Source of the DNA: the human T2T-CHM13v2.0 reference genome, Homo sapiens
Assembly (NCBI RefSeq): GCF_009914755.1
Contig: NC_060927.1
DNA length: 64,000 nt
Reading direction: 5' to 3' (one strand)
The notes under the pieces are model-generated. The model had not been told where the DNA came from, ran no database searches, and saw nothing but the letters and a program-made list of their open reading frames with translations. Position 1 is the first letter of the stretch. Every line of letters starts with the position of its first letter. The translations under genes were made by a program, and so were the position numbers. This document shows, in pieces, positions 1 through 64,000 of this stretch.

Positions 1-204
1 TTTTTCATAAAACAAAGTTCTGGTGCCCTCGCTTTGTGGGAGTGTTAAGCCGGGGCTTGGCTGGCCCAGAGGGTAGCCCGGCACTGTGTGCAAGGCCCGC
101 AATCCCCGACACCAACCTGGTAGGAACTGCTGGCCCTGGAATTCCTTTTCTGCAGACTCAGCATTTCAGGAGAGGATTCTTATGGTCTCCCTAAGCTAGA
201 CAGG

Positions 205-515
<311 letters not shown>

Positions 516-2469
516 CAGACCCAGGTCTTGACTAGCTGCCTGCTGCCCTGTTTGAATATCCCTGAGGATAGGACCCTGGGGAGTTCCCTTAGTTTCCAAC
601 GTGGGCTTCATCAGGGCATACAGGTTTTCGGTTTCTTTATTCCTCGCAGTATCATCAGAACCTAGCCTAGTGCCTGGCAGACAGTCAGCACTCTCCCTTT
701 GTTGGGTGAGTATAAGAATGGAGGGGCATCAAGGGAGACGGTGCAGAAGGGAAGATTCAGATTAAACCATAGGCTGAATTTGTCCAGGTGGCTCTGTGGG
801 GGAAGACTGAGGTAGTGTAGATAATCATTAACTAATTCCCCCAAAAATGATTTCCATATCCTAGGAAGGAAGCATGAGAGAAACGAAGAGTTAGTTCCAT
901 GGATCTTGGATATTTTTTTTTTCTCAAAAAAACTGACAAGTTATATTCCTATTTGAAGTGCAGAGTGAAACTGTATGGTTCTTTACAAAAGTAGAATGTC
1001 TTTGCTTATGCACAGGCCATATGGGACTCTGGAGTGGGTGTTTATAGTGCCAAAATAAACTCCCTAGATTCGCAGCCATGAGCAGTAAGGCTGGAGCAGA
1101 GTTTCTCTTTCACCTTAGAAAACTTGAATTTATTTTGAACAAATTAAAATAGAGTGGGCTTTTCCCATTATAAAACCAGTGCAAGCTTATTATGGAAAAT
1201 TGGGGAAATACAGAAAAGGCAAAGTTTTGTTGAGTAAACTTTGCAGAGCATAGGTAGGGGGCTGGTTGGTGGTGCAGGGATGAGCCCCAAGACAGCAGGA
1301 GACCAGAGACTGGAGGGCATTTCTAGGGCAACCTTGAGAGGTGGGCTTCATTGGGGCTACCTCTATGTTCTCAAGGCACAGATCCCATGCTGGAGATGTA
1401 TGTGGGATGGTGGTGTGGAGGGAAAGAGACGTGTTCTACAGCTGAGGCTTGGGGCGGGGTCTGTGTTGTCAGCCTGTTCCTGTAATTTCACATTATTGTG
1501 GCTGAGTTTTTGTGATCCCCAAAAAAAAGACTTAGTGTCTCCTTGGGAGGGTAGGGCGAGAAGCAGGTTAATTTTCTGCAAAGATCATGTATTGTCTTCA
1601 ACAGCAGTAGCTTCCAGAAGGTGTGCAGGGACCACAGGGAAACCATAATGAACCCTGAAGACCAACGGGGTTTATTCTTTCATCCAACAATGTCTGCTAC
1701 TCAGTACAGAGCCCTGTGCTGGGGATAAAGTGGTCAATGCCTGTCTTCTTAGAGCTTGCAGTTTGGTTTACATGGGTCCTCATTCTTGACTGAGAGAATG
1801 TGGGCCTATGATCATAGAACTTCAGGAGAGCCTGTGGTCCTACTGTCTGGTCCTACCCAGCTCAGTCCTTTGGAGGGGGGCCTCTTCACCTTCGCTGACC
1901 CACTCCAACATTATTGTCTGAGGTTTTTCTTAGCTCTCCTCTATTTACTTTTCCCCAGAGGTAGATGTTCTGGAGCTTGAAATAAGCAGCATGGGTCTTG
2001 GAAGAGATGGGTCACCAATGCAGGCCAGCCATCCTTTCCCTGCTAATAATGGGGGAAGAGTGGACAGCTGGGCTTTGGCCCAGGACCTGCCTACCACAGG
2101 ATGCTTTGTATCTCTCCTGTGATTCTCTCTCTGCAATGCTCTCAGAAAGTCAGTGTCCTCATCCAGCTTCCTCTTTTCCTCTCACAAAATGTGAATCAGA
2201 AGCATCCAGAATTTATACAAAAGGGGCTGGTGACAGCTTAAGACAGTACTCCATATATGGGATCTACATCAGGAGAGTCAAGCCTTGAGTCAAAGGGACA
2301 AATGCCAATGCTGGCTTCTCAGGCAGTGGTTAGGAGAGGATTGTTTTTGAATAGCTTTTTTGTAGGAGGACCTTGGTGTGAAAAGCAGAGGCCTGTGAAA
2401 CAAATACTTCTCACAACATACATATGGCCTCAGAAACTCATCCCTAATGAGGCATTTCAAGAATCTCTG

Positions 2470-2778
2470 GGCCGGGCACAGTGGCTCATGCCTGTAATCC
2501 CAGCACTTTGGGAGGCTGAGACAGGAAGATCACTTGAGGCCAGGAGTTTGAGACCAGTCTGGGGAACATAGCAAGACCCCATCCCTACCAAAAATTAAAA
2601 ATCAGCTGAGCATGATGGGATTTGCCTGTAGTCCCAGTTACTTGGGATGCTGAGGCAGGAGAGGATCCCTTGAGCCCAAGGAGTTCAAGGCTGCAGTAAG
2701 CCGTGATTGTGTCACTGCACTCCAGCCTGGGCAGTAGAGTGAGACCTTGTCTCTTTCTCTCTAACAAAAAGAGAAAAA
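2470..2778 (+). mobile_element. AluJ-type SINE
   Basis: ggccgggcacagtggctcatgcctgtaatccc start; J-like gaggccaggagtttgagacc and ttcaaggctgcagt; aatctctgg on both flanks (TSD-like). Confidence 0.93.
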
Positions 2779-3891
2779 TCTCTGGAGTTTCTTAGTTTTT
2801 TCCTTCTTTCTCCCTTCATAGCACCTGGCACTGCCCAAGACCTGTGACTATTATGACTCTTTCATCCAGGATCTCCTTAAACAGCTGTAGTTTTAAAAAT
2901 TCTGTTTCATCATCCACCTAGACCATTAAAATAGTTCAGAAGTTCTACCATTTTGGCATCTAAACTCTACTCGCTGTCTCATACCTAGAAGTAATTAAAA
3001 ACTATTTTGTTCATTTATGTTGGAAAGAGCTTTGGGAAATACAGTGACTGGGTTTCTCAGGATAGAGTGCAGTGCAGCAGCACTTTCATCACCAGAAAAA
3101 GAAGGGCCATTTGCTGTGGCTCAAAGGTCCTGGCTGTTCAGAACAGCTCCAACTTCTAATACTCCGTCCCAACAGTCAAACTCATAGGTTCTAAATTTTG
3201 ATTTTGAAAATATATCTCCATAGCTGGGAGGCAGTTACTTTTCTTTAGGGACAAGGACTTCTTGCCTGGTTGGAGGTCCCCAGGGAAGATTAGAGGCAGT
3301 ACTGTGAAGTTGCTGTGAGATTTCACACAGGGAAAATGAGACTTGCCCTTTTCATTATTATTTTTTTCTTCTACAGTTACTTCTTCAACTTTTTTTTTTC
3401 TCTGAAGACAGAGACTAAAATGTAGCAGTGGGTTCAATTTAGACATTGACTTAGAAAATAAAATGAGCCTCAGGTACCAGCAAGTTTGAATCAACCCCCA
3501 AGGGAAGGAGGATCCATCATGTAGTAATTGATTATGTCAGCTCTCCTTTGAGTGTGAGTTCATTCATTGTGGTGGGTGGCATCAGGGCTGACCTTAATCA
3601 ACCAGTAGATCCCATATTCTTGGACTACTCAAATTTCGATGCCACTTAGGAAATACAATGAATCTGTCATCAGGCCCTTGAATATTCTCCACATCTTGTT
3701 AAGTTTTCTTTCAAATTTATTATATAAATATTTTAATAATAAAAGTTTATGAAAGACAATGTAAAAATGTGTTAAAATACAGAAATAGAAACACCAATAG
3801 TATGATTATTGTTACCAAACATTGTGATTACTTTAATATATATCCTTGTCTTTTTTATGTGCATGGGTTTTTGTTAATTTTTAAAACACAA

Positions 3892-4203
3892 GGCCAGGTG
3901 CAGTCACTCATGCCTGTAATCCCAGCACTTTGGGAGGCTGAGGCGGGCGGATCACCTGAGGTCGGGAGTTTGAGACCAGCCTGATCAACATGGAGAATCC
4001 CCGTCTCTACTAAAAAAAATACAAAAATAGCTGGGCATGGTGGCACATGCTTGTAATCCCAGCTTCAGGAGGCTGAGGCAGGAGAATTGCTTGAACCTGG
4101 GAGGTGGAGGTTGTGCCGAGATGGCACCATTGCACTCTAGCCTGGGCGACAAGAGTGAAACTCCGTCTCAAGAAAACAAAACAAAACAAAACAAAAACAA
4201 CAA
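3892..4203 (+). mobile_element. AluSp/Sq-type SINE with (CAAAA)n tail
   Basis: ggccaggtgcagt...gtcgggagtttgagaccagcctgatcaacatggag...gacaagagtgaaactccgtctc plus A-rich tail. Confidence 0.93.
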
Positions 4204-4361
4204 CACAGATATCTCTACAGCAAATGCAATTTTTATCTTAAAAATTTTTTACTAAATATTATAGCATACTTAGTAATTAGTATTTGTTATTGACTATTCT
4301 TGACTGCTAGTCATTGTGTGGAGGTACTTTACTTACTTATCATTCCTCTCTTGAGGGCCAT

Positions 4362-4718
4362 TGCTATGCTCTGACTGTGTTCCCTGAAATTCTTATGTTG
4401 AGATCCTAACCCCCAATGTGATGATATTAGGAGGTAGGGCCTTTTGGGAGGTGATTAAGCCATGAGGGTAGAGCTCTCATAAATGGGATTGATGCCCTTA
4501 TAAAAGAAGCCTAAGGGAGCTCATTTGCCCTTCCACCATGTGAGGACACAGCTAGATGGCTCCATCTATGAACCAGAAAGTGGGCCCTCTCAGACACGGA
4601 ATCTGCTGGTGCCTTGATCTTGGACTTCCTACTTTCAGGACTTTGAGAAATAAATATCTGCTGTTAAAGCCTCCCAGTCTTTGGTATTTTGTTACAACAG
4701 CCTGTGCTGATTGAGGCA
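4362..4718 (+). mobile_element. ERVL-MaLR solo LTR (MLT1A/MST-like)
   Basis: TG...CA ends; MaLR motifs ccaccatgtgaggacacag, gccttgatcttggacttcc, agaaataaat, tggtattttgtta; near 5-bp TSD gccat/ggcat. Confidence 0.85.
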
Positions 4719-5764
4719 GGCATGTGGGCCTTTCACTCCTTTGGGTCTTCTCCATTTTATCCTTGGATCTAGCTGAACCATCAGCGCTTGGGCCAACTTG
4801 TTCTACACCCTTAAAAATGATTTTTTTCTGCCTTGTGTTTGGAAGGCTGCTCTCGGCCTCCTGGGGGAGATGCTTTGGGAACCGGCATGACAGGTGTGTG
4901 TTCTCAGGCTCTCAGTAGCATTCCAATGCCACGCCGGCCCTGCACGAGGCCTATTCTCAGGCCACGGCCCAGGAGCAGCTTCACTTCTTCTAAGCCACTA
5001 TTTTGTTTTTACTGATTATATACCATGTTGTTTAACAACCTAGATTCCTTCTCAAAACCAAGTTATAAGTTGATTCTCAGCAAAGGCATAAAACCTCAGC
5101 AGTTTGGATTACCCAAAAGGCAGTTCAAATACCTATCAGGTGCCCCAATCATTTATTGCTTTACTTTTTCATCTTCAATATGCCAATGGAACATTTTGCT
5201 ATCAGGAAATCTAGAAAAAAGGTTATTTTAATTCCAATAACATTTCAAATTTTAATTAAAAAAAATTTAAATTCAATAATTTCAATATGTTTTCTGTCTG
5301 GTCTAGTACTGTTTTTATTTGAATTGCCCACATGGGCGTTGGGGCCCCTAGAGGCCTTATAGCCACTCTTTGGACTTGCCTTAGCTCTGGGTTTTCTATT
5401 GTCTTTATTTTTCCATACATTGCTTCTTTATGTAGTTTGTTCTGCTGAATTGTAACTACTTTTGTAAGCCACCTCCAGTGATTTTGGTAATGAGATGGTA
5501 TATAACCATGAATAAAAATGCAATTTATTGGGTCAAAAAATGTGAACTTCTTGAGGCTATTGATGCATACTGCCAATTAACTTTCCTTTCTCTGATTACC
5601 TCCCTGGGCTGTCATCTGTTTTTTTCTTGGACTTTAGGACATTGGGCTGCTACTAAAAGGTCTAAAACTACTCTTAGCAATGAAATAAGAGGGTTAATGT
5701 TCACTTAGTTTGAAGACTCAGTGAATGCCATATCAATTTTTAAAATCTAACTCACTCTTTCTTC

Positions 5765-6165
5765 TGTTGTAGAGTGAGTTCCCTGGGAAGCTGACTCTGA
5801 AACTGGCAATGTGCAGGAAGCTTTTTAGAAAGTGCTCTTGAGATCCACAACTATGGAAGGGATTAGGAAAGAGACAGAATTAGGCAGAGGGTAAAGTTGG
5901 GCTGTGATACAGTTTCAATGAATTCCTCAGGATGACTCTATAGGGAGCTCTGATGCTGGGATGGCTCTTCAGAGTGGTCCTAAGTTGGAATAAGAAGGCC
6001 CCAGGTAAATCAAGCAATGGAGCAAGCTTCTCAGAGGAGCAAGTGAGACCTTGGGCAAGGCAGTTCCTACAGGGGGCTGACAGCTGGGGGTTATCTGCCA
6101 GGAGCACTGCAAGTCGCTGGGGGAATAAGTTCTTTCCTCTCAAGAGATCAGGATGGTGTATCATA
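5765..6165 (-). mobile_element. ERVL LTR (LTR16C-like)
   Basis: Reverse complement resembles the LTR16 3' end (cctgcaca...tcagagtcagcttcccagggaac) and internal ccccagctgtcagcccc / ccatcccagcatcagagctccc. Confidence 0.7.
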
Positions 6166-6659
6166 ACCTCTCCCTCATCCTCTTTGACAATAGAAGCCTT
6201 TAGGCATCACCTGATTTGGGGCATTGCTAGGTCTGTGATGTTTCTTTGCAAGAGAATTTAGCCTGCATTTGTGAATATCTTCCCTTTAGTCAGCATTCAG
6301 CACCATTGCCACCTATGATTTAGGAAATCCGCATCGTGGTTAGCCTTCTAATTTTATAATTACCTTTCCAGAATAATAACCTCATCCAGGTGTTTTGTAA
6401 CACAGAGCAGCAAGGGACATTAATTTCAATTAGAAGGGGAAAAAATACAAATTGAAGTGGAGTTGTGGCAAGAAAGAAAGCTCAAAACGCATTTCTTTGA
6501 GTGTACTTCATTTAGGTAATTAAATCTCTGCAATGCGACTGAACCATTGGCAGTGGTGCCCTTTAAGATGGATATTTAAAAAGTACATGACTCTGGAATT
6601 TGAAGCTGTTCTGGCTGCCCAGCACACATCTGGAAATAAAAGAGGTGCAGAGAGATTGA

Positions 6660-6691
6660 GGCAGGGTGAGACCTCGGCAGGGTGAGACCTC
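6660..6691. repeat. Perfect 16-bp tandem duplication (ggcagggtgagacctc)x2
   Basis: Read directly from the sequence. Confidence 0.9.
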
Positions 6692-7882
6692 AGGGAGGCA
6701 ACAGAGGTACAAAGAAGCATTCTTCCTTTGTGTTTTCACACTTAACATTTTTTCTTGGAATAAGAATCTGAGCCTTGTAAAAATGATTTCAAGTTACTTT
6801 CCAGCATTTTGAAAGGATAGTGAGGGAATTGAAGGCAAACGAAGGGCTGCGGACATTTACTGAAGAAAAAAGGTAAAGGTTTAAAGGTTCTTCCTGTCCT
6901 CTTCTTCCTCACTTGACTGAGGAAATCATGGATCTTGCTTTCTCTGGCTGGCTTGGCAGAGTTGCAGAGAACATGAATTAACATGGGTATAAGGACCCCT
7001 TCTCTTGGTGAACTGGCAAAGCTGGCAGGCATTGAGAGAGACAAGTTCATACGAGAAAAGGGGACACAGAAGAGAGACCTCTGCTCCCTCAGCCAAGATT
7101 CATGTCACCAAGAAGCAGCTGGTTCTGGGGCTCCTGGAAAGGGCTGTGTATTGTGGCTGGCATGCCAAAGGCTTTGGTCCCTGCTTAATATTTCAAATGA
7201 GTTGTGTAGGTGGAGTGCTCATGAGATCTCAGCATGGCCAAGGCCTGTCGGAGACCTTCTTTTAAACAGTTAAATCTCAGGGGGGTTGCTACAGTATCTC
7301 AAAAACAATTACACAGCTTTCCTCCCCCGAGAGAATTTTTCTGACTCTCTGGCTCTGGTCTGAGACAGGAAACTAAAATTGTTTGTCAGATTTATTCTTC
7401 TGGAGCTACCCCAAATGTTCCATTATAACTTTAGTTCACCCATAATGAAGGGAGAGCTGACACAGGGAAAGTGGCATTAAGGGTACAAGGAACTTGGCTT
7501 CTCTAATTCTGCAGGGTTAATATTGACAGCTGGAGAGTGGTCTGCTTTGGAAAGACGCACATGTTTAAGTCAAGCAGGGGAAGTACTTTATTAGCTGAGG
7601 TTTTTTAGGTTGACATAAGCTTTCTCATGTTTTTGAAAGGGGCAGGAAGCCTAATTTTGCATCTGTATAGATTGCTACATTTTTGATGCTTGTTATTATT
7701 ACTTTATGAGTTTAGTATTCACGTTTTCGGAGCTTTTTACACCCCTGTATACCTATCTGCATAAGTGGGGGCGCTGGGTAACTTAGTTATATAAACTGAC
7801 ATGAGTGGTATTAGCGCATCTTATCCCTCATCCCTTTAGAAATAGGACCCATCACAAACCAGTGGGGTACTCTTTTTAATGA

Positions 7883-8190
<308 letters not shown>

Positions 8191-9004
8191 TGAGAGCACA
8201 TTTCTTAAGGAACCAGTCACTGTAAATATCTTTTTTCTCAAATTCTTGACTGTATTCAACCTGTCATTCTCTAGGCAGAGAGGCCATAAGAATTACACTA
8301 CCTGCGATTTTTATGGTCCTTTCCTGCCTTAATACTTATAGGCACATGAGAAAGGGTGAAGTCTATTACTCTGGTAAGGCAGAATATCTATCATTGTCAA
8401 TCATGATTTAATCTAATTTAAAGACTTAGGCTTTTAGGCATTTAGTCCAACTGTTGTTGTTTTTTTTTGTCTTTAAGTGAATTGAGTCATTATTAAACTG
8501 GTTTATCCCAAACCCTGGATTAGCACTTCTTTTTATGCATCACCTTGCATTTTCATCTTAGTTCATTTGTTTAAATATTTTTCCATGTCTATTCTTTCCA
8601 GGGATTTGTGTATGTCTTCAACTTGCCATATATTTGGGGCTTCAGACTCACATGGCATTCAATAGTCTTAGAACCTCTACAGTTGTTAGTTATGTATTCC
8701 GCAGGGAGCGGCTTTTGAATAAAGGACTTTTTTTTTTGATCAGCTGAGACTTTTCTAGCACTTTCCTAGCCCAGTCTTGGCTGGTGCAGGGAGGAGCTAC
8801 ACTTTGGATATTTCTCCTCACTTCCTGGTTATATGGTAAATGTATCGCGTAAAGCACAAAGGATATTTCTCCTATAAAATGACGTTTTAGCTGTGAGATG
8901 CTTTACAATTCCATGTACATACTCTTCTTAGTAAATTGTCTCTGAAAGGGGAACACAGAGTATAGGAACTGCTAAGTTTCTGAGTTGATCTAACTGACTG
9001 ACTG

Positions 9005-9115
9005 ACCTTGTAGATGAGCAAACTGCTGCCCAGAGAGTTTAAGAGCCCTGCCCAAGATCACACAGTAGCAAATGAAGACCTAGATTTCCCAGTTCTGTGT
9101 TTTTAGTGTGATTTG
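9005..9115 (-). mobile_element. MIR fragment
   Basis: tagatgagcaaactgctgcccagagagtttaag...gcccaagatcacacag core-like motif. Confidence 0.6.
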
Positions 9116-9874
9116 CACTCCTTTTCCTCAGGACTAATTTTTAAAAACCTTCCAGAAACAACAACTTAATGGAGTTTTTTCTATTTCATTAGTTGCTTTT
9201 ACTTTATCATTTTCTCTTTTCTTTATAATTTCTTGAGGTGTTTTATGTCTATCATTATTTGTACAATGACACTCATTAATTTTAAATTTTCATTCTTTTC
9301 TAATACACACATTTAGCAATATAAAATTTCCTTTATATACTACTTTAATTATCTTCTACGGCTTTTGATATGTATTATTTTTATCATTATTTTTTCCTCA
9401 AGATTTTATTATATACATCCTGATTTGTTCTTTGACCCATAATGTACTTAAAAGAGTGTTTTAAAATGTCCAAATATGTGGGTTATTTAGGGTTATCTTT
9501 CTGTTATTGATTTCTAATTTAATTACACTGTAGTCAGAGATCATGGCCTCTATACTTTTCATTCTCTGGGATTTATAGCAAATTGCTTTGCAACCTTTTA
9601 TGTGATCTATTTTTGTAAATGTTTCATGTTGCTTGAATAAAGTGTGTAGTCTCTAATTGTTGGGAATAGTGTTTTATATAGAGCCATTAGATCAAGTATT
9701 TTAATTGTGTTCTATATCTTCACTAATTTTTTATTTGCTTAATTAGGTACTGAGACATGCATATTAAAATTTCTATTATGATTGTGGATTTGCTAATTTT
9801 TCTTTGTAATTCTGTAAAAGTGTGCTTCATAAATTTTGAAGCTGAGGTTTTAGAAAAAACTGCAGAGTTTATAC

Positions 9875-10057
9875 AGTGAAGGCAGACTGGCTGGGTCTGC
9901 ATTGTGGCTGTGCCGTTTACAAATGTTGAACCTTGGGAAAGTCACTTACTGTCTGTAATTCAGGATTCTCATCTGTGAAATGGGCTGCACCCTGAATATC
10001 ATTGTGAGAATTAAGTTATTTAATACATATAAAAAGGCACTTACAACAGTGTCTGGC
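9875..10057 (+). mobile_element. MIR
   Basis: ccttgggaaagtcactt...ttctcatctgtgaaatggg...ttgtgagaattaag...aggcacttacaacagtgtctggca. Confidence 0.75.
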
Positions 10058-10318
10058 AGTGTCTTTTTATATGTATGAAATCACTTAATTCTCATAATGA
10101 TATGGAGAGTCACAAAACATTCAGACTATAGATTATAGATATATACTCATTACATAGGGATAAAAGGAGCAGTTTGCAAATAATAATAATAACATACTGG
10201 CACAACAGTGTCTGGCAAATTGCTCCTTTTATCCCTATATAATGAGTATATATCTATAAATATGATGTTTTTGACATCTATATAGATATTACTATAGTCT
10301 GAATGTTTGTGACTCTCC
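9996..10318. repeat. Three nested local inverted repeats plus a 16-bp direct repeat (complex templated insertion)
   Basis: 10058-10103 = rc of 9996-10041; 10104-10131 = rc of 10292-10318; 10133-10177 = rc of 10215-10259; acaacagtgtctggca at 10043-10058 and 10202-10217. Confidence 0.9.
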
Positions 10319-10636
10319 AAAATTCGCATGTTGCAATCAAATCCTTAATGTATTGGTATTATGATGTGGAGCCTTTGGGAGGCCATCAGGGCTCTATTTT
10401 CATGAATGAGATAGTGCCCTTTTAAAAGAGGCTTGAGGGAGCCCCTTGGCTCTTCTGCCATGTGAGGACATATAGAAGCCACCATTTATCAGGAACAGGC
10501 CCTCACTAGATACCAAATGTGCTGGCACCTTGATTTTGGACTTGGCAGCCTCCAGAACTGTGAGCAATAATTTTTTGCTATTTATAAATTGCCCAGTCTA
10601 AGGTATTTTTTATAGCAGGCCAAATGGACGAAGATA
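10290..10636 (+). mobile_element. ERVL-MaLR solo LTR (MST/MLT1A-like)
   Basis: tactatagtctgaatgtttgtg start; gccatgtgaggaca; cagcctccagaactgtgagcaataa; 5-bp TSD gatat (10285-10289 / 10637-10641). Confidence 0.88.
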
Positions 10637-10908
10637 GATATAGATGTTTATCTCTACTTCTATGTTTGTATTTTTTGTTTAGTTTTCCTTTTCTAATATT
10701 CATGTTGCTATACCAGCCTCCCTGTACCCCTTAGTTGGCTATGCCCAGCATATATTTTTCCATCCATATACTTCTAAGCTTTATATGTTGTTATATTTCA
10801 GATAAGTCTCTGGTAAATAGAATATAGCAAGATCTATAAATATCCAATCCAAAAATTTCTGTTTTTTTAAATGAATACAGTAAATCCAATTAATTTGTAT
10901 AATTATGA

Positions 10909-11261
<353 letters not shown>

Positions 11262-11521
11262 TACTATAGCTTTTTTCTGTTCTTTTCTTTCCTACTGTCT
11301 CTTACATGAATACAATGTTATTTATTGCCCTTTTTAGCTTCTGCTGTTTTCGAAATGTATTCATTCTGCTCCTATTATTTTATGGGTTACAGTTTATTTT
11401 TTAACATGCATAGTTGATTGAAATAGGAACAACAACAACAACAATAACCATATTCTGAACAAATTAAGGATTTTAGGACATTTTAATACCGCTATATAGA
11501 TTTCTCCTTTTCCCATAACCA

Positions 11522-12201
<680 letters not shown>

Positions 12202-13844
12202 TAAGTCATTAATGTTGTTATTAATTTTATCTACTCATTCAATGCTTACATAACTTTACTCACATAGTTACCATTTTCCTTGCCTACCCCTGTTTTCTAT
12301 ATCCGATTCTTGCCTTTAGGGTTCAGTGTTTTTTTCAAATGCATCATTTTCTTTAGTAGATGTTTCTGTTATAATGAGTCTTCACTTCCTCACACTTCGT
12401 TTGAAAATGAATATTTCCACATGCTCCTTGGGTCAAGTATTAGCAATATATAGAATATTAGGACAATTATTTATTTTCTCTTAATCCTTTAAAGATATTA
12501 ATCTATTGTGTCCTGGCTTCTGTTGTCACTGGTAAGAGTCTGCTGTCAGTTTAATTATTGGTCTTGTAGATCATCTATTTTTTTCTCAGATCCCTTTTAT
12601 GGTGTTTCTTTTTGACTTTGATTTTATTGTATGTGCCTAGGGATAAGATTTTAAAAGTGTATCATTTTCAGAGCTCATTATTCTTCAACTCAGAATTCAT
12701 ATCTTTCATTAATTCTCGTAGTGTCTCATCTATTCTCTCTTGGAATATTATTTGCTTCTCTCTTTTGTAAAAGTTCTATTTGACATTTTTGACCTCTTTG
12801 TTAATTATCCATCTCTCTTCTTCAATTAACTATTCAGTTATGTTTAATTTGTTACTTACCTTGTGCGGTGAAATTTCAGTTTTAATGACTAATCAAAATC
12901 TTTTAATTTCTAAAAGTTCACTTGCCAATTCTTTTTTCACAGTTGTCTATTCTTTCCTTATGACTTGAATTCTTCTTTTATATATATGTAATCATTTTGA
13001 AGATTATCATTTGAGTCTTTTAAGACTATTATTTATCACAAGTTATATTATAGCCTGTTTGTTCTCTACACTGGGTCACTGTAAGTGTGGTTTGGAATTT
13101 TGGATTTTGAGCACATTTTCAGCAGAGCTTTTTCTTATCATTTTTTTCTTTTTTCCTTGGGGAGTCTCACAAATGCTGGGCTGTGAAAGAGTTCCTAGAG
13201 TGTGGGATTTCATTTGATTTAGCCAGGTGTCCTAGAGGTTCTTTTTCTTACTTAGGATTAAAACAAAATTTGTTGTTGTTTATTTCTGTACTTGGGGATT
13301 TCTGCTGCATAAATTTGAATGCCACATTCCTGTGTAGTATAAGGTTTTGGTCTTTGTTTTTTTTGTGGGAGACTTTAACAAATTCTTCTCAGAGTTCCAG
13401 AAAGGGACAAGCCATCTTGTTTTTCTGAGCCAGTGGGTGTGTTTTTTTTCCTAGTCTTCTCTTTTACAAGATATTAGCTTTTCCATGGCCTGGTTTTAGT
13501 CTGTGATTTTTGTTTTTGATTCTCATCTTCTGCGGACCCAAAGCCACATTTCCCCTTCCTCTGCATGTATTAAGACCCAGCTCCTTAGGACTTCTTTTCA
13601 GTCTGATATGACTCTGGAGTGTCATGACATTGGCCTATGGCTTTATCCTGCCTCTTTTTTTTGGCACCAAAGAAATTTTCATTTCTTTATTTTAATAAAA
13701 ACTGTGTATTTAATTTTTCTTTTGATCTGTAATTTTTATTTGGTTGTATTGATGGGAGGTAGAGGAATATTGTGTTACCTCAGTCTGCCATGTTTCCAGA
13801 ACCAAAAGACTTTAGATTTATTTTTTTATTATGGGAACATAAGA

Positions 13845-14950
13845 AAACCCATAAAAGATTAGTGAACAAATGACAATTTGGAGAAAATACTTAAAACATG
13901 TACAATACTGGATATTAATATCTTTAATAAAAAAGAGACCTACAAGTCAACAAGAAAAGATGAACAACCTAAAACAAATTGGATAATTTTAATAATAAGA
14001 AAGGCACGGAAAAAGTCAGTCTTTGTGGTAATCAAACAAACATCAATTCCAATAATGAAATACTTTATTTAGGCTATCAAATAGGAAAAATTTGAAAGCA
14101 ATGATAATGTCAATGGTTTTTTAAGATGTAGGAATATTAATACTCTTAAACATTGTTGATGGCGGGTCTGAGAGTAACTTTTTGAAAGGACAATTTGTGA
14201 ATATGAGTCAAAAATCTTAACAAACCGTATTCTTTAATACTCACACTTCTAGGAATTTTTACTAATAAACTAATTGGGCAAGTGTATAAAGATCTATGCA
14301 TAAAGATGAAGCATTGTTAGTAATGTCTAGTAATTGAAACAACCTAAATTTCTAAATGAGAAAATCATGGTAAATCCATTCAATGAAATGTAATAATCAA
14401 TTAAAGTAACACAGAAATATTCATTAGAATTGAAAAATATTTGTATATATTCTTTATTAATTAAAAATCAGAGACAAAATAAGTGACATAGTAGAAATCA
14501 AATTCATTTCTGTTTATTTGTATTTATATGCCCTTAAAAAATCTAGAGAGGCCAACATCAATATGTTAACTTGGTTTTGGCAGTGTGAGTGATTCTTATT
14601 TATTTATTTAAATCTGTACCTCACATATAGTTTGTGTCATGAAATGAGGTTAAATATTATAGTATATCCATAGAATAAATTTTTCTTGGCTATTAAAACC
14701 TGTGATTCTGAAGAATATTGAATAATATGAACAATGCTTAGAAAATAATATTGACATAAAATGAAGCAGGACACAAAACACAGTAGGTTTTCTATAAAAT
14801 GCAGTATATGAAATGTGCATATGCATATGGGATGAAATATGAATATATTAATGGTATTTATTAAATCAATCATTATTAACATTATATCAATAATGGTTAT
14901 TGCTAGATAAGTATCAGTGGCTTTTCTTTCTGCAATTTTGCATTATGTCC
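13845..14950 (+). mobile_element. Old L1M (L1ME-like) 3' fragments
   Basis: A-rich ORF2-end/3'UTR-like motifs (ttggagaaaatactt...caagtcaacaagaaaaga; cacttctaggaattt; gaaacaacctaaat). Confidence 0.6.
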
Positions 14951-17039
14951 ATGTATGCTTTTCTAAATAATGAAACTATTCAAGTGCAGTGTTATTCCAA
15001 GAGAGGCAGGTGAATGAAGGCCTGGGTTGAAAGGCCAGTGGTCTTTGTGACAGCAGGGGAGGAGTCTAGTGGTGGGGCAGATAGGCCCCGCCTTGTTTGT
15101 CTCCAAGCATGTCTTCCACCTGGGAGTTCTGTAAACTTGAGGGTTCAGTCTTTTTATAATTACTGAATGAAGGAAATTAGTCTTCTTAGAAAATATTTGA
15201 AATGAGAGTTGCAATGACGTCTGAGAAATATAAAAAATCTGTTTTTAAAAATTTCCTTGTAAGTTCTTCTTGTCCCCAAAGGCTTGTTGTGGAAGCTGTG
15301 AAACGGGTAGTAACATGGATGAAGTGGCCCAGGGCATGGCTGCCCATGGATTTGTTTATATTTTCCCTGGTGGGCCTAGGGGAGCCAGAAGGCCTTTGAG
15401 CAGAACACTGGAATTTAAATAAAACATGCATCTAGGTTGCGTATTCAACCTTTATTCTTTTTGAGCTGGCAGCTTTCCTGAGGTCCAAGGAAACTCCCGA
15501 GAGCTTCAACCACACAAGAATACTCTATGAAGTTGGCAAATATAAGACTGCAGAGAATGTCTATGAGGGAGACTTGGAGAAGGCTCTCTACCCACCAGGC
15601 TGGTTAGTTAAGCCACCCTTGGTGCCCATGCAGTGGAATAAGTAACCTAGTGCAGAGGGCTATGGGAAGGGCCCACCTTGGTCAATGCTCTGAAAATGCA
15701 AGCATTTACAGTAGGTGATAAAGAGCTACCAGGCTTCCTTTAATGATTACCTAGGACTCATTTGACATGCATACATTTACTTTTTGAATTCGAATGGATG
15801 TTCTTAATCTGCTTATAAATGAGTATGCTTCTTAAATATTTGCCTGGCTACTTTGCATTTTAGAACATTCTTAGTAAGTTATCAGAACTCACAAAAGAGT
15901 ACACTTTTTCTTTACCATAGGTGAATTATCAACAGTTGCAGATTAATGCTACCAAGAGGCTGGTAGGCTTGTGAGGAAATCAACAGAGATCTGTCCGCAG
16001 CCTGGGGAACCTATGTTGGTGGGCAGCTATCTGGTGGTAGTAGTTTTCTGCAGGGATGCCTGTGGAAGTGGACAGAGAAGGTGCCAGATCCGGGCGGGCC
16101 ACAAGTGGGAAGAGCTGATCAGAGACTTCAAGCCTGCAACCTTGGCTTTTGGGGAACTCTCAGAGTGGGCTGGCCTGAACTTTGCCTTTGACCTTGTGCT
16201 GTCTGGATGTCCACTCTTGGTGACAAAGCTTCTAACATATATGGTTAGACTATATTCTCTTCTTTACCAACACACACTACAAAGAAAGTTGAAATCATCC
16301 TCTTTTAGGCAACAGAAAGCGTAAGAAATACTCACTTATTAGTAAACGAATGAGAATTTACTGAGTATCTTAAAGTTCTCATTTGTATTTTTCCCCCACT
16401 GAAATTGTGTCTTATACAAAATTGTGTTTGTTATGCAGAATTAAGAAGTGAATACACCCACGTCTTTGGCACACATGGGTTTTTTATTTCACAATCTGTT
16501 TAATCTTTTTGCATATTCCAAGGGAGGCTCACTGTAGGAGTATGTGTGTATCTCTCTGACTTGCAGTCAAGTTATAAAAAAAATCTAGGTCTAGAGTTTG
16601 AAAGTATGTACAGGAATAAAAATAGTCGGAAAAAAATAACCAAGGATAACAAACTTATGAGAAAAGAAAGTGTTGGTTTCATTTTAATTTTCTTGCAAAG
16701 TTTGTAGAGTTCATCAGAGCTAACTCAAAGTGTCCTCCATATTACATTGATGACCATAGGGACTCACATCATTCCTTTTCTCATGGAGCTGAAATTGAGT
16801 TTCAAGTAAGGGTGTATATTTTGTTATTTAGTGACACCTTACCACACACACAAAATCCATAATTTAATAACTTGAAATATTTAAAAAATTTTCCTGGAAA
16901 TCGTCAATGGACCCTGGGGTCACTTAATGGGAAGGGAAAGTAGGGAATAATTTGATTATTTGAAGATATTCTCTCTCGCTTTTTCCTCTCTCATTTATTC
17001 ATTCATTTACTTATTTAACTTATTGTATTCTGTTTAATT

Positions 17040-18940
17040 TAAATTTTCTATTTCTATTCCCTCTCTATAAGAAACTACTCTAGGGTTTTACAATACATCC
17101 TTTTGTCTGTTGTTAAACTCTCTATTCCTTGTATTCCTGTTTGTTTTATGTGCTTGTACTTTAAGTTTATGTGAATGGTACTTGGGAATAGATCTCATTC
17201 TGTTCCTTTTTTCACTAAGCCCATTTTTAAAAGATCCATCTATGTTGCTGTGTTACATTCAATCTGTTGTTGCTAATACTACATTTTACTTCATGGAATG
17301 CTTCCCTTCCTTTTGCTTATTCAGTTGGGAGGTAATGGACTCCGAAACTGCTCTAACTCCCTGCCACTGCAAAGAATTATGGACCTTTGTGAGAATTTAT
17401 TCAGATTTATAATTTTTACCAGTTTTAACTGAGGTAAAATGATATTTCAATATTGTTGTAATTATATTCTTTGATGACTGAGTTTGTGGCAGTGTTTTGA
17501 GTTATCTTTTGTATACACCTTCTATTCATATTTTTGTCCATTCTTCTACTAGGATTGCTTTTTCTTTGCAAATGTCCCCTGTGTATTTTATATATTAGCT
17601 CCTTATTCATTTTGAACAGTGCAAATTTTTTCTCTTGATCTGTTATCTTTTAACTTTATGCACAGTATTTTTTATTGACCAGAAAGCATTACTTTTTAAG
17701 TAATCAAATATATGGAGATTTTTTTGCCTTGCAGTTTGCATACTTGGGGTTTTATTTAAGCAGGCCTTATCTATCTTTAGGTGAGAAAGATATTCTACTA
17801 CATTTTCATTTACTAAATTTATGATTTATAATTATAATTTATAATTGTATCTTTCATTTAGGTACTTATCCAAATGGAATCCACCTTTGCATATGGTGTT
17901 AGAGTCCCAGTTTTATTTCTAAATGTAATGAGTTATTTTTCTAATACTTTCTCCTAAACAATCTATCCTTTCCCCCCTAATTTATGGTGCCACCTTTATT
18001 GAATCATATATATATATATATATTTTTTTTTTTTCTTTCCTGAAATATTTTGCTCTATTTCTATTTGTTCGCATTTTCTCTAAAATTAAACTGTATTTTG
18101 TAATTATAGCTTTTGTAAATTCCCAATCTTTTTTCCTTTGGTGGACCTCTATTTGTTTATAGAGGTGATCAAGATCATTAAGTGCCTAAAAGATCAGGTG
18201 GAATTTTCATAGTGATTGCCTCTGCAATACAATAATTGTAAATACATATAATTTGTAGATCATTTGGTAAAGAATTTACATGCCTACAATGTAATCCTAT
18301 TCAAGACCATGGGATGCAACTTCATTCTGTGCCTCTATTTTCTTTGTACTTTATTAAACTTAAAAAATTTTTCTGCATAGTAAATTGTTAGTTAAACTCT
18401 CTGGATACTTTAAGCTTTTCTATTGCTGTTATGAAGGTAATATTATTTTTATTATATTTTCTAGTTGGTTACTGAGTTTGAAAGAATGACTTTTGACTTT
18501 TGTAAGTTGATCTTGCATCCAACAACTTTGCTTAACTGTATTAGTTCTAATTGTTTGTTGCATTTCTATATTGGGGATTGTATCATCCACAAATAGTCTC
18601 CTATCTCTTTTTTAAAAATCATAACATCTCTTCCTTTTTGTCCTCCCTTAACTTCTAGAACTATTTTTTAAGACTTCCAATACTGTGCTAAACAATATGG
18701 AGATAGTGCACATACTTGTGGTTTTCACTTTCTCCAATCTTAGAAAAAATCCATTTCCTTATATTCCTAATTCTCTTCTCTTCTATGATTTGCTAAAAGA
18801 TTTATTTTTCCATAAATAGTTGCTGAACATTATCAAATTCTTTTCCTGCATCAACTGAGGCAATTGTATATTATTCTTTCCCTTTCAGTCTATTAATGAG
18901 GTCCCATTACTTCTGGGATAAACCCTACTCTAGCTTGATG
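17040..18940 (-). mobile_element. Old L1M fragment (3' end and ORF2)
   Basis: Antisense L1 motifs (ttttgtaagttgatcttgcatccaacaactttgc; gacttccaatactgtgctaaac); boundaries approximate. Confidence 0.7.
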
Positions 18941-18942
18941 TA

Positions 18943-19071
18943 ATTTATTTATTTAAGAGATGAGGTCTTGCTATGTTGCCCAGGTTGGCCTTGAACTCCT
19001 GGGCTTAAGCAATCCTCCTGCTTCAGCCTCCCAAGTAGCTGGTACGACAGTCATGCACCACCGCACCCAGC
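18943..19071 (-). mobile_element. FLAM (free left Alu monomer)
   Basis: gagatgaggtcttgctatgttgcccagg...gcaccaccgcacccagc; single monomer of about 130 bp. Confidence 0.85.
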
Positions 19072-19960
19072 TTAAGAACCAGTTTAAGTATCAGTTCAAA
19101 CACCATGTTTTTTTTGGTAAAGCCTTTCTAATCTACCTCTTCTTGCTTCCTGACCCCCATCTCTTTTGTTCACAGATCACCTTGTTATATCACTGCTGTG
19201 GAATTTATAGTGGTCTTGCTTATTGCTATTCCTTTTCTCACATACCATTAGTTGGGGAGACATCTTAAGAATAGAATAATGTCTTATTTTTGAAGCAGTT
19301 TATTAAGGTATAATTTGCATACCACAAAAATCACCTGTTATAAGTTTAAATTCGGTGCTTTTTAGTAAATTTATAGAGTTTGTGAAACCATCAACATAGA
19401 CCAATTTTAGAACATTTTCAGCCTAAAATATTCCTTCCTGTTAGTTTGCAGTCAGTTCCTCCTCCCGACACCAGCCTCAGGCAATCACTTATCTGGTGTG
19501 TTTGTCTCTATAAATTTGTCTTTTCTGGACATTTAGTATAAATGGAAACATATATTGCCTTTTGTGTTGGGCTTCTCTCACTTAGTACAATGATTTTAAA
19601 GTTTATCCATGTTGTAGGATGAATTGATAGTTTGGTAATAAACATTTGTGTATAAGCCTTTGTGTGAAAATGTGTTTTCATTTCTCTTGAGTAGTTTCCT
19701 AGGAGTGAAATTGCTGAGTCACTTGGTAAGTTTATGTTTAACATTTCAAGAAACTGGCAAACTCATTTTCAAACAGGCTGTACCAATTCACATCTCCACC
19801 AACAACATAAGAAAGTTCCAGTCTTTCTACATCTTCAACAACACTTGGTATTGTTTCTCTTTTTGAGTGTAGAAATTCTAGCGGATGTGTAGTGGTATTT
19901 AGTTGTGTTTTCAATTTCCATTTCCCTAATGACTGAAATTGTTGAGCAAGCTTTTCCCAG

Positions 19961-20348
19961 TGTGTCATGTGGCCCCTGAGGTGTATAACCCAGGGCTGGC
20001 TGCGTTTCAGGATCCCTCAGCTGTGGTGCAGGTGGAGCTTGCACAGTCAAGACTCCATCCACCCCAGGCAGCTTTCGTGAGTCTTGGGGGATTGGCTCAC
20101 CGTGCATCTTCTCCTTGGTTTGTCCCACATTACCTCTCTGTAACTTATAAATCCACTTCATACAACTTGTTGAGTGTTAGTGTGTTCTGCCTCACTGGAC
20201 TCAGGCATTGGTAACACTTCAGCCCAGGATGAAGTGGGCATAAGTGTTTGGACTCCTATTTTTGGTGATTGGCATAGTGATGATTTTTGCTGCTTCCATG
20301 CAGTGGGAGTCCTTTCTTGGGAATTGTTATTAATGAACCTGATTCACA
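19961..20348 (+). mobile_element. ERVL LTR fragment (MER74/MER54-like)
   Basis: GC-richer insert in an AT-rich L1; ends tgaacctgattcaca, like the gtgaacctgcttcaca terminus of this family; internal ccccaggcagctttc motif. Confidence 0.6.
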
Positions 20349-21624
20349 CCTTCCTCCTTCCCTTCCTAGCTCCATTTCTTTCTTTATTTTCCATATTTCA
20401 CTGGCTAGAACCTCTAATGCAATGTTGTATAGCAGTGGCAAGGGTGGACATGCTTGCCTTGTTCTCAACCTTTGGGGGAAGCATTCTGTCTTTAGTGTTA
20501 AGCATGTTGGCTATAGCTTTTCCATGATGTACTTTCTCAGTTTGAGGAAGTTCCCTTCTATGTTGAATTTTTTGGAGTTTTGAAAAATTAAAAATAAATT
20601 ATGAATGGGTATTGGATTTTGTCAAATGCTTTTTCTGCAGTTGATGAACTGATTATATTTTTGTTTTTATTTTATTAATAGGTTACATTACATTAATTGT
20701 TTTTTGGGTGTTCAACCAATCTTGCATTCCATATATAAATCCCACTTGGCCATGGTGTGTAATTCTTTTATATGCTACTGGACTTGGATTTATAACATTT
20801 TGTTAAAATTTTTTGTGTCTATGTTCCTGAGGGATATTGATATACAATTTTCTTGTGATGTTTTTGTCTTGCTTTGGTATCACAGAAATACTTATATAAT
20901 GAATGAACTGACGTGTTCCCTCTTCTGTTATTTCCTGAAATAATTGATGAAGGATTGATATTATTTGTTCTTTAAACATTTAATAGAACTCACCAGTGAA
21001 ACCATCTGGGGGTTTCCTTGTGGTAAGACTTAAAATTACTACTTCAATTTCTTCACTTGGTATAGGTCTATTTGGATTTTCCATTTCTTTCTAAGTTTGG
21101 TAATTTGCGTCTTTCTAAGAATCTGCTCATTTCATCTAAATTGTCCAATTTGTTTGCAAAAAGTTGTTTATAATATTGCCTTATACTCCTTTTATTTTCC
21201 CTAGGGTTAATAATGATATTATCTCTTTCATTTATTTTGGTAACTTGTGTCATCTCCCTTTTTTTTCTTGTTTGTTCTAGCTGAGAGGTTGGTCAATTTT
21301 ATTGATCATTTTAAAGAATCAGTTTTGGTTTGAGTTCTCTATTGTTTTTCTGTTTTCTATTTCATTGATTTTTCATTCTAATCTTTATTATTTCCTTTCT
21401 TTTGCTTGCTTTGGTTTAAGTTTGTTCTTTTTCTAATTTTATAAGGTAGAAATCTATGTTATTGATTTGATAACTTTTTCTTTTCCCATGTAGGTATTCT
21501 GATATAGAATGTAGTTTTAGCTGCATCCCAAAAATTTTGATGGATTATATTTTCATTTTCTTTCAATTCAAAATATTTTCTAATTTCCCCTTTGATCTAT
21601 TCTTTGATCCATATATTTCGTTAA

Positions 21625-24221
<2,597 letters not shown>

Positions 24222-26475
24222 AAGAAAAGCATGTTGTTTAATTTCCAAATATTTGGGGATTTCTCAGATTTCTTTCTTTTTTTGATTTCTACTTTAATTC
24301 TGTTGTATTCAGAATTGTACTTTGGATGATATTAATTTTAAATTAAAATTTTATTGAGATTTGTTTCATGACCCAGCATGTGATTTGTGTTGGGAAATGT
24401 GTCAGGTATACTTGAAAGGAGTATATATTATGCTGTCATTAAATGATGTATTCTGTAAATGTCAGTGAGGTTAGATTGGTTGATAAAATTGTTTAATTTG
24501 TCTTTATCTTTACTTACTATTGAGTTGCCTTATCAATGATTAAGAGTGAGACATTGATAGTTCTGACTCTTATTTTGAAGTTTTCTATTTCTCTTTTCTA
24601 TTCTGTTAGTTTTTGCTTTACGTATTTTAGGGTTCTGTTATTAGCTGTGGATGCACTTATAATTGTTATGTCTTCTTGATGTATTGACCCTTCTATCATT
24701 ATAAAATATTTTTTGTTGTCTCTAATAATATTTTTTTGTGTAACTCTATTTTATTTTTTAAAATATAGCCACTCTTGCTCTCTTATGATTATTTTATGCA
24801 TGACATTTATTTATTTTCCCAACCTTTTACTTTCAACCTGCTGTGTCTTTGAATATAAAGTGTGTTTCTTGTAGACAGAAGAGTTTGATCTTACTTATTT
24901 ATCTTGTCTGATAATCTCTGCCTTTGAAGTGTTGTTGTTTAGTCTATTCACATTTAGTGACATTATTGGTATGGCTGGATTTATGTCTGCCATTTTGCTA
25001 CATTTTCTATGTATATCACATTTTTCTATGTATATCACATTTTTTCTCCTCATTCCTCCTTTACTACCTTCTTTTGGGTTAATACATATTTCTTAGCATA
25101 CCAATTTAATTGATCCTTTTCTATAATTTTTGAATTATTTTCTTAATGGTTGCTCTAAGGATTATAATATCTATTTTAATTTATTGTAATCTGTTTCAGA
25201 TTAATACTAAATATAATAAATTTTGGAAATTACTTCACTATAACTCCTTTCCTGTCCTATCATTTGTGCTAGTATTGTCATATGTATCACATCAATATAG
25301 TAACCTGCTTATTACTTTATATAGCCTATCTTTTAAAGAAGAGAAAAAAGATAAAATAATATATTTATAGCATCTTTTATTTTTCCCAGATATTTACCAG
25401 TTCTGGTAGTCTTTATTTCTTCCTGTGGATTTCAGTTCATTATCTGGTATTTCTCAGTCTAAAGACTACCCAAGGTAATTCTTGTAGGGAACATCTGGTT
25501 GTAATAAATTTTCTTGGTGTTTATTTTTCTTTTTTAAAAAATAAGTCATTAATCTCTATTTTACTTGTTTCTTTTGAAGGATAGTTTTTTTTTTCAGAAA
25601 TTTAAATATAAAATTAAATTAGTATTTACATTGCTACTTTCAACATTTTGTCTTTGAATTTTGACAGTTTGACTATAATGTAGCAATGAATCTCATTATT
25701 TTTATTCTACTTGACATTCATTGAACTTCTTGGATCTGTAGGTTGTTTTAAGTTGAATTTGGGAAGTTCTGAACATTATTTTATCAGAAGTGCTTTTTTG
25801 CCCTTTTTATTTGTTTTTCTTCCAAAGGGACTCTCATCACATCTATGCTGGTGTGCTTGATGACGTCCTGTCATCTCTGAGGTTTGTCAATTTTTCCTCA
25901 GTCTTTATTCTCTCCCTCAAGTTGAATAATTTCAATGGATTTTTCTTTAAGCTCGTTTATTCTTTCTTCTTTCACTTAAAATCTGCTGTTTAGCCCTCTG
26001 GTGAACTTTTTTATTTGTTATTATCTTTTTACTTCCAGAATTTTTGTTTGGTTCTTGTTTATATTTTCTATCTTTTGAGATTCTCTAGTTTTAGGCAATT
26101 GTTGTTATGTTTTTCTTTAATTCTTTAAACATACTTTCTTTTTATTCTTTGAACATACTTATAACAATAGTTTGTAATTTTTATTTGCAAAATCCAACAT
26201 CTGGGGACACTTAGAGACAATTTTTATTGCCTACTTTTCTCCTGATGTAAGTTGTAGTTTTCTATTTATTTTTATGTCTCTTTTTTTTGGTTAAAACTAG
26301 AAATTTCAGGTAAAATATTGTAGCAAATATTCTGATTTGCTATAGAATCAGAATTATGATTTTCTTCTTCCTTGGGGTTTCTATTTGTTTAGTAACCTTT
26401 CTATAAAATCTGTCTATGTTGTAGTATTTGGCAGATGATGTTTTTGCTCACTTGAACAAAATATATTTCTTATTT

Positions 26476-26760
26476 ATTTATTTGAGAGTGAGACTCACTG
26501 TTATTCAGTCTGGAGTGCAGTAGCGCAATCTCTGATCACTGCAACCTCTGCCTTTTGGTGCAAGCGATTCTCACATCTCAGCCTGCCGAGTAGCTAGGAT
26601 TACAGGCATGCGCCACCACGCCTGGCTAATTTTTGTATTTTAGTAGAGACGGGGTTTCACCATGTTGGCCAGGCTGGTCTTGAACTCCTGACCTTAGATG
26701 ATCCACTGCCTCGGCCTCCCAAAGTGCTAGGATTACAGGCTTGAGCCACCACGCCTGGCC
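26476..26760 (-). mobile_element. AluS-type SINE
   Basis: Full Alu reverse complement; TSD tatttcttattt on both sides. Confidence 0.93.
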
Positions 26761-27717
26761 TATTTCTTATTTTTAATTTTAAAGTCTGGCTTCCTAGGGC
26801 TTGTCCTTGTGTCTGCATAGCTTACTGGCCACCCAGTGATTTTCTGGAAGTTGCATTTATACATCTTTAGCCAGTAAGGCTTCCACCCAATGCTGATGGA
26901 TCTGTGGTTTCAAGAGTGCATTCAAAGTTTAGGCAGTTTTAAACTCTGCCCTGGCTTTAACTTTTCATAAGGCTTTCTCTGATTTCGTTTGCACATACAT
27001 GCCAGCTCCAGGTTAACCAACACTATGTGGAAAACTTATCAGGTATCTTTATGAGTGTCTCATTTATTGTATTTTCCTATTGAATTTCTGGCTAGTCTTC
27101 TGGTCTGATGCTTGCCCCTAATAGGATGGTAACCACAGACTATTGTAATGGCTGACCTTCCCTGTTTGCTCATCATTGAAATTGGTACTTCTCATTCAGT
27201 GGGTATCAGGTGTTTACCTTTAGCTCCAAGTCAAGTCATCCTTTTCTGGCGATGAAGCTGTTGGTTATTCACAAGCTGTCCCAAGTAGTTCTGTTAGAAC
27301 TACTGTGCTAACTTAATTTGGGACCACGAGGGGAGGCTGATGGGAACAACCCCAGACAAATACACTACAAATTTCTGTTCTTATTTAAAGTCAATGGTTT
27401 TTCATGAATACATTCTTCTGAGTTTGTTGTAAGCCTTTGCTCAATTTCCAGGGTCCTGAATGGCTATTTTGGTGATACTGTCCAGTTTTTGAGTTGTTTT
27501 CAGGAAGAGGATTTGGTGACTTTCTCCTTCAGTCATGCCAGAAGTTTTACCTTCTATCCTTTGTTTTTGTATCTCAAAACACTATTTTCTTAATTTTTGC
27601 ACAAACAGTTCTCAATCTATGATAATTGACTTTGATATTTAAAATGTGATTTGTCTTAAAGTTTAATTCCAGGTAATCTTCTTAACGTTGAGAGCTTGCT
27701 GTCAGAGAAAAAAATAG

Positions 27718-28268
27718 CAGTTGAATCTCTCTTAATCAACCTCCACTAAACCAATTCACTAGATTAACTGATGTAATTGTGTAATTTAATTAAATATTAC
27801 ATAAACCAATGAACATCAAGTATAAAAAGAGAGCTGTTTCTATGAAAACAAAATTGCATGCTTTGAAAAGACTCAAATAAGTGTGAGTTGCTAAAAATTG
27901 CTGTTGAATTAGGTGTGGGTGAGACAACTATAACTGTGGAAAAATAAAAGAATATGGGAGGCTTTTGCACTCAGATTGCTTCATAAATGTCCTTACATTT
28001 TCCATTTGTTTTAAAGAAATGGAAGTGGGAAATTGCAGATGGATTATGAAAGTGGTTTTTGAAGAAAGATGATGAAGAATTTTTATCAATGTTATAATAT
28101 CCAAAGAAAATACCTTGACCCTCTATAAAATGTTAGCAGAAATACAGCATGTTTATGTTATACTAGGGTATTATGCACTACTTTTATTTTTATGATTCTC
28201 TGCTTTAGACAAGTTTTTGGTTAACCAAATTATTATTAGTCCCAATGAGAAAAGTGGTTTCTCTATTC
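27718..28268 (+). mobile_element. TcMar-Tigger-type DNA transposon relic with degenerate transposase N-terminus
   Basis: cagttgaatctctcttaa TIR-like start; degenerate coding remnant ...MKTKLHALKRL...KIAVELGVGETTI resembling the CENP-B/pogo N-terminal HTH. Confidence 0.6.
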
Positions 28269-30297
28269 TCCCATCACTCCAGGGACCTAGGGAGACCTTG
28301 GTTAGGCGGGCTGCCCGCTGACTGCCCAGGATGCTTCCCCTGACTCTGCAGTTGGCCTCTTGAGTTAGCTCAGGGCTCACCCCTCCATTTCCCACTCCAT
28401 ACTGGAGGAAAAGAAGTACAGATTCAGGTTAGGGCCATGGGTAGTTTGGAGCCATTTTGCCACATCAGGGAATCTTTAGAGAGAGGAGCAATGAGCCTCA
28501 ACCTCTTTCTCCTGTTTGGTAACTCTTGGTGCTTTCATGCTAATAATGCTGTGAGGAGGTCTGGGGCTGCTCCTCCATGGGGACTGTGTCCATCTTGGGA
28601 AGGCCCAGGAGTGAGCAGCTTTATAAGTTAGGGAGAAATAGTATCATTCCCTTGATTTTTTCTTCCAGGGTTAAGATTAGCTAGTGGTTGAAGATTAAGA
28701 GATAGACCAACCAAGGGCCTGCATCCAGGGCACAGAAGCAGCCCTTTGAGTGACAAGGGGACAGGTGGTCAAGCTCAACTTACTGGAACAGTGTTTTTAG
28801 ACAGGAGGGGTTAAAGGCAGAAAACTTGTGGCAATAACAGTGTGCATTCATCTCGAGTGTTTTCTTGTCTTCTTTCCCTCAAGCACCTGTGGTGACCCCA
28901 AAGTGCCTGGCCAATGAATCACACATTTGGATTCTATATCAAGTGTTTCTCATCATCAAGGAGACAGATGTGAATACCCCGTTTCCAACTGTGTGCATTG
29001 GAGTTTATTCATCCCAAGTCCTATTCCTTAGCTAACCTGAAAACATATTCAGACTAAAAAACGAGGGTATCGTGCCCTAAAATCTTTTTTTGAATAGATA
29101 AGTCTTTTGAAGACAGAAAAGGGTAACAGGAATGTGGGGTTCTAGGCTCTGATGTTAATTGATGGGGGAGAAAAGTTCAGGTTGGTAAGTCTTGCAGTGT
29201 GACTCAAACCATCTTACACAGGAAGCTGCTCAGTTTGTCTAGATTCTAGGCTAAGGCAGAGGTAGTTGTAGTGGCCACTATAAGAGGAATGAGGCTCAGA
29301 GAAATTAAGTGAAATCTGTAACAATTTTGAATATCTGATTATCTTGATAATGGATTGGGAGATCACAGGAAACTTTTATGTGTTGTTCCAAAGCATTGAG
29401 CACATTGAAATCTACATATACACATCCATTAAAAACATGGTATGGAAAGGGCAGAACTTTAGTATTCTTTACTGTATGTAAAGCCTCATAGTTTAGCTGA
29501 AATAAGCTTTGTACTTTGTATTTGTTTCTGAAGTCTCAATCTAGGTCTTGGTTATCAGACTTTTTTTCTGCAATAAAGAAACCAATGAAGCTTTGAATGA
29601 ACAACAACAACAAAAAGATCTTAGGAAGACAATGTGGCCACTCGTACTCCAGCCACATTCAACTCGGGAGAAAAATATTAATAAGGGTGCTGAGAGCAGT
29701 TCCAGTGATCCTCAAGGGCTTATGGCTTTTAGAAGGGCAAAAGTTTGGCATAAAACTTGCTAGGGAGCCAGGGACCAAAAGGCTACAAGTTTCTGCAGAG
29801 TCAGAGCACAGCCTTTCTGCATCCTGGGGCTTGGCTTGCCTCCTACCCTTTCTTGCTTCCTGCACCACTCTGTATTCTTCCCATTCCCAACCCTTCCACC
29901 ACAGGCTTTTGGCACCATTACCCAATAAGATAGGAGAGAAAAAAGCCAGTAGAAGGCTGGGAGGTGCGCAGGAGTCCCTTTGGAATGGGTTTCCCTCCTT
30001 CCCTCTTTGAAAATGAAGGAAGTGCCTCAAAGAAAACAACACTTTGTTCCCTTCTCTCATCTCACACGGTCTGAAATTTGCTTTCTTCCAAACAATACCC
30101 AATTCTTTTATTTGTGTTTCCTTTCTGGCCCTCTATTTATACAAGGTATTTCTATTGTTTTTCTTGCCGTCTCTCTCTTTCTGGTGCTGCCTCTGACTCT
30201 GTTTCTTCCTCCTCTTCCTTTTTCTCCCTCTAGTTTCTAGCTTGTATCTGGCCCTGCTGAGAAAACATAATACTGTCTTATTTGTGATTCTGCAGTC

Positions 30298-30311
30298 ATT
30301 TCCATGGCAAC
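30298..30311. promoter_or_regulatory. Near-consensus RFX X-box (atttccatggcaac)
   Basis: Matches GTTNCCATGGNAAC at all defined positions except the first; lies in repeat-free DNA; motif only, no functional evidence. Confidence 0.35.
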
Positions 30312-32264
30312 CGACCCATGGCCCAGGTATGAGTCTGTGCCTTCGCCATAGTACTGTTCAAGAGAAAAGGCCTTTATTAAAGCTGAGTGCCAGCAGTTTC
30401 CCTCCTGCAGCCCTTGCCAAGAGAGGAATTTCTTCAGGACTCAAAGAAGGGACACAGAAGTCAAACACAGGGTTCCCAGGTTTCTCAAAATTTCTCCAGT
30501 GTAAATGAACCCCCCTCAGCCTGCCTCACGTACATGCACACGTAGGCACACCCACACACACAGGCACACACCACTTCTATTTCTGGACCTATAGCCACAG
30601 AGGGTATTTTTCTTTTGAAGGGAATCAGCTTTGATGCTGTGGCCTGGAACAAAAGCTTATGTTTGAAATGAGAGATGGGCTCAGCTGTTTAAGCCTCCTG
30701 TGTGTAGAATGCGGGGTTGGGAGAGAGCTGGGACAATGGCAAGGACAAGGATGGATAAAGCTTATGAGGGTCGTGATGTGGGAATATGGAAAAGATTTTA
30801 GAGCCCCTAACTCAATGATGAACAAGAGAGATAGGGAGAAAAAAGGATTTCGATGGAGTTTTTAAAACAGGAGCTCGTGAAATGTTTGCTATTGTGTAAT
30901 GTGACTTATACACAGTAAAATGATATGACATGACAAGGGAGAATTACATCTTTCCTCAGGTGCCTCTCTCCCATTTTCTGCCCTTTTTCTGTGGATCACT
31001 ACGTTTTGTTCCCTTTCACTTTTGTCTGGGTCAAAGGAATATCATTTTGGGAAGATGCTAGAAACAGTCTATTTCTAAGGCCCCTCTTCCCTCCTTTGCC
31101 CTCCCTCCCACTGGAGCGCTTGAATCCAGATAAAGAGAAGACAAAGGAAGGGTCTCTCTCCCATCCCTCCTGAGAAATGTCTGCACATTAAAAACAAATG
31201 GAACCTGCTTACAACCTGGAGCCAAGAGGGTGTTCCGGGTTTCTACTACAACCAAGATGAGTTAATCTTTATTAAGCAGATGTATAGAGGACCAGCTTGT
31301 CTCCATAACATCTCCACGGCCTTCCGCTTCCCATTTCTTTTATTGATCTGCCTGTCTAAATGAGTACTTCTAAACTCGGTGGGAGTTTTCCAATTAGATA
31401 AAAGGCAATTCATGTCGCCTGCTGCCTCCGTGCTGCACTAACAGCCCCAAACTAAGAGAGCATATTCAAGACTTCTTGGCAGAACAACCTGCTTTAATCA
31501 AGGCGGCCCCCTCCTGAGCGCCCTCATCTGCAGGACATTTCTCTGAATATGTGAAGGTTTTCTTTATTGGAGGTTGAGAAAAATGGGCTTCTTTTCCAGG
31601 AGTGGGGGTTTCAAGGTACCCTGTGTAGTTAATGAAGAAGTGCATAGGCCCACTCTCTGGGCTGGTGTTTCAGAAAAGGCATTTTGGCAAGCCTTTTTGG
31701 AACAAACTACAACTTGAGGATCTTCAGATGTGTGAGACTTCTGCTAGGAGCAGACCTTGCGGCTTTGGACTCTCACAGCCTCCTGGGGTCCTCCTGTGCC
31801 TGGATGAGTTGTAGCTCAGGTAGGCAGTGTTCTAAGGGCTCCATCTGCTGTGAGGAGGGCCAAAGAGAGGATGGAGGGGTGGTGCCACAGAAGTGAGCCC
31901 TTCTATCCCAGGCTGTGCATCATTGTCCATTGGCGAATACAGGTGGTCCAAAGCCTGGACACCAGCAGGGGCCTCCCATGACCCACTGTAGCTGGTCCAA
32001 GCCTTCTGCCTGAAGTTCAAGGTCTTTTTGCAAGGCAGCCTTGCCTCTTCTCCTTCTTAACCCTCTCTGTCCTGGCCTGGCTCATCTTCCACATAGCTAG
32101 GCTGGTATATTTTGTGACTTTGGGTCATCCTTTTTTTCTACCTTAAAGGGCTGCCCTCCTCACCCAGAGAAGGAAAGTCTCAGCTTTCCATCTCTCTTCC
32201 ACCTCCAGGTTTCTTTCATCCTGTTAGTATTGTCTCACTTATTGCTTGGTCACTAATTAGAGCT

Positions 32265-32465
32265 ACTACCCTTTATTGAGTGCTTGCCCTGTGTCAGGCA
32301 CTGTGTTGGGGTGTTTATGTGTAATTAACAAAGCCAAACTTCACAATGTCCCTATAAATAGGTGCTATTACTACCCCTCATTTTATGGATGAAGAAACTG
32401 AGGCAAATCACCTTGCTAAAGGCCAGATAAGCACTGAAATCACATCTGTGTGATTCCAAAATTCT
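32265..32465 (-). mobile_element. MIR
   Basis: tttattgagtgctt...tgtcaggcactgtg...cattttatggatgaagaaactgaggc. Confidence 0.8.
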
Positions 32466-32837
32466 TAGAATTTAGCATGCCTAGGCAAGGATGAATAATA
32501 ATCATAAACGTAGTGAAAATAAGTTGTTTGTGTTTGAAGTCACATAGCACAACCCATGTTAGCAGAACATAAGGTTAGCAACAATGATCTTTGACTGTGC
32601 AGCCTTCTCAGGTAAAATGGCTAGGCTCTCCCAATTTCCTTCTACCTCTAAAGCACCTGCATTTTTGTTGGAGACTAATAAAGCTTTCCTATAGCCACTC
32701 TATGGGAAAATCTCTGTGACAGGGCCTGGGGACCCCATTTAGGAAACTATGGGAGGTCTAGTTGGTATCTAATTGGCAAAGGATTTGCTTCCCTTAAGTT
32801 TTGTAGCTCCCAAAGGGAAAGACTTAGATCTTTAGAA

Positions 32838-33095
32838 TTTTTTTTGAAACAGGGTCTCACTCGAGTGTCCTGGCTGGAGTGCAGTGGTGCAATCTTGGCT
32901 CACTGCAACCTCTGCCTTCTGGATTCAAGCAATAGTCCTGCCTCAGCCTCCTGAGTAGCTGGGACCATAGGCACACACCTTGCCTGGCTGATTTTTGTAT
33001 ATTTTGTAGAGAAGGGGTTTCACTGAGCTCAAGTGATTCTCCCACCTTGGCCTCCAAAAGCTCTGGGATTACAGGTGTAAACCACCATGACCAGC
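32838..33095 (-). mobile_element. AluJ-type SINE with internal left-arm deletion
   Basis: ggggtttcac|tgagctcaag junction lacks about 30 nt of the Alu consensus. Confidence 0.85.
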
Positions 33096-34699
33096 TTAGA
33101 TATTTTTTATAGCTTCCTCTCTCTCAAGGAATGTAGGCCAAGTTGCTCTGAGAGGGGGTTGGGGGCATTTACAAACATTGCTCTCAAAAGTGGTCAGCTC
33201 TGCCAACCTCAAACAAATGCTTCAGAAAAGAGTGCAGCCTCCTCAGTTCAGACCTCCTCTTTCTCCAGAGAAGTTTCTTGTTTTCCACAGGCAGGAAGCA
33301 TCTTTGTTCTTTCTGTTTTCTCAGGATTCTCCATTCTGGTGTTCTGGAATTCACCTACTAGTCTCAAAAATTGCACTTTGCCATTCTTCCCAAAGGGCAG
33401 ACAGGTTCTATACAAACAAGGTTTTTGGCAGTTAGTGCTGGGAGGTCAGACCCATCTAGTCTGATGTGGTGATAGGTGCCCTCCTTCACACCCCCACCTT
33501 CAGTTGATTTTTGCAGCTGCTTGACAGAACCTAGAAGGCAGGGGAGGTAGCCAGGTTCTTCTGTGGCCACCACTGGTACCTGATTACTGGGCTTGCTGAG
33601 CACTGGGCTGGGTATGGAGATGTCCAATAACCACTGTCTGTGTTGGCACAATGTGAACCCAAAGCAAAGTTGAAGGTTAAGGCAAGGAATGTGGTAGAGG
33701 TCGTCGATCGCGAGATGACTTTGCCATTGAGTCATACCCTTCTCTTCCATTTCTGCTTCTGGCTCAGCATTTGAGTAATCCAGACCCAGCCTAGGCAGTG
33801 GAGCATCTCCATTAGCTCTCCCCTTCCCTTCTCTTCCCCTCTTGCACTCACAGCACAGCCTCAGGAGAGGCACAGCTGGATTTACACTTGCCTGTATTGC
33901 TTTGGTGGACAAAACTAGGTCTTTCTGTGACCCACGATAATCACACTGTCTGTATGAGGAGAGCCAGGGTGGTGAGGAATGAGACTCCTCTTGAATACTG
34001 AATTTCTGGGTCTTGACTTCTCAGCAGTGGCATCTTCTTTCCTGGCAGGCATTGTCACATTATCGTTTCAGCTGCACCTGGGGAATGAAAGCCAGAGAAT
34101 GATGTGGCTGCATTGTTCAGAAGCCTCAGGCACCTGCTGTTCAGAATTTCCATGAAGCCACTGCAGAAGGCTCTGGAAAGAGGCATTTGACCTTCCCTTA
34201 CATCAGAAGACAGAAGAGCCAGGGACTAGCATTGGAAATAGAGCCTATTCTAGCTGGAAGGATTCACCTTTGCTCTTGGGAAGAAAAGGAAGTGTTTGAA
34301 GATTTAGTAAATCTTCTGTTCATTATCAAGCCCCAGCAGGACTTTATGATAATTTTTATAACTTCTTCATTCAAAACTCTGGGTGCTATGAAGGTTAATA
34401 ACTTGTGTTTATCAAAACTTCCCTTCAAGGAACTCAGAGAGCTTTGTAGACATTATCTAATTCAGCAGCACCACAGGACAAGGAAACAGGAAAGGGGGAG
34501 AGGATGAACAGACAAAATTATTCCAATTTAGGAGAACTGATAATATTAATAGCTCCAACAGGGAGTTTAAGTGAGTTTTGGAAATCACAGTACAATTTGT
34601 AAGCCATCCAGGAGGAGGTCTCTTCACCCCCAGCACTGGCTGCTTCAGACCACCATCCAGTTCCACCGCTGTCAGTGGGAGGGAGATGGGACACTCGAA

Positions 34700-34830
34700 T
34701 ACAATTTTCTCATCTGTAAAGTGGGGCAATAAGTCTTATTTTTTGGCATTGTTGTGAGATTTAGTAAGGTAAAGGAGTAAAGGTACCAGCACGGTGATTG
34801 GCATTTTGTTAGTGCTCGATGAATATCACC
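34700..34830 (+). mobile_element. MIR fragment
   Basis: ttttctcatctgtaaagtgggg...gttgtgagattt...tagtgctcgatgaat. Confidence 0.75.
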
Positions 34831-37147
34831 TCCCCATGCCCCACTTTCTAGGCAGCCACAGAATATTTTCCTGGTTGACTGAAGGAGCAAATTGCATGTC
34901 TTGTACTCTGCTGAGTATGAGGAAGAAATGTGGGATGCAGGGATTATTTGAGGATAAGGGAACAGTTGTCATTTCTCACCTCTGGAAATTCTGACGTCCA
35001 AAGGGCACAGCCTAATAATGTGAGAAAACTGACCCTCCCTCCCTGAAACCTTGAGCAAAAAGAGCACATATCTGAGTAGAAAGTGAAATGGAGATTTGAA
35101 GTAATTTTATGGTTAATTGGACTGGGGGTGAAAAAAAAAGCCTCTGCCTGAATTGTCTTTGGCTTTCCAGGGTTGAGTCATTTGTGGAGGTTTACATTGC
35201 TCAGCTCATTACACCAGTCTTCCATTTTGCTCTCACTGGAAAAGGAAGCTTCCACGAGTAGGCACTTGACCTGTGTCTGGTTTGGAGTATTCAAGAATGG
35301 CTAGAGATCTCCAATTTTAAGGCAGGAAATGGCTTGAAAGATCTTCCTCCCAAGATCCACAAATAAGGATGAGTGGTACCGCAACCCTATTTAGTATCTG
35401 TGACTTTTTGGGGTCTTAAAAGTCATATGGAGAAGAGAAAAGGAAGGACTCATACAACCAAAGGTCCTTAGGAGCTTTACTGGTGTCCTCATGACCAACC
35501 AGTGTGGGGAGCCAGGGCTTGGACTGCTCCCAACCAGGCTCTCCCATTGCATATTCTGAACAAGACCTGGGTAAGAAAATGAAACACTCCTCTTTTGTTG
35601 GTTTCTTTGTCATTTTCACACTAATTTTAGCCCTGGTTCATCCATGCATATCAGGTGGGATTACTGTGGGGCAGCAGAAGCTTTTGGCTTACAGTCAGAG
35701 GTCTGAAGTTCCTTTTGTTTCCTCCTACAGAAGCTTGTCTGTCTTTGGCACACTCTAGCCCTGGAGGGCTTTGCCAGATATCTAGCCATCAATGGTATTG
35801 CTTGAATTTACCTTCTCTTGTCCTGCATCTTAAAGCAAATAAATTTTGTACTTACATGTGTTAGCTAGTGAAAAGACAAAAGCACACTGTGCCAAGGCAA
35901 AAGGGATGGTAGAGCACTGCCAGGTGGTTGTGGTGATAGGGAAATGATGACTAGAAATATGGATGTCATGTAGCTTAATCTAGGGGGCCAACTTTTCACC
36001 TAATGAGAGTGCAGAATTGCTGTCTCAATTTGAATGGGAGCCATGCTGAGCATTAAGGCCATTTTACTGATGCCACATTGCAAACACAGTGAAGACACAA
36101 AAGAAGACAAAAGTTTTGTTTTGCTGCTAAGTAGGCCTTTCCTCTTCTCTTCAGATTACAATTATTATTCAAAGTTTAGAAGAGGAAGTAAATATACTCA
36201 TTGAAATGTTCTTTGCTAGCCTCACCTTGAAGCCACACAGATTGCTCTAGCATCTTAAGACAAATTTCTTTCCTGGGTATTACCTAGAGAGTGATGAAAA
36301 CTACTTTCCCTGGCTCTCAGCTGAGGCCTCAGAGCCAGGCGGAAAGCTGTTCTGAGACCCTTACCTCTGAATGTCTCAATTCCAGTAGTTTTAAATCTCA
36401 GCCATAAATGTTTCAGAAGAGTGTCTTTTTTTTTTTTTTTTTTGCACTGGAGGTGTATATTCAGTGATTTAATGACCCATCCTGTGACCTAGTATTGCTA
36501 TTGCTGTTGAATGTATAATTCTCTACTTGAAGATGGGCTTTGTTTTTCATCAGTCTCCTAGGCTTTAATTGGAGAATGTCTCACGAAATGCATAAAGAAC
36601 AGGTGCTTAGGACTCATGCAGCAATTAGGAGGGAGATCCGGGTTATCATCCAACAAAGCGGCATCCTCTAGGGCTGGGAGTTGAGAGGAGGCTGAGTGAA
36701 GAGCTGGATTTGGCTCCTAATTTAATGAGCATTAAGTTAAACTAAAATTAGTAGTGTGCATTGTGGAACCTGTGAAATAGAGGAAGAAAAACCACATGTA
36801 GTTCAAGACCAGTACTGGAGGGCCTTGGCAAAGCTGCTAGCAAATAGGTGTGGCCAGGGTTGGTTGTGTGGTCTCAGGTCCACACCTGATTGGCCATGGA
36901 CAATTAACCCAAGTCCTAGGCCATCTGCCAGGTGGTTTGCTAGACCCTGGGTAGTTGCAATGTGAGGATCTGTTTGAATGCTTAGCAAGTTATGTTCTTT
37001 CTGATTGAAAGGTCACTGACTTGTCCTGAGGGAGAGAGACTTCTAGAGCCAGTACATGTAAGCATTCCTCCCTTCCCTACTAGTCCAAATCTGTCCTTGA
37101 TTGCTTCCCAAAGATTTGGAAATTTCTTTCTCTGAAAAGTTATTGTG

Positions 37148-37350
37148 CATTCATTCATTTACTTATTTATCAAATACCTTTTGAAAGCTATGTACTAGAT
37201 AGAATGTTGGAAATAGAGTGATGAACAAACACAGTCCTACTCCAAGGATTTGGTGCCTGGTGGGGAAGACAGGTGCATCTACAGACGCTTTCCATCTGAG
37301 GGTAGTAATTGCTAGGATGGTTGTTTTCACACGTGAAGGGAAGAATTTAA
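37148..37350 (-). mobile_element. L2 3' fragment
   Basis: cattcattcattt...tcaaatac...gtgatgaacaaacacagtcc. Confidence 0.55.
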
Positions 37351-37355
37351 CTCAG

Positions 37356-37376
37356 TCTCTCTTTCTCTCTTTCTCT

Positions 37377-37432
<56 letters not shown>
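37356..37432. repeat. Compound microsatellite: (TC)-rich followed by (GT)26
   Basis: Uninterrupted GT repeat at 37381-37432. Confidence 0.97.
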
Positions 37433-37436
<4 letters not shown>

Positions 37437-37706
37437 CAGGGAAGGTTTCCACAGAGAGACAATGAGTCTTGCAGGACATGCTGAAGCTAAAAGGTGATGG
37501 GAGGTGGGAAGTAGAGATGAGTGGAAAGAAGAGTCTAGGCAAAAGAATAAAGTCTACATGCAAGAATGTGAGCATGTTGTCCAAGTGAGCAAAGCCTGTA
37601 GCCTTCTGAGATATACTGTGCGTTTCTGGGGGTGAAGAAAGGAGCAGCAGGAGCCTGTAGCCCCTCACTGTTCCCTTGAGTAATGGAGTACAAAGAGACT
37701 TTTCTT

Positions 37707-37776
37707 TTTTTTTTTTTTTTTTTAAGATGGAGTCTCACTCTGTTGGGATTATAGGCATGAGCCACTGCGCCCGGCC
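37707..37776 (-). mobile_element. Collapsed mini-Alu (5' ~35 nt fused to 3' ~18 nt, plus poly(A))
   Basis: Minus strand reads ggccgggcgcagtggctcatgcctataatcccaacagagtgagactccatctt(A)n; 15-bp TSD aaagagacttttctt 37692-37706 / 37778-37792. Confidence 0.9.
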
Positions 37777-37824
37777 TAAAGAGACTTTTCTTGGCTTGCT
37801 CCAAGGAGAGAGTTTAGTCCACAG

Positions 37825-38016
37825 TAGACTTGCCAGATTGAACAAATAAAATACAAGATACCCAGTTATATGCGAATTTCGGATAAACAACGAAAAATTT
37901 TTTTAGTATAATTATGTCCTACGCTATATTTGGGATATTCTTACACCAAATAATTACTTTTTGTTCATCTGAAATTTCAATTTAACTGGGCGTCTTGTGT
38001 TTTATCTGGCAATCTA
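37825..38016. mobile_element. MER53 palindromic hAT-type MITE
   Basis: tagacttgccagat...atctggcaatcta termini; internal palindrome cccagtta/taactggg; degenerate 8-bp TSD gtccacag/gtctatag. Confidence 0.88.
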
Positions 38017-38374
38017 GTCTATAGGCATCTCAGGACTAAGGAGGCTGAAGGGGTGCAGAGGATTTGGAATTCCCTAGAGCTTAGGGTAAAACAGACTAAT
38101 CTGCTATTTGGTAGGGCACAGGGACTGTTTTGGGAGTAGAATTTTCTGGCTAACCAATGAAAGTCTCAGAAGGTGAGGACTTTTGGAAAGGGAGGCTTTA
38201 AAAGATTTAGTAAACAAACATAGAACTTATATATGTAATAACAGTGGATTGCAGACAATTTAGAAAAATTCTAAAAGAGGCAGTTAAACTAAGAAGACAA
38301 GAAACATTCATAAATTCACTGATAGCTTATCCAAATATTATACATATGTATGTATAAATATATTTATATATTAA

Positions 38375-39999
38375 CTCATTCATACTTTTTTCAGCCAACA
38401 TTTATTGAGTGCCTTCTTTGTGCCAGGCACTGTTCTAGGCACTAGGATTATAGTAATGGGAGGAAAAAGAACTCAAAGATCCCCACTCTCATACAGCTTA
38501 TATTCTACTGGGAGATACACATGATAAGCAAGAATATAAGTATATATAATATATAATATTTTAGCTAGTGAAAAGTACTAAAGATAAAATTGTTAAATCA
38601 GGACAGGGGGATATGGAATGCTGGGCAGGGGAGGGCCTGGGGTGACAAGGGAAATCATTGCTGTGAAGGTGATTTTTATTTAATTAATTAATTAAAAAGT
38701 AAACTTTAATGTCAAAAATGCAAACTTGAGGAGGGCAGAAAGATCACACACAAGGCTGTCACTTCACACTTGGAGGGTTGCATAGCGGCCGGGCAGAGGC
38801 GCTCCTCACTTCCCAGATGGGGCAGTGGCCAAGCAGAGGCACTCCTCACTTCCCAGACAGTGGGGCGGCCAGGCAGAGGTGTTCCTCACTTCCCATACAG
38901 TGGGTGGCCGGGCAGAGGAACTCCTCACTTCCTAGACGGTGGGTGGCTGGGCAGAGGCGCTCCTCACTTCCCAGACAGGGTGATGGCCAGGCAGAGGCGC
39001 TCCTCATAGAAGGTGATTTTTAAAGACAATCTGAAGGAAGTGAGGGAGTCAGGAGGCTGGTGACAGAGCATTCCACGGTAGGGGAAGAACTGGCAAGTGC
39101 AAAACCCTGGAGGGGCACTATCCCTTGTGTGTTTGAGGAACAGAGAGAGGGCAGGGCAGCTGGAGTGGGTGAACTGAGTGGAGGGCAGTAAGATGGGAGG
39201 TTCTTTTATCTAGCAGGGAAAGTGGCTATATCAGCATAGAGCAGTTCTCCAGAAAAGGGAATAGTTGTGAGCCACTAAGAGTCAACACTCAACAGCAGCT
39301 GGGGAAACTGGATACCTGTCCAGTGAAGGGCGTCTGAGCTGGGCACCAGCAGAATTTAAATTCCACCTGTGTGCTGACAACTCCAAGTTCAAATCTCTAG
39401 CCGGAGCTCTGGAGAAGTAAGGCACCAGATCACACAGGGCCTGCCGGGTCAGAGTGAGAATTTTGGCTTTTCTCTGCAGGAGATGGAGGCCTTTAAAGGG
39501 TTTTGTGCAGTGGAGTGATACTGTTCAATTTCCTTAATAGGATCACTCTGGCAGCTGTTTTGGGAACAGACCTTAGGTGAACAAAGATTAAATCAGAAGA
39601 CCAGTTAGGAGGCTATTGTAATATTCCAGGCAAGATGCAATGGTGGCCTGGACTAGGGATGGTGATGGTGGGAATAATGAGAAGCAGTTCAATTTCGGAT
39701 TATATTTTGAAGGTAGATCTAACAGGATTTGCTGATGGACTGAGGAGGCAGTGACAGAGAGACATCTTGGCAGAGCAGCTGAAAGAGTAGAATTAACCAT
39801 CTATGGACAATGGGAAGAATGCAGACGGAAATGGATTTGGAACAAATATTAGGAGCTCAGTTAGGACAAATACAGTTTGAGAATTAGACTTTATCTGGAG
39901 ATGTTGAGCAGACAATTGGATAGATGAGTCTAGAGTTCAGGGGAGAGCTCTGGCTAGAGATCTGAACTTGGAGTTGTCAGCACACCCGTGGAATTTAAG
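38375..39999 (-). mobile_element. L2 (L2a-like), interrupted by SVA2 and an inverted duplication
   Basis: caacatttattgagtgcc...tgtgccaggcactgttctaggcact; ggatcactctggcagctg; attttgaaggtagatctaacaggatttgctgatgga. Confidence 0.85.
38679..39008 (-). mobile_element. SVA2 element (SVA-type VNTR, unique 3' tail, A-rich end), 5'-truncated
   Basis: About 5.5 units of the ~40-bp ggcagaggcgctcctcacttcccaga VNTR; minus-strand tail tgcaaccctccaagtgtgaagtgacagcc...cattaaagtttacttttt; perfect 14-bp TSD gaaggtgattttta 38665-38678 / 39009-39022; no SINE-R or Alu-like part. Confidence 0.85.
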
Positions 40000-40153
40000 T
40001 TCTGCTGATGCCCAGCTCAGATACCCTTGACTGGACAGGTATCCAGTTTCCCCATCTGCTGTAAGTGTTGGCTCTTAATGGCTAACGCTGCTCCCTTTTT
40101 TGGAGAACTACTCTATGCTGATATAGCTACTTTGCTTGGTAGATAAAAAGAAC
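39200..40153. repeat. ~210-bp inverted repeat (39200-39410 vs 39944-40153), spacer ~530 bp
   Basis: Direct reverse-complement match, e.g. ggggaaactggatacctgtccagt / actggacaggtatccagtttcccc; roughly 85% identity by eye. Confidence 0.92.
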
Positions 40154-40400
40154 ATGACCACCATCCACCCTACTAGGGAACAGTCTGCAGTGAGTGATTG
40201 ACTGTGGTACAATTCATGCTCCAGGACTTTCTGTGGGATCAGGATGGAGCTTGCCTCAGACACCACAGACATACTTCCTTCCATTGACCTCTCTGCTTTC
40301 CTTACTCCCTATGGGTTTATTCCAAGAGCGTCCTCTGAATAAACTACACACACATCTGGATCTCTCTCCCAGGCTTTTCTTCTAGGGAACCTGACCTAAT
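40000..40400 (+). mobile_element. ERVL LTR (LTR16A-like)
   Basis: ctgctgtaagtgttggctcttaatggct...ggagaact; ccaagagc...aataaac...tagggaacctgacctaa end. Confidence 0.65.
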
Positions 40401-41028
40401 GAGAAAATTCCTTGCCGTTACTGGAGGCATGGGGATGTTTGTGCTGCATGCCTGCATGTGCCATTCTTCTGGAAGCATTTGGGCTTTTCAGGTTTTATAT
40501 TATCTGATTGTATGATGAGCCAGGATGGATTTGAGATGGTACCAGCCTCCTAACACCCTGCCGTTAGCAATGCAAGGCTTGTTGTGGGTACAGGCAGGAG
40601 GGCGGGCTGGTCCTGGGGAGAGGCGAGTCATTATTTCTGCCTCAGTGCATTCTAATCATATTTCCCTCTGTCAAACCGAGCAGTACTTTCAATCTTACTG
40701 CAGAGTCTCTGCTTTCCTTCCGCTCGGATCAGAAACAAATCAGCATGATCAAGCCTGGCAGTAGATCATTTAGAGATTTTCGTCTCTGTTAGTAGCCAAG
40801 GGCTGGCAGTGTCTTTTGTATTTGCGTGTGAATGCACGTGTGCGTTTTGCTGTTAAATCGTAGATGGCACTGCCTCCTGTTTTGAAATGCTGTATATTTT
40901 GCACTTTAATTATCAAGAATTGTTGAGGTCATAGAGAAGGACGAATCAGCATAGAACAAACTTCCTAACTGCAAGTCAGCCCAGCATAGTGATTCCGGTT
41001 GTCTGTTTAGTCTTTTATACTTTTCTTT

Positions 41029-41109
41029 CCTTTTTAATTTTTATCTATTTAATTTTATTTTTAATTGACATCTAACATTTGTACATATTCCTGGACTATG
41101 TAGTGATGG
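41029..41109 (-). mobile_element. L1MA5-like extreme 3' end (continues at 48549)
   Basis: T-rich tail then ttttaattgacatctaacatttgtacatatt...gtagtgatg; joins collinearly with gtagtgatgttttaatacatgtaatgtatagtgatcagatcaggg at 48549. Confidence 0.8.
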
Positions 41110-42399
41110 TTTTTTTTCCCATATCTAGGGCATCATGTTTATTTTTTTTCTGTGGGCCATTCTATAAAACACTCAATGGTGACACAATTCAAAGGTAAAA
41201 ATCAGGCTGGGGCATTAGAATTCTTTGGGTAAGGTAAGAGAATCTGGGGGAGGAAAGGGAAATGCTGCGTGGGTTTGGAGCTGCTCCTTTGTTGGAATGC
41301 AGTGGATTCTCCCTCTCCCCTGTGGAAGAGTAGGAAGGCTCGATGCTCGCCTGCCAGTGAGTGGAGTAAGAGCATGACTTGGAGTGTCAGAGTGCATGCA
41401 CAGTTATTGTAGTGATTGAGAAGGCATTAACACGCTTTGGTGGGAAGGCAAAGTCCTTCTGTCCCTGGGGTCTGAGATATCTGTGGTGGGTGGTGTGGGG
41501 GAGAGCTGGGGGAATGGTAGCCCATTTGAGCATATTTCCCAAAAAGAGGCAAATTGACAATAAGTTATTTAAAGTCATACGTTTAACACTATAATAAGAA
41601 AGCCCTGGAGCAAGTGAATTATAAAGTTCTAAAAGGTGGCACCCGGCCTCAGCCACCCCCACCAAGCCAGCCTCTGGCTTCACTGTGACTGGGGAGGGGG
41701 GTGGTGGAAAGGGAAGTGGTTGTGGAGCTAGGCAGAGACTTAGAATGGAAGCTGTCTAAAAACAGCAGGTCATCTCTGGAGAGAGATAGCCTTATGCTGG
41801 GGACCTTATACTGGGGAAGGAGGATTGGAGCATCTGATTGTGGGTTGGATAAGATGGCCCTTCTGGTAGCTCTCAAACCTCATAGGACATAGGAGAGTCT
41901 ATGAGGCAGTGTAAATTAATAAGGAACATTAAGCTTATGAAGGTCTCAGAACAAAACTTTCTACCTCTGTGACCCAGGCATGGGCACCATTTGGCAAAAC
42001 CGTATGTGAAAGGCAAAGGACTTTGAGATGAGGGGAGCATAAAAAGAACGATTTCTGCCTATTTTTAGCCCAGGAAAACAATAACCTGTTTCTTTCATGA
42101 ATGATTTGGATTTGCTGGTTTCCAGATTAGTCAATTTTTTCATGTCTTGCTCTTCCTTCATACCTCCTCCGCCTCTACCAGCCCTTAGACCATACACTTC
42201 TATTCCATCTCCCCTCACCATTCAAGTTGTCTCCAATTTCCAGTCCACTTGCACCAGATTAGCTATCAATAATCCATTAATATATGAAAATATAGCTGTA
42301 TTTTACACTCACACTAGGGCTGTTAGCACACACATGCATTTTCTTTCTTTTTTATTAAAATTTTTTAATTTTTTATTATTTTTTGAGACAGTTTCACTC
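41110..42399 (-). other. Putative L1-mediated 3' transduced segment (~1.3 kb of unique DNA)
   Basis: Lies between the L1 poly(A) at 42400-42420 and a second T tract at 41110-41117; minus-strand AATAAA at 41138-41143; enclosed by TSD gtagtgatg(g/t)ttt. Confidence 0.8.
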
Positions 42400-42627
42400 T
42401 TTTTTTCATTTCTTTTTTTTATTACTATACTTTAAGTTCTAGGGTACATGTGCACAATGTGCAGGTTTGTTACATAAGTATACATGTGCCATGTTGGTGT
42501 GCTGCACCCGTTAACTCGTCATTTACATTAGGTATATCTCCTAATGCTATCCCTTCCCCCTCCCTCTACCCCACGACAGGCCCCGGTGTGTGATGTTCCC
42601 TACCCTGTGTCCAAGTGTTCTCATTGT

Positions 42628-46451
<3,824 letters not shown>

Positions 46452-46514
46452 TATGATGTTAGCTGGTTATTTTACTTGTTAGTTGATTCAGTTTCTTCCT
46501 AGCATTGACGGTCT

Positions 46515-47537
46515 TTACAATTTGGCATGTTTTTGCAGTGGCGGGTACCAGTTGTTCCTTTCCATGTTTAATGCTTCCTGCGGGAGCTCTTTTAAGGCAG
46601 GCCTGGTGGTGACAAAATCTCTCAGCATTTGTTTGTCTGTAAAGGATTTTATTTCTGCTTCACTTATGAAGCTTAGTTTGGCTGGATATGAATTTCTGGG
46701 TTGAAAATTCTTTTCTTTAAGAATGTTGAATATTGGCCCCCACTTTCTTCTGGCTTGCAGAATTTCTGCCGAGACATCCGCTGTTAGTCTGATGGGCTTC
46801 CCTTTGTGGGTAACCGTACCTTTCTCTCTGGCTGCCCTTAACATTTTTTCGTTCATTTTAACTTTGGTGAATCTGACAATTATGTGTCTTGGAGTTGCTC
46901 TTCTCGAGGTCTATCTTTGTGGTGTTCTCTGTATTTTCTGAATTTGAATGTTGGCCTGCCTTGCAAGGTTGGGGAAGTTCTCCTGGATAATATCCTGCAG
47001 AGTGTTTTCCAACTTAGTTCCATTCTCCCTGTCACTTTCAGGTGCACCAATCAGATATAGATTTGGTCTTTTCACATAGTCACATATTTCTTGGAGGCTT
47101 TGTTAGTTTCTTTTTACTCTTTTTTCTCTAAACTTCTCCTCTCGCTTCATTTCATTAATTCGATCTTCCATCACTGATACCCTTTCTTCCACTTGATCAA
47201 ATTGGCTACTGAAGCTTATGCATGCATCATGTAGTTCTGTTGCCGTGGTTTTCAGCTCCATCAGGTCATTTAAGGTCTTCTCTACACTGTTTATTTAGTT
47301 AGCTGTTCGTCTAATCTTTTTTCAAGGTTTTTAGCTTCTTTGCAATGGGTTCGAACATACTCCTTTAGCTCAGAGAAGTTTGTTATTACCAATCATTTGA
47401 AGCCTTCTTCTCTGAATTCATCAGTCATTATCCATCCAGCTTTGTTCTGTTGCTGGTGAGGACCTGTGTTCCTTTGGAGGAGAAGAGGCACTCTGATTTT
47501 TAGAATTTTCAGCTTTTCTGCTCTGGTTTCTCCCCAT
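46515..47537 (-). pseudogene. L1-A ORF1, fragmented
   Basis: C-terminal fragment MLRAAREKG...PPLQKHAKL; upstream part interrupted. Confidence 0.9.
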
Positions 47538-48111
47538 CTTTGTGGTTTTATCTACCTTTGGTCTTCGATGATGGTGACATACAGATGGGTATTTGGTGTG
47601 GATGTCCTTTCTGTTTGTTATTTTTCTTTCTAACAGTCAGGACCCTCAGCTGCAGGTCTGTTGGAATTGGCTGGAGGTCCACTCCAGACCCTGTTTGCCT
47701 GGGTATCACCAGCAGAGGCTGCAGTATAGCAAATATTGCAGAATTGCAAATGTTGCTGCCTGATCCTTCCTTTGGAAGCTTCGTCTCAGAGGGGCAGCCA
47801 GCTGTATGAGGTGTCAGTCGGCCCCTACTGGGAGGTGTCTCTCAGTTAGGCTACTCAGGGGTCAGGGACCCACTTGAGGAGGAAGTCTGTCCATTCTCAG
47901 ATCTCAAACTCCATGCTGGGAGAACAACTACTCTCTTCAAAGCTGTCAGACAGGAACGTTTAAGTCTGTAGAAGTTTCTGCTGCCTTTTTTCAGCTATGC
48001 CCTGCCCCCAGAGGTGAAGTCTACAGAGGCAGGCAGGTGTCCTTGAGCTGTGGTGGGCTCCATGCAGTTTGAGCTTCCCAGCTACTTTGGTTACCTACTC
48101 AAGCCTCAGCA

Positions 48112-48318
48112 ATGGCAGACAACCCTCCCTCAGCCTTGCTGCCACCTTGCAGTTCGATCTCAGACTGCTATGCTAGCAGTGAGTGGGGCTCCATGGGTAT
48201 GGGACCCTGCAAGCCATGCACAGGATATAATCTCCTGGTGTGCCATTTGCTAAGACCGTTGGAAAGGCACAGTATTAGGGTGGGAGTTTCCCGATTTTCC
48301 AGGTACCATCTGTCATGA
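48112..48318 (+). other. L1-A antisense ORF0 homologue (68 aa, open)
   Basis: MADNPPSALLPPCSSISDCYAS... resembles L1 ORF0 MAGAPPPASLPPCSLISDCCAS; expression unknown. Confidence 0.6.
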
Positions 48319-48548
48319 CTTCCTTTGGCTATGAAAGGGAATTCCCTGACCCCTTGCACTTCCTGGGTGAGGCGATGTCCCGCCCTGCTTTGGCTCATGC
48401 TCCGTGGGCTGCACCCATTGTCTGAGAAACCCCAGTGAGATGAACCTGGTACCTCAGTTGGAAATGCAGAAATCACCCGTCTTCTGCCTTGCTCATGTTG
48501 GGAGCTGTAGACTGGAGGTATTCCTATTTGGCCATCTTGGAACCTCCC

Positions 48549-49948
48549 GTAGTGATGTTTTAATACATGTAATGTATAGTGATCAGATCAGGGTAATTAG
48601 CTTATCCATCACATCAAACATGGATCATTTATTTGTGTTGGAAACATTCAGTAACCTTTTTCTAGCTATTTGAAACTGTATAATACATTATTTTTAACTA
48701 TAGTCATCCTACAGAGGTATAGAACACTGGAATTGATTCCTCCTTATCTAGCTGTAGTTTTGTATTCCTTAGCAAATCTCTTCATATCCCTGTGTTTCCT
48801 CTACCCTTCCCAGCCTCTAGTGTACTCTGTTCTACTTTTTACTTCTATGAAATCAACTTTTTTTAGCTTCTGCATTTGAGTGAGAACATGTGGTGTTTAA
48901 CTTTCTGTTCCTGGCTCATTTCACTTAACATAATGTCTTCCAGTTCCAATCATGTTGCCGTGAATGATAGAATTTGATTCTTTTTAATGGCTGAATAGTA
49001 GTCCATTGTAAAGACCAAAAAAAGTTTAGAATTGATAAACTAATACAGTGAAGTTGCAAGATAGAAAATCAATATACAAAAATCAGTAATATTTCTATAT
49101 CTGAAGAATGAATTAGCTGAAAAAGAAATCAGCAAGACAATGCATTTACAATAGCTACAAAAACCAAACCAAACCAAACCAAACAAACAAAAAACAAACA
49201 AAAAACACCTAGAAGTTAGTTTAATCAGGAGATGTAAAACCTCTACAAGAAAAACTATAAAACATAAGTGAAATAAATTGAGGAGAATACAAACAAATGG
49301 AAAGACATCCCATGCTCATAGATTGGAAGAATTAATATTGTTAAAATGAGCATACGACCTAAAGCAACCTACAGGTTCAGTGCAATCCCTGTCAAAATAC
49401 CAATGACATTCTTCACAGAAATAGAAAAAAAAATTCTAAAATTTGTATGAAACCACAACGACCCTGAATAGCCAAAGCAATCCTGAGCAAAAAGAACAAA
49501 GCTGGAGGAATTATACTACCCGACTTCACAATGCACCACAAAGCTATAGTAACCAGAACAGCATGGTACCAGCATAAAAACAGACACATAAACCAATGAA
49601 ACAGAACAGAGAAGTCAGAAATTAATTTACATGTCTACAGCCAACTGATTTTTTGAAAAAGGTGCCAAGGACACTCATTGAGAAAAGGACAGGCTCTCCA
49701 ACAAATGGTGCTGGGAAAACTGGATATCCATATGCAGAAGACTGAAACTAGATTCCCACCTCTCACCCTCTGCAAAAGTAAACTTGAAATGAATTGAAGA
49801 CCTAAATGTAAGACCCAAGAACATAAAGCTGATAGAAGAAAACATAGGGAAAATGCTTCAGGACATTGGTTTGGGAAAGGATTTTATGATTAAGACCTCA
49901 AAAACACAGGCAAAAAAAGCAAAAATAAACAAATGGGATTGTATTAAA
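48549..49948. mobile_element. Remainder of the L1MA5-like element: minus-strand 3' part (48549-~49008) plus inverted plus-strand ORF2 part (~49009-49948)
   Basis: Orientation switch at gtccattg|taaagacc; outer TSD ttata(c/g)ttttcttt 41015-41028 / 49949-49962. Confidence 0.8.
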
Positions 49949-49962
49949 TTATAGTTTTCTTT

Positions 49963-50400
49963 TAAACTGAGGTATTACACCATAGTGCCCAGATATTAAA
50001 TATACAACTATATATTTTTACACATGTAAATGTCCATGTATCTACTACCTAGATCAAGAAATAGAACATTTCCAACACCCCAGAAGGTTCTCTTGTGCCT
50101 TGTCCCAGTCAATTCTTACCTCTACCCTGCATAACCAGTATTCTGATATCTATCTCCACAGATTAGTTTTCTTGTTCTTGAACTTCATGTAAATGGAATA
50201 ATAAAATATGTCATTTTTTGTATCTGGCTTTCTATGATTCATTATTTTGTCTATAAAATTTATCCATGTAGTTTTATGTTACAGCAGTTCTTTCAAAATT
50301 TCTGTATAGTATTCATTATATGAATATACCACAATTCATCCTTCTCTTATGTATTCTTCTCTTACCGGATTGCTTCCAATTTTTGCTTACCTTAATGTTT
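49963..50400 (-). mobile_element. Old L1M (L1MD/ME-like) 3' end
   Basis: agatcaagaaatagaacatttccaacaccccagaagg...ttgaacttcatgtaaatggaat. Confidence 0.7.
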
Positions 50401-50502
50401 TCAGAACCATGTTAGTGTCTATAAGCTGTTTTAATACTCTTTCTTCCCCCTAAGAAGCCTGCACCATACACAGGATGGGGATTTGTACCCTTATCTTAAT
50501 TT

Positions 50503-53259
<2,757 letters not shown>

Positions 53260-53272
53260 CTTATCTTAATTT

Positions 53273-53380
53273 TATAGATGACACACCTTTGCAGAGATTT
53301 CAGTGACTCATTCAAGGTTACATAGCCATGTAGGAAATGGAGGCAGAACTGGAACTCAGGTTTCTTGACTTCTGGTCTCT
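53273..53380 (-). mobile_element. MIR fragment (host of L1-B)
   Basis: ttttatagatg...agtgactcattcaaggttacatagc...atggaggcagaactggaactcaggt. Confidence 0.65.
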
Positions 53381-55393
53381 GGTAATCTTCCCCAGATCCC
53401 TGCTAGCATTTTCCTTGAAATTCCTGGCATCCAGAACCCAAGTTGGGGGCCCACTTCATCCCTTGGAGGGGACTATAAAAACTGCCTTTCTGACTGCCGA
53501 GACCCTGTTGAGACACCTCACTTGCCTGGAACCTGTTTTATGTTTGAACAAGTGCAGTTTCCCCCATATCCCTTCAGCTCAGGGAGATGCACTTGACACT
53601 CAGGTAGCAGCAACAATTAAGTCTCTTTCAAAAGGAAGCAGCTGAAATCCCCACTTGACAGTGCCTGGAGATTAAGCAGTTACAGCAAAAACTTATGCCT
53701 GTCAGGTACGGGCAGGGAGCAAGAACGTGCTGTGTGGATGTCATCTGCAAGGACACCTGGACTTAGATGTGTCATTGTAATGGTTCCCACTCCAGGAGGT
53801 TTGGCAAAACCGACAGGATGCAGCACTTGCCTTCCTGCCAATTCTCTGGAGCAGGCACTGGAGAGTGGGAAGCCTCTCAGTATTTAGGGAGCAGGATGAA
53901 AAGGCCACAGAACAGACAGAGCCCTGAGCATCGCTTCTGGTGATTTCTGAGCTGAGTATCCAGAGAATGATCCATTTTCATTCTGTCACTCTGCCATGAG
54001 CCTCACAAATCCTCATAATGCCCATGCCACATTCCTGCAGGGTTTCAAAGGGCCTAACAATGATGGACTCTGTGGTGGTGGTGTTGGCTGTGCCTCTGCC
54101 CTCTCTTTTCCCCACCATTCCTCCTTTCTTCCACCATCTCTCTTGCTTTCCTTTCTTATTTTCCTTTCTCTCATAATTGATTTAAAAAAAAAAGAAGAAG
54201 AGCCTCTAGGATAGAGTAATTAGGATTTACAGAGTGTTTCTGCACTAAAAAGGCCTCTAGTCTTCACAAGCCCCATCCATGTTAAGTCTTCTTACATGTT
54301 TACAGATGACAAATGCAAACTGAGAGAAATTCAGCAGGCTGATTGCAACCTGGTTTTCCTAGGGCTTTTCTGCATTCTGGGAATTCCCTTTGTCCAGGGA
54401 AATAGGGACAGTTCATCACTGTAAGGCAAAGTGACTTGCCTAAGATTACAAGCCAGGAGGTTCCAAGAATGAGACTTGAACTCAGGTCTCCCTGGTTCCC
54501 AAAGTGGCATTTTTCTTGTTCTTGATGTTGGCTTTTCCTAGCCTTTTCTTTGTTTGCACTTTGAGGGATAGGCTTAGCAGCCTTTGACATACAGTCAGAG
54601 ATGCCCACTGACAGGGGCTTAGTTGGTGCAGGAGAGGATGGGGAACAACCTTGAGGTTGGCTTAAGTTACACGCAGTCTCAGATGTGCTCCCATTGACAG
54701 CCTGGTCCACCTGACTTCAGCTGAGAAGAGGAAAAAAGCCTGTTTATTTATGTAGTGCAGGTAAAAAGAGAGCAGTAGAAATACTTCCAATCACTACTCT
54801 TCCTAATTTCCTAATCTTGGCTCAATTTAGGGGTTCCCAAGGTTTGGGAAAGTGGTATAGTTAGCATGGTGGCGATGTAGTGACCTGATGGATTATAGTC
54901 TGCAAGCTGCCAGATTCCTCATTTTTGGCCAGTTTGGGGGGAAGTTATGTTTTAATGGGGTCTCAAAGCCTTTTTTTTTTTTGCTCAAGTTGCATGTATC
55001 CAGCCGCAGTCCCACCCTTGTTAGGGGCTCAGCCCTCTTAGAGTGCAAACAATCCTCTGCTCCACAGAAGCGAGACCAGCATTCCCACCACATTTTTACC
55101 CAAGGACAATGTGCCTTTACTGAGAATTTCATTTTCTTTGACTCTACTTTTTTTTTTTAAAATTATACTTTGTTTTAATTCTTGTAAAGTGCATGTAACA
55201 TAAAACTTATCATTTTAATTGTTTTCAAATGTACAATTCAGTGGCATTAAGAACATTCACATTGTTGTGCAACCATCATCTCTATTCATATTTGGAAATT
55301 TTTTCATCATCTCAAAGTAAAAGTCTGTACCCATAAGACATAAGGCCACTCCTCATTTCCTACTGCCTCCAATGCCTGGTAACTACTGTTCTA

Positions 55394-55647
55394 TTTTTTT
55401 TTTTTTTTTCTGAGATGGAGTCTTGCTCTGTCGCCCAGGCAGGAGTGCAGTGGTGCGATCTCTGTTCACTGCAAGCTCCGCCTCCTGGGTTCATGCCATT
55501 CTCCTGCCTCAGCCTCCTGAGTAGCTGGGACTACAGGCACCCACCACCGCGCCCAGCTAATTTTTTGTATTTTTAGTAGAGATGGGGTTTCACCGTGTTA
55601 GCCAGGATGGTCTCAATCTCCTGACCTTGTGATCCGCCCGCCTCGGC
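55394..55647 (-). mobile_element. 5'-truncated AluY in the tail of an AluJ
   Basis: Y diagnostics gcaagctccgcc, gccattctcc, accgtgttagccaggatggtctc; ends at cctcggc. Confidence 0.88.
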
Positions 55648-55943
55648 TTTTAGACAAGGTCTTACCTTGTTACTCAGGCTGGAGTGTAGTGGTGTAATCA
55701 TGGTTCACTGCAGCCTTGACCTTCCCAGGCTTAAGTGATTGTTCTGCCTCAGCCTCCCAGGTAACTAGAACTACAGGCATGTGCCCCCATGCCTGGCTAA
55801 TTTTTTGTTTTTTTTGTTTTTTTTGTAGAGACAGGGTTTCTTCACGTTGTCCAGGCTGGTCTTGAATTCGTGGGCTCAAGCAATCTGCCCAGCTTAGCCT
55901 CCCAAAGTGTTGGGATTATGGGCGCGAGCAACTATGCCTAGCC
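55648..55943 (-). mobile_element. AluJ-type SINE
   Basis: tcactgcagccttgacc; gggctcaagcaatc; TSD gtaactact(g/a)ttcta 55379-55393 / 55945-55959 encloses both Alus. Confidence 0.88.
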
Positions 55944-57803
55944 AGTAACTACTATTCTACTTTCTGTCTCTATGAGTCAAGTATTCTAGGAAATTCATTT
56001 AAGTGACATCATATACTATTTTTCCTTTCATGCCTGGCTTATTTCACTTAGCAAAACGTTTTTAAGGTTCATTTGTATTGTAGCATGTATCAGAATTTTA
56101 TTCTTTTTTAGGCTGAACTATATTGCTTTGTATGTATATGACACATTTTGTTTATCTGTTCATTCATTGATAGACATTTGAGTTGTTTCCATTTTTGGGT
56201 ATTGTGAAAAATGCTGCTATGAACATTGGTGTACAAATATCTGTTCAAGTCTCTGGTTTCATTTCTTTTGAATATATACTTAGGGGTGGAATTTCTGGAT
56301 CATATGATAATTTAATGTTTAATTTTTTTGGTAACCACTATACTGTATTGTGCAGTGACTTTATCATTTTACATTCTCATCAGTAGGGCACAAGTGTTCC
56401 AATTTCTTCACATTCTCACCAATACTTAACTATTTTCCACTTTTTTTTTAAAACAATAGACATCCTAATTCATGTGAAGTAGTATCTCATTGTAGTTTTG
56501 ATTTGCATTTTTAAAATAATTGGTGTATTTGAGTGCCTTTTTATGTGCTTACAGGCCATTTGTGTATCTTCCTTGGGGAAATGTTTATTGAAATAGTTCA
56601 CTTACTTTTTAATGCAGTTGTGTGTCTTGTTGAGTTGCAGTGTTTCTAAAACATATATACTAGATATTAATCAGTTAGACTAATCAATTGTCATAAAGGG
56701 AGACAACACATGTTGCATAGTAAATATAGAACAAGATGACAAAAAACTAAGAATTAAAAGATTAGAGAGTATTTTTTAGATACTGGCCAGATGGCCGAAT
56801 AGGAACAGCTCCAGTCTACAGCTCCCAGCGTGAGCGACATGGAAGATGGGTGATTTCTGCATTTCCAACTGAGGTACCGGGTTCATCTCACTGGGGAGTG
56901 TCAGAAAATGGGTGCAGGACAGTGAGGGCAGTGGACCAAGCATGAACTGAAGCAGGGCGAGGCATTGCCTCACCCAGGAAGTGCAAGGGGTCAGGGAATT
57001 CCCTTTCCTAGTCAAAGAAAGGGGTGACAGACGGCAGCTGGAAAATCGGGTCACTCCCACACTAATACTGTGCTTTTCCAATGGTCTTAGCAAATGGCAC
57101 ACCAGGAGATTATATCCCGTGTGTGGCTCGGAGGGTCCTATGCCCATGGAGCCTCGCTCATTACTAGCACAGCAGTCTGAAATCAAACTGCAAGGCGGCA
57201 GCGAGGCTGGGGGAGGGGCAGCAGCCATTGCCGAGGCTTGAGTAGGTAAACAAACCAGCTGGGAAGCTCGAACTGGGTGGTGCCCACCACAGCTCAAGGA
57301 GGCCTGCCTGCCTCTGTAGACTCCATCTCTGGGGACAGGGCATAGCCAAACAAAAGGCAGCAGAAACCTCTGCAGACTTAAATGTCCCTGTCTGACAGCT
57401 TTGAAGAGGGTAGTGGTTCTCCCAGCATGCAGCTGGAGATCTGAGAATGGACAGACTGCCTCCTCAAGTGGGTCCCTGACCCCCGAGTAGCCTAACTGGG
57501 AGGCATCCCCCAGTAGGGGCAGACTGACACCACACACGGCCGGGTACTCCTCTGAGACAAAACTTCCAGAGGAACAATCAGACAGCAACATTTGCTGTTC
57601 ACCAATAACCACTATTCTGCAGCCTCCGCTGGTGATACCCAGGCAAACAGCATCTGGAGTGGACCTCTAGCAAACTCCAACAGACCTGCAGCTGAGGGTC
57701 TTGACTATTAGAAGGAAAACTAACAAACAGAAAGGACATCCACACCAAAACCCCATCTGTACTTCACCGTCATCAAAGACCAAAGGTAGATAAAACCACA
57801 AAG

Positions 57804-58821
57804 ATGGGGAAGAAAACAGAGCAGAAAAACTGGAAACTCTAAAAATCAGAGCACCTCTCCTCCTCCAAAGGAACACAGCTCATCACCAGCAATGGAACAA
57901 AGCTGGATGGAGAACGACTTTGATGAGTTGAGAGAAGAAGGCTTCAGATGATCAAACTACTCTGAGCTAAAGGAGGAAGTTCGAACCCATGGCAAAGAAG
58001 TTAAAAACCTTGAAAAAGGATTAGACAAATGGCTAACTAGAATAACCGATGCAGAGAAGTCCTTAAAGGACCTGATGGAGCTGAAAACCACCGCATGAGA
58101 ACTATGTGATGAACACACAAGCCTCAGTAGCCAATTCGATCAACTGGAAGAAAGGGTATCAGTGATGGAAGATCAAATGAATGAACTGAAGCGAGAAGAG
58201 AAGTTTAGAGAGAAAAGAATAAAAAGAAACTAACAAAGTCTCCAAGAAATATGGCACTATGTGAAAAGACCACAACTACATCTGACTGGTGTACCTGAAA
58301 GTGACAGGGAGAATGGAACTAAGTTGGAAAACACTCTGCAGGATATTATCCAGGAGAACTTCCCCAATCTAGCAAGGCAGGCCAACATTCAAATTCAGGA
58401 AATACAGAGAATGCCACAAAGATACTCCTCGAGAAGAGCAACTCCAAGACACATAATTTTCAGATTCACCAAAGTTGAAATGAAGGAAAAAATGTTAAGG
58501 GCAGCCAGAGAGAAAGGTTGGGTTACCCACAAAGGGAAGCCCATCAGACTATCAGCTGATCTCTCAGCAGAAACTCTGCAAGCCAGAAGAGAGTGGGGTC
58601 CAATATTCAACATTCTTAAAGAAAAGAATTTTCAAGCCAGAATTCCATGTCCAGCCAAATGAAGCTTCATAAGTGAAGGAGAAATAAAATACTTTACAGA
58701 CAAGCAAATGCTGAGAGATTTTGTCACCACTAGGCTTCCCCTACAAGAGCTCCTGAAGGAAGCACTAAACATGGAAAGGAACAACTGGCACCCACCACTG
58801 CAAAAACATGCCAAATTGTAA
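57804..58821 (+). pseudogene. L1-C ORF1, fragmented
   Basis: ATG at 57804; fragments GVPESDRENGTKLENTLQDIIQENFPNL and ...QKHAKL stop; internal stops. Confidence 0.9.
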
Positions 58822-58884
58822 AGACCGTCAATGCTAGGAAGAAACTGCATCAACTAATGAGCAAAATAACCAGCTAACATCATA

Positions 58885-62708
<3,824 letters not shown>

Positions 62709-63018
62709 ACAATGAGAACACATGGACACAGAAAGGGGACCATCACACACTGGGGCCTGTTGTTTGGTGGAGGGAGGGGGGAGGGATAACATTAGGAGAT
62801 ATACCTAATGTTAAATGATGAGTTAACGGGTGCAGCACAGCAACATGGCACATGTATACATATGTAACTAACCTGCACGTTGTGCACATGTACCCTAAAA
62901 CTTAAAGTATAACAAAAAATTAAAATTAAAAGATTAGAAAGCATAATTAACAAATCCTGCTTAATAACATTTGTAGAACATTGCAATAAACAACTAAGAA
63001 AGACATTATTTTCAAATA

Positions 63019-64000
63019 CAGGTATATTTTGGAGATATTGTGGGTTCAGTTACAGACCATTGCAATAAAGCAAATATTGCAATAATGTGAGTCACACAAA
63101 ATTTTTGGCTTTCCAGTGCATATAAAAGTTATGTTTACACTATACTGTACTCTATTAAGTGTGCAATAGCATTATGTCTAAAAAGCAATGTAAATATCTG
63201 AATTAAAAAACACTTTATTGCTAAGAAATGCTAATGATCATCTGAGCCTTCAGCAAGTCATGATCATCTTGATGGTAGAGGGTCTTGCCTCGATGTTGGT
63301 AGCTGCTGAGTCATCAGGTTGCTGCTTGCTGAAGGTTGGGGAGGCTGTGTTAATTTCTTGAAACAGAACAGCAATGAAGTTTGCCACATAGATTGACTCT
63401 TTCTCAAAATAGTTTTCTGTAGTGTGCAATGCTGTTTGATAGCATTTCATCCATAGTAGAACTTCTTTCAAAATTGCAGTCAATCTTCTCAAACCCCTCT
63501 GCTGCATTAACTAAGTTTATATAATATTCTAAATGCTTTGTTGTCATTTCAATAATGTTCACATAATCTTCACCAGGAGAAGATTCTATCTCAAACTATT
63601 TTCTTTGTTCAAACATAAGAAGCAAAGCTCATCCATTCAAGTTTTATCATGAGATTGCAGCAATTTGGTCATATTCTTAGGGTCTACTTCAGATTCTAGT
63701 TCTCTTGCTAATTCAAACACAACTACAGTTACTTCCTCCACTGAAGTCTTGAACCCCTCAAAGTCATCCATGAAAGCTGGAATGAACTTATTCCAAACTC
63801 CTGTTAATGTTATTTTGACCTCTTCTTATTAATCAAGAATGTTCTTAATGGCATCTAGAATGGTCAATCCTTTCCAGAAGGTTTTTGATTTACTTTGCCC
63901 AGATCCATCAGAGGAATCACTATGGCAGTGATAGCCTCACAAAATGTATTTCTTAAATGATAAGACTTGAAATTTGAAATTACTCTTTGGTTTATGGACT
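63019..64000 (-). mobile_element. Tigger1 DNA transposon (3' end; runs off the window)
   Basis: TA followed by caggtatattttggagatattgtgggttcagttacagaccattgcaataaagc, matching the rc of the Tigger1 right end; degenerate transposase C-terminus on the minus strand. Confidence 0.88.

What the first reader, a model, noticed from the sequence alone, without database searches (positions are those of the whole stretch)
41100..48561. Hidden L1 3' transduction: 1.3 kb of apparently unique DNA was probably imported with the full-length L1
Seen: the 5' flank of L1-A (gtagtgatgtttt|aa, 48549-48563, a canonical TTTT/AA L1 endonuclease site) is not repeated next to the L1 poly(A) at 42400. It reappears 1.3 kb further away at 41100-41112 (gtagtgatggttt). 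That copy overlaps a T8 tract (41110-41117) and has a minus-strand AATAAA (41138-41143) about 20 nt away. Removing everything between the two copies rejoins a continuous L1MA 3' end (...gtacatattcctggactat-gtagtgatgttttaatacatgtaatgtatagtgatcag...). Established: L1 read-through past its weak poly(A) signal mobilises downstream DNA. Inference: 41118-42399 is a copy of another locus and tags the source element. A repeat masker would call it unique sequence.
Basis: partly seen in the sequence, partly recalled or inferred. Interest (0 to 1): 0.82.

Follow-up and report, generated by a model that had tools for sequence, protein, structure and literature searches.

The report
Old L1 carrying 1.2 kb passenger DNA
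A dead full-length L1 jumping gene in this window dragged along 1.2 kb of ordinary DNA copied from a site 101 Mb away on the same chromosome, a well-known side effect of L1 copying called 3' transduction.

Summary
The observation and the interpretation both hold. A full-length, minus-strand L1PA-type element (42421-48548, frames broken) has no target-site duplication (TSD) beside its own poly(A). The 13-nt TSD (12/13 identical) lies at 48549-48561 and 41100-41112. Both copies map to the same positions of an older L1 3' end in 25 of 29 other genomic copies, and the two flanks are collinear in 28 of 29 (0 of 29 for each of five control windows).

The DNA in between, 41123-42345, has one paralogue in the assembly: chr3:135,579,798-135,581,011, 1143 of 1210 aligned bases identical, same orientation, collinear. 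That locus continues into unrelated unique DNA on both sides. It carries the same AATAAA. It breaks exactly at an endonuclease-like TT|AAGAAA site. It holds no L1, so the source element is lost or was never fixed.

The 5.5% divergence matches the 5-9% between this L1 and its nearest relatives, so the two arrived together.

One extra detail: an ~18-nt Alu 3' end with an A-rich tail sits in the L1/passenger junction.

This is a clean new example of textbook L1 3' transduction. It is not a new mechanism, and interest is low to moderate.

The parts
41020..41099 (-). Distal end (last ~60-80 nt and A-rich tail) of the older host L1, cut off from the rest of that element by the insertion
   Evidence: Aligns collinearly to 28 of 29 other copies of the same old L1 3' end. 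Left-flank alignments start at 41020-41048.
41100..41112 (-). 3' copy of the target-site duplication (+ strand gtagtgatggttt; L1 sense AAACCATCACTAC)
   Evidence: 12/13 identical to 48549-48561. Maps to the same positions of the old L1 as the other copy in 25 of 29 loci.
41110..41117 (-). Second (terminal) poly(A), A8. Its last three A overlap the A-rich start of the TSD.
   Evidence: Read directly. Absent from the source locus.
41118..41122 (-). 5 nt (L1 sense ATGGG) between the copied DNA and the poly(A) that match neither the source locus nor the host L1. Unexplained; possibly a mutated tail or the last bases before cleavage.
   Evidence: Alignment.
41123..42345 (-). Transduced passenger DNA, 1223 nt, copied from chr3:135,579,798-135,581,011
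   Evidence: the only non-self match in the assembly; 1143 of 1210 aligned bases identical, with 6 gap events totalling 16 nt.
41138..41143 (-). AATAAA polyadenylation signal, 15 nt before the end of homology and 20 nt before the A8
   Evidence: The same hexamer is present at the source locus.
42339..42353 (-). Distal copy of a ~15-22-nt A/G-rich direct repeat (L1 sense AAAAAAGAAAGAAAA) that flanks the mini-Alu. Its last 7 nt are already source-locus sequence.
   Evidence: local alignment score 14, reached or exceeded by 26 of 2000 shuffles.
42354..42402 (-). Alu 3'-end-like piece of ~18 nt (AAAGAGTGAAACTGTCTC) plus a 31-nt A-rich tail, lying in the junction between the L1 tail and the passenger DNA
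   Evidence: The same 15-mer is the end of an ordinary Alu at chr9 (L034).
42403..42420 (-). L1's own short poly(A) (A8 at 42413-42420) and the proximal copy of the direct repeat (AAAAAAGAAATGAAAA)
42421..48548 (-). Full-length L1PA-type element, 6128 nt, with coding frames broken
   Evidence: 5' and 3' ends read. Longest stop-to-stop frame on the minus strand is 262 aa. The 39 non-self relatives scored are 91-95% identical over the 3' 1.2 kb.
48549..48561 (-). 5' copy of the target-site duplication (L1 sense AAAACATCACTAC, preceded by TT, giving TT|AAAA)
48562..49951 (-). Remainder of the older host L1 (3' UTR and end of ORF2). Its extent to the right was only traced as far as the fetched loci allow.
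   Evidence: 81-85% identity to the 29 fetched non-self loci (80-85% over all 39 non-self matches); covered by 5 or more alignments at 48550-49009 and 49376-49951.

Best explanation
This is a classical L1 3' transduction. A full-length L1PA-type element once sat at chr3:~135,581,011, on the minus strand, inserted at TT|AAGAAAATGC. A transcript from it ran past the element's own weak poly(A) signal. It continued through 1.22 kb of downstream unique DNA and was cleaved and polyadenylated about 15-20 nt after an AATAAA in that DNA. L1 ORF2p nicked a TTTT/AA site inside the 3' end of an older L1 at chr3:34.08 Mb. It reverse-transcribed the whole 7.4-kb RNA there by target-primed reverse transcription, creating a 13-nt TSD around the composite.

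The source element itself was not fixed or was later lost, so today's source locus is an empty site.

The event is dated by 5.5% divergence between copy and source. Using recalled substitution rates, that is roughly 20-25 Myr ago, around or just after the ape/Old World monkey split.

A very short Alu end with its A-rich tail later entered the L1-tail/passenger junction, or had already entered it in the source allele.

Shown: the TSD, host continuity, the unique paralogue, the shared AATAAA, the empty source site and the matching divergence. Inferred: the read-through transcript, the former presence of the source L1 and the date.
For: 1. The TSD flanks the composite and not the L1 alone.
2. Both flanks are halves of one older L1 3' end. 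They are collinear in 28 of 29 other copies and overlap on the duplicated bases in 25 of 29. Each of five control windows gave 0 of 29.
3. The target is TT|AAAA on the L1 sense strand.
4. 41123-42345 has exactly one other match in the 3.1-Gb assembly: chr3:135,579,797-135,580,996, covering query bases 6-1213 of 1213. Both first-look candidates were scored. It is collinear and 94.5% identical.
5. The source locus continues into unrelated unique DNA on both sides and has no poly(A) at the distal end. The window copy is therefore the derived one.
6. AATAAA is present in both copies, 15-20 nt before the A8 in the window.
7. Homology at the L1-proximal end stops at TT|AAGAAAATGC in the source, an endonuclease-like site where a source L1's 3' TSD would begin.
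8. Copy/source divergence of 5.5% (JC 0.0575) falls within the 5-9% separating this L1 from the 39 best-scoring relatives. This is as expected if the L1 and the passenger arrived in a single event.
9. Absence of the donor L1 at source loci is commonly reported (PMC4862182, passages read). About 10% of reference L1s carry 3' transductions (same paper).
Against: - No L1 is present at the source break in this assembly.
- No full-length young L1 lies in chr3:135,569,800-135,600,899. That interval holds only a 186-nt L1 3' fragment with its own TSD 5.9 kb upstream, an old L1 at 70.7% identity 13 kb upstream, and three further short or diverged L1 matches in the downstream 10 kb (L037, 72-89% identity).
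- No sibling L1 carrying the same junction or the same tag was found.
- The terminal poly(A) is only 8 nt, and 5 nt before it (41118-41122) match nothing.
- The L1/passenger junction is not a simple poly(A). It holds an Alu-like piece that needs an extra event.
- The TSD has one mismatch.
- Orthologous loci in other primates were not examined, because none were available.
Confidence: 0.9

Rival explanations
1. Template-switch or RNA-ligation chimera. ORF2p began reverse transcription on a polyadenylated non-L1 transcript from chr3:135.58 Mb and copied 1.22 kb. It then jumped, possibly via an Alu RNA tail, onto the poly(A) of an L1 RNA and copied that in full. No L1 ever sat at the source locus.
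For: The source locus has no L1. The junction is A-rich and contains an Alu-end fragment, which could be read as an intermediate template. The break in the source, AAGAAAA, would offer microhomology to an A-rich acceptor. L1 chimeras with other RNAs are documented (bioRxiv 10.1101/2025.02.02.635956, passages read).
Against: In the passages of that preprint that I read, the chimeras carry the partner RNA 5' of the L1, not 3' of it. This model needs one or two switches followed by full 6.1-kb synthesis. The Alu-like piece is flanked by its own direct repeats, which fits a separate insertion better. The break falls at an endonuclease-type TT|AA site. Missing donors are common for true transductions.
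Confidence: 0.05
2. Two independent insertions. A retrocopy of a chr3:135.58 Mb transcript inserted into the old L1 first. The L1PA later landed exactly at its 5' edge.
For: Each part alone is a common kind of insertion. The 1.22-kb segment ends with AATAAA and a poly(A), like a retrocopy.
Against: The L1 has no TSD of its own. The only TSD pairs the L1 5' end with the distal end of the 1.22-kb segment. The L1 would have to hit the exact boundary. Divergences of the L1 and the passenger agree.
Confidence: 0.02
3. A DNA-level duplication, or a chance resemblance of the flanks. On this view the 13-nt repeat and the apparent host continuity are coincidental.
For: None specific. A short repeat with one mismatch could arise by chance: 1 of 100 shuffles gave two matches in the window.
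Against: Collinear in 28 of 29 loci against 0 of 29 for each control window. The copied segment ends precisely at the L1 tail and at a signal-plus-poly(A). No flanking DNA of the source was co-duplicated.
Confidence: 0.01

Closest known systems
L1 3' transduction (read-through of the L1 poly(A) signal). I recall Moran et al. 1999, Goodier et al. 2000, Pickeral et al. 2000 and Szak et al. 2003 from memory and saw them only in the reference list of PMC4862182. PMC156586 and PMC310862 are not held.
   Same: L1, then its own short poly(A), then unique DNA, then a downstream AATAAA and a second poly(A), with the TSD around the whole. The target is TTTT/AA. The parental copy of the unique DNA lies elsewhere, collinear and in sense orientation.
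   Different: The source L1 is absent from the parental locus in this assembly. The element is old and dead (about 5.5% copy/source divergence). The junction holds an extra mini-Alu.
Transductions with no donor at the source locus (classes 1 and 2 of PMC4862182, passages read)
   Same: No full-length donor L1 at the source. Only small unrelated L1 fragments lie nearby.
   Different: Those cases are polymorphic, non-reference events in living populations. This one is a fixed ancient insertion.
L1 chimeric insertions with other RNAs, such as U6/L1 and mRNA/L1 (bioRxiv 10.1101/2025.02.02.635956, passages read)
   Same: A composite of L1 and non-L1 sequence inside a single TSD at an endonuclease site.
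   Different: In the passages read, the partner lies 5' of the L1 and arises by template switching, ligation or splicing. Here the partner lies 3' of a complete L1 and ends at its own poly(A) signal.

Membership tests
L1 3' transduction event | L1 3' end with its own poly(A) signal or tail, followed in sense orientation by non-L1 DNA | tested here: met
   The L1 ends ...AGTATAGTAATAAAAAAAA at 42421-42413 on the minus strand and is followed by 41123-42345.
L1 3' transduction event | Non-L1 DNA ends in a second poly(A) preceded by a polyadenylation signal that belongs to the passenger DNA | tested here: met
   AATAAA lies at 41138-41143 and A8 at 41110-41117. The hexamer is also in the source locus, but the A8 is not.
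L1 3' transduction event | A TSD flanks the composite, and none flanks the L1 alone | tested here: met
   The 13-nt TSD is 12/13 identical. Both copies map to the same host positions in 25 of 29 loci. No alternative repeat lies beside 42400.
L1 3' transduction event | Insertion at an L1 endonuclease consensus site (TTTT/AA) | tested here: met
   + strand ...gatgtttt|aa at 48554-48563.
L1 3' transduction event | A parental copy of the passenger DNA exists elsewhere, collinear and unspliced | tested here: met
   chr3:135,579,798-135,581,011, with 1143 of 1210 aligned bases identical.
L1 3' transduction event | A source L1 lies immediately upstream of the parental copy | tested here: not met
   The source is an empty site with unique DNA across the break, and no full-length young L1 lies within -10 to +20 kb. 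The literature read here shows that the donor is often missing, so this feature is supportive rather than required.
L1 3' transduction event | Empty target site in outgroup species, with the L1 and the passenger appearing together | not testable with these tools
   No primate genomes were available. Only the window's own assembly could be searched.
   No repeat library was available. Only pairwise identities could be measured: 91-95% to the nearest L1s, and 81-85% between the host and the 29 fetched loci, 80-85% over all 39 non-self matches.

The most novel reading that the evidence does not exclude
The composite may not have been made by read-through from a lost source L1. Instead, ORF2p may have switched templates from a polyadenylated host transcript of chr3:135.58 Mb, via an Alu tail, onto a full-length L1 RNA. 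That would be a 3'-side L1 chimera, a class that did not appear in the passages I read of the one L1-chimera catalogue consulted, where partner RNAs lie 5' of the L1. If so, some fraction of transductions with no donor at the source would really be such chimeras.
Probability: 0.05. Interest if true: 0.45.

Novelty: new member of a known kind. Interest (0 to 1): 0.25.

Why it matters
- **Annotation.** 1.2 kb that a repeat masker leaves unmasked is in fact retrotransposed DNA with a paralogue 101 Mb away. This matters for mapping, for paralogue-aware variant calling and for dating.
- **History of the element.** The tag records a progenitor L1 allele at chr3:135.58 Mb that no longer exists. The copy/source pair also gives an internal molecular clock for the insertion.
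- **Function.** Nothing functional seems to have been moved. There is no Rfam match and no Pfam match in 5 of the 11 open frames of 60 aa or more, including the four longest.
- **Mechanism.** Nothing new. About 10% of reference L1s are reported to carry such passengers.

Tried and rejected
- **Whole genome as a file.** I used genome searches and fetched stretches instead.
- **Other copies of the old L1 3' end inside the window.** None span the junction, so I used 29 copies from the genome instead.
- **A surviving source or sibling L1.**
  - The 28-nt junction with up to 3 mismatches found only itself and an unrelated chr9 site. That site is an Alu nested in another Alu.
  - A 141-nt junction query gave ordinary L1 3' ends. 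Forty of 453 candidates were scored, and I inspected 5 loci by alignment. None carried the Alu-like piece.
  - The 31 kb around the source holds no candidate.
- **The chr9 site as a grandparent locus of a first, short transduction.** Rejected. Its resemblance is explained by a normal Alu end preceded by another Alu's tail.
- **A splice acceptor at the source break.** This would place the source L1 further upstream. The bases before the break could be read as ...TTAAG|, but the window junction leaves no room for an upstream exon, and no suitable L1 lies upstream. I did not pursue it.
- **Exon or RNA-gene cargo.** None detected.
- **Papers.** Szak 2003 and Pickeral 2000 could not be read. I cannot say whether this particular insertion is listed in their tables or in supplements of later catalogues.
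Full report
**Observation.** The window holds a full-length L1 on the minus strand.
- Its 3' end (…CTTAAAGTATAGTAATAAAAAAAA on the sense strand) lies at 42421-42413. Its 5' end (GGGAGGTTCCAAGATGGCC…) lies at 48548.
- The element is 6128 nt long and dead. The longest stop-to-stop frame on its strand is 262 aa.
- Directly 5' of it, in sense orientation, lies TT|AAAACATCACTAC (+ strand gtagtgatgtttt|aa, 48549-48563), a canonical L1 endonuclease site.
- Nothing like this flank lies beside the L1's own poly(A). Within 40900-42430, the only shared 8-mer or longer is at 41101. The best local alignment to 42300-42425 is a T-rich score of 8.
- The repeat is at 41100-41112 (12/13 identical). It abuts a T8 run (41110-41117), with TTTATT (AATAAA in sense) at 41138-41143.
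- In the whole window, the 13-mer with up to 1 mismatch occurs only at these two places, against an expectation of 0.19.

**Host continuity.** I fetched 29 other genomic copies of the older L1 3' end that lies to the right of 48562.
- These loci (L004-L032) are 81-85% identical. Forty of 4030 candidates were scored.
- I aligned the window's left flank (41030-41112) and right flank (48549-48700) to them separately, without joining anything.
- In 28 of 29 loci the two flanks land side by side on the same strand.
- In 25 of 29 they overlap by 2-11 nt (9-11 nt in 20). So 41100-41112 and 48549-48561 both align to the same bases of the old element.
- In L007, L010 and L019 the local alignments stop 6-10 nt short. 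L018 has no adjacent match.
- Five control windows of equal length, taken from either side of the flank and from inside the insert, gave 0 of 29 each. Fifty shuffles of the left flank gave a mean of 0.12 and a maximum of 4.
- The 7.45 kb between the repeats is therefore one insertion into an older L1, and the 13-mer is its target-site duplication.

**Origin of the 1.2 kb.** A search of the window's own 3.1-Gb assembly with 41118-42330 found two first-look candidates, and both were scored. One was the query itself. The other was chr3:135,579,797-135,580,996, on the same strand, covering query bases 6-1213.
- A global alignment fixes the homology at window 41123-42345 and chr3:135,579,798-135,581,011.
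- 1143 of 1210 aligned bases are identical. There are 48 transitions (5 of them in CpG context), 19 transversions and 6 gap events totalling 16 nt.
- At the source, the sequence continues into unrelated unique DNA at both ends.
- The source has the same AATAAA but no poly(A) after it.
- On the L1 sense strand, its L1-proximal break reads …GGCTGTT|AAGAAAATGCATG…. This is a TT|AA-type site, where the 3' TSD of a resident L1 would begin.
- The window copy is bounded by an L1 tail and by a signal, a poly(A) and a TSD. It is therefore the derived copy.

**Source neighbourhood.** No L1 sits at the source today. I fetched chr3:135,569,800-135,600,899, about 31 kb around the locus. BLAST of the window L1 against this interval found the following matches.
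- A 186-nt L1 3' fragment lies 5.9 kb upstream at 89.8% identity. It has its own TSD and so is an independent truncated insertion.
- An old L1 at 70.7% identity lies 13 kb upstream.
- Short or diverged L1 pieces (72-89% identity) lie in the downstream 10 kb (L037).

**Search for a surviving source or sibling.**
- The 28-nt junction with up to 3 mismatches found only itself and a chr9 site. That site is an ordinary Alu nested in another Alu.
- The 141-nt junction returned ordinary L1 ends. Forty of 453 candidates were scored and I inspected five loci by alignment. None had the junction.
- Missing donors are commonly reported for L1 transductions (PMC4862182, passages read).

**Timing.**
- Copy/source divergence is 5.5% (JC 0.0575).
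- The 39 best-scoring relatives of the L1's 3' 1.2 kb are 91-95% identical, mostly 93-95%. Forty of 12,957 candidates were scored, so closer relatives may exist.
- Both figures measure twice the time since insertion, and they agree. This is as expected if the L1 and the passenger arrived together.
- Using recalled, untested values (about 1.0-1.3×10^-9 substitutions per site per year, and human-macaque divergence of about 6.5%), the event is roughly 20-25 Myr old. I could not test the subfamily name.

**Junction detail.** Between the L1's A8 and the passenger DNA lies AAAGAGTGAAACTGTCTC followed by a 31-nt A-rich tail (42354-42402).
- This looks like the last ~18 nt of an Alu.
- It is flanked by the direct repeats TAAT-A8-GAAATGAAAA and TAAT-A6-GAAAGAAAA. 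The local alignment score is 14, and 26 of 2000 shuffles reach it.
- The distal repeat runs into source-derived sequence.
- My preferred reading, at about 60%, is a severely 5'-truncated Alu that inserted into the already formed L1-tail/passenger junction. This could have happened either in the source allele or after arrival.
- An earlier short transduction out of an Alu (serial transduction) is not excluded.
- If the repeats are removed, the primary junction is L1…AATAAAAAA(AA)GA|AAGAAAATGC. This would mean a short first poly(A).

**Cargo.**
- No Rfam family matched at E ≤ 0.1 in 40900-42500.
- No Pfam match at E ≤ 0.01 was found in 5 of the 11 open frames of 60 aa or more, including the four longest.
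- The passenger DNA looks like plain non-coding sequence.

**Mechanism and rivals.**
- The best explanation is read-through of the L1 poly(A) signal from a now-missing source element, followed by target-primed reverse transcription into the old L1. I put this at 0.9.
- A template-switch chimera would give the same final structure and would explain the empty source. It needs one or two switches followed by full-length L1 synthesis, and its partner RNA would lie on the opposite side to the L1 chimeras described in the passages I read. I put it at 0.05.
- Two independent insertions (0.02) or a DNA-level accident (0.01) are contradicted by the single TSD and the host-continuity test.

**Verdict.** Three corrections apply: the copied DNA is 41123-42345, the source locus is now empty, and a mini-Alu sits in the junction. 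The phenomenon is textbook. About 10% of reference L1s are reported to carry 3' transductions (PMC4862182, passage read). The value of the finding is mainly annotational. I cannot say whether this specific insertion is already listed in published catalogues, because Szak 2003 and Pickeral 2000 were not held and I examined no supplements.

Noticed in passing
window 42339-42420: An Alu 3'-end-like piece of ~18 nt with an A-rich tail sits between the L1 tail and the passenger DNA. It is flanked by ~15-22-nt A/G-rich direct repeats (26 of 2000 shuffles reach the score). It is probably a severely truncated Alu insertion, or alternatively an earlier short transduction.
   Followed up: partly
window 41118-41122: Five bases (sense ATGGG) between the end of homology with the source and the terminal A8 match neither the source nor the host. 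They may be a mutated tail, untemplated bases, or diverged bases before the cleavage site.
   Followed up: no
L002 2716 (chr3:135,581,012) and L035 6029-6214 (chr3:135,586,928-135,587,113): The source locus is an empty site. A 186-nt, 5'-truncated L1 3' end with its own ~12-nt TSD and almost no poly(A) lies 5.9 kb upstream in the same orientation and is unrelated to the event.
   Followed up: yes
L034 ~1480-1830 (chr9:~149,888,500): A full-length Alu is inserted into the last ~15 nt of another Alu. This gives the same A-run followed by GAGTGAAACTGTCTC that is seen at the window junction. The resemblance is structural, not a shared origin.
   Followed up: yes
window 49010-49375: Homology of the host old L1 to the 29 other copies drops out here and resumes at 49376. 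This may be a further small insertion or a locally diverged stretch.
   Followed up: no
window 41109 vs 48558: The single TSD mismatch (g vs t on the + strand) was not polarised. The 29 other old-L1 copies could show which copy mutated.
   Followed up: no
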